A DNA stretch of 64,000 bases, from assembly GCF_000143415.4 (NCBI RefSeq), contig NW_003314265.1, forward strand, positions 448,405 through 512,404. The letters are read 5' to 3'. The stretch comes from Selaginella moellendorffii (Eukaryota > Plantae > Lycopodiophyta). Below, piece by piece: positions 1-64,000 of the stretch (positions are counted from its first letter, which is position 1; every line of letters begins with the position of its first letter). The notes beneath the pieces were generated by a model, which did no database searches, was not told the DNA's origin, and saw nothing but the letters and a program-made list of their open reading frames with translations. The translations under genes and the position numbers were made by a program.

Positions 1-750
1 CATTTTCTGGATCCACAAGCAGATGGACTTCTCGGTGTTCCTGAAGCCGTAGTCTTTGCTCTTGTTGATGATAAATTGCGGCAACTTCATCACCAGATCA
101 TAAAGCCACCACGTTTCAGGTTGAAGGTCAGACTCTAGGAGTCCACATTTGGTTGTAATATCCTTCCCGATTGTCTCCTTACCATGCATCATTCACTAAG
201 CTCTTACCACCACCGTCGTACTCCTGTGGAGCTTCCGCATGAAGATTAAGTTCCCTGGCCAGTAGGTTCCACAGCCTCTTCCAGCTGATGAGATCCCCGT
301 TATCGATGTTAAAGGCTTGATTATGAGCATTTGGATTCATGCAACTCTTGCTCGGCTATCAAGCCCGCATCCAATAAATTCGTGAAGCTGTTCCATTTGT
401 TCAAGTCGCCAGGGAAGACGAAGTTGAGACCTTCTTTCTTGCAGATTGCAGCACACACTGCTAAACGTCCCAACATGTTAGCGTAGTCTCTAGGTGCAAA
501 TCCGATGATGATATTCGCACGATGAACAGACCAAGTCAGATTGGCAGCTTTGCATGCCTCCCAAAGGATATCCTCTTGCGTGTAAAAATTTGATATTCCA
601 TGTATCCTCGGCATATCTTCTGTAAACGGTGGCTCGTTGACTTGTAAGCCAATCATATTAGAGGAAGGTCCTAAATAGTGCTTGGTTCCAGTCTGCAAGC
701 AGACATGCTTGATCTTTTTTGCGACTGGGATGATCGTTTAGCGTCTGCAT
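1..750 (-). pseudogene. PRISE/VEP1 (progesterone 5-beta-reductase/iridoid synthase-like SDR) pseudogene, runs off the window edge
   Basis: Motifs KHVCLQTGTKHYLGP, NFYTQED, TWSVHR, NQAFNIDNGD, WKRLW and SKDYGFRNTEKSICLWIQKM are spread over several frames with frameshifts and stops (e.g. EQEL/MNPNAHNQAFN frame switch near 340). No N-terminal Rossmann motif found. Confidence 0.85.
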
Positions 751-1186
751 TCAGTCAGCGACAATTTGGATCCTTTAAGTTATACCTCCTTTTGGAGTGG
801 TAAAATTGTCCGGCTGGAAACTTCATCTTGTCTGGAACTTACTATCAGCGAGAGACAGCCATTATCCGTCTCAGACCTCACACACCTTCCTCCACACAAA
901 CACTTAAGAAAGAAAATATTTCCTTGCACTGCTGCTTCTTGTTGTTTTGCTCAACCTTTATGTGTTCATAGAAAGAACCTTTGGTCATTTATATCTACTC
1001 TTGTTGCAAAATCTATTTTATATATTTGATCACAAAAATATCTAACTTTCCTAGTTCCTACAAACATTGTAAACCTCAAACTACCGATTTAATTATTAGA
1101 ACATTAGAGTGCCTCCCACGAACCTTTTCCATCTTCAACACCGATGATCCCTCGAGGTTGGGAGTTGTTGCCACGGAATCTTAATC

Positions 1187-1210
1187 CGCCGTTGCCGGGG
1201 ATCGAACCCG
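1187..1210 (-). pseudogene. 3' fragment (T-arm plus acceptor strand) of a tRNA-Asp-like sequence
   Basis: Reverse complement CGGGTTCGATCCCCGGCAACGGCG matches the 3' end of plant cytosolic tRNA-Asp(GTC) as I recall it. The 5' half is absent. Confidence 0.65.
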
Positions 1211-1270
1211 CGGACATGCAACCACGTAATATATGGTTTGTTTACAGGAAGAATAAAAAACTTACTGACG

Positions 1271-3146
1271 TCAAGACTTTGGTGGACACTGGTAACACCT
1301 CGCAAAAAGCCCAAAAGTTCGCACTTGTCTTGTCAGGTTGGAAATCGTTGCCCATCCTCCAATCCCAACACCCACCACCACCACCCACAAAATCACTCCC
1401 AGATTGATGCAATACATTCCAGCCCAGCTGCGTATCCAGAATGGAGGTTGCTCAAATGAACTCTATTAAGAAAACAAAAAGCCATTGTTAAGTTACCAAC
1501 ATGCAAAGGGAAACAAAAACCATTTACCTTGCGTGCCTTCTCACTTCTGAAGACGATCATATGCGTAAGGCATGGAAGGAAGTAAACAGCGAGCGTTGTA
1601 AAGAAGGAACCGTTGAAGGAGTCGATGGGACCAAAGAAAGGCAGCATAATCGCACAAAACCATATGAGGAGAAAAACCGGTATCCTGGCAGCCACTTTTA
1701 ACAGGTAGTAATTCGAGTGGTGAATCCCAAAAAGCTTCTCACACATAATGAAGAATGGCAACGCTACGAGACCAAATTCAAAGAACTGCAAGATAAAAGA
1801 GTTAGAGCAATGGCACACACAAAGAAAAAAGGATAAACACTCTTTGACAAACCTGGTGGATGATAATCAGTACTACCGCGGCATCGCGGAACTTCGTCCT
1901 GGGAAGAACAGCGAAGGCGTTAGCGTTGTGCAGCATCCTATCGCCAAAAGCCCAGTATACAGTTGATGCAGATGGTAGCGTCAAGGTGAGAGTATATAAG
2001 ACGGCATAAAAATACACTCGCTTGAAATCTCTTGGCTTCCACATTGACCCTGCAAGTTCACTGTTGGCACGGTAACGAAAACAACATTGTCAAACCGTTA
2101 AGAGAGCTTAAATGCAGAAAGAAAGGAATATGAAGACGTACACTGTCAGTCCGTGTCCTCCAAATGTGTAGATTATGTTAGATGCGCCCAAAAAATAGTT
2201 TTCCAGGCTATGAGGACCAGTGTGCTTCACCCCCGGATCCTGCAAAAATCCCAAGATTCAGCACAGTGACTTTAGCATTGTCAAACGGCTTACTCTCCCC
2301 TGGACTGCTGCAGCAATGGTTAAATACCAAGCCACATATGTCGTCATGATAATGCCAGCAAAAGACCACATCCGATAATTACGCGGCGAGGGGAGCAAAA
2401 CACCCAGAAACATGAACGGCCCCAGGACAAGGGTCCATGTCCGTTTGTCCAGATTATCATTGATATAGTACGCGGCACTGCAATGCTATCCAGGATAAAG
2501 GCAGAGAATTGAAAAGCATTAGAAAATCAAGCACACCTCGCACAGGCTACCATTTGGATCATGGCAGCGGAAGACAAGCCGCAAAAGTATAATAGCAATG
2601 TCGCTCCCTTGCCCCAAGGCCCGAGGAAAAACTCCATAACTTCATACCACTGGAAGGGAAGGTCAGCCAAGAGCACTCTGCGAGATCGCACTGATACAAA
2701 CCTGAACAACGTGATTTTTCTTCTGCTGCGAGCCTTGCGTTGCTAGGTAAGTGAGGTACACGCTGGTCATGATGTAAGAAACCCAGGACCCCATCATGCC
2801 ATAGAGCAATTGGAAAGTAATGCCTGATGCCATTCCCATCTGAGCGAATGTGAATGGGAGATTGAGCAAGACTTGAGACACCTGCAAGAACAAAGCGGTG
2901 AGAAGAACCTGGAGAAAGAAAGCTCACACGAACCTGAAAAGACGCTGCGTTGAGCCAGGCATCGAAAGACGATCCTCCGTTCCATAAAACTCTATCGATA
3001 AACTCGCGATACCGTGAAGCCCCGACGGTTTCTTGCGGCACAATCGCTGAACTGGCAGGCTCCTGCCGCTGCGATGAGGAGGTATCTACTAGATCTAATT
3101 GAGAGGACTCATCCCAGACACTCAGAGAGATGCTACTAGAATCCAT
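1271..3146 (-). CDS. Divergent AUX1/LAX-like amino-acid/auxin permease, multi-exon
   Basis: Exons encode GGSSFDAWLNAASFQ/VSQVLLNLPFTF, KNHVVQ/WYEV, DKRTWT, NYRMWSF, YTFGGHGLTVELAGSMWKP, YWAFGD, LPFFGPI and FGLFARCYQCPP, with GT-AG introns. Confidence 0.9.
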
Positions 3147-3408
3147 AAGTTACCCTTCTGTGCATCACTGAAATTGAAAAAAGAGAAGTACGATGCAAGG
3201 GAAGCTACCAAGTAGCACCTAAAAGCAGCCCATATACGCTGACTATGCACTTGCAAGCCCCGACGAGGAATGAAGTTTCCAGGGATAGATAAATTGAGAG
3301 ACGGGAGAAAGAGCGACCTAAGCAGCTGCTGCTTACTGTACACACACTTCATCTTAGCCACGCAAGCTATTATATAATCCAAACGAGAGAACCGACGCCA
3401 TTACTTAG

Positions 3409-4090
3409 CTAATAGTCGAGAACCTCCGTCTCCGTTATGGACCTGGAGTGCCGGACGATTGATCTCCCGATAGAGTTGATCCAGTCCTCTTTTTCCTGCG
3501 TGATTTGCAAGTTAAACGTGAAGCATGATCTATTGAGCTAAAGACGGCCAGACCTTGTCCGAGTCCGCGATAAAATACATCGTCTCCTTGTTCGTGGACA
3601 ATTCAAATGCGTGCTGCCGGTTTAGAACGTCCTCGGCTCCTTTCACAGTCAGACATCCACTCACAAGAATCACTCCTCGTGGTCTAGAGTACTGCAAAAG
3701 ACAAGATGAAAGGACGAAAAAAAAGTGTAGAGAAAATGAAGGAAAATCTCCAACCTGAGTGATAGTGCTCTCCTTGAACCAGAAAAGCCTTCCTTGCTTA
3801 AGAACAAACCAGCGTCTTCTCCAAGTTTTAATGTACTCTCCTATTAGCATCCACACAGCACAGATTAATTCTCGGGAAAAGAGGGAACTTTAGAGGACTA
3901 CCTTACCCTGCTTCATGAGCCAACCAGCTCGCTCGGGACTGCTCCAAAATGGAACCTGTCAGCAGCACATTGCCCATTTTCAGACCTAAATCGCATCGAT
4001 GCACAAGGATTTCCAGAACCGCGCGGATCTACACACCTGATTCTCTTCCGCCGGCTCTTTGCGCGTGAAGAATCCGGCGATGCCCGCCAT
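3409..4090 (-). CDS. Small pleckstrin-homology domain protein (AtPH1-like), 5 exons
   Basis: FWSSPERAGWLMKQG/EYIKTWRRRWFVLKQGRLFWFK/PRGVI..CLTVKGAEDVLNRQHAFELST..MYFIADSDK/EKEDWINSIGRSIV. Confidence 0.92.
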
Positions 4091-4277
4091 CGCCTCCTCC
4101 TCTCCCTCCACGCCTTGCAAATAGATAGAGAATTAAAGCCTAAAGAAAAGTTTCTGAAGCCTTTAGGAATCGAACCTTGGACTCCCTTTAAATCTAAGCT
4201 TTTTCGTCCTTGAGAGTCGAACTCGACACCTTTTAGTGTCAACACGTGGCAGGCCACATGCCGTTGGATTTGCCTGA

Positions 4278-6476
4278 TTAAACTTCTATACAAATGTTTG
4301 ATAGCATTACATAAGACGAGGAATCGAGCTTGGAAGCCATAGCCGCCGCTCGCTGCGAGCTTTCACGGTGTGTTCTACACGAAGATAGCAGCGACATCCA
4401 AGCGACCTCACCCGGCTCAAAAGGCATGTTTTTTATAAGATCCTCGGCCTCGCTCAGCTTGCCGGCGCGCGCGAGCAAATCGATCACGCAGTGGTAGTGT
4501 TCTCTCACGAGATTTACGTGGTGATCCACGGTTATGGACGCGAAGTAGTCCAGGGCCCTCTTGTGCTCGCCGAGATGGCTACAAGCCGTGAGAACCGTGA
4601 TGAAGTTCACGTAGTCCGGCTCGAATCCCTCGCTGATCATCTCCATGAAGAGATCGAGGGCTTCTTGCGGACGGCCGCTCTGGACGAAGGCAGTGATCAT
4701 CGTGCTCCAGGAGACCAGGTCTCGGTGTTTCATGCCATCGAACACGGCCTTCGATCCCTGGAGGTGAGCACACTTCGAGTAGAGATCTATCAGCGAGTTT
4801 TCCAGCACTAGATCGGGCTCGTTCTTGCTCGTCTCGTAAGTTTCATGGAGGATCTTGACCAGAGCTAGAGATGCCAAGCTTCCACACGCTTCGAAGGCTG
4901 CAACGAAGCTAAAGTTGTCGGGATGGAAGCCGGCTTGATCCATAGCGGCAAAAACTTTTATGCTCGTCTTGGCTCGGGCATTGATCGTGTATCCAGCGAT
5001 GAGCAAAGTCCACGACGTGATATCGTGTTTGGGCATTCGATCGAACTCTTCCTGGGATCTCTCCATGCAGCCACACTTGGAGTACAAATCTACGAGAGTG
5101 TTACCGAGAGTTTGATCCGGTTCCAGCCCGCTGATGACAAAGCTCGAGTGGATCTCTTGGCCTCTTTCTAGAGACTTCAAAGCCGAGCAAACGCTAAGCG
5201 CAGTGGAGTACGCGACGAGATCCGGAGAAACTCCTTCGTGATCCATGAGAGAGAAGCATCGAAGCGCTCGATCGTTCATGGAGTTTTGGCTGTAAGAAGC
5301 CATCATGGTCGTCCAGGTGCTCGCTCCTCTCGCTGGAATTTCGCTAAAGAGTTTCTCCGCCTCGATCAACAATCCATTCTCCGCGTAGGCCGAGATCATG
5401 GTGTTCCACGATACCGTGTTCTTTGCGGGCATTCGATCAAACAAGTTCCTCGCCTCGCCAATGTTTCCAGCCTTTGCATATGCCGAAACCATCGAAGTCC
5501 ACGACACCACGTCCGGGGATGGCATTCTCTCAAACAAATCTCTCGCTCGATGGAGCTCGCGATTGCTAGAAATGTATGCTTGGATCATCGCGTTCCAAGA
5601 CACGGTGTTTGGACTTGGCATCTCCTTGAACAAGCTTTCGGCTTGCTCCAAATGCCCATTGTGGGAGTATGCGAGGAGCATGACGTTCCAGGAGATGGGG
5701 TTGGGATTTGGGATTCTATCAAACAGCCGCTTTGCCTCGTCGATCTGAGCGTTTTGGGCATAGGCTTGCACCATGGTCGTCCAAGACACCACATTTCTGT
5801 CTGGCATCCTCTCGAAAAGCTCCCGCGCTCGATGCAATTCTCCGTTCTGGGCAAACATCGCCACCATCGTCGTCCACGCCACAACATTCTTCACGGGCAT
5901 TCGCTCAAAAAACTCCCTCGCCTCGTCGATGTGAGCGCTTTGAGCATACGCATTCAGCATGGCGTTCCAGGACGCAGCGTTTGGTTCTGGAATTCGATCG
6001 AACAAACTCTTCGCTTCGTACAAATACCCATTCTCGGCATACCCCGAGATTATCGAGTTCCATGACACAGTGTTTTTGCATGGAGACCGATCAAACAAGG
6101 CTCTCGCTTCGCTGATTTCTCTCTTGCTTGTGTAGGCGGAGATGATGGTGTTCCAGGAAACGGCATCAGGACGAGGAATGCTATCGAAAATATTCCTTGA
6201 TTCCTGCAGATGCCCGTTACGGGCAAATGCAGAAAGTATAAGATTCCAGGAGAAGACGTTGGGCTGCTCGATCTGGCCGAAAACGGCGAGGGCATCGGCG
6301 GGGCTGCCACACTTGGCGTACATATTGATGAGGAGATTTGCCAGATATCTGTTATGGACTTGAGCACTGGAAGCAATAAGCGCATGAAGGTTTTTGGCGC
6401 TCGCGAGGTCTTGCGAGTCTGTGCATGACCGAATAAGCGAAGCATAACGAGATCTTTCCGCCGTTGAAGACGTCAT
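4278..6476 (-). CDS. PLS-class PPR protein with truncated E domain, no DYW
   Basis: Intronless 732-aa ORF with tandem ~31-aa repeats (NxVSWNxMI), HYHCVIDLLARAG, MPFEP and SYVMLSNI end. Confidence 0.95.
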   Translation of the reverse strand: MTSSTAERSRYASLIRSCTDSQDLASAKNLHALIASSAQVHNRYLANLLINMYAKCGSPADALAVFGQIEQPNVFSWNLILSAFARNGHLQESRNIFDSIPRPDAVSWNTIISAYTSKREISEARALFDRSPCKNTVSWNSIISGYAENGYLYEAKSLFDRIPEPNAASWNAMLNAYAQSAHIDEAREFFERMPVKNVVAWTTMVAMFAQNGELHRARELFERMPDRNVVSWTTMVQAYAQNAQIDEAKRLFDRIPNPNPISWNVMLLAYSHNGHLEQAESLFKEMPSPNTVSWNAMIQAYISSNRELHRARDLFERMPSPDVVSWTSMVSAYAKAGNIGEARNLFDRMPAKNTVSWNTMISAYAENGLLIEAEKLFSEIPARGASTWTTMMASYSQNSMNDRALRCFSLMDHEGVSPDLVAYSTALSVCSALKSLERGQEIHSSFVISGLEPDQTLGNTLVDLYSKCGCMERSQEEFDRMPKHDITSWTLLIAGYTINARAKTSIKVFAAMDQAGFHPDNFSFVAAFEACGSLASLALVKILHETYETSKNEPDLVLENSLIDLYSKCAHLQGSKAVFDGMKHRDLVSWSTMITAFVQSGRPQEALDLFMEMISEGFEPDYVNFITVLTACSHLGEHKRALDYFASITVDHHVNLVREHYHCVIDLLARAGKLSEAEDLIKNMPFEPGEVAWMSLLSSCRTHRESSQRAAAMASKLDSSSYVMLSNICIEV

Positions 6477-6717
6477 AGTAGAGACTCAAATTGTTGAATT
6501 GGCAGATAAATCATTTTGTAAAGAATTTCTATCAGTAAATCATCATGCTTGCAATCTAAATTCGATAGCAAATATATATATGCTCATTTTTCTCAAAGCT
6601 TTACATAGCTATTTTCTGTACAGAGCGAGCGACCGTTCGTTATAATGCTATCAAAACTGTGTGTCTTAATATACATCCTCGGCTATGCGGTGTACTCCTT
6701 AATACTTGTAAAAACAC

Positions 6718-8447
6718 TCACAGATCTTTCCTGTAACCCATAATGCTTGCAACCCGTTGCCTGAGCTTTACCCTCTGATAATGCAGCCTCAAAAGCCCAT
6801 TGCCAACGACGACGTTGGAGTAAACAAGATGAGTGACCATTGGTGCCAATATGTTCCCAGTCTGTGAGAAGAAAAAAATGGAAGAAAAGTGAACTTTCTG
6901 CAAGGAAAAATAGAATTTTTGTGTGTACCTGTAGCCACTCGAATCCAAGGTAGAGTGCCAACAGTGATTCCATGAGGGGAGAGTAAATCTTCTTCATCGT
7001 TCTCCTCTCGTTCCACACTGCAAATGGACACTTGTTCTCAGAAACTGGACCGGAAGAACGCCGCACACAAACCTTCAAATCGCTTCCTCATGTCTTTCAG
7101 AGCCTGTTTTCCACGGGAGACCGGTGCAATCACATAAGTTGGATCTGCAACCAAAGTACACCTTTTTCAGTCAAGCTGGCTATTGTTTACGAATTTCCAA
7201 ACCTTTTGGAGCTGTGATCACGTAGTACATAGAGCCTGTCAATGCCGAGGACAGGACGACGGCCAGAATCTGTGCAAACGGTGCGAAGCACGGTACTATA
7301 GCAGTCTGGAAGAAAACAAAACGATTAAAGAGAGGCTCGAATGCTTGCTTGTTTTGCTTACCAGTGCGGACAGTCCCTGTGGAGTTTGGTTAAGACTCGC
7401 ACTGGCTTGGATTGCATGTGAAAAGCCACCCTGAAATTTACATAAGAATTCATAAAAATCAGTTTTTTTTTCTCTAGAAAACCAACAATCAAGAGGTAGA
7501 AAGAACCAACCTGAAGAGCAACTCTAAAGAAGATCTCTTCGGAAAGAGCTCCGGCTATAACGATAGGGAGGAACTGCAAACATCGTGAAATAATCAATAC
7601 TTGAATCGACGAACAACGTTGAGAAGAGAACAAAAAACTAAGTACCTGCCACCCCATTCCCTCGAAATACTCCATAAGTTCTCCGTCCTCGACATCACGC
7701 ACAGCTCTAGCGGGTGCCCAAGCATTGACAATCGCATCCTATGTGTGATACGCGCAACTTAGAACCGGAGATAGAAATTTTTTCGAAGAGCTTACGTCTT
7801 GGATAAAGAGTAAAGCCAGCATAGGCACGACTGCGTAGCCGAGGCCATCCAACACAGCCTCTGGAGATATCTCAAAGCCACCCCAGCAATCTATACCAAT
7901 CACCTTACAAATGGCTTGGCCAACAAACGCTAGCCCTGCATACAAGCCTGCGAGCGAGAGCTCAAAGTTAGCCACCATAGCTATGATTCAAGAAAGAGGA
8001 GGTCATGGGATTTCTAGAAAGAAAACTTCACACTCACCGAGTCCATACACGACTCGAAACGTTAAGCTAAGTTGCTCCCAGAGAGGCTCACTGGAGTCTT
8101 TGAGAAACAGTGCGTCGGGATCCCACTTTGCTCCCTGTGGACATCAAACAAAACAAACTCAGGAATCTCTCGATCGATAAGAACAAACAGTGAGAACCGA
8201 CCTCGATGCTTTGGATTCCACTGCTCCTCTCCAGCTTCTTGTCCTCCACATACTCGGGCTCCCGGACCGCGCAAACAGTGGTGGACACCGCCCTCTTTTC
8301 CCTGATAGCGTCGGCAGCCGGAGAACAAGAAGAACTAGACCACTGCTTGATCGGATTGGATCCAAGGAACTCTTTCCTGGCGACCCATTTAGGATGCGAT
8401 CTCGCAGAAATCCCAATTCTTGTTCTTGGACGCAGCAGACATTCCAT
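6718..8447 (-). CDS. CAAX amino-terminal protease (CPBP/Abi) family membrane protein, probably plastid-targeted
   Basis: Exons with ALSEEIFFRVALQ, ALYLGFEWLQ/TGNILAPMVTHLVYS; N-terminus resembles a transit peptide. Confidence 0.85.
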
Positions 8448-8879
8448 CGCCCAAGCGACCTGGTATTTCGCTCACAGGAAAATCAGCGCTTGCATGGCGT
8501 GCGCCCACGACCAATCCAATTTTACCATTAGCTTCCCAGCTATGCCCCACGCTCGATCGAGAGAGAGAGAGAGAGAAGAGCGAGAGAGAGTGAGATAGGC
8601 TTACCCAATCGCTATTGGGCACACAGATTGCGAGCAATGCCACCTCTGCAAAACCCAGCCACGTGTAAAGCGACATTCCGGCATATCCTACAATATACCG
8701 CCATTCTCTCCTACCTGGCAGCAAGCCCTAAAACCAAAGATTCACGGCCCTCCATGTGTCACCCACCGTGCCACGAGTTCTCCACGTGTGAATGCTGACG
8801 GGGCCAAGCATATTCGCCTCTCTTCTAGGGTTGTAGAGTTCTAAGATCAGGGTTTTGGGAGCGCTGCTCGCTTGGCCCG

Positions 8880-9905
8880 ATGTTTGTCAAGGTAGGGCAT
8901 CCCGCGGATCTCAACAAGAACACAGAGTGGTTCCAGTACCCTGGAATCTGGACGACCTACATCCTCATCATCTTCTTGTCATGGCTTTTGGTGCTATCGC
9001 TGCTGGGATGCTCCGTGGGAACGGCATGGACGATTGTCAATCTGGTCCACTTTGGAGTAAGCCTTCGATTTTTTGTTCCCCTCTTTGGTTTTTTTTTCTT
9101 GTTTCTATGGTTTTTTCTAAGATCACGGGAAAATGCGTGCGTAGGTGACGTACAATTTCTTCCACTGGAAGAAGGGGACGCCGTTTGCCGAGGACCAAGG
9201 CCTGTATAGCAAATTGACGTGGTGGGAGCAAATGGATCACGGGCGGCAGCTCACGCGGAACCGCAAGTTCTTGATGGTGGTGCCAGTGGTCCTGTAAGTT
9301 TTCTCTTGGTCTTGCTTTCTTTCGATCGAGCTCTATCTTGTCTCACGCAGTGAAAGTCACTTGTTCTTTCTTGATCCATTCCATTTCTTTCGAGCGAGCT
9401 CTATCTTGTCTCACGCAGTGAAAGTCACTTGTTCTTTTTTGATCCATTCCATTTCTTTCGAGCGAGCTCTATCTTGTCTCACGCAGTGATCTTGCTTGAT
9501 CCATTCCATTGCTTTCAAGCGACTCACGCAGTGAAAGTCTCTTGTTCTTACTTATTCCATTGCTTCCGAGCGAGTTCTATCTTTTCACGCGGTGAAAGTC
9601 TCTTGATCCATTCCATTGCTTTCGAGCGAGAGCTCTATCTTGTCACGCATTGTTCTTACTTGATCTTCGAGCGAGCTCTATCTTCTCATGCAGTGAAGTC
9701 TCTTGTTCTTGCCATTGCTTTCGAGCGAGCTCTCACGCAGTGAAACTCTTTTTCCTCTAGGTATCTCATCGCGTCCCACACCACGGACTACAAGAACCCG
9801 TTCCTCCTCCTCAACACCATCGCGGTGCTCGTGCTCGTCATCGCAAAGCTTCCTCACATGCACAAGGTTCGCATACTTGGCATCAACGCTGACTATCCAA
9901 CTTAG
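8880..9905 (+). CDS. ORM: ORM/ORMDL sphingolipid-synthesis regulator, 3 exons
   Basis: DLNKNTEWFQYPGIWTTY / FHWKKGTPFAEDQG..LTWWEQMD..RKFL / YLIASHTTDY..AKLPHMHKVRILGIN. Confidence 0.95.
9318..9745. repeat. Degenerate ~50-67 bp tandem minisatellite in ORM intron 2
   Basis: About 7-8 copies of ttcgagcgagctctatcttgtctcacgcagtgaaagtc..ttgatccattccatt. Confidence 0.9.
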
Positions 9906-10075
9906 CGACGAACACACAAGCTTTTAGTTTTTAGTAAGAGCGCTTGTACATGACACAGCATATGTATAAGATGAAGCTTTCATGTTTCTTTTCGAAACCA
10001 TTCTTCGATCAAACTTTTAACCTAGCTCTATCTAAGCCTCGAAAAACAAAAGAGAATGAGAAAAAAATCTCCTCG

Positions 10076-12145
10076 TCACCTTGAACATATCTTCTTGCTT
10101 TGCCTTCCGATCGTTTCCGTGACTTCATTTATCTCCAGATCTTCGCCATTCTTTCGTTTGCCTCGTATCTTCTCCAATCTAGCAGCTCGCATCTCCCTTC
10201 CATCTTGCCACTCATCTTCAAGATCCACGTCCACCGTCTTCCGGCCTCGCGGCTTTCGTTGCCGAGGACGCTTTGCCTGTGAATCCTCCACTCTCCCGGC
10301 CCTCGTTCTAGCCCGCTTCTTGCAACCACCACTACCGAAATCCTTCTCACTGGTAACGTCCACCATCGAGTTTCGTCTACAGCGCTCAACTCCTGGCTTT
10401 CCGGGACTCTCGAGATCTTCCTCCAGCTCTTCGTCCAGCTCGAAGCTACTAGCTTCAGCGTCTTGGCCAGGATCGTCACTCCCCGGGGGCAATTGCAAGA
10501 CAGTGTCACCACTCTCCACCAGGAGGATGTCGCTCACTTCCAGCCCCGGCCGCTCTTTCTTCCTCTTGGAGAATCGGGGCAGCAGCGTTTTCTTGAGCAC
10601 CACCTCCCTGTGGAAACTCTCCTTGCTCTCGGGATGCAAAGCCATCCACCGCCGCCAGCACTGGTTGTCCGTTCTCGGCGACATCACCTCCGCCACCGAC
10701 GACCACTTATGCATCCCAAACTTCTCCACCGCCTCCTCCAGCTTCTCGTCCTCCTCCGGACTCCACATATCGAAGCTCAGATTTGGATCCAAAACGTTCC
10801 GCCACCTCTCTCGGCACTGCGTCTCTGACCGGCCGGGGACGTGAGCCGCGACGGACTTCCACTGGTGAGGCCCGCACACCATCACGGCACACTTGAGGCG
10901 CTTGTCCTCCTCCAGCGACCATCGCCCGCGCTTCTTCCCCCTCAAAACTTCTTTCCACCTGTGCATCGCTTGCTGCCCGGTTCTTCCCTCCAGGCACGCC
11001 GCTACGTTCTGCCAGTCCTTCTCGCCACACATGTCCACCGCCAGCTTGAGCTGCTCGTCATCCTCCCGGCTCCACTCTCTCAGCGATAAGTTGGCGTTCA
11101 AGCTCCTTTGGTACCGGATCAAACACTGCGCTGGAGTTCTGTAAGTCCCCAGCTTCTCGGCCACACTCTCCCACTGAGCGAAGCCAAACTCCTTGGCAAT
11201 GCCCAGCAGCTGGAGGTCCTCGGCTTTGCTCCAGGGCCCGTGGTTGATGAGCTTGTCCTCGAAGTTGATCCACCTGGCCTTGCACTCCTTGGCCGTTCTA
11301 GCCGGAAGCGAGCCCCTGGAGACGATCTCCCAGTCCACCACATCGATCAGGTTCCTCACCTCCGCATCCGAGATGTTGTCGATCTCCTTCTCGCGCTCTT
11401 CCAGAGAGACTCCTGTTTTCAAGTCCAGGACCACCGCTTCCATAGCCTGGACAAGGAGATGCTGCTGGACTTGCATCTTTACCGTGCTGTGCAGGGCCTC
11501 GCTCTCCTTGGGCGACCAGCTTTTCGAGCACCTGACGCTGTTCTTGAGCTCCCGGAAGTTGTCCACGTCCTTGTTCTTCTCGGGCCCGGCCACGACTCGG
11601 TGCTTCTTGAGCCTGGAAGTGGAGTAGCTTAAGGTGGCCAGGGACGCGACGAACCTCGCAACGCAGCCCCGGTCGAAAGCTCGCCGGTTGCAGTGCTTCT
11701 CGAATCCCATGAGCGTCTTGACGCGCCTCTGGATCTCGGCGTTCTCCTTTTTTCTTTCCTCCACTCGCAGAAGCAAGTTACGAAGATGTTCTTGGCACTG
11801 CTTGTTCTTGTCGAGAGAATGCTGGAGGAGCTGCGAGTTGTAGTCCAGTACCTGGGTTTCCTGCTGTTCCACACCTTGAGTTTCTTGCTGCTCATCCAGT
11901 CCCTGAATTGGCTGCTGCTCCACCCCACTGCTTTCCACTTCCAATCGCTTCTTACCCTCGATCTTCTCACAGACGCTCCGCAAGGACTGCAAAACGGCCT
12001 CGTCCGCCGCCTCTCCGTCTTCCTCTCCTCCGTCCTCGTCCGCCGGATCTCCGTCCTCGTCTTCCAGGAATCCATGGCGGGCCACAAACGCACACAGCTC
12101 CTCATCATCTACCAGATCATCATCACCAGCATCATCACTTTCCAT
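10076..12145 (-). CDS. 4R-MYB protein, SNAPc subunit 4 (SNAP190/MYB4R1)-like
   Basis: Single 689-aa ORF: acidic N-terminus, coiled coil, then a half repeat plus four MYB repeats (WSKAED, WSREDD, WSLEED, WSPEED; RTDNQCWRRW). Confidence 0.9.
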   Translation of the reverse strand: MESDDAGDDDLVDDEELCAFVARHGFLEDEDGDPADEDGGEEDGEAADEAVLQSLRSVCEKIEGKKRLEVESSGVEQQPIQGLDEQQETQGVEQQETQVLDYNSQLLQHSLDKNKQCQEHLRNLLLRVEERKKENAEIQRRVKTLMGFEKHCNRRAFDRGCVARFVASLATLSYSTSRLKKHRVVAGPEKNKDVDNFRELKNSVRCSKSWSPKESEALHSTVKMQVQQHLLVQAMEAVVLDLKTGVSLEEREKEIDNISDAEVRNLIDVVDWEIVSRGSLPARTAKECKARWINFEDKLINHGPWSKAEDLQLLGIAKEFGFAQWESVAEKLGTYRTPAQCLIRYQRSLNANLSLREWSREDDEQLKLAVDMCGEKDWQNVAACLEGRTGQQAMHRWKEVLRGKKRGRWSLEEDKRLKCAVMVCGPHQWKSVAAHVPGRSETQCRERWRNVLDPNLSFDMWSPEEDEKLEEAVEKFGMHKWSSVAEVMSPRTDNQCWRRWMALHPESKESFHREVVLKKTLLPRFSKRKKERPGLEVSDILLVESGDTVLQLPPGSDDPGQDAEASSFELDEELEEDLESPGKPGVERCRRNSMVDVTSEKDFGSGGCKKRARTRAGRVEDSQAKRPRQRKPRGRKTVDVDLEDEWQDGREMRAARLEKIRGKRKNGEDLEINEVTETIGRQSKKICSR

Positions 12146-13399
12146 TCTCTTTGAAGGGAAGAGGGGGCGCTCACCTCATGCCATCGCCGCGCTACAAAAG
12201 CCCTAGCCAAAGGTAAAAGACCTAAACATTCAAAGGAATATTCATCTGAACATTTCATTTTAATTTAATTTTTAATATTTTTTAATTTTAATTTTGTTTA
12301 ATTATAAAGTGTTTGTAATTAATCATTTAACCAAATCTACTAATGATGAAAATTAAATAATATATTATTTAATATATTTTGTTTTCTTTTTAAAAATTAT
12401 AATTAAAATCTAAATATATAACAAGATATGTATACTAACAGTATAATAATAATTATGATTATAATTTTTTAAGTTAAAAACTAAATTATTTATACCAACA
12501 CTTTTAAAATGTTTTGATTAACAAATTTTATATAAAAATTTTAACTAATTAAATAGCATCAATAGTAATGCTTCTATCTCTCCACTTGAATATTTATCTA
12601 AAGCATTAAAGTATAAAAATGAATAATGTTGAAATGAACAAAGAAATTATGATTTTTATTTCTATATTATTTTTGACAACATTGTGATTAAAATTGTGAA
12701 AGCCCCCTATATTTATCACAAACAATATATTTTGAAGTAAGACTATTATAAAATATGTTATTTTATACATGTGTTATGAGAATAAATTCAATCAACATAT
12801 ACACTAAGTTATTAATGTCACACTTTTTAATTATTAATTACAGATTTATTCTTATTTCTTTAATATTAATATTTTATTTTAAAAAGCTAATGAATTGTTT
12901 TCTTGCAATTATAAAGTTTTTTTTTTAAGACTATACTATTCCTGAATTAAAAACTATAAAAGGAAATATAAAGGAAATACATACTAAATCTTGAAGTGGG
13001 CATTTTAAATATGGTTTACATTATAAATGTATTATCATTTTACTATATAACATATATTTAAATATCAAGATGTATCAAATTCTTAATTAGCAAATATAAG
13101 GTCCTATTATTATTATTAGAATAGTGGGATTTCAGTAGTTCAATCCATTTCTATATATATGCTTGGGTTTTTGGGCTAATTGAATATAGAAATTCATGTA
13201 ATCCATACAATCAGATTTATAAATTTAGCTTTTGCATGATTTAAATCTCCTTTATTCTTATAATTTCTTTTCATTTATTCTCTTTTATTTTTCTAGCTTT
13301 TTAGAGTAGCACTTAGTGCAGTTGCTCAATGCTATGTAGTAGCAGTTAAACAATCAAACTTAATTAATAATGATATTTATACATAGTATAACTCTTTTT

Positions 13400-14480
13400 G
13401 GTTTTGCTGCTAATCCTCACATTTGGTTAAAGTTTTTCTATGAGAATTTTGAGGATGATGTGTATTATTAATTCAATCACTTTATGGTGATTGCCACCTA
13501 TGATTCTTGGGATGATGTTCAAAGTCTACTTAAGTTTCCCATATATATCAAAAAGATATTATTATGGTGGTATAATTGTTTGAATGTGGCCACTCCTGTG
13601 GATTAAAGCCTTCTTTCAAACATTTTCAAACACGAATTTTGGATATGTTGATAAATGTGATGATGATTTCCAACAATTGCATCATCTATTAAAGGCCATT
13701 TAAATTAATTATGCAATATAATGTTTACTTCCAAAGTTTTTTGCTTCATGCAAAGCTAAATATGTAAGATTGAATCAAATTAAAAATATTGTGATTATCA
13801 CTTCATCAAAATCTTATAAAACTTGTGCATGCACTTACCCCAACTAATCCTTTGTAATACTTTTCAACTGGCACAATGCTATGAAACACTTCTCTCACTT
13901 ATCATTTTAGCTATTTTGCCATGTTTGGAAAGCAATATTGCATTTGAGCAAGGATGTTAAAAATAAATGATTTAGGGGTGACTGATTTAACCATAAAATT
14001 TGATGATTCTGATGATCTGTAAATAAAATTTAGAAGTGAATTAGGACAAGGTGAAAGAGTTCTTCAATAAGTCTAAATGGGAGATGTTATCTTTGTGTGG
14101 GTGATTTTTCTATCAAGTAATTGACAAAACACATTAATGCTTTTATGGAGGAGAGTGATGAATTTTCTCATAAACATATTAGTCTATATAATGCATTTGA
14201 GAAGGAGGTTGAGTGGGCACAAGCTAGAAGAGCACTTGGGCAGAGGCCACTTCCAGTATTTATAGCAGGTAATAGGGTGAATCAATACATTTCAATTGGT
14301 TGATATTAAATATCAAATGAATTTTCACCTCAATTAGTAGTCATGTTTGATATAGCTGTGGATGATAAACCAAGAGTATGAGCAGATTACCAATACATTA
14401 TAGTTTCTGTCATATGTTATCTTAGAATTGTTGTATTGCTATGATTTGCTTTCTAGATGGACCCTGATGTATGAGCATTC
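13400..14480 (+). mobile_element. Highly decayed Ty3/gypsy-like gag (and possible protease) relic in an AT-rich island
   Basis: 13415-13640 reads PHIWLKFF..EDDVYY*FNHFMVIATYDSWDDVQSLLKFPIYIKKILLWWYNCL..VD*SLLSNIFKHEF, a retrotransposon-gag-like pattern with stops at expected Trp positions. The region 12.2-14.5 kb is very AT-rich and CpG-poor. Confidence 0.55.
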
Positions 14481-15139
14481 TGCAAGAATATCTAAAGAAT
14501 TTGGCACAATAACTAAAGAGATCTTCATACTAGTTTTTAGCATCCAAGTACAATGGCCAGTTATATCTAAATAAGCATCTTGGCTACTGTCCTGCTTGAA
14601 GGAGAAGATGGACCATGCTTGGCTGCAGGATTTAAGTTGTAGTCGTTGCTCCAGCTCTCCAGCCTCACCTCCAGCTGCTAGACAAAACAAGAACTCATTT
14701 GGTCATGATCCTTCCATTGCTTCTCAAGTGTGGCATTCATCATCGTCCAGGTGACAAGTCATTTCTCGTATGGTTTGGCCCAAGATGGTGTCAAAAGCCC
14801 TAAAAATTCAAAAGAAATCTTCGCGCGTTCTTTAAAGAGTTCGTTCCGATCGATTTGCGGAGAGGAAAAATAAAAAAGAACAAGGATATAAGCGTCGCGT
14901 CCACCTCAACTTGGCAAAATATGTACAGCCCGTTTAGAAAGTAACCAGTCCCTATGATGATGTCGACTTCGAGAGCTGTAACGTTTCCACCATCTCCATC
15001 CAAAACAAAAAAAAATGCCACCACCAGCACCGTCACCGCTACCACCACCACTGTCCCAAAACTTTCACCACCATCACCACCACCACCGTCGTCGCCGCGC
15101 CTTCCATCCCCCAGCGTCAATCCTACGTCTCTCTCTCTC

Positions 15140-15350
15140 CGCCACCACAGTAACAGAGGAATCCCCTCCGCCACCAAAGTAGCCGATGAGTTCTCTCCTG
15201 CGCCACCGAAGTAGCCAATGAGTCCTCTCCTCCGCCACCACACCACAGTAGCCGATGAGTCCTCTCCTCCGCAGCCGATGAATCCTTTCCTCCGCCACCG
15301 CAGTAGCCAACGAATCCTCTACCACAGTAGCCGATGAATCCTCCCCACCA
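15140..15350. repeat. Degenerate ~27-39 bp tandem repeat
   Basis: Repeated cagtagccgatgagtcctctcctccgccacc-type units (about 6-7) just downstream of the C2H2 gene. Confidence 0.8.
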
Positions 15351-15397
15351 GAAACATCAAAAAGCCTACCGCCACCACCGTCACAAAACCTCTTTTA

Positions 15398-18006
15398 TCA
15401 CTGCTTCTTGGGCAAGTATCTCTGCTCGGACGCCTTGCCCTTCTTCCACTTGTTGGAGCCTGCCTTCTTGTTGCAAGTCCCGTTCCTGCCGTCGAGCCGC
15501 TTCTCCTCCTCTCCCTTCACCCCGCCGCGCAAACCCAAAACGTTGCCGCCGCTGGACGACTCCTCTGCGTTGCCAGCTTCCAGGTTCCCTACGCTCGCTA
15601 CGCCGCCCGACTCTAAAGAATTTCCTACACTTCCTGCTACTTCACTGGCGTCTGGAGCCTCCTCCTTGTCAGCTTCACCATTTCCGGCCTTGTCCACCTC
15701 CGGATGACCGTCAACACCACCTTCTGGGCCAGCTTCCAGTTTCTGAACCTCAGGCGTCTCACCATCGGCCAGTGACTCCTCCAGGACCGCGAAAACCACT
15801 GCCTCTGGATCTGATATAGCCTTGCGCCATCCTGGAAAGAAAGAGCGTTTAGACGAGTCGTGACACAGAACTTAGAACTTACTGTCAACGAGGAACGCCA
15901 TGCATGCCTCCGCCACCCTGGCAAACTCTTGCTCGTCACCTGTTGCCGTGGCCTCGCATTCAGCACTTGCTGGCGTCTGATTCTCCAACGAGCACTCCTC
16001 AGCCGCTGGCATTTCGTCCTCCGCCGCTTTAGTACCACCGTCGCCTTTCGAGCTCACGGGCGTCAGCAGCTCTTTCTCCAAGGAGTCAAAACGCTGGGAA
16101 GACGGCCTCAAAGCTTCCAATGCACGGGCATTGAGCGGTATGCTCAAGGTGCCAATCATAAGCTCCTCTTGGTCCAGATACAGTTGGTCCTGATGAACAA
16201 CTCGAGAATCATCGAGTCCTTCAGCATTTGGAACCTGCTCCGCTTCACCTGCGCCAGTGAGCTTCTCGCCTGGTATGGTCTCTCCTTGAGCGTGGTCGTT
16301 GAGGATTCCATCAGGATTGCTGTCAGCTTCTATAGCAGTAGAGGCGTCGCAAACATTGTCTGCATTGTTCTTTCTCGTCCAGCAAGTGTAGCCGTTTGCT
16401 CCGACATTCGCACCTCTGTTGCCCCTCGTATATCTTGGCTTGTACTTCGGAAAACTCGACTGCTTCTGTTCAGCTTGAGTGTGAACAACAAAGCGCCTCC
16501 GCTGGGGCCTGCTGACGGTAAACTCTTCCTGGGAATTGTCGGGTTCCTCTGCCCACCTAGCAGTACCGGTTTCAACCTTCTCTACATCTGAATCCTCGGC
16601 GCCCGTAGCTAAAGAAGAAAATCCACCAACTGCTGCGGATTCTACGTCCTGCTGTAAGTCGGTGTCGTCGTTTTGTATGCCAGTGTCGGGTGGATTACCT
16701 CCAGCTCTCTTCTCCCTTTGCCTTTGCTTTTTTAGACGCTTCCTTTCCAGTTCCCTCTCGCGCCTAACAGAAACCATGCCCGTTCAGATATATATACATA
16801 TATATAACAAAAATATCAAGATCGTTACTTCTTCTGAGCAGCTTCCTCTTCTTCGACGAGGGCTCTCTGGATGTCAAGCGCTTTCTTATCCTTTTCCGCA
16901 TTCCAAGCTTTCACCTGAACAACAAACCATCACCGTTTTGATACAAAAGCCAGCAGACAGTACCAAGTTATCCTCGATGAGAAAAGCCAAAGTTGCTATA
17001 GCGTTCTTCTCTTCTCCATGTGGAGGGTCCTTTTGATACACGTAACGTGCCACAGCCACACTCGTCCCACCGATCAGGAAAGTCTTCTCACTTGCGTCGT
17101 CCAATACTTTGAACAGAACCTCGGAAGGCACATTTGCTGCGGCATTGACCCGTATATCTTCCTGAAGTGCGACGTATGCCAGTGACAAAGCCATGAAAGT
17201 TTTGACAGCCTTACCAGTTGTCTTCCAGCTCTGAAGTACGCCTGTGTCAGGTATGCAACACCGGACATCTGCATGTGTTTTTGTAGGGCCTGCTCGATAT
17301 TAGTCCCAGTAATCTCCTGCAGCTAGCTTTTAGTCCCAGATTCAAGAACCAATAACAAAGAGACTTACATCTACCCGGGAAGACTTCAAGGAGAGGATCT
17401 CAGAAGCTTGGGCTGGAGATAACTGCAACAAGTCAAAGTATGATCAGTACCTCCGGGAACGTAAGCTATTAGCGCACGAAACACCTGCGCCCAGAATTGG
17501 CCAATGGCATCCCTTTGCTTCGACAGCTCGTCCTGCACAAACTCAATACTCAAGCCTTGTATTCAGCAAAACGAACCAAAGAAAAAGAGAAAGGAAACAG
17601 AGCTTCGTACTCACCTTGTCTGGATGGAGTGTTTTCCGATGAAATCTCATGTGCCGACGACAATTGAAAGGAGAGAAAAACTCCCGGACGCACTTGTCGC
17701 ATTTGTGTGTCTGGATACCCGTGGGTACGAACCATGTTGTTGGAAACAAACCTATAAGGAATTAAACAAGATGAGCGAGATGAAATAAATGACACGGACT
17801 CTCCTAAACCTCTCCAACTATCACTCACCATTCAACTCATAATCTCCTCGCAGCAACGCTAAGAATGCCTGGGGTACTCTAAGCAACTTAAACCCATTCC
17901 CCAATCCAGATACTCCCCTCTCCACACCCACACCCGACCACAGGCTTTCCGATCTACTATCCCCTCTCAATCCCTGGGGCAACTTACCTTCCCCGAAGCG
18001 ATCCAT
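15398..18006 (-). CDS. C2H2 zinc-finger protein (plant family resembling At5g52010/At4g25610), multi-exon
   Basis: MDRFGE/GLFP..HKCDKCVREFFSPFNCRRHMRFH, LFKVLDDASEKTFL, LVEEEEAAQK, AFLVD/RWRKAI joined across GT-AG introns. Start codon uncertain. Confidence 0.8.
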
Positions 18007-18609
18007 GCCTCGGCAAGACCTCTGGAAGCGCTGGATTTCTTGCGAAAATATGCCCGAGTAGGGTCAGCTTTGGCCCAGCGCCGTCGCGGAATCATCATCA
18101 CTCGGCGAAATCCGCGATAGCTTGCGAAGAACAGTGTCGGAAGTGTCGAGCTTCATCGCGGCGTCATCGGCTGGGGGCCTAGGACAAATATTTCCAGCTA
18201 TCCGAGAGAAAAGATCGAGGAAATGAGGAGAAAGGAAATGCGATCACAGCATTCACGATACCTGGGAGAAAAATCCGGACTCCGCAAACCTAGCCGGAGC
18301 ATCGTCTCCCTGTCATGAAAGAAGCGGAGTAAAGGCGCCACGAGCGGTGGGATCGATCGATCGAGCGCCTCTCAAACCTAACCCTATTCCAGAGGAAGCA
18401 CGCCAACAAAGTTTTAAGCAATGCTAGAGAATGCTAGAGAATATGCCACTTCCCGCCCAAAATGATTTCTTCGTCTTCTATATATCATACAAACAAACAG
18501 TCACCTCTCTCTTTTCTTTTCTTTGCTCTTCTCTTTCTCTCGCTCTATCTCTCTCTATCTCTCTCTCTCTTCTCTCACTCTCCCTCACTCAGCTCGCTCG
18601 CTCGATAGC

Positions 18610-21562
18610 TCACACGCCCACCCATTTCACCCACGCGAAGAACTTCCATAGCCCAAAGGGGAGGCCATAGTCCCTTTGGAATGCCGGCTCGTTCTTAGCG
18701 CTCCTGGGACGAGACCACACGTAGATCCCGCGCTCTTGCTTGCTGCCAGGAACAGTGTTGTCCAGGAAAAACGCCACCACGAAGGCTATCACCATATGCA
18801 TTGATAGCAGGCTGTTAAAGATGAAGTTCACCTACACACACACACACACACACAAGATGGCGTTAGAACCCATTCTCAAGATCGTTCCGGAACGAGATAA
18901 GCTATCCAAAGAACAAGAAACATAACAAAGAATCTAGAGACAAGAACTTTGACACGAGCGAAACAAGACAAAGCAAACAGGCCGGAGAAAACTTGCAAGC
19001 GGACGAACTAACGATGCTGGAAAGGACTGACTTAAAACTCAGGCTATAAAGACGATGACTGACAAGAGCGAAGGAATCAAACAAAATAAGGAAGGGGGAG
19101 GGAGCAAACTTACTGTTCCGCTCTTGGTTTGTATGGGCCCGTGTGTAGCAACGGAATACGGGGCAAGAAAGAACTGGACGGAGTTGCTGCCAGCGTTATA
19201 CTGCTGGAAGTACGCAGGCACCGATAGAGACAGGAAGAGCGAAAGCCCAACGATGAGAACGTTGCGGGAGCTCCCAGTTTCCGTGTAGCGGAGATACGAC
19301 AGCCCCCAGGCTGTCAGCATTGCCCACATAATGCACAGGAGCGCAGCCACCATAACTTGGGGAATCGACGCAAGAAAGGCTCCAACTTTGCCTGAAAAGT
19401 GATGGAAACTTGATGAGCATGACAAAGCACGGAAGAAAATGATGCAGAAGCTTACCTATGAAAGACAAGGCTATGAGAACGAATGCACCGAATGTCACGG
19501 CGTGACGGCTTCCCATTCTCGTCACCGCGATCGTGTGTACGTTTTCAGTGAGAGTCGTTGCTCCGGTTCCGATTCCCCACAGACCAGCCAGAGCACTCGT
19601 AATGCCTTCCAGGCCTATGGCCCGACTTACAAGTCCAGGGGTTGGAGCTCTCGAAGCAACCAGAAGGGACGTTGCATGATAAGATCCTACCTGAAGAAAG
19701 CAATCCGAATACTTGTCAAGAGAAGAGATGACACCGGAACTCTCGAAAGCTTACCGAGTCCACTGAAGCTATGATAGAAGCAGCAATCATTACTGCCCCC
19801 GTTCTGAGGCTGAAAGTCGGAGTTCCCCATTGGAACGGATAAGGGAACCTTACCCAGGCTGCGTCTCTGAGGGCATGTGAAGCGTCGGTTCTACAACTTC
19901 TCATTGTATGGATGTGCCGCTGGCACGCCGCTGAAGGATTTGCCATGTCCATCTTACAACCTTTATAGTTGTAAGCTCCCGTTTCAGTTAACAAGAACGC
20001 GTAGGCCCAAGTTGTTGCCAAGCCGAGAGGCACCTGTTTTGAAGGATTTAATCCAGCTGAATCATAAAGAAAGTGAAACTCACAGCATAAATTTGGAAAA
20101 TCCTATGCCCGAAAATTGAAATCTTCCGAAGATGCTGCAAACGGACGCGTCTGAGAAAATTTAGGAGAAGAACTTAACGCAAACAAACCAGAGCGAAGAT
20201 GATGACCACAATAATTTGTGGTATCCCAATTTCAACACATGAACCAACAGTCGTGAAACCATACGTAAAGAATGCCAAACCAACGGCTGCTACAGTTGGC
20301 GAGACAATCACAGGATTTATAACTCTGGAGACATAACCCATCATCAGTTAAGAAGATTGAAGACATACATACCTAAGCAAAAATGACATTAGGCCACTGT
20401 AGCCAGCAATGATCTGGAACAACGAGGAGATTATGACGGCACCTTGTAGTTCCTTCATGGTGTGCTTGAACCTCTACAATAAACAAACAAACTCAAGGAA
20501 AAATCAACAGAGGAGTATCCTTACATTTCCAGGTACGTTGGAAAACTCTGGCGAGTTCGCAATCACCAAAGCTGGAGCCAGGTACACAAACGACGGCCCT
20601 TGTATTAGAGGCAGCCTTGATCCGAAGCACAAATGAATAAGCGTCGTGATCCCGGAAACAAGCAATGTAGTGGAAACCACTCGCGATGTATCATTCTGAG
20701 GATACAGAAAACAAAAGAATGCAAGAAAGCTTGCTATCATTGACAAGAACACTCAGCGGAGAAGTATAAACGACTTACATCACTTCCTCCTATGAGTGGG
20801 ACCAAAACCAGCGGCACGAGAATCAGCGATCCAATGATAGAAAAATAGTGCTGAAGCCCGTAGAGGATCAGTGGAACTGTAACAACAAAAATCAGTTCGT
20901 GTGTGTCACAAGAAAGGCAGCACAAGAAAAATGATGAGCACCGACAACTTAACAGCAACTCAATCAGCTGAAGAACACCAAGGTAAACAAGCAAAAGTCT
21001 TACCGAGTCCGGGATTTTCCCTGATTTCGTATTTCATATGAGTCTGCTTGATCGATCCACCATCGTCTGGATCTTGGGACGACATGACGTCCGACTCCCT
21101 GTCCCTGAAATTCTTCATCGGCTCGATCCGAATGGGCTCACTAATTTTCCTCACACCATTACCACCAGCAGCAGCCACATTCGTCACTGGAACTGTCTCA
21201 GAAATCGCTGGGATCCCATTCTTTTCCTTGCTGGCCGCGGCTACCGAATTCCTAAGTCCATTCCCGTTCAATGCCGCTGGAGCATTCGTTCCAACGGTAG
21301 CTCCACCAGCAGCATTGCCAAAAACTCTCTCCCTGTATGCCGGCGGCTTTGGAAGCTCTTGCTGCTCCCCAGTCGAGAAAGTCCCAGTGGTCTCGCGACT
21401 CTTGTAGCCTGTTCGTCGAGCCCAAGAGCCGAGCATGCTGGGATTGTAGCCGTGATTCGCCGGAAGCGGCTCCATCACCGTGGGTGGCCAGGCACCGGGC
21501 TTCTTACCAAGAGACGGCGACTCTGGATCGTTTTGAGACCTCGAAGGAGGAGACCCCAGCAT
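18610..21562 (-). CDS. Nucleobase-ascorbate transporter, NAT11/NAT12 clade
   Basis: Long N-terminal extension with PGAWPP, HMKYEIRENPGL, YGLQHYFS, GSRLPLIQGPSF, TLTENVHTIAVTRMGSR, FLDNTVPGSKQERGIYVW. Confidence 0.93.
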
Positions 21563-22470
21563 CTTTCCTCTCGCTCAAATTGTTCTTCTCTTGCGCAAGA
21601 TCTCGCCAGGCTTCCTCCCCTCCAACTCTAGAAATCGCCCAAGATTTCTGGAGCTAAGACCTGTTCCTGGCCCGGATTGTTCCCACTCCCGGTCACGAAT
21701 CACATGGGTTGCTCGAGCTGCCAAATGGGTCCCCGGAGCCACTGCCGGCGTCATCAGCACGTTGGAGCAGCTGCATTGTTTGCCTGGCTGCCAGATCTAT
21801 CTATCTATCCTCCTATTCTTTGTTTTTTTCCCTCGTCGCCCACTTTGCCTGGTTTGCTGGCGCGCAGATCAAGCTGGCACCCGCGAGAGATCAGCACAAA
21901 ACAATGCGATAGAACGCGCAAATCTGCGAAATGGAATGGTTAGCTCACCTCGTCTCGAGGCCGCCGCCGCGCCTTTACCGCATGAATGAAAGGATGAATC
22001 AGAGAGCTATGGCCGCGACAACGATCTCGCAGCTAGAGGGGTAGCAGCGCCTCCTCGCCCGCCTCTGTCTTGTTCCGTGATGGCGACGCAAGAACAAAGA
22101 AAAGAAAGAGGAGAAATTGGCCGTTTGATCTGATCAGGCCCTACCGCGGCGCTCCCCACCACAACAGCAGACGCGCACGAACACGAGGGAGCACCGATTC
22201 GACGCCGCGATCGCCATAGCTCGGAGCTCTCCGCGCGATCAAAATATCTGGGAGAGAAAACCTAGCTCCTACCTAGGGATCTTTCTTTCTCTCTTCCCCT
22301 CTTTCTTTGCTCGTTCTTTCTTTCCTTCTTTCTTTCTTGCCAGACTGGTGTGTATCGTGTAGCTATAGCGTATATGTTGTGGCTACTACTACGGTATCGA
22401 GTAGCGGACAAAGAATATGCCCTAGGATAGCAATGGATATTCTTGGAATCTAACCGTTGGGCTGCTGTAC

Positions 22471-25128
22471 ATGAGCACTGCTCTGAGAATCGATCGACGC
22501 GAGAATCTCATCCAACTCCTTCGATCCTGCAAGAATCTCACCGACGCGCGGCGGGCTCACACTCGGATCTTCGAGGAGCTCGGCGATCGCGCTGCCACTG
22601 ACGACGTCTTCCTCGCGAATTCGCTCGTCCAGAGCTATGGCCGCTGCGGCAGCGCCGAGGATTCGCGCTGGGTCTTCGACGCGACGAGAGCCAAGAATGC
22701 GCATTCCTGGGTCTCGATGCTCGCGGCGTACGCGCATAACGGGCATCTGGACGAGGCCAAGAGATTCTTCGCGGCGATGCCCGACAAGAACAGGAGCGAT
22801 CCCGTGGCTTGCAATATCCTCATCGGCGTCCACTCGCAGTGCGGCGAAATCGGCGAGGCTAAGAGGCTCTTCGATCAAGCGCCGGATCGCACAGTCGTCT
22901 CCTACAACACCTTGATCCAGGCGTTTGCTCGTAGCGGGCATTTGATTTATGCGAAGTGGATGTTCCATTCCATGCCCGAAAGAAGCATCGTCTCCTGGAA
23001 CTCCATCATCAGTGCGTGTGGAGAGCACGGCCTGGTCCAGGAAACCAAAGAAATCTTCGATAGAGCACCGCAGCGGAATGTAATCTCCTGGAACGCGATG
23101 ATCCAAGCGTATTCTTCGAGCGGGCATCTGGGAGATGCGTCGGCTCTGTTCCAGACGATGCGAGAGAGATCCGTAATATCCTGGACAGTGATGATCGTCG
23201 GCTACGCTCACAGCGGCGAGCTCGAATCTGCCAGCGCCGCGTTTGATAGGATGCCGGAGCGCGGCGTCGCCGCCTGGAACGCGATCATCAGCGCACACGG
23301 CCAGAGCAAGAATCTTACCGCCGCCGAGAGGCTCTTCGATTCGATGCCGGAGCGTAGCACCGTGTCGTGGAACGCGATGCTCCAGCTCCTCGCGGACAGC
23401 GGCGAGATCGATCGCGCGAAGGAGCTCTTCGCTAGGGTTCCTCGTCGCGACGTGATCTCGTGGAACACGGCGGTGAAGCTCCACGCCGAGCTGGGAGACG
23501 TGGATGGCGCGATGGGCCTCTTCCACAAAATGCCGCAGTGGAATTCCATCTCGTGGAACATCCTCTTCCACGCGTGTGGCAGCGTGGAGGAATCTAAGCA
23601 TCTGTACGACACGATGCCCGTCCACGGCATCGAATCCTGGACGACCATGCTGTCCACGTATGCCGCCGGTCACCACCTGGAGCCCGCGCGCGCAATTTTT
23701 GAAAAGATTCCCCAGCGCAGCTTGGTGACGTGGAATGCGATGCTGACTGGGTATGCCACGCCAGGGCATCTAGAGCGCGTGTTAGGGTTCTTCGAGGCGA
23801 TGCCCGAGAGGAATGTGATCTCGTGGAACGCGATCGTGGAGGCGAATGGAGGGGAGGGGCGGATCGATGTGGCGAGGGCGGCATTCGATTCCATGCCCCA
23901 TCGCGACGTGGCGTCGTGGACGGTGATGCTCCAGGCGTGCGCGAGCAATGGGAGCTTGGATCGCGCGAAAGAGCTCTTTGATTCGATGCCGGAGAGGGAT
24001 GTGGTATGCTGGAACGCGATGCTGGCGGCGTATGGCGGCGGCGGCAGCTCGATCGAGGCGGCGGAGGGGATCTTCGCGGCGATGCCAAGGCGCAATTTGG
24101 TGTCGTGGAACGCGATGATCCAGGCGTACGCCGCCGGCGAACGGATCCGAGACGCGCAGCGCGCATTCGATTCCATGCCGCGTGGAGGCGACGATCCGCG
24201 CGCCAATCTCTTTGCTCTGACCACGATGCTCGTCGCCCACGCCGCCGCCGGCGACGTCCATCGCTCCAAGGCGCTCTTCGACGCCAACAAGAAGCACGAC
24301 GTAGCACTATGGAACGCGATGGTGGCAGCGTACGGACAAAGTGGCCAGCTGGTTCAGGCGAAGGCGGTGTACGACAAAATGCCCGAGGTGAGCTCGGTGT
24401 CCGAGACCACCATTTTAACCGTGCTTGCGCACAACGGTCACCTGTCCGCGGCCCGGGAGTGCTTCCACTCCATGGCCGAGACGACCATCGTTGCTCAGAC
24501 CGCCATGCTAGCGGCGTACGCTCAGAACGGGCACGTCAAGGAAGCCAAAGAGCTCTTCGACTCCATGCCCCGGACGAGCTTTGTGTCGTGGAACGCCATG
24601 GTCACCGCTTATGCCCAGAATGGCCATCCCCGGGAGGCTCTGGAGCTCTTCCACTCGATGGTTCTTCACGGCGAGAGGCCGGATGAGATGACTTTCTCGA
24701 GTATCCTGCTCGCTAGCAGCCACAACGGGATGGCGGACAGGGGCTGGAGCTACTTTGCGTCGATGGTGCCGGACTACTGCGTGAGGCCCGTGAGGGATCA
24801 CTTCTACTGCATGGTCGATGCGTTTGGACGGGCCGGACGCTTGGCCGAGGCAATGGAACTCGCGGAGAGAATGCCGTTTGAGGCTGATGTTGTGGTTTGG
24901 AGGAGCCTGCTGGGGGCTTGTCGAACGAGCCGGGACGTGGAGACCGGAGCTTTTGTAGCCCATAAGTTGTTTGAAGCGGATCCCGGGGACTCGGTGGCCT
25001 ACACTATTCTTGCTGGGATGTATGCCACCGCTGGAATGAAAGACGAGGAAGCCAAAGTGATGAAGCTGATGGAACAAAACTGTGATAACAAGAACCACCA
25101 AGTGAGTCAGCCACCACTGCTCGAATGA
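22471..25128 (+). CDS. Long PLS-class PPR protein with E domain, no DYW
   Basis: Intronless 885-aa ORF with more than 20 tandem ~31-aa repeats, HFYCMVDAFGRAG, VWRSLLGAC and AYTILAGMYA. Confidence 0.95.
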   Translation: MSTALRIDRRENLIQLLRSCKNLTDARRAHTRIFEELGDRAATDDVFLANSLVQSYGRCGSAEDSRWVFDATRAKNAHSWVSMLAAYAHNGHLDEAKRFFAAMPDKNRSDPVACNILIGVHSQCGEIGEAKRLFDQAPDRTVVSYNTLIQAFARSGHLIYAKWMFHSMPERSIVSWNSIISACGEHGLVQETKEIFDRAPQRNVISWNAMIQAYSSSGHLGDASALFQTMRERSVISWTVMIVGYAHSGELESASAAFDRMPERGVAAWNAIISAHGQSKNLTAAERLFDSMPERSTVSWNAMLQLLADSGEIDRAKELFARVPRRDVISWNTAVKLHAELGDVDGAMGLFHKMPQWNSISWNILFHACGSVEESKHLYDTMPVHGIESWTTMLSTYAAGHHLEPARAIFEKIPQRSLVTWNAMLTGYATPGHLERVLGFFEAMPERNVISWNAIVEANGGEGRIDVARAAFDSMPHRDVASWTVMLQACASNGSLDRAKELFDSMPERDVVCWNAMLAAYGGGGSSIEAAEGIFAAMPRRNLVSWNAMIQAYAAGERIRDAQRAFDSMPRGGDDPRANLFALTTMLVAHAAAGDVHRSKALFDANKKHDVALWNAMVAAYGQSGQLVQAKAVYDKMPEVSSVSETTILTVLAHNGHLSAARECFHSMAETTIVAQTAMLAAYAQNGHVKEAKELFDSMPRTSFVSWNAMVTAYAQNGHPREALELFHSMVLHGERPDEMTFSSILLASSHNGMADRGWSYFASMVPDYCVRPVRDHFYCMVDAFGRAGRLAEAMELAERMPFEADVVVWRSLLGACRTSRDVETGAFVAHKLFEADPGDSVAYTILAGMYATAGMKDEEAKVMKLMEQNCDNKNHQVSQPPLLE

Positions 25129-25225
25129 TAGATTCTTACCTCGCTAGAACAGTTAACTGGAACGAATTGATATCGTTGATGGCGATCACAAAATGGTGGT
25201 AACCATTCTTATACCTGTACATTAA

Positions 25226-28200
25226 CTAACTCGCGCTAATCAAAGCAGCTGCCAGCTGCTCTTCTAGGAATCTCACCCTCTCTACCTGAGTAAAGAATGC
25301 TGTGAATAACAAAACTAGCATACCAGTAATGTTGTTGCAGTGTTGGTTCGTCATAGCTTTAGTGCCGAATCTCCCGGAATTTCTTGTTGTCAAGACAGGC
25401 AAACTATTCACCTGTGAGCTCGAGATGAAATGCCGAATCTGGACGTCAGACTCACGTATGCGGTCCGTCAAAACCTCAATCTTCCCGTACATAAAATCAA
25501 TTGTTTCCTGGGACCTGGCGTTGGCACTTAAAAGCGCGGCGTTTTCCTGAAATTACGCAGTCAGTCGGCAATTGACAAGTAGCTCTCGAGGTTGTAGTTG
25601 TTTTTACTGACAGCGAAAAGGAGCTTGTTGACACTCTTGGTATTCATCAGCTGTGAAATACATTGCTCCAACACATGCTTCAACTGGATTTCCGTTTCCG
25701 TGAGTTCTGTTATTCTGCAAGGGGAAAAGTATGTAAGTCTGCGAAAGGCAATGGAAAACAGTTTTCACCTTGAATAATATGCGTCAGAAAACTTTCTCCT
25801 GTCGAGATTACACTGCAAACAATAAAGTTATACATCAGTTGCAATTATATATCCTACACTGACATCTACCGCAAAACAAAGGCTATAACAATCACGACCC
25901 ACCTGATGCCTGCTACAAGTAGAACCTCGTCCTTCTCAGCCTATATTCTTGATAGAAATTCTCCTTACTACACTAGTACTACCCCCCAGACAACACATAT
26001 TGTAACGAGCGGGTTAGCTTCCCTCTAGCTATCCTCACAGCCCAATCAGATCCACAAGCTTTATGAACGACCACCATAGCAGATCATAAACCATTTCGAA
26101 GCAGGAGATGCTTCTCACCTGTTGGTCAATCTCATCCATTCTCTCAACTTCGTCTGTATATCTTCCCTTTGGTTCGAGTTGCTGTCGCGCACTACACTCA
26201 CTTTCCTTCTCTAAAGTCAGACACTCGAGCCCGTTAGTTTGCTTATCACTGACGCCCAGCATGGCCGTCCACATAAAGTCTTTTGCTTCCTGCATCACCT
26301 AGTTAGAAGTCTCTCCAGGAAAACAATGTCAAGTTTCTTACTTGGATGGCAGACAAGACTAAAGATCGGCAGTCTTTAAAAACGTCCTCCAGAATCCCTG
26401 CATGTGCTATACCCACGACCGCCTCCTTCTCCAAGTGTGCGACGTGTTTCTCCAGCTCTTGCCGAAAGAGCACTTCTTGCAATAAATCCTCCTGAAAAAC
26501 AAAAATTAAGAAATTCTAAAACCATGCGCCAGCGACTACCTCTAAGCACTTCTTTTCTACCATTGAAGAGTAAAGCTCTGTCCTCATTCGTGTCAGCTCC
26601 TCGTCCTGTTTAAAACAATAATCACAAGCCCTTCAATTCTAATTGTTACCTTGGAAACGAGGGATTGCTGCAGCACGTCATATTGTGTCTGTAAATCAGA
26701 TGATTCAAACTCATCCTACATAAACAGATGAATCAGCCACAAAACTGAAACTGAGTAAGAAATAAACTTACAGCCAAATTCTTTACGGCAATATCAGTAG
26801 CAGAAGACATTGAGTCCGTATTGTCACTTCTCAAGTAGCCTTTATTCATACTTATCCACGTCTCCTCGTCAGCAACATTTTCGAAATCTGACGGAATTGA
26901 AACCACCTCCGCTTGTGTTTCCTCTAGAGGAGTATCGTTGAAGTTGCTGTCGTCGTCAAAGAGCATTTCAAAGGCCACTGGAGTAAGATCTGTATCCTTC
27001 CTAGCGGAAACCATTGGAGATTCCAAGTTTACAGAATCCTGTATCAAGGTCAATGGTGAAACCCATGGTAAAGGCAGCATGTACCTTTAGAGAGTTTGGA
27101 GTGACCAAGCGTGGACACCATGTTTCACGCCGATTGCTCTGAACATGTAATCGTAAGGAGAAAACCCAAATAGCGAAAATGGCAGTACCTTTCTTGATGG
27201 TTTGCGATCATCCCACGTAGAACTAATCACTAGAGTGCTCAGGTTTTCAATCTTTCGCTCCTGTTCTTGAATCCTTATCTCGCGGTCTTTTTGAGCTTTT
27301 TTCTCTTCCTCAAGCTCCAGAGCCAGTCTTTCACGTTCTAGCTCGAACTGGCCACAAGATCATCGGTAAGTTATATTCCATTGTCAATGACAAAGACACT
27401 AACCTTTAACAGATCATTCCTCAAGTTCAATATTTCCTTCTCCAAAACTTCAGATCTCGTACCCTGAATCCACTAAGTTAGGCAGAGATTAACGTGTTCG
27501 TATGATATCCAAACCTGCAGTTTCATTCGTAATACTTCGATTTCTTTCTTTTGCCGTTTCAGCAAGGCTGCATCTGTGATTGTCTATCGCATAGTAGCTA
27601 TGTCAGAGCAAGTTTCCTGGTCGGGCAAACAGTACCTCATTAATTTGTGCACATGTTGAAACCCGTTTAGCTCTGCTGGCAAACAGCAAAGTTCCTCGTG
27701 TCTCATCAAGCTGCATCTGTGAATTAACTTGTGTCAATTATCAAGGACATGCAGAACCATCCGCAACGTTACCTCATCCGGAGTAATTGTGCAGATGACG
27801 GCAGTTTTAGCATTTCCATCCAAAGCAGACTGCAGAATCCGAGTTAACTNNNNNNNNNNNNNNNNNNNNNNNNNNNNNNNNNNNNNNNNNNNNNNNNNNN
27901 NNNNNNNNNNNNNNNNNNNNNNNNNNNNNNNNNNNNNNNNNNNNNNNNNNNNNNNNNNNNNNNNNNNNNNNNNNNNNNNNNNNNNNNNNNNNNNNNNNNN
28001 NNNNNNNNNNNNNNNNNNNNNNNNNNNNNNNNNNNNNNNNNNNNNNNNNNNNNNNNNNNNNNNNNNNNNNNNNNNNNNNNNNNNNNNNNNNNNNNNNNNN
28101 NNNNNNNNNNNNNNNNNNNNNNNNNNNNNNNNNNNNNNNNNNNNNNNNNNNNNNNNNNNNNNNNNNNNNNNNNNNNNNNNNNNNNNNNNNNNNNNNNNNN

Positions 28201-29152
28201 NNNNNNNNNNNNNNNNNNNNNNNNNNNNNNNNNNNNNNNNNNNNNNNNNNNNNNNNNNNNNNNNNNNNNNNNNNNNNNNNNNNNNNNNNNNNNNNNNNNN
28301 NNNNNNNNNNNGGTAAGCTGAAAGTTAACAAACAATAATTTCTAGGCATTTCAATCTGACGCTTACCTTCTCCAAATTTGAGGAACTCAAAGACCTGATC
28401 TGGACTGCTCACAATCTCTTCGCGTAATCCTGCCACAAAAATCCCCCTCTGAAGCTCTTTTCAGTAAAGTCCAAAACACAAACAGGATCAATCAAAATAC
28501 ATACGACGGAGTTTTCATGTATCCGAAGCTTCCGATTTTCAGGAGCAAGCAAGTCGTTGATTTCTTCCTTGTATATTTCCATGTATGAAACCCGAATCAA
28601 GAACTCCCTGTCTAGTATCTGCAAAGAAGCAAATAAGCTCCACAGAGAACAGATTTAATTACACAAACACTCTGAATGGTGCTGAAAACGTCGCATATAG
28701 CACGATGGATAAGCCCAGGATCCCGCTCAGACCCACGCATTGTATAGGTTTTGCCACTGCTGGTTTGGCCATAAGCAAAAATTGTTCCTGGAGCAACAAA
28801 AATAAGGAAAAGGGAAAAAAAAAACAATGAGAGCCAAACAACTCTGAAAAACGAAAGAGACCATTGAATCCTTGAAGCCCAGATAGAACGAGATCCTTGG
28901 CATGGATCTCATACACGCTTGCATTGGTCGCATCCTTGGTAAATATTTGATCTATCGAAACGGAGAACACGATCAATCACAATCAATGCCCTACTTACCA
29001 AACATGTAGGATTGACCCAGCACAGGTGCGCCGAGCGCATTGTACAGTGCGATCGTTCTAGCCCCAAGCTTCCATTGGCTGCCTCTCACAAGCTCCTGCC
29101 TGATCGGCGGCCTCACCCGGATCGCGACCGAAATCTTCTCGCCCTGCTGCAT
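25226..29152 (-). CDS. Kinesin-7 (CENP-E-like) motor protein, many exons, interrupted by an assembly gap
   Basis: [61 protein letters not shown], then coiled-coil exons. 3' end approximate. Confidence 0.9.
27850..28311. other. Assembly gap (N run) inside the kinesin motor domain
   Basis: Run of N. Confidence 1.
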
Positions 29153-29545
29153 TGCCGCCCTGGATCAGTCGAAACCCCCAGAGCACGCGAAACCGCGATC
29201 GCGAGCTCTTCGTCTAGCTATAATGAAGAACCCTAGGCCCAGAGATATTGTGGCAACGTACACTAGGTTTCCCGCGCGTTTTTTGAATTGCAGAGAACAG
29301 AAAAGATTCATTGTGCCGCCTGACGAGCTTCTAATATAAGGTGGATTCCTTCGACCAGCAATGCGACAATCCGAAAAGTTTCACTTCGAGGTAAAAGGTG
29401 ATTCTCGTAATGGTCAAAGATAAATTCTTCTTCAAAGAAGTGTAGTCAAGAAGACTTTGTCAACAATTTAACACGTAGAACAAAAGTCCACTTGGCACAG
29501 TAACTCTGGATGGATTGATCGATTCGATTGATTGATTTCATCGGC

Positions 29546-30154
29546 ATGGAATCGGCCTCCCAGAGAGATCCCCAAGCAGATGACCAAGTTGTTGAAGGAA
29601 TGGATCAGCAGCAGGAATCCGATGACCGCGGCGAAATGGAGATGATGCCCACCAAGGCGCTGGCCAAGACGATGATCACGCCCTTCACATTCGTGGCCTC
29701 CACTTGCTTCCAGACGGGGATTTCACTCATCAAGCCCGACGCGACGCGGGAGGAGAGAGGGCGATGCTTCCACTTGTTCCTGGCCGGGATCATCTCCACA
29801 GTCGGCACATTTTGGTCAGTTTTTCTCCTCATCCAGCGCAAGCGGAAGCCCAGCGAGGATCAGCGCCGGATCAACGAGTGCCTCTTCTTCCTCTTCTTCG
29901 CCGGGATCACGACCCTGATCTGGCCTCTCATTTACAGCATTCTTACTGTCCTTTTTCACTGCCCACACGGCACCGCCAACGTGATCGTTAGCGTCTGCAC
30001 CGGAATCACGACGCTATACCTCGCTTCGATCATCCGCTGGATCGCCAAGCTCGAAAAATTCCTCCGGCGGATCAAGCTCCCGTGTAGCCTCTTTGCAATC
30101 ATTGTCACGATCATCTTCACGGTCAACGGCCTGGGATACATGCTCTACACATAG
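29546..30154 (+). CDS. Unknown intronless multi-pass membrane protein (~202 aa)
   Basis: ORF with acidic N-terminus and about 4-5 hydrophobic segments; no family recognised. Confidence 0.6.
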   Translation: MESASQRDPQADDQVVEGMDQQQESDDRGEMEMMPTKALAKTMITPFTFVASTCFQTGISLIKPDATREERGRCFHLFLAGIISTVGTFWSVFLLIQRKRKPSEDQRRINECLFFLFFAGITTLIWPLIYSILTVLFHCPHGTANVIVSVCTGITTLYLASIIRWIAKLEKFLRRIKLPCSLFAIIVTIIFTVNGLGYMLYT

Positions 30155-30184
30155 AGAAAAGCTGTTGCTTCACCATTAGTATAA

Positions 30185-30308
30185 GCCGACCTAGCTCAGC
30201 TGNNNNNNNNNNNNNNNNNNNNNNNNNNNNNNNNNNNNNNNNNNNNNNNNNNNNNNNNNNNNNNNNNNNNNNNNNNNNNNNNNNNNNNNNNNNNNNNNNN
30301 NNACGGCG
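30185..30308 (+). tRNA. Probable tRNA gene(s), Lys-like 5' end, interrupted by a 100-N gap
   Basis: GCCGACCTAGCTCAGCTG (tRNA 5' end with A box) precedes the gap at 30203-30302, and ACGGCG (tRNA 3'-end-like) follows it. Confidence 0.55.
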
Positions 30309-30375
30309 ATGCATTGTTTGTGTTTAAAGTCTTTTAATCATCTCCATGTTTGCGGCTTCGAAAGTTTCTTGAGCT

Positions 30376-31872
30376 ATGGGGATCTTCCGGAAGAAGATGG
30401 GAAAGCCCCTCAGCGAGGAGGGGCGGATAAAACGCGCAGCAATTCGGCTCCGCAGGATCTACAGACTGTATGGAAACCCAGAGGCCGAGGTGGAGGCACT
30501 GACGACCAGGCTCTTGGAGGCTGACAACTTGCTCGAGGTGCGGACGACTTACGAGATCATCTGCACGCAAACTCACACCCGAGACAACCGCGAGCTCAAG
30601 AACGTGACGATCCAGGCATTTGGAAAGTGGGGTGGCGTGGAGGAAGCCCGCCAAGTGTTTGACGCCATTCGCCACCCAAGGAACGAGGCATACCGGGCGA
30701 TCTTTGAGGCCTACGTGAACAACGGGCATTTGGAGGATGCCCGGCGGGTCTTCTCATCTCTCCCTCGAGCAAAGTCGTCGTGGTGGATCCAGATGATGGC
30801 GGCGTACGCCCGCTACGGCAAGGTGGCGGAGGCGAGCGAGATCTACAACTGGATGCCGCACAAAAAGGCCCTCGGGTGGAGCTTGCTGCTCATTGCGTAC
30901 GCGAGAAACGGCCTGGTTGACGAGGCCAGCGAGATGCTCCAGAGCGTCCCAGCCTCGGATTCCATTGCCGCAAATGCGGTTCTAGCAGCATTCGCTCGGG
31001 CAGGGAATGTGGTGGCAGCGAAGGAGCTGTTCGATTCCATGCCCGCCAGGACTTCCGGGAGCTGGAACTCGCTCGCGCAGGCATATGCCCAGGCAGGGCA
31101 TCTTGCCGAGTGCGTCAAGGCCGCCAACTTGATGCCGGAGACGACGCGGGGGACGTGGGTGGCCATGATCAGGGCGTACGGAGACCACGGCATGGTGGCG
31201 GAGGCCCGTACAGCCTTCGACAATTTGCCCCGGGTGACTGTCGACGCATGCAACACCCTGATCGTGGCGTATGCCCGTAACGGGCATCTGGTTGAGGCAA
31301 AGGAGCTGTTCGACGCGATGCTGGTGAGGAGCACCGTCACCTGGGCGTCCATCATGGAGGCGTGCACCATGAACAATCTCGCGGGGCAAGCGCTGGAGAT
31401 TTTCCACTGGGAGAATTGCTCGGGGCAGCTGATGCCGGATCAGGTGGTCCTCTCGGCGGTTCTTAGCGCGCATTCTTGGCTCGGGTGCCTAGACGATGCG
31501 GCGGGGATCATCCGCGACATGGCCTCGGACTACGGCATCCGGCCGAGAGTGGAGCACTACTGCGCGATCCTGGCAATGCTGACGAGCCGATCAGAGCTGG
31601 GAGATGCCGAGGATCTTGCAGCAAGCATGCCGTTCGTGGCCCCGGCCTCGGCGTGGAAGCTGCTCCTGGACGTGTGTAAGATCCGTCGGGACAGCGCCCG
31701 GGCAAGGCGAGTGGCGGAGGAGATAGTCAGGCTGGATCCCAGCGGTCGCGCAGAGCCATTCATGGTAGTAGCCGGCCTCTACTTCCGCGAGGGCCGGCCG
31801 CAAGAGGCCGTGGATCTCATGCTGGAGAAGGGGCTGGCCGGTCAAGATGTTGACCTTTTGACCCGTGGCTAG
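30376..31872 (+). CDS. Divergent PLS-class PPR protein with E-like domain
   Basis: 498-aa ORF with AYARNG repeats, EHYCAILAML and AWKLLLDVC. Confidence 0.9.
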   Translation: MGIFRKKMGKPLSEEGRIKRAAIRLRRIYRLYGNPEAEVEALTTRLLEADNLLEVRTTYEIICTQTHTRDNRELKNVTIQAFGKWGGVEEARQVFDAIRHPRNEAYRAIFEAYVNNGHLEDARRVFSSLPRAKSSWWIQMMAAYARYGKVAEASEIYNWMPHKKALGWSLLLIAYARNGLVDEASEMLQSVPASDSIAANAVLAAFARAGNVVAAKELFDSMPARTSGSWNSLAQAYAQAGHLAECVKAANLMPETTRGTWVAMIRAYGDHGMVAEARTAFDNLPRVTVDACNTLIVAYARNGHLVEAKELFDAMLVRSTVTWASIMEACTMNNLAGQALEIFHWENCSGQLMPDQVVLSAVLSAHSWLGCLDDAAGIIRDMASDYGIRPRVEHYCAILAMLTSRSELGDAEDLAASMPFVAPASAWKLLLDVCKIRRDSARARRVAEEIVRLDPSGRAEPFMVVAGLYFREGRPQEAVDLMLEKGLAGQDVDLLTRG

Positions 31873-31877
31873 TCTTT

Positions 31878-32076
31878 GACCGAAGGATATCCTCCCAAGC
31901 GTGGAATGACTATATTTACTCTATTAAGCACTGGCCGTCCCAAACTGGAGGAGTGAACGTTGTAATTGTCCTATGGATAAAGAAGCCTGCCATCTTCCCA
32001 AAGTGGAGGAGTGGACGTCATAATTTGTGGAAGTTGAGGGCTCGCGTATGCTCCGAATTGTAAGCCCTATAAGATG
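31878..32076 (+). pseudogene. U1 snRNA relic: two 3'-half fragments plus flank remnants
   Basis: 31985-32048 nearly matches the SL3/Sm/SL4 part of the U1 gene at 36945-37007. A shorter second copy lies at 31932-31967. Flanks gaccgaaggatat and aagcccta are shared with the intact gene. Confidence 0.85.
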
Positions 32077-32619
32077 TATCTTCCAGTAGACCCCAAGTTG
32101 TGACAATGCCCTCTTGTGAGACGTCAATGCAAAAACAAGCTTAATAAAGCATCCAATTTTAAAAAACTTCTTAAAAACAAGGAAAATAATTTATGACAAA
32201 ACAACCATTTTAATTTTGACCTTTTCTAATGGTTCTAAATGCAAATTGAAAAATCATTTCTAATAATTAACACAAAGATTCATTTATAAACCAATGTAAA
32301 ATCCCATAAACCAATATGAATATGGTATAAAACAATGTATCAACAAGTTGAGGCATAAAAATCAACTCAAAAGAATCCAAAAGGTTGTCCCCTCAAAAGT
32401 TGATCCTTTCCTTGTAAATGAGAAACTAAACATGCAATAAAACCACCCCATTTTTGTCCTTCCAAAACACAAATAGTTTTAATTGCTTAAAAACCAAGAG
32501 TGACCATGTATGAACAACGTTCCAAACCAACATCAGGATGTTAGTTTAAAATGCTGGTTTATCCAAACCACTTCCACGGCCAAAAAACCAACCTTTTGGA
32601 GGTGATGTGAGATACAAAA

Positions 32620-32740
32620 TCAATTGTATCTCTAGCAACTCTGGCAAATCAGGACACCTTGGTCCAGCATAAATCAAACTGGCGATGGCCCCCTTGAGCT
32701 TCGGAGGACATTCCCTGCAAAGAGGAGATAAGAGATTAAA
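32620..32740 (-). pseudogene. Captured fragment of the IST1-like gene (intron acceptor plus exon)
   Basis: Encodes ECPPKLKGAIASLIYAGPRCPDLPELLEIQ, near-identical to ~46030-46145 including the intronic ctttgcag. Confidence 0.9.
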
Positions 32741-32741
32741 C

Positions 32742-33121
32742 CTGCTGCTTCTCTCGTTTCTTCTGCTTATGAAGCACGAGCACTGCATCATCATAAATTC
32801 TTGCAGGATTCCATGGTCCAACTCTCGCAGACTTACAATCTCGAGATCCCGGTGGTGACAACAGTGCTCAAAGGAAAGAGCTCACCTATACTCCCAGCAG
32901 TGATCAAACGGAGGAGCTCGCCTATCCACCCAGGACCAAAACACGTTAGTGCATTCGAAAATGGATCTCCTCCAAGCATTGGCACCAAACAAGCTGTGAA
33001 ATCTGGAACTCCTTCAAATGGAAAGATCGTTCCGGGCCCTCCTCCAACTCGTAACACATTTGCAGGCTGGCTGCATTCAAGGCCACAGATTCATTGCGTC
33101 AATAAAACGAAAACATGTTAA
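32742..33121 (+). pseudogene. 5'-truncated copy 1 of the secreted peptide-precursor-like gene
   Basis: Homologous to 34949-35434 but lacks the signal peptide and one internal repeat. Confidence 0.85.
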
Positions 33122-33529
33122 ACGGCACTAAACACTAAACTCTGATTCTTTGTTAGAGAAAAACAGTTTATTTATTGGGTCACTTACTGAATCAGTGACG
33201 ATGGCCGGCCTGCAAATGGAGGGAGAAGTGGAAGAAAGAGCCCGAAGTTACCATACCTCTAGATCCTGTGATCATGCAAGAAACACAAAAAGTGGACGCC
33301 CCTTGGCATGCTTTGTATCCTTCTTGTAAAATAGTTTCTTGATCACAAGACTATAGAACTTAGGAAAGAGAGAAAACCACTTTCTTGTCTTTCAATCTAT
33401 TTCTTTAAGAGCCACGCAAACAAACTTTTGTTCGGTTGCTTCAATCCAGTTTTACAATTATCCTGCTCATAGATTTTTCTTCTCTAGTTCCTTGTTTCAA
33501 TCTTGTTTTTTCCTAAAAAATCAACACTG

Positions 33530-34410
33530 TATAACTAGAAAGATTTCCTTACAGATCAAACTACCTCCAGTTCCAGATTTCTGCACACTATTTTGCTCTG
33601 TAAGGGAAAGACCAAGGACACGAGAGAAAAGAAAGCATACCAAAGGACCTCCACTTCTTGCGTTTCTTGCAAGATTGCAGGATCTACAGGCATGGTAATT
33701 TCAGGCTCTTCCGGTTCTTCCACTTCTCCCTCGAGGGCATCCAAGAGCTTCTTCCTCTCGGCCTCTTGCGCCGCCTTGACCGTGGCATCCTGCTCGGCCT
33801 TGAGCTTCTTCATCTCTAGCTCCCGCTGTTTTCGCTCAAACCATGTATCGGCATCGGCCCAAACTGCAAAGATAGAATTCCAAATCAACAAGGTAAGACG
33901 AAGCTGTCGTGGAACAAATAGCAAAGAAAAATCAAAGAGACAAGAAGAAAAGTAATAGTTTAGAGAAAGAACTGACAAACAAGTGAACCAAAGGCAAGAG
34001 AAGTAAAACAACTGGCTTCGTTTAGGAATGAAGAACTAAAAGAAAAATCTTCAGCAAATCCATATACTCTATGAAGATGAAATCTAACGCAAAAAAAAAA
34101 AAAAAACGAGAAAGAAGGGAAATGGAAGAGAAAACTCACTTGGTTGAGATGCCCAGCCCTGTTCTCTTCCCTTGATCTTCATGGGCTGCGCGTAATTCAC
34201 CGTCAACAGTTTGCGAAAGAGCTCCGAGTTGTGCATGTTGTCCATGGCCGCCGCCGCATCGTCCCTTGATCCAGGGGCATTGTCACGTCCTTGATGTCGC
34301 CAAACGGATTCAAACCCCGTGGAGAACCCCCTCGTTCACATTCTCGTTGTCCAAAAATCTCGGAAGAAACAATGTGATCAATAACAGATTCTCCATGAAA
34401 CTTTAGGGTT
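33530..34410 (-). pseudogene. Pseudogene copy of the RRM gene at 48823
   Basis: [36 protein letters not shown]; RNP1 deleted with frameshift; intron retained. Confidence 0.9.
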
Positions 34411-34479
34411 CCAATGAATGCGACCACAAATGGCCAGAGCACTGCACGGGAGCCTAATGACGTGGAACACCATGCTGAC

Positions 34480-34636
34480 GACATATGCCTAGACTGCATA
34501 CGGCCATACGAGCCGGATCTTTTGGGCAGCATCGGGGAAAGAAGTAGCGAGAGTTGGACTTGACTTACACGGGCTGGAAACTTCCTCCGTTTTGCTCTAC
34601 AACTTCCATACGTCGCCTTGTTACTTTCGTTCGTAG
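34480..34636 (+). pseudogene. 3'-end remnant of the PPR gene at 54482-56797
   Basis: Encodes WAASGKEVARVGLDLHGLETSSVLLYNFHTSPCYFRS*. Confidence 0.85.
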
Positions 34637-34948
34637 GCGAGGATTCAAAGTTCAGGAATGTTTTTGTTTCACCGGGAGGGAACGAGACTCTCGTTCAAAC
34701 GAAAGAGCGTGTTTTTGACGGATGATTTTTCAAAGTTTTTCCGGGACGGATGGAGAGGAATAACCGTGTATAAAAGCCATTAATGAAGCTGGGGGAGAAG
34801 AAGCGATCCCATTGGAACGGGAAGAGCAAAAGTTGCGATCCCATTGGAACTGGAAGTCTAGCAAAAGTTGGAGAGAGAAAGCGATCCCATTTGAGCAGGA
34901 AGAAGAGTTGGAGGAGATCAAAGCCAAAGCACTCGGAAGTGTCGGAGC

Positions 34949-35434
34949 ATGGAGACTCGTCTGATCTTCCAGCTGCTGCTGCTGCTGCTGCTCCTGGCTG
35001 GAGAGATCCACCAGGAACAAGTTGGAGCTTCCGCTGCTTCTCTCGTTTCTTCTGCTGATGAAGCAGGAGCACGGCATCATCGTAAACTCTTGCAGGATTT
35101 CACGGTCCAGCTCTCGCAGGCTTACAATCTCGAGATCCCGGTAGCGACAACAGTGCTCAAAGGAAAGAGCTCGCCTATACACCCAGCAGTGAATAAAGAA
35201 AGTATACTCCCAGCAGTGATCAAACGGAGGAGCTCGCCTATCCACCCAGGACCAAAACACGTTAGTGCATTCGAAAATGGATCTCCTCCAAGCATTGACA
35301 CCAAACAAGCTGTGAGATCTGGAACTCCTTCAAATGGAAAGATCGTTCCAGGCCCTCCTCCAACTCGTAACACAATTGCAGGCCGGCTGGATTCAGTGCC
35401 ATCATCGCCGATTCACTGCACAAAACCATGTTAA
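34949..35434 (+). CDS. Putative secreted peptide precursor (copy 2), 161 aa
   Basis: Signal peptide METRLIFQL8AG, RKLL, repeated SSPIHP units, C-terminal RLDSVPSSPIHCTKPC; TATAAAA at 34769. Confidence 0.7.
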   Translation: METRLIFQLLLLLLLLAGEIHQEQVGASAASLVSSADEAGARHHRKLLQDFTVQLSQAYNLEIPVATTVLKGKSSPIHPAVNKESILPAVIKRRSSPIHPGPKHVSAFENGSPPSIDTKQAVRSGTPSNGKIVPGPPPTRNTIAGRLDSVPSSPIHCTKPC

Positions 35435-36455
35435 ACGCATGATCAACCAAATAAATAAACTCTGATTCTACTAAGAAAGAGAAAAAAACAGTTTCAGAAT
35501 CAAGAAACTATTTTTTTATGTAACGAACAAATTAGATGGTCACTTGTGGCGCTGCTCAATCAGCTACAATGGCCACCCTGAAAATGTGTTATGAGTTGGA
35601 GGGAGAAGTGGAATTCTAACCGGAAGAAACCGAAGTTACCATGCCTGTAGATACAGTGATCATGCAAGAAACACAAGAAATGGATCTTTTCTCTCGTGTC
35701 CTTGCTTCTTATAAAATAGGTTCTTGATCACAAGAAGGAAAGATTTCAATTGATTTCTTTAAGAGTCATTTGCTTCAATTCAGTTTTATAAATTCGCTCC
35801 ACTATCCCGCTCATAGAGTTTTGTTCTCTAGTTCCTTGTTTCAATCTTCAAGCTTTTTCCTCAATAACCGGGAATCACTGGCTTTGGAATTCCGTTCGAT
35901 CGAAGAAACCTCCTTGATAACCTTCTTGACTGGTGAATCTTCAGGGTTTGTGCGAGGACTTTAGACGTGCCTAGAACTATACCGTGTGTATAAAATAACT
36001 CTCAAGGAAGAGCTCATCCCCGCAAAGGTTGGAAGAAAAGATGGTTCTAAAGCAAAGCAAAGGTAATGGCTCTTGATTGACTGAAGCTGCCGCTGCTGCT
36101 CTTGTTCACAACAACACACAGCGCTGCTTCTCTAAGATCTGATAGATCAGAATTTGCTTTTTCTCTTCCATACAAACTTTCACATTGTCTGTTTTCCACA
36201 AATTTCTGCTGTTCTCCAGCAACAGTGGAGCTAGTCAACCTATACATCCACAACTGCCGTATTATATACATATTGCGTGGCACTCGGTCTATTACCAACA
36301 AAACAAATTACAAAGTTTTTCTTGGTAAATGAAGTTTAGGTACTAATATTCTGTTGGTGAAAAAATTCATTGATGTTGGTGCCAAAATTGAGCTAGGGTT
36401 TCGTAAAGGACCACGCCACTTTCATATGTTTGAATAAAAATTATTTTACAAATAT

Positions 36456-36512
36456 TGGCGGTATGGTACTCTTTTAACTTCTGGCCGTGGGTTCGAACCG
36501 CGGGGTGCTCAG
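36456..36512 (+). pseudogene. Degenerate tRNA-Lys(UUU)-like or SINE-like relic
   Basis: CTTTTAAC anticodon-loop-like sequence, then TGGCCGTGGGTTCGAACC (B box); weak A box TGGCGGTATGG; stems do not pair. Confidence 0.4.
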
Positions 36513-36790
36513 ATACGGCATCCGGCCGAGCCAATTAGATCATATTATAAGAGTTATGACGATCGAGGGCCCACGCAGGGCATTCGACCACTCTTGGGCA
36601 AGATACTTGCAGCAACAGTATCAATTGTTGTAAAGGTCACATCTAAGTTCTTGCTACTCCTTGGAGAGCTTTGCTCCCAAAATACAAAAGAGAAGATGAG
36701 AGAAGGCTTCTCTTTTTCTCACCCGACAACTCCTCCTCCCTCGTCTCGATGAGCCATGACCGAAGGATATGCTGCACCAATTCTTGCCCT

Positions 36791-36837
36791 ATCCCACATG
36801 CCGAGGCGTGGAATAAGGGCACAAGAGCAGTATATAA
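36791..36837 (+). promoter_or_regulatory. Plant snRNA promoter: USE plus TATA
   Basis: ATCCCACATG at -70 (consensus RTCCCACATCG) and TATATAA at -30 relative to the U1 start. Confidence 0.9.
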
Positions 36838-36860
36838 GATAGGGCCTGGGGAAGAGATCC

Positions 36861-37020
36861 ATACTTACCTGGACGGGGTCTATTGGTGATCATGAAGGCC
36901 AATGGCCTAGGTTCGGCCTTCCCATTGCACTACGGCTTGGCCGGCCTACCATCTTCCCAAAGTGGAGGAGTGGACGTCGTAATTTGTGGAAGTTGAGGGC
37001 TCGCGTACGCGCGGCCCTCT
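36861..37020 (+). ncRNA. U1: U1 spliceosomal snRNA
   Basis: Starts ATACTTACCTGG; loop I GATCATGAAG; loop II ATTGCAC; Sm site AATTTGTG; terminal GAGGGC..GCCCTC hairpin; about 160 nt. Confidence 0.97.
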
Positions 37021-37466
37021 CCAAATTCTAAGCCCTAAGATGGATGATTCTTTCATCTCTTGTCTTCTCGAATTATTGCTCTCCTTAGAAAAATCATCCA
37101 TCAGCTGTCAAGAACACTCCCCCCTGCGATGGCGGCTCGCTCCTCTCGAATCCTCTGCGGATCGTCGGCATGCCACCGTTGAGCAGGCTGTGTCCAATCG
37201 GCTCGGGCTGCCTCGTTTGGCTGCTGCATCAACATCCCCGCCACAGGCGGTGCATACGATCCAGAAGGTTTCGATCCAAATTCTCGCTGGGATACCATGG
37301 AAGAGAATTTCTTGTTACCTCGTTTCAGTGAAGCCTTGCTCTTGCTGGAGAGCGGTGCTAATCTCCATAGCCTGTGTGTGTGTGTGAAGAGAATTGTCCT
37401 CGCGCTTGGTTGTAGCCGCACAATCGATTGAGAAAAATGGCAATGCTTACATGCTCGCGATGTGTA

Positions 37467-37523
37467 TGCTTCTTGGGTTTAATTGGATGCTTCTTGGGTT
37501 TAATTGGATGCTTCTTGGGTTTT
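37467..37523. repeat. 21-bp tandem repeat, about 3 copies
   Basis: atgcttcttgggtttaattgg repeated. Confidence 0.85.
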
Positions 37524-38165
37524 TGGAAGCCGTCTCGTAAACAGCCTCCCAATCCTTCTTGGTTTTAAAGGGCTGCTCGCGAGAGCGCCCGACTTTTTGC
37601 AAGGGAACTGGGTCTCCTTTATATACTGATCAAACTGCAGATTTTTACTCTCCGGCATGTGGGATAGGTTGAAGTGGGTTAGAATATTCGTTTGTCCCTT
37701 CAATTATCCACCTTTTGTCTTCTCGTATACATCACATTGTATCGATTGAATAAGCCTTCCTTTACGCAACCTTTATTTCCTCCATTTTAATCTTTGCATT
37801 TGTGATGGTTTAGGAGGCCCGCTCAAGGGAGTTCTGCAAAGTAAGCAGCGTCAACCCAAGGCCAGCCTATAAACCCTCCAAAAATAGCTCACGCACGGAG
37901 GCGTGGCAACGGGCATTGACCCATTGCTTTGTTTTCCTTACTCATTAGTTTAAGGCAAGGTTTCAAATTCTTCCTCGCCAGCTTATATACGCTGCTAAAT
38001 ACCCGATTCCAATCCCCGGCGAGTGGGATATCTTTGCCCTCGCAGCATATGCTCGAATCTAGCCTATCGTGAGCTTGGAATATTTACCGGCATATACTTT
38101 AAAACTTTGGTGTGGCGCTTTTATGTACACACGAGGCCCAGCCATGGCTGAGAGCTTCTTTGCGA

Positions 38166-40574
38166 ATGGAACTGCGATGCCGAGGAACACTACTGCCGGC
38201 ACTGGCTCCTCCTTCCTCCAGGGCACTCCAAAGGTACGCTACAAAACTAAAACTCCACTACTCGAGCAAGCGTCTTCCATGCCTGAAAACTTCGGAGGAT
38301 TTTACAACGAGTTCTTCGACGCTGGCGTCCGCTGCAAATGCAAGGATAGAAAACGAGTTAGATCGAGAGGAACAAGAACAGACGGCACTGCTCGAGGCTC
38401 TCAAGCAGTGGAAGACTCAAGTTGCTTGGACGAAGTTTGAGACAATGACGAAGAAGCTGGGTGTCTTACCGGATAGAGTGTGTGTGAGCAGGCTTGTAGC
38501 ACAGCTCTGCCACCAAGGGACGGCGGCCAGTGTGTCCAAGGCACAGCAGATAATGGTGGAGCTCCGGCAGAAGAGGAAAGTGTCCGAGCTCGTTGACTGT
38601 GATGCAATGGGATTGTTAGTGATGGCGTCGGCGAGAGTTGGGACTGCTCACTACTCGCTGGGAGTACTAAGGACGATGCTGGAGCTGGGATATCACCCAC
38701 CTGTAAAAGTTTGGAGCGCATTGGTGTCGAAGCTCGGGAAAAACGTTGATGACGCTCAGCTCGCTCTCAAAGTTTTTGACGAGGTTTGCCAGTGCGTTGC
38801 GGAGCAAGGAATGATCCAGCTGCACAGAAAGATGGAAGTTGATGGGAAGATTGTCGACGAGAAGCTTACCAAGAGTGATGAAGACAAAGCTCTGATCGCT
38901 GTCGATGAGACAAAGCTAACGAGACGTAGCGACGAAAATACGTTTGGTACTGGTTCTGGCTACACTGAAAAGAAAGAAGCCGCTTCAACACTCCTCGTAG
39001 TGACTGCTGAAAGAGAAGAAATCGACGACTTAGAACCAGAGCAAAGAGAAAAACTCACAAACATACAACTCAAGGAGGAAAGGCAAGCACTTAAGAGGAT
39101 GAAACCTGACACGGGAGCTTTCAACGCAGCACTCAACGCCTGCGCAAACATCGGCAACTTGGAGCGAGCAGAGCAACTCTGGGAACTCATGCCAGCATTC
39201 GGAGTAAAAGCAAACACGCTCACCTTCAACGTCATGATCAAGCTGTACGCTCGAGTCGAGAAGCTGGACAAGCTCGAACAAATCCTCCACACAATGGCCG
39301 ACGCAGATGTCGATCCGGACGCCACCACCTTCAACTCTTTGGTGGCTGCCTTCGTCGGCCTCGGCGAGCTCAGCCTCGCCGAGTCGATCGTCCAGAGCTT
39401 GCGAGGAGAAGGCGAGCACCAAACGAGAGTCCCGGCACTGCTGCCAAAGCTCCGAGAGCACAGCGCCAAGTTCCAGCCCGACGTGAGAACGTACACCACC
39501 CTGATGAAAGGCTACGTCCAGCATAACCGGGTGAGCGACGCCATGCAGCTTCTAGTGGCGATGCAGCAGGAGAAGACCTCGGCGGCGATGCCAAACGAGG
39601 TGACTTTCACCACTGCCATCCGAGCCTGCGCCAAGATGGGACTGCTAGACGAGGCCCGGGTGATCCTCCAGGAGATGGCGACGCAGAAAGTAGCCGCCAA
39701 CGTCGTCACTTACAACACACTCCTCCAGGGAGTGTGCGTCTTCCCAATCACGGACATGAAGCGAGCGCTCGAGATCGTCGAGGACATGAAGGAGGCCGGA
39801 GTGGAGCTCGACGTTGTCTCGTACAACACCCTGATCAATGGATATCTCGAGGCCGGAGACAACGAGCAAGCGCTGGCCGCCTTCACGAGGATGAGAGAGG
39901 CCAAAGTTCCGGCCTCCAAGGTGACGTATGGAACTCTGATGAAGGCCTTTGCTCGGAGCGGCCGGACGGAGCTCGTCGTCAAGGTTTTCACGCAGATGGC
40001 GCTGGACCCGAGAGTCCGAGTTGACGTCGTTGCTTGGAACACGCTGATCGATGCATACGCGAGAGCTGGCCTGGAGCAGGACGCGACGAGAGCGCTGGAA
40101 GACATGAAGAGCCGCGGCTTCTCTCCCACCAACGCGACTTACAACACGCTTGTCAAAACTTACGGGCGATCCCGGAACTTCGGACTGCTGATCCTTCTCT
40201 GGAAAGAGATAAACGCTCGATCAGTGGAGGAAGACAGTGCTGCGGTGAGAGACAAACCTTTGGTGGTGGGAGCTCTCAAGCCGGACGCGGCGCTGCTCGA
40301 CAGCCTCATCGACTCGTTCGTGCGAGGAGGATACTTTCAGCTCGCGCTCCAGGTGGTGGACTGCATGGATCGGCAGGGAATCCACTCGGGGCGAGCCAAG
40401 GCCAAGTACAAGCGATTGTACGTGGAGCTTTACGCGAACCTCTACACCAGCAGGCACACATCCGAGAGGAGGAAGTCCAAGACGGCCGAGAGAAGACGCG
40501 CTGTGGAGGCGTTTAAGTTCTGGGTGGGACTTCCAAACAGTCTCTACAAATCGGAGTGGAGACCTTTCGAGTGA
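38166..40574 (+). CDS. HCF152: P-class PPR protein, HCF152-like (chloroplast RNA processing)
   Basis: PDTGAFNAALNACAN, LVAAFVGLG, C-terminal SRHTSERR..AVEAFKFWVGLPNSLY..EW characteristic of HCF152. Start approximate. Confidence 0.85.
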   Translation: MELRCRGTLLPALAPPSSRALQRYATKLKLHYSSKRLPCLKTSEDFTTSSSTLASAANARIENELDREEQEQTALLEALKQWKTQVAWTKFETMTKKLGVLPDRVCVSRLVAQLCHQGTAASVSKAQQIMVELRQKRKVSELVDCDAMGLLVMASARVGTAHYSLGVLRTMLELGYHPPVKVWSALVSKLGKNVDDAQLALKVFDEVCQCVAEQGMIQLHRKMEVDGKIVDEKLTKSDEDKALIAVDETKLTRRSDENTFGTGSGYTEKKEAASTLLVVTAEREEIDDLEPEQREKLTNIQLKEERQALKRMKPDTGAFNAALNACANIGNLERAEQLWELMPAFGVKANTLTFNVMIKLYARVEKLDKLEQILHTMADADVDPDATTFNSLVAAFVGLGELSLAESIVQSLRGEGEHQTRVPALLPKLREHSAKFQPDVRTYTTLMKGYVQHNRVSDAMQLLVAMQQEKTSAAMPNEVTFTTAIRACAKMGLLDEARVILQEMATQKVAANVVTYNTLLQGVCVFPITDMKRALEIVEDMKEAGVELDVVSYNTLINGYLEAGDNEQALAAFTRMREAKVPASKVTYGTLMKAFARSGRTELVVKVFTQMALDPRVRVDVVAWNTLIDAYARAGLEQDATRALEDMKSRGFSPTNATYNTLVKTYGRSRNFGLLILLWKEINARSVEEDSAAVRDKPLVVGALKPDAALLDSLIDSFVRGGYFQLALQVVDCMDRQGIHSGRAKAKYKRLYVELYANLYTSRHTSERRKSKTAERRRAVEAFKFWVGLPNSLYKSEWRPFE

Positions 40575-40836
40575 GAAAAAAATCGTAACTTGACAAGCTT
40601 TACCTGGAAATCTTTGACGAGGCAGCGAAGAAAATTAGAAATCGCGCATGGAAAGCTTTGCAACTTGGAAAATCTCACTATCAGCTTGTTCTCGGACAGC
40701 GCTAGACGATCTAGCACCGATCCTTGAGTGCTACATTGTACCTGGCTGATCTTGGAGCGCCCGATCGATCGCCGCGCCCATTTCTCCACACAAAAAAACC
40801 CTCCACAATGTGAGGAGGTTTTAGGGCTCCAAAAGA

Positions 40837-42433
40837 ATGAAAAAGATTATCGTGTGCTTGTGCGTAGGAGCCGGAGCTGCGTGCTTGCTCGCCCTGAGGA
40901 AGCTCGTCTCGATTAGCGCAGTGGACGCATCAGGTGTGATTCTTTCTTCGATTTCTTGCATTCTCTCATCGATCGATCGATCACTTTAGCCGAGATTATC
41001 TACGTCGTCGCGAAATCCAAGGAGCTTGTTCCTCCTGGAAAGCTCAAGCTCCCTGAGAAGGCTGCTCTCGTCGCGTTGATCCCTCCAGGAAAGCCAGCCA
41101 CTGGCTCCTTTCGCGTCGCGGATTTTGTGAGTCGATTGAGCGCCACTATCTATGGCAGGCTCTTATACTATGGACCGCGCATGCCTTCTACACAGACATT
41201 CCTTTCTCAGTGAGTTTATTACTCGCGTTTTTAACTTGGTTCATCGAAAGCTTACTGTCGTTCTCTTGTCCAGGAACGCTCATTCACTCCCGATTGGAAC
41301 CGTGTGTGTTTCCGACGTTCAGTACCAAGGAAAAGGTAGCGAGGCTTTTGGTTTCTTCTTCTTCTTCAATCTTTGGCTTTGTGTTTCTCCAATCCTTGGA
41401 CAGGTCGAGCAGGAAATTCTTGGGTGTCTCCGGACGGATGTTTGATGTTTTCGTTTACGTTGCAAATGGAGAATGGACGAACAGTGCCTTTTGTCCAGTA
41501 CGTTGTCTGCCTGGCCGTTGTGCAGGGAATCGAAGCGGCTGCTCGAGCTAAAGTAAGGCCAGTTCACATTTGTTTTCTAAAAAATCTAAAGTTCTACTGT
41601 ACCTGATGTTTGTTCTTTAGAATGCGACGATTCCGGACGTAAGGATCAAATGGCCCAACGATCTGTATAGTGGCAACTTAAAAATTGGAGGAGTCTTGTG
41701 TTCGTCAACTTATAGCTCCAAAACTTTCTACATCGTTGCTGGTAATTTTCTTTTTCTGTTGTTTTTTTTTTTTCCTGGACTTCTACATGGCTAAACTCGC
41801 TGGTCAAAACTACAGGGGTTGGCCTCAACGTGGACAATGACGAGCCAACGACGTGTTTAAACTCCGTCTTAGCCCGATTGGATTCGAAAGCGACTCCATT
41901 TGCGAGAGAAGAGCTGCTCGCTACGATTTTGGAGAGCTTTGAGAAACTGTTTACGACGTTCACAACACAAGGCAAGTTTCTGTTTACATTTCTCGCCCTC
42001 TACTAGAATTTATGCTTTGTATTGTGAACAGGATTTAGTGCATTGGAACTCATGTACTACGAAAAGTGGATGCACAGGCAAGTTTTTTCTTTTAAGAAAA
42101 TGTTCTAGCCGCTATCACCATTTCTTATAATTTGTGATTCTCAGTGGACAGAAGGTGATTTTAGAAGACGACAGAGTTTCGGTAGTGATCGAGGTAAGAA
42201 CCCCGGGTTTTCTTTAGATACTTTTCTTACGGATCATCAACAGGGTTTGACTCCGGCTGGTTTCCTCCTCGCCTCGGACGATGCTTTCAACAAGTACGAG
42301 CTTCATCCAGACGGCAACAGGTACCTCTTCCTCTACAAAAACCTCTTTCACAAATCATTCACTCATCTCCCTTCGCAGCTTGGATTTCTTCAAGGGACTC
42401 GTTCGAAGGAAGCTCCCTGGCTCAGCGCAATAA
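40837..42433 (+). CDS. HCS: Holocarboxylase synthetase / biotin-protein ligase
   Basis: MPSTQ, DVQYQGK/GRAGNSWVSPDGCLMFS, RIKWPNDLY..KIGGVLC, GVGLNVDN, ELHPDGN/SLDFFKGL. Confidence 0.93.
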
Positions 42434-43281
42434 AAAGTCATGACAATGTTTTTGGATTTAAAGGCGGATCGTCAGCACGTCCAAGCCACGATTCTCCAAA
42501 CTGTGGAGGAGGATCAAACTCTCGAGCAGCGCGGTTGGAAACTTTAGAACACACTCGGGGCTCCGCCGGTTGGAGATTCGTTTCCTGTGCAGCAGGAATT
42601 TGATACAACAAAAAAAAAAGGTGGAGTTTTTGCGTCTTGGAGAATGTGTATATATAACAACATGGACAAATCTAGACAGCCGGTTCGTGGTGGTAACGAC
42701 AATGCGGAGATTGAGTGATTATTCGTTGGGCAAGACGATGGAGCCTAATGGCAGCGCACGGGCGCTACTAAGAATCTCGCTGGGTTTGCGCTTATGCCAG
42801 AGGGCAACGCGCAACCAAACAAGAGCAGGGAAGAGAGCAAGAGCGAGAGAGAGAGGGGGGGGAAGCGTGGTTGCATAGTAGTCCCGGCATTTTGACAAGT
42901 GCGAATCAAGACAATCCAAAAGATGTTAAATGCCCAAGCTCGAACTGTTCCTTTCGGTATCTCCACCAGGAGACCCACTCGATCGAAAGAAACCCCAAAA
43001 AATAGAGAAAAAAAAAACACGACTGTTCCTTTGATCGTGTTGGTGTTCTCCTCTCTCGCATTTTTTTTCTCTTCTTTTCCTTGAACGAGTCAAGTTTTCG
43101 TGCGAATTTTTGGGAAAGCGAACGAGATCCAACTGTTGATGGACTCGAGGGTCTTTCCCTGGGAGGTTTCATCGCTGGATACAGGTGATGGGATTGTTAG
43201 TTTGTCACGGTTTTGGGGGAATTGGAGCAGCGCTCTTGAGATAGCGGAGTAAAAAGGAGGGACTTTTGCGCGGGTACAAGG

Positions 43282-45161
43282 ATGATGGTGAGAAACACGA
43301 GCGAGGAAATGATCATCCGGAGTTTGATAGACGGCGGCTCCACTGCTACTCACGGTGCTGCTGCTGCTATTGCGTTTGAAAACATGGGCTTCATGCCTCA
43401 CAGGGCCAGCAGCGAGGAGCTCTTCAATAGCTGGATTGCCAATTCAGAGGTTTGATCTTCCTGGTTTTCGCGAAACCATCTTTCTTAACTTTGGATTTCT
43501 AGCAGGGTGGCTTGCCCCCGCACACTCGTCCATCTCGCAAGTAAGAAAAGATGGAATTCACCTCTGATCTTCACGTTTTGTGTTTTGTTTTTGGTTCTTC
43601 CCTCGAAACTCATCAGGATGTCGTCTGAACTTGCTGCTCTACTCGCCCAGCAACAAGGAATGGATCACGGCTTGTATCTTCAAAGCGATCACAACGCAAA
43701 GTCAAGGTGAGATCAAAGTTTCGATTTTGATGCGATTTACTAATATTCCTTCTTCTTCTTCCTGGTTTTTCGTTTGAAAGATCACAGCAGCAGCAAGAAT
43801 ATCCATCGTTGCAGGTACTACTTGCTTGCTCTGATAATTCAATCAAACTCAATCCATTTTCTATATGTTAGGCACTAAGCTGGTTTCAAACTTCTCAACC
43901 CATGACTCGAAGCCGTTCCACAGAGCTCAGGTCATAAAAGAAAACTTCCCTCTCGTTTCTATACCAAAAAGAAAAGCAAAAATTCAGGAAAAAAAAAAAA
44001 ACTAAACTTTGCGGAAACAAATCATTGTTTCTTTGCAGGCGCCGCTACCTTGAGATGCAAAGGCAAGATTTGTCGTCGGGAGCAAAGCCAACCGAGCAAA
44101 GTTTCCTTCCGTGGCCCGATAATCTCCCCCAGCATGATCACAACTCGTCAGTCTCCACAGTCTCCACGGTCGTAAACATGCTCAAGGGATCATTGGAGAA
44201 GAAGAGAGTATCAAAAGAGCTACAACACCACTGCCAGGCCGAGCAACACGAACTCCATCAGCAGCAAAACGCTGTCCAGGACGCAAGTTTCATGTTTCGG
44301 CTGGCGAACCCGAGCGAGTCCTCGGGTGGCAACGACAACAATTCGTGCCCCGCTACTCCAAGCCAGATCCATCTCTTCCACGATCAACAGGCGGGCCGAG
44401 CGATAAGTGAGTCGAAATATCTCCCAAGTTTGGGTGATGAGCTTGTTCTTAGCGCGATTTTCTTCTCATTTTGTGCCAGTTTTTGCAGGCAATAACGACT
44501 TGCAGACTGAAGATCAACACAAGGTCTGGTTTTTCTCTGGTGTTTTTTCTTTCTCTTTGTGACTTAAGTATCATATTGCAGAAGCAGCAACCACAGCTCT
44601 CGCGAGCAGGATCGATCACATCTTCTGGAAGATCTGGTATTTCTTCATATATTTATTTGTCAAAGTCTTGCAGCTTTTGATTTTTGAGATTCATAAGCTT
44701 CAAATGTGACTTTTCAGGTATGGAAGCTTCGGACGTTTCGACCAAGAAGCGACGAGTAGAACGCAAGAGAATGTAAGACATTCCATCACTAAGCTCCGCT
44801 TAGAGTTATTCGATTCTAAAAAATTCTTCTTTTCTGGAATTCCAGGATGGTGGAAGCCAAAGGAAGATCGTCAGTCCCAGCGATGCCTTCCGACATGCAA
44901 GCAGCGATCAAGCGCTCGGATGCACTAGAAAAGGAAGTTCGATCTTTGAAGCTCAACCTTTCCTTCATGAACAGGTGATTCACAAGGCTCTAGCGTAGAA
45001 AAACTTCGCTCAAGCTTGAAAGTTTGTATCTCTACAGGAAGGATTCCGAGCAGACAAAGCGAATCGAGGAGCTGGAGAAGCAAAACGAGGAGCTCTTGCG
45101 AGAAAAGAGCCGACTAACCGAGGAGTTGGATCAACTAATCTCTTCGAGATCAACATGGTAG
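43282..45161 (+). CDS. CYCLOPS: CYCLOPS/IPD3 symbiosis-signalling transcription factor, about 11 short exons
   Basis: RNTSEEM, SSEELFNSW, WFQTSQPMTRSRSTELRRRY, VVNMLKGSLEKK, KKRRVER, EKEVRSLKLNLSFMNRKDSEQTKRIEEL. Confidence 0.93.
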
Positions 45162-45594
45162 AAAAACAAAGTCATAACTCACAGTACAAAAAAACGTAAA
45201 TATTGCAACAAGAGAGAGAGAGATGGAGAGGAAAAAACAAATCTACGAAGAGACGAAGAAACCAAGCACTAAGTCTTTCCTTACAGCGACTTTGAAACAA
45301 AGAGAAGAAAATTATTCCACGGCTTTGTGGGAATGACGTGCCGGAATATTCGTGGTGACTAGACGGTGGCGGAAGGCTCGGTCCCTTGTCTTTCCATTGC
45401 GCGTCCCGCGGGGTGTTTAGAGTCCTTTCTAAAGCGGTGATAGCTAGGGCTCGCGCCCGGGAGCTCCAGCCGCGGACAAAGCGCGAGCGTTTCTTGCTGA
45501 TTGATCATCCCGCGCTTTCTCCATCGATCGATGCGTCGTTCTTTAGTTTAATGTTTATCGCGGCGGCTTTGGCGGATCTAATCTTCTCGCGGCG

Positions 45595-48166
45595 ATGTTC
45601 GGTGGGAGCGGCAGCTCCAAGGCGACGAAATGGTGAGTGTTCTTCTTTCTCGTCTTGGGATTTCATGACAATTTCCTCCATGGCTGCGCCGCAGCAAGAC
45701 GCAATTGCGACTGGTGGTGTCGCGGATCAAGATTCTACGCAACAAACGCGAAATCCAAGTCAAGCATTTGCGGCGGGATGTGGCCCAGCTCCTCCAGAAC
45801 AAGCAGGATGGAAATGCACGCACTCGGGTATGGAGACTTTGGGATTTTTTCCTCTTTCGTTTTGGCCTTAAGATCTCTCACAGGTTGAGCACGCGATTCG
45901 TGAACAAAACATGGTCGATGCCTACTCGCTCATCGAAGGATACTGTGAGTTTCTAGCGTCAAGAATCCAGAGTATCAGTGGAAAGAAGTAAGACCCCACA
46001 ATTATTGGTTTCCTTTTGCGCGTTTAACACTATCTTATCCCTTTGCAGGGAATGTCCTCCGGAGCTCAAGGAGGCCATCGCCAGTTTGATTTATGCTGGA
46101 CCGAGGTGTGCGGATTTGCCGGAGTTGCTGGAGATACGGTCGATTTTCAGCGCCAAGTATGGGAAGCAGTTTATCGCTACTATAGTGGAGCTTCGTGTTG
46201 GTTGTGGAGTTGGCAAGAAGGTGAGATTTTTTTTTTCTTCAGGGAGAGTATCCAGTAACTGGTTTCACTTTTTGTTTGTACGTGTAGATTGTGGAGAAGC
46301 TATCAACACAACCTCTCACTGCAGCCATGAAGCTAAACTTCATGGCTGAAGTTGCGAAGGAGCACAACGTGAATTGGCAGCCCGCGGACTTGTCTCTTCC
46401 TGCCGAGGCACCTGATACACCTCCGAAACAACAACAAAAGCCTACGGTAAGCACGCTTTTCTTCTTCTGTTTCAATGCCTATGCCTATAATCTGCTCAAA
46501 TGTGGTGTCACATCAGCAACCGCAGCAAACCAACAGTAGCAGCTCTCCAACGTCGCCGCTTGACAAAAGACCTGTTATTCCTGCCGCTCAACCGGCCGTT
46601 CAGCCGGCCCGTGCTCAACAAGAGTCCAAGTCCGATTCTGACGACGATGAACCTGTTTCAAAGCCTTCGGCATCTCGTCCCGTTCAAAAACCCGGCCATC
46701 AGCAACAGTTCATTCCGTTCGTTCCACCAACTCCAACGGCAACAGTGAGTAGCGTTCCAGATCCTTACGCACAGTACACAAAAGGGATTGTCAATCCTTA
46801 CGCTCACAAAGCTGCACCGCCCCCACCACCTCCACCTCCACCGCCACCGCCACCACCACAGCAAATGACTGATGATCCTTACAGCGAGTACAGGAAGCAG
46901 TTCAGTGGGAATCATGCCTACGCAGACGTTGCAACTGCCGCGGAAGCCGCTGCTCAGTCTGCTGATCATGCTGCTGCGGCTGCTCGAGCTGCTGCAACTC
47001 TTGCTCACAAGCATCTCTCGCGGGAGACTTCAATGACTTCAGAAGCGGATCAGGGAAAAGCTCGGGTCAGGGAACTCGACTTGGTGGCGAATCTGGAGGA
47101 TAGAGTAGCATCCTACATCAGAGCCCACGCAAACGATACGGACTCGTCGGAATGGGAAACTCCGACTCCACTGGCAAAGCAGCAATCCTCGCCAATATTG
47201 AACCCAAGCAGGAACTTGCAGAGAGAAGCGGAGCTAGCTGAAAGACATGGTTCAATCAGAAAGTCGCATACCACTGATGGGATTAACATGGAAGAACATC
47301 AAAGATGGAGGCATACTGCAGGCGATGAAAATGACCTCAGTCCAGTGAAGCAGAAGGCGGGTAGTCCTCTTGGAATGCGAACTGACCATTTCGACAACAG
47401 CTTGTTTAGAAGTGAGCCCGCCGAGAAGAGAGAGGAGGCGGGGAGTCCTCTTGGAAAGCCAGTGTTTGATCACTTTGGCGGTACAGAGGAGAATCGGAGC
47501 TCCAGCGTGATGTCTACACCAGGATCTTCTTATGACCATCGGCCAGTATATGATCATTCGAGGCCAACAAGATACGACGAAGAGCCCGAGCAAACTTTCA
47601 ACAGAAGAGCAGAAACATTAGCAACTCGACCTTTTTATGATCATCAGCGCGATGAGATCAAGCTCAAGCCAGTTTATGATGAAGCTCCAGCGGTGGTTTC
47701 CAGACTGGATTCGTTCACTTTAAACATGGAGACGATGCACGGGAGCGTCCTGTCCAGGACCGAGAAGCTGTTTGAGAAAGAAGACTCGGATCACTCGTCT
47801 CCAGCGCCGAGATCGAGCCGGCGAGCCCAATCAAACTTCCGGAGAAGCTTTGACGTTGATGATTCGGGAGACGAAGAAGAGTCAAGCACCAGCTTTGAGA
47901 GTGAAGCCAAATCGGCAGCATCGTCCATTCCCGCGGCTCCATCTCAAGAACAACAGCCACCATCGTCGCCATGGCGATCGCGACCTCCTCCAACTCGCCC
48001 GCCTCCAACGCTCCATCTCCAGCAAACCGAGAATCTCGATCCCAGTGGCAAGCACCTGGATGTCCAGAAGCAATTCCACGGCCACAGCGAGCAGTCATTG
48101 CCGCCACCGCCATCGATGAGGACGCACAGGCTCGGTGGAGCAAGCGTTAGAACGCGACGCAAGTAA
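45595..48166 (+). CDS. IST1-like (regulator of Vps4, ESCRT-III) protein
   Basis: KCKTQLRLVVSRIKILRNKR, ARTR/VEHAIREQN, ECPPELKEAIASLIYA, AAEAAAQSA motif, long Pro/Ser-rich tail ending SVRTRRK. Confidence 0.92.
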
Positions 48167-48242
48167 ATATGTGTAGCAAATTTGAGATTTTTAAAATTTG
48201 AAAATTAGCGCGCGACCCCCTGCATTTAGGGTTCTTTCTCTG

Positions 48243-48683
48243 CTAGAGGAGAGAGGCGACCAATTCGTCCTCGGCGTGAGTGATGACGACCAAATCGCTT
48301 GTTGGGTAGGCGATGCAAGTGAGCACGAAGCCCTGATCGATGTGCTCGTAGCCCATAAACGCATTTCCGCCCTGATCCACGCTGCCCATCTCTAGTTTTC
48401 CTGCGCAAGCAGGGCAAGATCCTGCGCGGCAGAAGAATGGGAGCTCCAAGTTCGCATCCTCGGCGGCGTCCAGGATGCTCTTATCGTCAGGGCAAGAGAT
48501 CATCTTCTCACCTAGGGGCATTTTCAACAAGACTCTGTATGCTGTCGCTCGGATCGCAAAAGAGGGCTTTAATCGCTCCCTGCGGCTTTGGAGTTCGATC
48601 CCAATGGCAGCTCTTCGGCGAAGATCGAGGCCCAGATTGGAAAACACTGTTCTAGGATGATCGCCCAGTGCCAGTGCTGCCAT
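48243..48683 (-). CDS. Plant-type [2Fe-2S] ferredoxin with transit peptide
   Basis: [43 protein letters not shown]. Confidence 0.93.
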
Positions 48684-48728
48684 GAGCCAAATGAAGGTTG
48701 GGATTTTTTCTGGGCGTGTTCTTGACCA

Positions 48729-48753
48729 TACACGTGGCAATCTGCCACGTGTA
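48729..48753. promoter_or_regulatory. Perfect palindromic double G-box in the bidirectional ferredoxin/RRM promoter
   Basis: TACACGTGGCA-atc-TGCCACGTGTA; telo-box-like AACCCTAA follows at ~48766. Confidence 0.75.
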
Positions 48754-48822
48754 CCAATGCTGAAGAACCCTAAAGTTTTTGCCGTAAAAGCCCTAAGGTT
48801 TTTGGCGCAGAGTTCTTGGAGA

Positions 48823-49751
48823 ATGGCGGTGCCGAATCCAAAGACGGCGCTCTATGTCGGTAAGCGCGACTGCTCCGGTGTGTTTGATTGCGTGTGTTTC
48901 TTTCGCGATTTTTGGACAACAGGAGGCTTGGATGAGAATGTGAACGAGGAGGTTCTCCACGCGGCTTTCATTCCATTTGGCGACATCAAGGACGTGACAA
49001 TGCCGCTGGATCAAGGCACGCAAAAGCACCGGGGCTTTGGATTCGTCACGTATTTGGAGAGGGACGATGCAGCGGCTGCCATGGACAACATGCACAACTC
49101 GGAGCTCTTTGGCAAAGTGTTGACGGTGAATTACGCACAGCCCATGAAGATCAAGGGAGGAGAACAGGGCTGGGCATCTCAACCAAGTGAGTTTTCTTCC
49201 ATTTCCTTTCTTCCTCGGTTATTTGTCGTTAGATTGAGGTACACATTTATTTGGAATATCTTCCTTTATGTGGATTTAGACTCCTTTTCATTTTCTTCAC
49301 GAGTTTTTCATTCTTATAAGAAGCCAGTTGTTTTCTCTTCTCTACTTCTCTTGCGTTTGGTTCACTCCATACTTTGTTTGTCAGTTCTCTCTCAACTATT
49401 ACTTTTCTTCTTGTCTCTTTAATTTTGCTTTGCTATTTGTTTCGTGAGAGCTTCGTCTTAACTTGTTGGAATTCTGTCTTTGCAGTTTGGGCGGATGCCG
49501 ATACGTGGTTTGAGCGTCAACAGCGGGAGCTAGAGATGAAGAAGCTCAAGGCCGAGCAGGATGCGACAGTCAAGGCAGCTCAAGAGGCTGAGAGAAAGAA
49601 GCTCTTGGATGCCCTCGAGGGAGAAGTGGAAGAACCAGAAGAGCCAGAAGTCACAATGCCTGTTGACCCTGCGATCATGCAAGGGACGCAAGAAGCAGAG
49701 GTCCCTTGGTATGCATTCTTTTTTTCTTGTGTCCTTGCGTTTGGTGTCTGA
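48823..49751 (+). CDS. RRM protein resembling the cyclophilin-E/CYP33 RRM without PPIase (At1g13690-like)
   Basis: [66 protein letters not shown]. 3' end uncertain. Confidence 0.9.
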
Positions 49752-50732
49752 TCTTTCCCTTACAGAGCAGAACAGTGTACTTCTCTTCTGGATTGTCTGG
49801 AACTGCAGGTAGTTTGATCTGTAATCTTTTTAGTTATTCGGTGTTTGATGAATGTTGTCAGGTCTTCCACGTTCCTATGAAAAAAAAAAAACAGGAGCAT
49901 TGTATGCGTGGCTCAGAAGTGAAGGTCAGTATGGGTCGGCTGGAAGAATGACGACCTTTGGAGGACTAGGAGGACTTAATGGACTTGGAGGACATGCACT
50001 TCTCACGGCAGTTGTGGATGTATAGGTTGACTAGCTCCTTCTGCTTCAGCCACTGTTGCTGGAGAACAGCCGAAATCTGTGGAGAACAGACAATGTGAAA
50101 GTTTGTATGGAAGAGAAAAAGCAAACTCTGATCTATCGGATCTTAGAGAAGCAGCGCTGTGTGTTGTTGTGAACAAGAGCAGCAGCGGCAGTTTCAGTCA
50201 ATCAAGAGCCATTACCTTTGCTTTGCTTTAGAACTATCTTTTCTTCCAACCTTTGCGGGGATGAGCTCTTCCTTGAGAGTTATTTTATACACAAGGTATA
50301 GTTTTAGGCACGCCTAAAGTCCTCGGGCAATAGGTTGTCAAGGAGGTTTCTTCGATCGAACGGACAACCAAGGAAGAAATATCTAGTGGAAAGAATTTAT
50401 AAAACTGAATTGAAGCAAATGGCTCTCAAAGAAATCAATTGAAATCTTTAACGCTAAAGTCTTGTGATCAAGAAACTATTTTATAAGAAGCAAGGACACG
50501 AGAGAAAAGATCCATTTCTTGTGTTTCTTGTATGATCACTGTATCTATAACTTCGGGTTCTTCCGGTTGGAATTCCACTTCTCCCTCCAACTCATAACAC
50601 ATTTTCAGGGTGGCCATTGTAGCTGATTGAGCAGCAACGCCATAAGTGACCATCTGATTATAAAAAATAGTTTCTTGATTCTGAAACTGTTTTTTTCTCT
50701 TTCTTAGTTTATTTATTTGGTTAATTATGCGT

Positions 50733-51218
50733 TTAACATGTTTTTATGCAGTGAATCGGCGACGATGGCACTGAATCCAGCCGGCCTGCAAATGTGTTAC
50801 GAGTTGGAGGAGGGCCTGGAACGATCTTTCCATTTGAAGGAGTTCCAGATCTCACAGCTTGGTTGGTGTCAATGCTTGGAGGAGATCCATTTTCGAATGC
50901 ACTAACGTGTTTTGGTCCTGGGTGGATAGGCGAGCTCCTCCGTTTGATCACTGCTGGGAGTATATTTTCTTTATTCACTGCTGGGTGTATAGGCGAGCTC
51001 TTTCCTTTGAGCATTGTTGTCGCTACCGGGATCTCGAGATTGTAAGCCTGCGAGAGCTGGACCGTGAAATCCTGCAAGAGTTTTCGATGATGCAGTGCTC
51101 CTGCTTCATCAGCAGAAGAAACGAGAGAAGCAGCGGAAGCTCCAACGTGTTCCTGGTGGATCTCTCCAGCCAGTAGCAGCAGCAGCAGCAGCAGCTGGAA
51201 GATCAGACGAGTCTCCAT
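50733..51218 (-). CDS. Putative secreted peptide precursor (copy 3), 161 aa
   Basis: METRLIFQL8AG..SSPIHP repeats..RLDSVPSSPIHCIKTC. Confidence 0.7.
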   Translation of the reverse strand: METRLIFQLLLLLLLLAGEIHQEHVGASAASLVSSADEAGALHHRKLLQDFTVQLSQAYNLEIPVATTMLKGKSSPIHPAVNKENILPAVIKRRSSPIHPGPKHVSAFENGSPPSIDTNQAVRSGTPSNGKIVPGPPPTRNTFAGRLDSVPSSPIHCIKTC

Positions 51219-51554
51219 GCTCCGACACTTCCGAGTGCTTTGGCTTTGATCTCCTCCAACTCTGGACAACGTTTGTTCTTCCTGCTCAAATGGGATCGCT
51301 TGCTCTTTCCAACTTTTGCTAGACTTCCAGTTCCAATGGGATCGCAACTTTTGCTCTTCCCGTTCCAATGGGATCGCTTCTTCTCACTTGGAGATACCCC
51401 AGCTTCATTAATGGCTTTTATACACGGTTACTCCTCTCCATCCGTCCCGGAAAAACTTTGAAAAATCATCCGTCAAAAACACGCTGTTTCGTTTGAACGA
51501 GAATCTCGTTCCCTCCCGGTAAAACAAAAACATTCCTGAACTTTGAATCCTCGC

Positions 51555-52290
51555 CTACGAACGAAAGTAACAAGGCGACGTATGGAAGTTGTAGAGCAAA
51601 ACGGAGGAAGTTTCCAGCCCATGTAAGTCAAGTCCAACTCTCGCTACTTCTTTCCCCGATGCTGCCCAAACGAAACTCGTCCACAGTAGCGTGTCCGGCT
51701 CGTATGGCATGTGTAGAATGAGATCCATGGCGAGAGATGGCGGATCGCTACTCATACCATACGGCTCGTATGGCATGTGTAGAATGAGATCCATGGCGAG
51801 AGATGGCGGATCGCTACTCATACCATCCGGCTCGTATGGCATGTGTAGTCGTGGATCTGGCCACACTGCCCCATGGCGTTGACCATGCAGCTGTAGTGCT
51901 CCCGTGGCGGTCAGACCAAAGTCAAATGCCATTGACCTCCACCTGGCGCTGCCGGGGCTCCCCGTTGACTTATGGCGACCAGGGTGGCGGTCATCGTGAT
52001 GCAGTTGGGTGGCACTATGAGGAGCATCTCGTGAAACAGGGAGAGCGCCTCTTGGGCCATTCGGTGGTTAGTAAGCGCCAAGCATTGCGTTCCTCCATGT
52101 TGTCAAACAGATTCTTCGCCTGCTAGCACTGTGAATATGCAGAGAGCATCGTGTTCCAGGACGTGAGGTCCTTGTGTGGCATTGTATGAAACAAGAATTG
52201 AGCGTTTTCAAGATGCCCAATTTTGGGCATATGCCGCGAGCACTCACAACGTTGTAGCGGTTAAACAGGAACTGACTCTCCATTCATGGA
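51555..52290 (-). pseudogene. Deleted and frameshifted 3' copy of the PPR gene at 54482, with an internal 66-bp tandem duplication
   Basis: Near-identity to 54482-55110; the LHMPYEP..AMDLI unit is repeated. Confidence 0.9.
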
Positions 52291-52583
52291 CACAAGCAAA
52301 GAAACCAGAGAAATCAAGAGAAATCAACCTCTGCACCATAACACATTACAGGACACCCGGCGCGCTCACATCCAGCACCCATCACTTCTCTCCTCCAATC
52401 CTCTCTCTCCAACCAAGAACACTCGCTCGCGTCAACCTTCGGTTAGGGTTCGACTAAACTGGACACAAGCTTGCAAGGCATATGTCGTTAGAATGGTACT
52501 AGGCTCCCGGGGCAGTGTCGAAGCAGTCCAGCCGCACTCTGGCCATTTGTGGACATTCATTCGAACCCTAAAGTTTCTTGGAG

Positions 52584-53389
52584 AATGGCGGCGCCGAATC
52601 CAAAGACGGCGCCGGTGCTAGCGTGTGTTTGATCGCATTGTTTCTTCCGAGAATGTGAACGAGGGGATTCTCCACGGGTTTCATTCCGTACATCAAGGAC
52701 AATGCCCCTGAATCAAGGGACGATGGGGCGGTGGCCATGGACAACATGCACAACTCGGAGCTCTTTCGCTAAGTGTTGACGGTGAATTACCCGCAGCCCA
52801 TGAAGATCAAGGGAAGAGAACAGGGCTAGGCATCTCAACCAAGTGAGTTTTCTCTTCCATTTCCCTTCTTCCTCGTTTTTTTTTGCGTTAGAGTATATGG
52901 ATTTGCTGAAGATTTCTTTTCTTTTTCTTCTTGTTCTTAATTCTTCATTCCTATACGAAGTCAATTGTTTTCTCTTTAATACTTCTCTTGCCTTTGGTTC
53001 ACTAGATACTTTGTTTGTCAGTTCTTTCTCTAAACTATTACTTTTCTTCTTGTCTCTTTGATTTTTCATTGCTATTTGTTTCACGACAGCTTCGTCTTAC
53101 CTTGTTGATTTGGAATTCTATCTTTGCAGTTTTGGCCGATGCCGATACATGGTTTGAGCGACAGCAGCGGGAGCTAGAGATGAAGAAGCTCAAGGCCGAG
53201 CAGGATGCCACGGTCAAGGCGGTGCAAGAGGCCGAGAGGAAGAAGCTCTTGGATGCCCTCGAGGGAGAAGTGGAAGAACCGGAAGAGCCTGTCCTTGGTC
53301 TTTCCCTTACAGAGCAAAATAGTGTGCAGAAATCTGGAACTGGAGGTAGTTTGATCTGTAAGGAAATCTTTCTAGTTATACAGTGTTGA
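52584..53389 (+). pseudogene. Second pseudogene copy of the RRM gene
   Basis: MAAPNPKT start, RNP1 deletion, in-frame stop (ttc gct aag region shifted), [13 protein letters not shown] exon retained. Confidence 0.9.
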
Positions 53390-53511
53390 TATACGCCATA
53401 AGTGACCATCTGATTATAAAAAATAGTTTCTTGATTCTGAAACTGTTTTTTTTTCTCTTTCTTGGTCTTGTGGTCAAGAGTCAGAGTTTATTTATTTGGT
53501 TGATTATGCGT

Positions 53512-54003
53512 TTAACATTGTTTGACGCAGTTAATCGGCGACGATGGCGCTGAATCCAGCCGGCCTCCAAATGTGTTACGAGTTGGAGGAGGGCCTGGAA
53601 CGATCTTTCCATTTGAAGGAGTTCCAGATCTCATAGCTTGTTTGGTGTTAATGCTTGGAGGAGATCCATTTTCGAATTCACTAGCGTGTTTTGGTCCTGG
53701 GTGGATAGGCGAGCTCCTCCGTTTGATCACTGCTGGGATTATAGGCGAGCTACTTTCTTTATTCACTGCTGGGTGTATAGGCGAGCTCTTTCCTTTGACC
53801 ACTGTTGTCACTACCGGGATCTCAAGAGCCTGCGAGAGCTGGACTGTGAAATCCTGCAAGAGTTTACGATGATGCCGTGCTCCTGCTTCATCAGCAGAAG
53901 AAACGAGAGAAGCAGCGGAAGCTCCAACGTGTTCCTGGTGGATCTCTCCAGCCAGGAGCAGCAGCAGCAGCAGCAGCAGCTGGAAGATCAGACGAGTTTC
54001 CAT
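53512..54003 (-). CDS. Putative secreted peptide precursor (copy 4), 163 aa
   Basis: METRLIFQL9AG, three SSPI repeats, RLDSAPSSPINCVKQC. Confidence 0.7.
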   Translation of the reverse strand: METRLIFQLLLLLLLLLAGEIHQEHVGASAASLVSSADEAGARHHRKLLQDFTVQLSQALEIPVVTTVVKGKSSPIHPAVNKESSSPIIPAVIKRRSSPIHPGPKHASEFENGSPPSINTKQAMRSGTPSNGKIVPGPPPTRNTFGGRLDSAPSSPINCVKQC

Positions 54004-54481
54004 GCTCCGACACTTCCGAGTGCTGTTGCTTTGATCTCCTCCAACGTTTGTTCTTCCTGTTCAAACGGGATCGCTTGCTCTCTCCAACTTTGCTAGACTT
54101 TTGGTTCCAATGGGATCGCAACTGTTGCTCTTCCGATTCCAATGGGATCCCTTTCTCTCACTTGGAGATACCCCAGCTTCATTAATGGCTTTTATACACG
54201 CTTACTCCTCTCCATCCGTCCCGGAAAATCTTTGATGACGTGCCGCATGCTTGCCCGTGCCGCGTGCTGCTGCCCGGCTGACGGGCGCCCGTCCGTCGTC
54301 CGTCATCCAGAACTGGGGGAACGGGAGTTCTTACCGCGGGGTACAAACTAGACCCTTGGATATGTTTCGTGTGCGCTCGTGGCGCGGTTAATTGAAGGGA
54401 GTGTCCGTCAAAACGCTGCTTCGTTCGAACGCGTTCCTTCCCCGTGCAACAAAAACAATTTCCTGGACTTTGAATCCTCGC

Positions 54482-56797
54482 CTACGAACGAAAGTAACAA
54501 GGCGACGTATGGAAGTTGTAGGGCAGAACGGAGAAAGTCTCCAGCCCGTGTAAGTCAGGCCCTTCTCTGGCTACTTCTTTCCCCGATGCTGCCCAAAAGA
54601 AACTCGTCCACAGAAGCGTGTCCGGCTCATATGGCATGTGCAGAATGAGATCCATGGCGTCGTGGATGTGGCCACCCTGCCCCAAGACGTTGACCATGCA
54701 GCTGTAGTGCTCCTTCGTGGCGGTCAGACAAAAGTCAAATGCCGTTGACCTCCACCGGGCGCTGGCGCTGCCGGGGCTCCCCCGTTGACTTATGGCGACC
54801 AGGGTGGCGGTCATCGTGATGCAGTTGGGTGGCACTGTGAGGAGCATCTCGTGAAACAGGGAGAGCGCCTCTTGGGACATTCCGTGGTTGGAGTAAGCGC
54901 CAAGCATTGCGTTCCAGGAGATTGTGTCGAGAGAGTCCATGTTGTCAAACAGAGTCTTTGCCTGGGAGGGGTCGCCGCACTGTGAATATGCAGAGAGCAT
55001 CGTGTTCCAGGACGTGAGGTCCTTGTGTGGCATTGTATGAAACATGAATTGAGCGGTTTCAAGATGCCCAGTTTGGGCATATGCTGCGAGCATGGTATTC
55101 CACGTCACAACGTTGCGCTCCTTTGTTCTAAGAAACAAGCTTGCAGTGGCATCGACGTGGCCCTTTTGGGCATATGTCGTCAGCATGGTGTTCCACGTCA
55201 CTAGGCTCTTTAGCTCTTCCGGGGCAGTGTCGAAGCAGTGACGGGCCTCATCTAGCCGTCCACTCTGGGCATTTGTGGTCAGGATGGCGTTGATTGACAC
55301 CGAGTCCCATTCCTGCATAGAATAGAACACAGAGACTGCCATCTGAAGATCCCGGTTCTGGGAATATCCGCACAGGAGAGCGTTATGGGAGACAAGATTC
55401 CTCTCCTGCATTGAGTCAAAGAGTGCTTTAGCCTCTCGCATATTCCCGTCTTGGGCATATACCGAGAGCATCGTGTTGGATGAAATGAGGCTGTGCTCTT
55501 TCATCCTGTGGAACAAGTCTTTGGCATTGTTGAGCTCTGCATTGTGAAGGTAACCAGAAATCATTGAATTGTAGGAAACAATGCTTCTTTCTTCCATGGA
55601 ATCAAACACAAGTTTTGCCTTTAGAGTCTGCCCGGCATGGGAATATCCAGATATAAGAGTGTTGATGGACACAATGTCGTGGGATGGCATCGAAGCAAAT
55701 AAGTATTCTGCCTGGTCAAGATAGCCACCCTCAATATATGCGACTAGCATTGTATTCCACGCATAGAGGTTCCTTTCACACATTAAATCAAACACTTGCT
55801 TGGCTTTGTCCAGATACCCATTGCTTGAATATGCGGTTAGCATGATGACCCATGAGACAAGGTTATGCTCTGGCATCTTCTCAAATATTATTTCAGCATG
55901 CGTGACAGACGCAGCTCTACTGTAAGCATCTAGCATTGCAGACCAAGAAATGACATCTCTTTCATACATCGAGGAAAAAACTCTCTCAGCATCGGCAAGA
56001 TGCCCACAATGAGAATATGCTGATAATAAGGCATTCCATACCACCAGGTCATGCTCTGGCATTTTGTTCCAGATTCTTGTGGCATCATCAACTTTCTGGG
56101 AATATGCCACCAAAATCACAGTCCATACAGAGAGATCGCTCACGGGCAATTGGTCGAAAAGAGCTTTCAAGTTGTAAAGGTTGTCACTAGCATGTAAGGT
56201 AAGCATGAGAGTTGATGATACAAGATCTCTCTCAGGCATCTTATCAAAAAGAGACCTCGCATCTTCAAGATTCCCGGATCGGGCATATGCCCGAAGCATC
56301 GCGGTCCAGCACCTCATGTCACGCTCTTGCATGGAATCAAACACCAGTTTCGCCTCTTTAATATACCCTCTTTGGGCATATGCGTTTAGCATGGTTGTCC
56401 AGCACACAACATTCCATTCGAACATTCTGTCAAAGAGGTCTTTAGCCTGGAAAAGTTGGCCGTGGCTTGCAAAGGCTGCAAGCATGGCGGACCACGAATG
56501 GAGATCTCTCTCGGGCATCTCCTCGAAGATCCTCTTTGCCCGAGAGAGATGCCCGTTTCGGGCATATGTAGTAAGCATGAACGTCCATGAGAATACGTCT
56601 TTGTTGGCGATGGACGTGAAGATGGAGAGAGCTTCATGGACTGCTCCGAGCTTCCCATACAAGTCGAGGAGCTTGTTCGAGGCATAAGTGTCGAGAGTCG
56701 AAGTAGCGCTTTGGAGAAGACGAGCGTGGGCTTGTTTTGCCGCTTTGAGAGTCTTGCAGCTTCCCAAGAGCTCGTTACATGATCTACGATCGAGCAT
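54482..56797 (-). CDS. PLS-class PPR protein, E domain truncated or divergent
   Basis: 771-aa intronless ORF with ~31-aa repeats, EHYSCMVNVLG and MPYEPD. Confidence 0.93.
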   Translation of the reverse strand: MLDRRSCNELLGSCKTLKAAKQAHARLLQSATSTLDTYASNKLLDLYGKLGAVHEALSIFTSIANKDVFSWTFMLTTYARNGHLSRAKRIFEEMPERDLHSWSAMLAAFASHGQLFQAKDLFDRMFEWNVVCWTTMLNAYAQRGYIKEAKLVFDSMQERDMRCWTAMLRAYARSGNLEDARSLFDKMPERDLVSSTLMLTLHASDNLYNLKALFDQLPVSDLSVWTVILVAYSQKVDDATRIWNKMPEHDLVVWNALLSAYSHCGHLADAERVFSSMYERDVISWSAMLDAYSRAASVTHAEIIFEKMPEHNLVSWVIMLTAYSSNGYLDKAKQVFDLMCERNLYAWNTMLVAYIEGGYLDQAEYLFASMPSHDIVSINTLISGYSHAGQTLKAKLVFDSMEERSIVSYNSMISGYLHNAELNNAKDLFHRMKEHSLISSNTMLSVYAQDGNMREAKALFDSMQERNLVSHNALLCGYSQNRDLQMAVSVFYSMQEWDSVSINAILTTNAQSGRLDEARHCFDTAPEELKSLVTWNTMLTTYAQKGHVDATASLFLRTKERNVVTWNTMLAAYAQTGHLETAQFMFHTMPHKDLTSWNTMLSAYSQCGDPSQAKTLFDNMDSLDTISWNAMLGAYSNHGMSQEALSLFHEMLLTVPPNCITMTATLVAISQRGSPGSASARWRSTAFDFCLTATKEHYSCMVNVLGQGGHIHDAMDLILHMPYEPDTLLWTSFFWAASGKEVAREGPDLHGLETFSVLPYNFHTSPCYFRS

Positions 56798-56881
56798 TCG
56801 AGCGAGCCAGCTCTGTTAGAAAGACTTATAGCAGTACAGAAAAAAAAAACGATGAGAGAACTTAGAACCGGTCTGTAGAGA

Positions 56882-58179
56882 TCAGTGTTCCTCGTCTTCT
56901 TGTACTTGTTCGCGTTTTCGTTTTTTCTTCTTGTGCTCCTTGCGTTTGCTGCTGCTGCAAATACATATAAAAAAATATCAATGATTTTAATCCCCGATGG
57001 AAGACAATTACCTCGGCTCGGCCTCGACCTTAAGCTTGCTGCTGCTGTAAAAACAAGAGAGAAAATAGAAAACTGGGAGTTTGACCATCTATCAATATAA
57101 ACGTGGTCTACCTTGACTCGGCCTCGGTCTTTCGCTTGCTCCTGCTACAAAAACCAGAAAAAAAGAAAAAGACAAAAGAGAGGAGAGATCCGCGTAAACA
57201 AACAAGAAAACAAAAAAAATACCGGTTTACCTTTTCTCGCTAACAGGTGTTTGTTGTTCTTGCTGGGCCTCTTTGTCTTCCTCAAGACACGCGATCCAGT
57301 CTAAAGCACCAGTCTCCGGAGGAACAAGGGACCCGACGATGTCAATAAATTCATCCTCTTCCTGAACACTGACCCCATTAAAGACAAAAGCATGGCAGTC
57401 AGCTTGCTTGTTCTTGAGATAAATTTTGTGCCCACCTCTTAACTAGGAAAGAGACCCTGCTCCCAACTCTAATGCAATGCCGCTCATCGCTCTCGCTTAT
57501 CCAAGTTTGCTCAGTAGCCTGTTGAAGTTAAGAGACAAAGAAGTAACTTAGCACTGTCACGAAAATTGAAGTTGAGGAACAAAGCACTAACTTAGATGGG
57601 AGAGAGAATGAAAGAGAAACTCACCACTTCATCGTAAAAGAGGTCTTGCCGGATGTCATTGATTCCTATTGCCGCGTTGAACAATCCCAAAACCAGCATT
57701 CCAATGTAATCCTTCTCGACTTTGTTTACTTTGCCTTCTGTCCTGTCCACAGCCAAGCGCCTAAAGCTCGTTTAGAATGATCGCGGCAAAGAAAACGAGA
57801 ATGGAGCACGTACCGATGAGCATTCCCGCTTTTGGAGAGAAGAGAAGCAAATCGGCCTTTAGTCGCACAGTGAAGTAAGGAAGCAGCGGAAGGATCTTGT
57901 GGCCAAACTTTAAAATCTCTGGGCGAAAGTAGGCGAGAAGAACACCATCGAAGCTACTGTCGAATCTAAGAAAACCGAGGAAAACATGAGAAGAAGGAGC
58001 TAAAAACCACATTACTTGAGAAGCATCGAGTTGAGAACCTCTCGCACGGAAGCCTCGAGATTGGAGGCGCATTTCGGATGGAGATACATGCGAATGCGAG
58101 CGCTGACGGATCGAAGCCACTCCACTCCGTCTGGATCGTCCTCCTTCCCCGCGACGGCACAATGCACGGGCACAGCCAT
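56882..58179 (-). CDS. RNA polymerase I subunit RPA43-like, multi-exon
   Basis: RMYLHPK..LNSMLL/FDSSFDGVLLAY..PYFTVRLKADLLLFSPK/GKVNKV..LVLGLFNAAI; Lys-rich tail KEHKKKKRKRE. Confidence 0.8.
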
Positions 58180-58188
58180 TCCCCACCA

Positions 58189-58211
58189 AAAACCCTAGCT
58201 GGGTTTAGGGC
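58189..58211. promoter_or_regulatory. Telo-box-like motifs in the 130-bp divergent RPA43/PPR spacer
   Basis: AAACCCTAG followed by GGGTTTAGGG. Confidence 0.5.
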
Positions 58212-58309
58212 TCCATTTTTATTGAAACTTGAGCTTCCAGGTGGCTTTTAGACAGCCGTCGATACGCTATGCAAGGATCGACGGCCGAAGAAGCACGACA
58301 TTTGTCTGA

Positions 58310-59722
58310 ATGAATCTCAATGTCAAGGAGTTTGCTAGAGTATTAAAAGAGTGTGGAAACCAACGAGATTTTCTCAAAGCAAAGCATCTCCACAAGGTAA
58401 TTCTCAGGAACAGTGAGTTCAACCACAACAAGTACCTCGCAAATCTTGTGATTGAAATGTATGGAAAATGTGGGAGCCTGGAGGATTGTCTTGCGGCTTT
58501 CTATGAGATCGAAAGGCCTAATGTCTTCTCTTGGTGCATTCTTCTCTCGGCATATGCCAGCAATGGGCATCTTCAGCAAGCCAAGGCTGTTTTCGATCTG
58601 ATGCCGGAAGTAAACATCGTAGCCTGGACTTCGCTTCTGAAGTCATATGCAGATAATGGTTTGCTGCACGAAGCAGAAAGAATGTTTTGCGAAATCAAGG
58701 CCGTGTGTAACCTTGTCTGCTGGAATTGCATGCTCGCAGCATATGCCCAACACAACCGTTTCGAGAAAATGGATTCCATCTTTTCTGACATGCCTGCCCG
58801 TGATTTAATCTCATGGAACTCGGTACTTTGGGCAAATGCTGAGTTTTGCGGTTTCGGAAAGACCAAGACCATGTTCGATGCGATGCCCGAGTGGGATATT
58901 ATTTCATATAATGTGATGCTTTTGGCACATACCCACACTGGGCATATCAACGACGTCGAGTCCCTCTTTGCTGCTATGCCCGAGCGCGACCTCGTCGGCT
59001 ATAGCCAAGTCATTGCAGTACACATCGTGCACAAAGATCTAGACCGAGCGAAGTTGCTGTTTGATCAAATGCCGGAGCGAGACGTGATTTCTTCCACAAG
59101 ATTGCTGCAAGGGTACGTGGAATCACGAGACTTCGAGGCAGCGACAGATTGCTTCAATGCTATGCATCAACTTAGCGTCCCGTCTTACAACTTAATGGTC
59201 GTGGCATATGCCCAAGAAGGGCATCTCGACTGGGCCCAAAGTGTTTTCCACGAGATTCCGGAGAGGAGCATCGTGTCGTGGACGTCGCTGGTTGAGGCAT
59301 ATGCCCAGAACGGGCATCTTGGCGACGCGAGAGAGATGCTCGAGAGGATGCCCGAGAGGAATGTGGTGGCCTGGACGGCCATGATCTCCTCGTATGCGCA
59401 CAATGGCTATGGACGATTGGCAATTTCAATGTTTCGGGAGATGGAGGTTAGTGGTGAGGAGGCCAACGAGGTTACCATCTTGGGTGTTCTTCTGGCGTGT
59501 AACCACAAAGGAATGCTTGTTGAGTGCTTGGGTTGCTTCAAAGGGATCAAAGAGGACTATGGTGTTACTATGGTTGTGGATCACTATCTGGCAATGGTCG
59601 TGGTTTTGGGACGGCTTGGACATGCCAAAATTGCGAGAGATTTGCTGAATTCCATGCCTTTCATCGCTGACAATCCTCGAAGTTGGGAGATCTTCCTGAG
59701 GTTTTGTGAGGGATGGAATTGA
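58310..59722 (+). CDS. PLS-class PPR protein ending within the E domain
   Basis: 470-aa ORF with MYGKCGSLED, NVVAWTAMI, DHYLAMV and MPFIAD. Confidence 0.92.
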   Translation: MNLNVKEFARVLKECGNQRDFLKAKHLHKVILRNSEFNHNKYLANLVIEMYGKCGSLEDCLAAFYEIERPNVFSWCILLSAYASNGHLQQAKAVFDLMPEVNIVAWTSLLKSYADNGLLHEAERMFCEIKAVCNLVCWNCMLAAYAQHNRFEKMDSIFSDMPARDLISWNSVLWANAEFCGFGKTKTMFDAMPEWDIISYNVMLLAHTHTGHINDVESLFAAMPERDLVGYSQVIAVHIVHKDLDRAKLLFDQMPERDVISSTRLLQGYVESRDFEAATDCFNAMHQLSVPSYNLMVVAYAQEGHLDWAQSVFHEIPERSIVSWTSLVEAYAQNGHLGDAREMLERMPERNVVAWTAMISSYAHNGYGRLAISMFREMEVSGEEANEVTILGVLLACNHKGMLVECLGCFKGIKEDYGVTMVVDHYLAMVVVLGRLGHAKIARDLLNSMPFIADNPRSWEIFLRFCEGWN

Positions 59723-60506
59723 GAAGCTTGAAGAAAAGTTTTGGATTTTTCAATAAATAAAAAAAGTTTAAGCGATTTAAAAGTCATGATAATTACACGT
59801 GTCCTTTAAAAGATGCATACCATAGTCATACCCATAGCCACATACCCATACCAAGAAGGAAGAACAAGGGTGAGCACATAATTATTGTCTCGCTCGAGCG
59901 CTCCTGCTCGCTCCGCCTCCGAATCCGCGCCTGGCGGGTGCTGCCAATCCCATCGCCGTGACGCCGCCGCTCATCTCGCGAGATTCTTCCGGATTGCGCA
60001 TGGGTAAGTCCTCCTCTCCCCTCTCCGTGGAGAATTCTGGCGAGAATTTCTAGGGTTTTCGTGCCTCCCCTCTCTGTCCTGGAATGGATGCGTTCTGTGC
60101 CCGAGCAGCTGGAGGATTTGTTTTCTCCTGGCTGCCTCGAGGCAGTGGGCATTGACTTTGTGGAATTGGGTTCTCTGGGTTAGGGTTAGTGTGTGAATTT
60201 GTGTGTGGATGCCTTGGCTGAGCGTCTAGTTTTGTTTCTTCCCTCTTTAGTTTTTTTTTCTGTGGAGATCGGCTGTACAGATTTAATTTTTTCTGGATGG
60301 ATGGCAGGAAATAGCGATTTTGGCAGCAGTTTTTAAGTGTTGTAAGATTTTTTTCCGTAGGAAGCTTAGCTTAGGCTATGGCTGCACTCTCATAGCTAGA
60401 GCTTGCTAGAAAAAAAAAACAAAAAAAAAAAAAAAACAAATTCAGCTTTTTTTCTCTCTCTCTGACACTCTTCTCATGTTTTAGGTGGAGGAATATTTTT
60501 GGGAGA

Positions 60507-62293
60507 ATGTCACTTGTAACAAATCGGAGCAGTGGTTCTGCTGTTGCTCTAGACGAGCCTCCCGACAACGGATTGTCGAAGAAGCTTGCTCGGCTGAGCT
60601 TGAATCCTGATGCTCAGGAGTTTGTACCATCGTCCTCAAGAACATCAGTGAGTGCTGGAAACTCGGGCTCTAATGGTGCTGCTTCCGAGGCTAGAAGTAA
60701 AGCTAACGTTGACAGCTCCAGCAATCCCAACGCTTCCGATGACGAGTTTAGACAGTTTTGGCGATCGCAGCTCCCGGACGATCTCATTACCGACTCAGAC
60801 TTTTCCTCGGAGATTTACTCGCCAACCAACCAATATGACCAGCAGCAGGCGCGCGACTTTGACGTAAATTTTGGTGGAAGAACTGGTGGCCCGCGAAGGA
60901 GCGAAAGAACAAATGGTTAGTACGCTCTTGAGTGTTATTATCCTTCTTATCAATCTGATGTTGTTTGAGGTTCCTATTCGCAAGACGAGAAGAGTGCTCA
61001 CTCCTGGCCGGCTAATGGGAGTACTGATGGTTTGGAGTTGGAACAGTCCCCAGATGAGATTCACCCGCTTACTTTACTCGCGACCGAGTTTCCAAATTTT
61101 GGTGTCCAGAGCTTGTCCGACATTTATTCCGCTACCGGGTGTGACTTGAGCCTGACGATAGAGATGCTAACGCAACTCGAAGTAAGCTCCTTTTCTTTTT
61201 CGTTTCTGGTAGAATGTGACTCTTGCTTTTCATGTCAGCTTCAAGAGGAAGGTGCACCATCTCGACGTACTTCACGTCCGGCTGCTGTACCCTCCTTGAC
61301 CCCTACAGATTTTCCATCTCTACCGGGTGTAGAAATTATCAACGGACTGTCGGGTCATCAAGAAACGCGTCCCATGAGTTCTCAAAGACCGATGGAGCTG
61401 GCTACTTCACTTCGCCGGTTTGGCCCTGGGGAACAAGGCATAGATTTTGCAGCGGTTGTGAGAAAACAGGCACAGCAGGCTGTTCATCAGCAACCTTCAC
61501 ATTGGCCATTCGAGAGAAGTGCTGGAGATATCACCATCGGGCCGGGGCGGTCTTCGGCGGCGCAGAGCCTCGGTGTCTATGGCTTTAACAGTCGTCCTCC
61601 GCAGCAACCCTGGCTTGAAACAGGAGAAGCTGTGGGTAAGTCCGTGACAAATCTCGGCCCAACTCTACCGTTTTCCATTGGATTGCAGCGAGCATGTACA
61701 GTGATATGAGGGAGGAAGCTCGGGACCATGCGCGTGTTCGAAATGCCTACTTTGAACAGGTACTTCGTTTTTCGAAGTTGGCTTGCTTAGTAGTTTCTCT
61801 CTCTCGTTTTTGTTTCCAGGCTCGACAAGCTTACCTTGTCGGCAACAAAGCACTGGCTAAGGAGCTGAGTGCCAAAGGCCAGTGGCACAACGAGCAAATG
61901 AAAAACGCTCATGGAAAAGCCGCTGAGGCCATCTTCCACCAGAGGTTCGTCTCTTTTTTTTCTCTCTCCAACTAAAAGTCCAAATGTTTCAACTCCAGGA
62001 ATGCGTCGCTGCTTCATCTGGCTCGCGATGGCAACAGGATGATCGACTTGCACGGGCTTCACGTCGGCGAGGCGATCCCTCTGCTGCGGCGAGAGCTCTC
62101 GGCGCTGAGAATAGCGAGCCGAGTGACCTCCAAGCGGCAGTGTGTCTACGTTTGCGTGGGGACGGGCCACCACACCAAAGGCTCGCGGACTCCAGCTCGC
62201 GTGCCCATCGCCATTGAGCGGTATCTCGCCGAGGACGAGCGGCTCCAGTTCTCGGAGGTCCAGCCGGGGATGCTGCGGGTGTTTGTCCAGTGA
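60507..62293 (+). CDS. CID7: CID7-like poly(A)-binding-protein interactor (PAM2, CUE, DUF1771, Smr)
   Basis: PAM2 SLNPDAQEFVP, WRSQLPDD, WLETGEAV, REEARDHARVRNAYFEQ, IDLHGLHV, VGTGHHTKG. Confidence 0.9.
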
Positions 62294-62688
62294 AGCGACG
62301 AGCGAACAAACACGCGCGAGCAAAAGGCATCGCCAACTTTGTGAATTAACAACCTGTTTTGTTTTGTACACTTTGCAGCAGCACCAAGCAAGCAAGCAAG
62401 AAGGAGAAGTCACAGTTTCAACAAAGAACAAGAGAGAGAAGAGATTGAGAAGCCGAGAAAACATCATGGTCGTTTGTCATTGGAAGAATTTTTTGTATCG
62501 CTTTGGTAGCGTTAGCTATTTAATCTGTATATTATGTAAAAACACAAAAGCCTGGTGCTCTGAGAAATTGGCCACCTTTTTCCATTGTAGAGAAAATGAG
62601 AACGAACTTTGCTTCGATCAAACGAAACAAAAATAAATTTTCAAAAAGCCACATGCTTGTGAGCGAATCGAGCGAATCGATCACAGTG

Positions 62689-64000
62689 TCAGTGGTACTT
62701 CATGCTTGCCACGTCGAAGCCGGGCATGTCAAAAGAGGTGGCGAATTTTTCCACCTCGGCCTTGAGATTTGCGAGCTCCTTGTTGTCCACCAGTCCCTTG
62801 TTGAAGTCACGCAGCATCTTACCGTGTTGTTTCTGGATGGCGAGCGTGATGTCAATCGCCCGTCCCAGGAACTCGGCGATTTGCTCGAAGTCTTTCTCCT
62901 TGAGACCTCTTGCGGTCATGGCCGGCGCTCCTGTCCATTGCAAATCACACACAAGTTAGTTTCTCGCCAAATATAAGGAAACATGATTTATCTCACCAAC
63001 ACGGACGCCTCCAGGCGCAAGAGCACTGCTATCTCCAAACACCGCGTTCTTGTTAAGTGTTATGTGAGCGAGCTCGCACACCTTCTCGACCTTGTTACCT
63101 GTCGAAGTAAAAACGATGATTTGTTTTTCGTTCTTCCAGCTGCGAGAGGAATTTACGTACCAGTTAGACCGAGCGGACGCAAGTCCCAGAGGATGAGATG
63201 GTTCTCGGTGCCGTCAGTTACTATCTTGTATCCCTTCTTCATGAGCGCGTCCCCGAGAGCCGCTGCATTGGCCCGGATTTGCTTCGCGTACACCTTAAAC
63301 TCGGGTGTATTGACTTGCTTCAGTGCCACGGCCAGAGCAGCGATCTGATGGTTGTGCGGTCCTCCCTGGAGCGATGGAAACACAGCAAAGTTGACCTTGT
63401 CCTCGAAGTCGTAGTTTTCTTCCGTTGTCTGGCCCTTCTTGGGAGGCTTGGGGCCCTTTCGGTAAAAGATCATGCCGGCTCTTGGTCCCCTCAGGCTCTT
63501 GTGCGTGGTCGTCGTCACAATGTCGCAGTGCTCGAACGGACTCTTTGCCTCCTGGAATGTTTGGAATTTATGAGAAACAATCACAAAAGCCAAATTTCTT
63601 GAAGAGGACCACCAGAAAAAGAAATAGGACACGCACAAAGTTCCAGAAAGATCAGCACGACCACCACCATGAAATCTCAGCGCACACAATCCAAATTCAC
63701 CCAGACATCTCGAAAACTTGAGAACTTCCAACAGGAAATCATTCAATCCAAATGCAAAACAAAAGAGTTCCAGAAATCTCAGCACGAGCAGCAAAGAAAG
63801 TCGCTCGTGAAATCTCAACTCAAACAATCCAAATTCACACGCAGACATCTCGTAAACTTGAGAGCTTCCCACAAGAAACCATCCAATCCAAATGCAGACA
63901 CAAACCAGATTTAAAAATCCAAATGCTCACTCACCTCGGCAGCAACGAGCCCGCTAATGTGAGCCATGTCACAGAGAAGTAGAGCTCCACATTTGTCCGC
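62689..64000 (-). CDS. SHM: Serine hydroxymethyltransferase (cytosolic SHM4-like), 5' part outside the window
   Basis: [54 protein letters not shown]. Confidence 0.96.
63630..63920. repeat. Imperfect ~140-bp direct duplication in an SHMT intron
   Basis: caatccaaattcac..cagacatctcg.aaacttgaga..caatccaaatgca occurs twice, with nested aaatctcagc units. Confidence 0.8.

Follow-up and report, generated by a model that had tools for sequence, protein, structure and literature searches.

At one locus in the genome of Selaginella moellendorffii, several short, intronless open reading frames (ORFs) resemble one another, and the question they raise has two parts: are these genes maintained for a protein product and, if so, what kind of protein do they encode? 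An initial annotation of the 64,000 nucleotides analysed here (hereafter "the window," on scaffold GL377569.1 of assembly GCA_000143415.2) answered both, proposing a lineage-specific family of secreted precursors that would release signalling peptides, by analogy with CLE, CEP, IDA and PIP. Among vascular plants, lycophytes are sister to all the others and, to our knowledge, their peptide signalling is known almost only via orthologues of angiosperm families.

The inventory of copies agrees with that annotation. Three intact intronless ORFs (161, 161 and 163 aa) and a fourth, 5'-truncated copy at 32.7 kb lie in the window, the extra copies having been found by tblastn and by blastn of the window against itself, and the neighbouring duplicates of an RRM and a PPR gene are decayed, as had been claimed (frameshifted or partial in tblastn):

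34949–35434, plus strand: copy 2, intact intronless CDS, 161 aa plus stop; exact protein called on GL377569.1
50733–51218, minus strand: copy 3, intact CDS, 161 aa, 95% identical to copy 2
53512–54003, minus strand: copy 4, intact CDS, 163 aa, 88% identical to copy 2, with three full repeat units
32744–33121, plus strand: copy 1, homologous from codon 29 on (equivalent of codons 29–161), without one repeat unit
34129–34371, minus strand: partial RRM-gene remnant between copies 1 and 2 (tblastn, residues 72–172 only)
52576–53029, plus strand: frameshifted RRM remnant between copies 3 and 4 (tblastn pieces in three frames)
51558–52224, minus strand: frameshifted PPR 3'-end fragment upstream of copy 3 (tblastn pieces in frames -1, -2 and -3)
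34520–34633, plus strand: PPR remnant of 38 aa upstream of copy 2

Copy 1 has an in-frame stop immediately 5' of the homology, no ATG and no promoter homology; because of that stop and the missing ATG, we regard it as 5'-truncated. The second haplotype scaffold, GL377574.1, carries four further intact ORFs of 161–165 aa (SELMODRAFT_408887, 408868, 408872 and 408874, all annotated "hypothetical protein"), which brings the diploid assembly to seven intact and at least two truncated ORFs, all at a single locus (and its allele). Self-comparison of the window places the copies in a locally duplicated, partly inverted unit that also includes the 3' end of the PPR gene and the RRM gene, and the family has spread by segmental duplication together with these RRM and PPR pieces. 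A transposon-borne or captured ORF was considered and rejected, as the protein searches returned no relatives outside the family and all copies sit at this locus or its allele.

At the family locus, the two haplotype scaffolds are structurally different. The block at 30348–37387 of the window (PPR498, copy 1, RRM remnant, copy 2) is 96% identical to a block on GL377574.1 that lies ~60 kb from the positional allele, and 86% identical to the positional allele itself. Runs of N (27850–28311 and 30203–30302) adjoin this block, and the haplotype difference may for that reason be a scaffolding artefact. Between copy 2 and the PPR gene lie a full-length U1 snRNA (36861–37021, plus strand, 138 bits) and, beside it, a likewise full-length U12 minor-spliceosome snRNA (37807–37958, minus strand, 99 bits). 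The U1-containing stretch (36757–37387) lies at the junction where the duplicated 7-kb block gives way to homology with the positional allele, and the other scaffold has a further U1-like copy (L005:2933–3204, GL377574.1) upstream of the block, which raises the possibility that U1 copies mark breakpoints of duplication or recombination. Elsewhere in the window, a 563-aa ORF (46475–48166, plus strand) has no Pfam match at E ≤ 0.001 and sits inside a 751-aa gene annotated on the opposite strand.

Around the full-length copies, the flanks carry gene signals, among them the upstream TATAAAA whose conservation had been pointed out:

34769–34775, plus strand: TATAAAA, 180 nt upstream of the copy 2 ATG; identical in 7/7 full-length copies (flank alignment)
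34803–34870, plus strand: 32-nt tandem repeat in the leader or promoter (TRF), two copies plus a degenerate third at about 34880; conserved in 7/7 full-length copies
35450–35459, plus strand: AATAAATAAA, a poly(A)-signal-like element (AATAAA) 16 nt 3' of the stop; conserved in 7/7 full-length copies

Each 32-nt unit contains GCGATCCCATTGGAAC with ATTGG (a CCAAT box reversed) and lies downstream of the TATA box but upstream of the ATG, as do its counterparts in copies 3 and 4; a role in the leader or promoter is putative.

How the copies have changed indicates that they are coding genes under selection. The sense frame is the only frame open in 7/7 full-length copies. Variable columns make up 8.4% of the CDS vs. 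14–18% of the flanks (p = 0.002), and the CDS has undergone four indel events (3, 3, 6 and 9 nt), all multiples of 3, as against 12 events in 320 bp of flank, 3 of them multiples of 3 (i.e., CDS indels are 4–5 times rarer than those of the flanks; Poisson p about 7e-5). Frame-keeping indels had been noted from the outset, and copies 1 and 2 likewise differ by 27, 6 and 9 nt, all in frame (read from the protein alignment). CTG slippage accounts for two of the four CDS indels and, since every indel of the truncated copy 1 keeps the frame too, frame keeping is partly a by-product of the 3n-period repeat structure.

Substitutions divide the gene into two parts. Whole-gene dN/dS is about 1 pairwise and 0.75–0.77 by maximum likelihood, neither value being significantly different from 1. 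Codons 1–61 (signal peptide and pro-helix with RKLL) have an omega of 0.18–0.19 (p = 5e-4 to 1e-3), whereas codons 62–166 (the disordered Pro/Ser tail with its repeats and motifs) have an omega of about 1.8 (p = 0.15 vs. 1); synonymous and nonsynonymous changes stand at 11:4 in the N-terminal part vs. 4:27 in the tail (Fisher p about 1e-4). This two-part contrast was first noticed in the data; it is stable for every boundary codon from 50 to 75 and for separately inferred trees, and the 61|62 boundary matches the helix end modelled by AlphaFold2, an independent criterion. The tail, its omega being not significantly above 1, may be simply unconstrained apart from its frame. Gene conversion among the copies is evident, in that trees of the two gene parts differ, and it blurs the rate estimates. 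The initial annotation had named dN/dS near 1 combined with frameshifts as the pattern that would speak against these genes: the first half of that pattern is present at whole-gene scale, but the second is absent, CDS indels being in frame throughout, and the N-terminal part is strongly constrained. As a methodological caution, whole-gene dN/dS near 1 masked the strong constraint under which one third of the gene evolves.

Two antisense ORFs (192 aa, 34730–35308; 152 aa, 53638–54096) were rejected, being not open in all copies and with substitutions that fit the sense frame. A noncoding RNA reading was also rejected: Rfam gives U1 and U12 only in the region, both elsewhere.

Transcription is barely shown by the reads; at most it is low and confined to particular copies or conditions. 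When the deep, raw stranded RNA-seq runs X21 and X22 were mapped to 32600–35900 (about 12% of each run read), X21 gave no read on the copy 2 CDS and X22 gave about one read pair (35153–35374) in sense orientation (plus-strand RNA), as judged from cross-mapped RRM and PPR reads on the same stretch. Run X1 (library type guessed as RNA) covers only genic parts of the mapped stretch and is, on that ground, probably RNA; it holds copy 4 contigs at depth 11–17, and the differences and loose end of a 229-nt contig at depth 11 match copy 4 (54003–53512) when compared by hand. Fourteen runs of the X1 kind, drawn from six studies, are comparable in their share of the words, and an exact 845-nt copy 2 contig is present in runs X15–X20 (library type DNA or RNA). 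Assembled public runs yielded no full-length or partial ORF of the family by exact-protein look-up and protein search, the look-ups returning the NCBI assembly only.

Three side observations concern the same reads. Those at 33488–34375 are 95–99% alike with the same differences throughout, and come from an expressed RRM paralogue elsewhere and not from the remnant. The 229-nt contig of X1 begins at 34930, and the transcription start might therefore lie downstream of the ATTGG boxes. Runs X3 and X7, which bear two other organism labels, hold 18–25% of the exact 31-mers of the copy 2 stretch and may be S. moellendorffii or a very close relative.

Near-zero RNA coverage in two runs is what might be seen if the copies were young orphan ORFs (proto-genes) with little or no function, kept intact by recent duplication and homogenising gene conversion. 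Whole-gene dN/dS (0.75–1.0, not different from 1), the lack of homologues in protein searches and the open frame retained even by the truncated copy 1 point the same way. We nonetheless think such an origin improbable: it leaves unexplained an omega of 0.18 (p = 5e-4) over the N-terminal 61 codons, CDS indels depleted and in frame next to indel-rich flanks, the decay of the RRM and PPR pieces of the very same duplicated unit, and the conservation of TATA and poly(A) signals. Gene conversion, moreover, cannot generate the synonymous/nonsynonymous contrast, and for this reason we take the genes to be translated and functional in the sense frame.

If these are genes, do their products belong to a described family? 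Against Pfam (including RALF, PSK, EPF, extensin and PMEI), two proteins matched no family at E ≤ 10 and the third gave one chance match (E = 0.16). A word-indexed search of 5.8 billion proteins, queried with the full protein, its last 81 aa and the pro-region, returned S. moellendorffii proteins only, an exhaustive profile search (HMMER, 1.84 billion cluster representatives) returned the family's own cluster only, and an ESM Atlas feature search gave noise-level matches only (0.81–0.82). In the searchable literature, no paper on these loci, proteins or motifs was found. Judged by sequence comparison, the family is so far known only from S. moellendorffii among the protein databases searched, and its members are annotated only as hypothetical proteins. 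The claim of a lineage-specific multi-copy family outside described families thus holds, the Pfam, word-indexed and HMMER searches being empty beyond the species; a match to a transposon or known family, which the initial annotation had listed as counter-evidence, appeared in neither Pfam nor the protein searches. The family is new, but the kind to which it belongs, that of small, secreted, peptide-precursor-like proteins, is known: a Leu-rich helix at residues 2–20 (predicted), 161–165 aa, no domain, an N-terminal omega of 0.18 and in-frame indels all accord with a generic secreted small protein or peptide precursor, which has a signal peptide, fewer than 250 aa, no further domain and a selected coding frame.

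The layout of the protein, given here for copy 2, is as follows:

34949–35131, plus strand: residues 1–61, predicted signal peptide (about 1–18 or 1–27) and helical pro-region (38–59); purifying selection
35081–35092, plus strand: RKLL (R45–L48), a candidate subtilase/S1P-type basic processing site, putatively cleaved
35159–35260, plus strand: repeat zone K71–H104, SSPIHP-type 12-aa units bounded by K/KRR; 39-nt direct repeats
35336–35371, plus strand: GKIVPGPPPTRN (G130–N141), a GPxPxxN-type 12-mer; best window vs. MpCLE2 and CLE41, within shuffles (p about 0.1)
35384–35431, plus strand: C-terminal RLDSVPSSPIHCTKPC (R146–C161), SSPIH with codons unlike those of the repeats; two terminal Cys

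All of the motifs originally listed are found in the copies and their alignments. The predicted signal peptide is Leu-rich, with M-E-T-R leading into a hydrophobic core of 12 residues and then A-G, and is followed by an Ala/acidic stretch and RKLL; in AlphaFold2 (single sequence) residues 2–20 form a helix, residues 38–59 form a second (pLDDT about 80), and the chain from residue 60 to the end is low-confidence coil, i.e., a disordered tail. RKLL is present in the three intact window copies, whereas copy 1 has HKFL at this place and one allele has RNLL; the RKLL tetrapeptide is a named basic processing motif of the Arabidopsis AtPME17 pro-protein (PMC7694680). The 12-aa repeats bounded by basic residues are real at the DNA level (39-nt units, 85% identical); copies 2 and 3 each contain two and a half units and copy 4 contains three. 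Across copies the repeat core is SSPI(H/I/L)P, bounded by K or KRR. Downstream, KIVPGPPPTRN is followed by a C-terminal end that reads RLDS(V/A/G)PSSPI(H/N)CxKxC, preceded by the annotated G. The C-terminal SSPIH is encoded by TCA TCG CCG ATT CAC vs. AGC TCG CCT ATA/ATC CAC in the repeats, and its recurrence by chance has a frequency of 2e-4 (2/10,000 tail shuffles); at the level of sequence, recurrence with different codons argues in favour of some peptide-level function.

The composition of the tail invites a different explanation, in which the protein stays unprocessed as a small hydroxyproline-rich, glycosylated protein of the wall or apoplast (extensin/AGP/PRP-like) and its repeats serve glycosylation or cross-linking. 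Hydroxyproline-rich glycoproteins (HRGPs) have P+A+S+T of at least 50% or SP3–5 repeats, and often a GPI signal. A disordered Pro/Ser-rich tail with SPP and SSP motifs and an N-G-S sequon, tolerant of residue replacement while length and frame are kept, would suit a protein of this sort. We rate it as quite unlikely, in view of a tail with only 41% P+A+S+T (12.7% Pro, 13.4% Ser), no SPPP or other SP3–5 run, no Tyr cross-link motifs, and neither a hydrophobic C-terminus nor a GPI signal; the repeats are, in addition, few and have basic boundaries, and Pfam gave no extensin or AGP match.

The signalling-hormone proposal of the initial annotation requires closer comparison. Carried through, it would make the proteins precursors of post-translationally modified signalling peptides of the CLE/IDA/PIP/CEP kind, with RSSPIHPGPKH, GKIVPGPPPTRN and RLDSxPSSPIH as 12-aa products that would bind subfamily XI of the LRR receptor kinases. 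In the CLE, IDA, PIP, RGF and CEP families, whose modified peptides bind such receptors, the mature peptide is a conserved island of the precursor. The architectural likeness to these families is genuine: a small pre-pro-protein with an N-terminal signal peptide (predicted here), a variable region and Pro-rich 12-mers with basic boundaries near the C-terminus, as well as several peptide modules, as in some of their precursors. There are also partial skeleton matches, namely R..P..P.P.H in RSSPIHPGPKH (R1, P4, P7, P9 and H11 of the CLE skeleton), GP.P..N in GKIVPGPPPTRN (G6, P7, P9 and N12), and an SGPS-like core, which in two alleles (RLDSGPSSPIH) is SGPS itself, said to be typical of PIP peptides. 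The recurrence of SSPIH beyond chance can be counted on the same side, as can MpIDA1, which is EVPPQGPSPIHN (PMC8462819).

We scored every window of the putative mature part against CLV3, MpCLE2, CLE41, MpCLE1, IDA, MpIDA1, PIPL3 and RGF1 (Table 1 of PMC8462819) and compared the scores with those of composition-preserving shuffles. The best-scoring windows were RSSPIHPGPKHV and GKIVPGPPPTRN, with scores reached by 6–48% of shuffles (p 0.06–0.5), i.e., likeness to the hormones was no better than composition alone provides. CLE peptides have a 12–13-aa domain with R/H1, P4, G6, P7, P9 and H11-N/H12 (PMC8462819), a pattern absent here: RSSPIHPGPKHV is without G6 and N12, GKIVPGPPPTRN has its VP shifted and is without H11, and CLE scores were reached by 6–24% of shuffles. 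Peptides of the IDA type (PIPPSAPSKRHN, a 12-mer with central Pro and C-terminal His-Asn; PMC8462819) find no HN in the candidate peptides, the best windows lying within 35–48% of shuffles. For PIP/PIPL and CEP there is no GxGH, SGPS occurs in those two alleles only, and PIPL3 lies within 16–27% of shuffles. RGF/GLV/CLEL peptides follow DYxxxxxKPPIHN, with a DY sulfation motif and a PPIHN-like C-terminal end (PMC8462819), and no copy contains DY (best RGF1 window, p about 0.06). More generally, a C-terminal H-N/H-H or GxGH is required by these ligand classes (PMC8462819), and no motif here ends in this way. Pfam and window scoring agree with the earlier statement that no canonical CLE, CEP, IDA or PIP motif is matched.

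Selection separates the family from these hormones still further. Unlike in CLE, IDA, PIP, RGF and CEP precursors, the motif-bearing region is here the fastest-evolving one (omega about 1.8 vs. 0.18), at or above the neutral rate while the signal peptide and pro-region are conserved; allele 408868 has replacements within RKLL, SSPIHP and GPPPTRN; and no orthologue was found among the other plant proteomes searched. The hormone function that had been proposed by analogy is thus not supported, and we give it a poor chance. Because the putative peptide part evolves fastest, a defence-type or species-specific role fits better than that of a conserved hormone, and a fast-evolving extracellular role is the more likely one. 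CTNIP/SCREW phytocytokines have a conserved C-terminal peptide with two Cys in a disulfide; two C-terminal Cys (CxKxC) are present in the Selaginella family, a possible likeness.

The reading that we prefer, and to which we assign about even chances as a whole, is that these are real protein-coding genes of a young S. moellendorffii family of secreted pre-pro-proteins, with a conserved N-terminal part, a fast-changing tail and a role of the defence or interaction type. The family grew by local duplication of a ~2.8-kb unit (PPR 3' end, family gene, RRM gene), each gene encoding a pre-pro-protein of about 161–165 aa whose Leu-rich signal peptide would, judging by its sequence, direct it into the secretory pathway through the ER. 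The conserved amphipathic pro-helix ends near RKLL, where a subtilase-type cut may follow, as in plant pectin methylesterase pro-proteins. What remains would be an intrinsically disordered, Pro/Ser-rich tail of ~113 aa with 3–4 SSPIH cores, K/KRR boundaries, an N-G-S sequon and a C-terminal CxxxC, probably proline-hydroxylated or glycosylated, and either cut at K/KRR into SSPIH peptides of ~12 aa or acting whole in the apoplast. Release of several peptides at the basic sites is plausible from their placement. Selection would keep the secretion/pro part and the frame while letting, or driving, amino-acid change in the tail, and it is this two-regime signature that leads us to favour a defence, interaction or phytocytokine-like role over that of a conserved developmental hormone. 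A narrower proposal, possible though doubtful, is that of a lycophyte-specific class of multi-peptide precursors yielding hydroxyproline-modified SSPIH peptides through RKLL and KRR cleavage, which would evolve fast and have a phytocytokine, antimicrobial or interaction role and a receptor or target of their own.

Other secreted precursors show parts of this combination. HypSys pre-pro-proteins of the Solanaceae are secreted, of about 150–165 aa, lineage-restricted, and contain several Pro/Ser-rich, hydroxylated and glycosylated defence-signal peptides. The Selaginella family is similar in precursor size, Pro/Ser-rich content and lineage restriction, a likeness of description in which processing and modification are, on our side, putative; we know of no sequence similarity between the two. 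Legume NCR peptides and animal cathelicidins are lineage-specific, occur in tandem clusters, and join a conserved signal/pro part to a hypervariable mature part; they share with the Selaginella family purifying selection on the secretion/pro part and rapid replacement in the released part (putative here), whereas the tail here is disordered and Pro/Ser-rich, with two Cys only and no Cys-knot or amphipathic antimicrobial fold. Plant group-II pectin methylesterases (RKLL/RRLL-processed) have the identical RKLL tetrapeptide after a helical pro-region (PMC7694680), but the short motif alone is in common, as no PME/PMEI domain is present here and cleavage is presumed.

If not expressed or not secreted, the genes would amount to yet another cluster of young orphans in a dynamic region rich in PPR genes. 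The evolutionary signature of the family is clear and testable, and its SSPIH cores are short candidate products amenable to synthesis and assay. If the proposed class of SSPIH precursors is real, the precursor layout of modified peptides would have been invented independently outside seed plants. An orphan secreted family whose secretion and pro-region are conserved while its Pro/Ser-rich tail changes rapidly would in itself be a lineage-specific invention of apoplastic peptides or proteins, one that may be tied to defence or biotic interaction.
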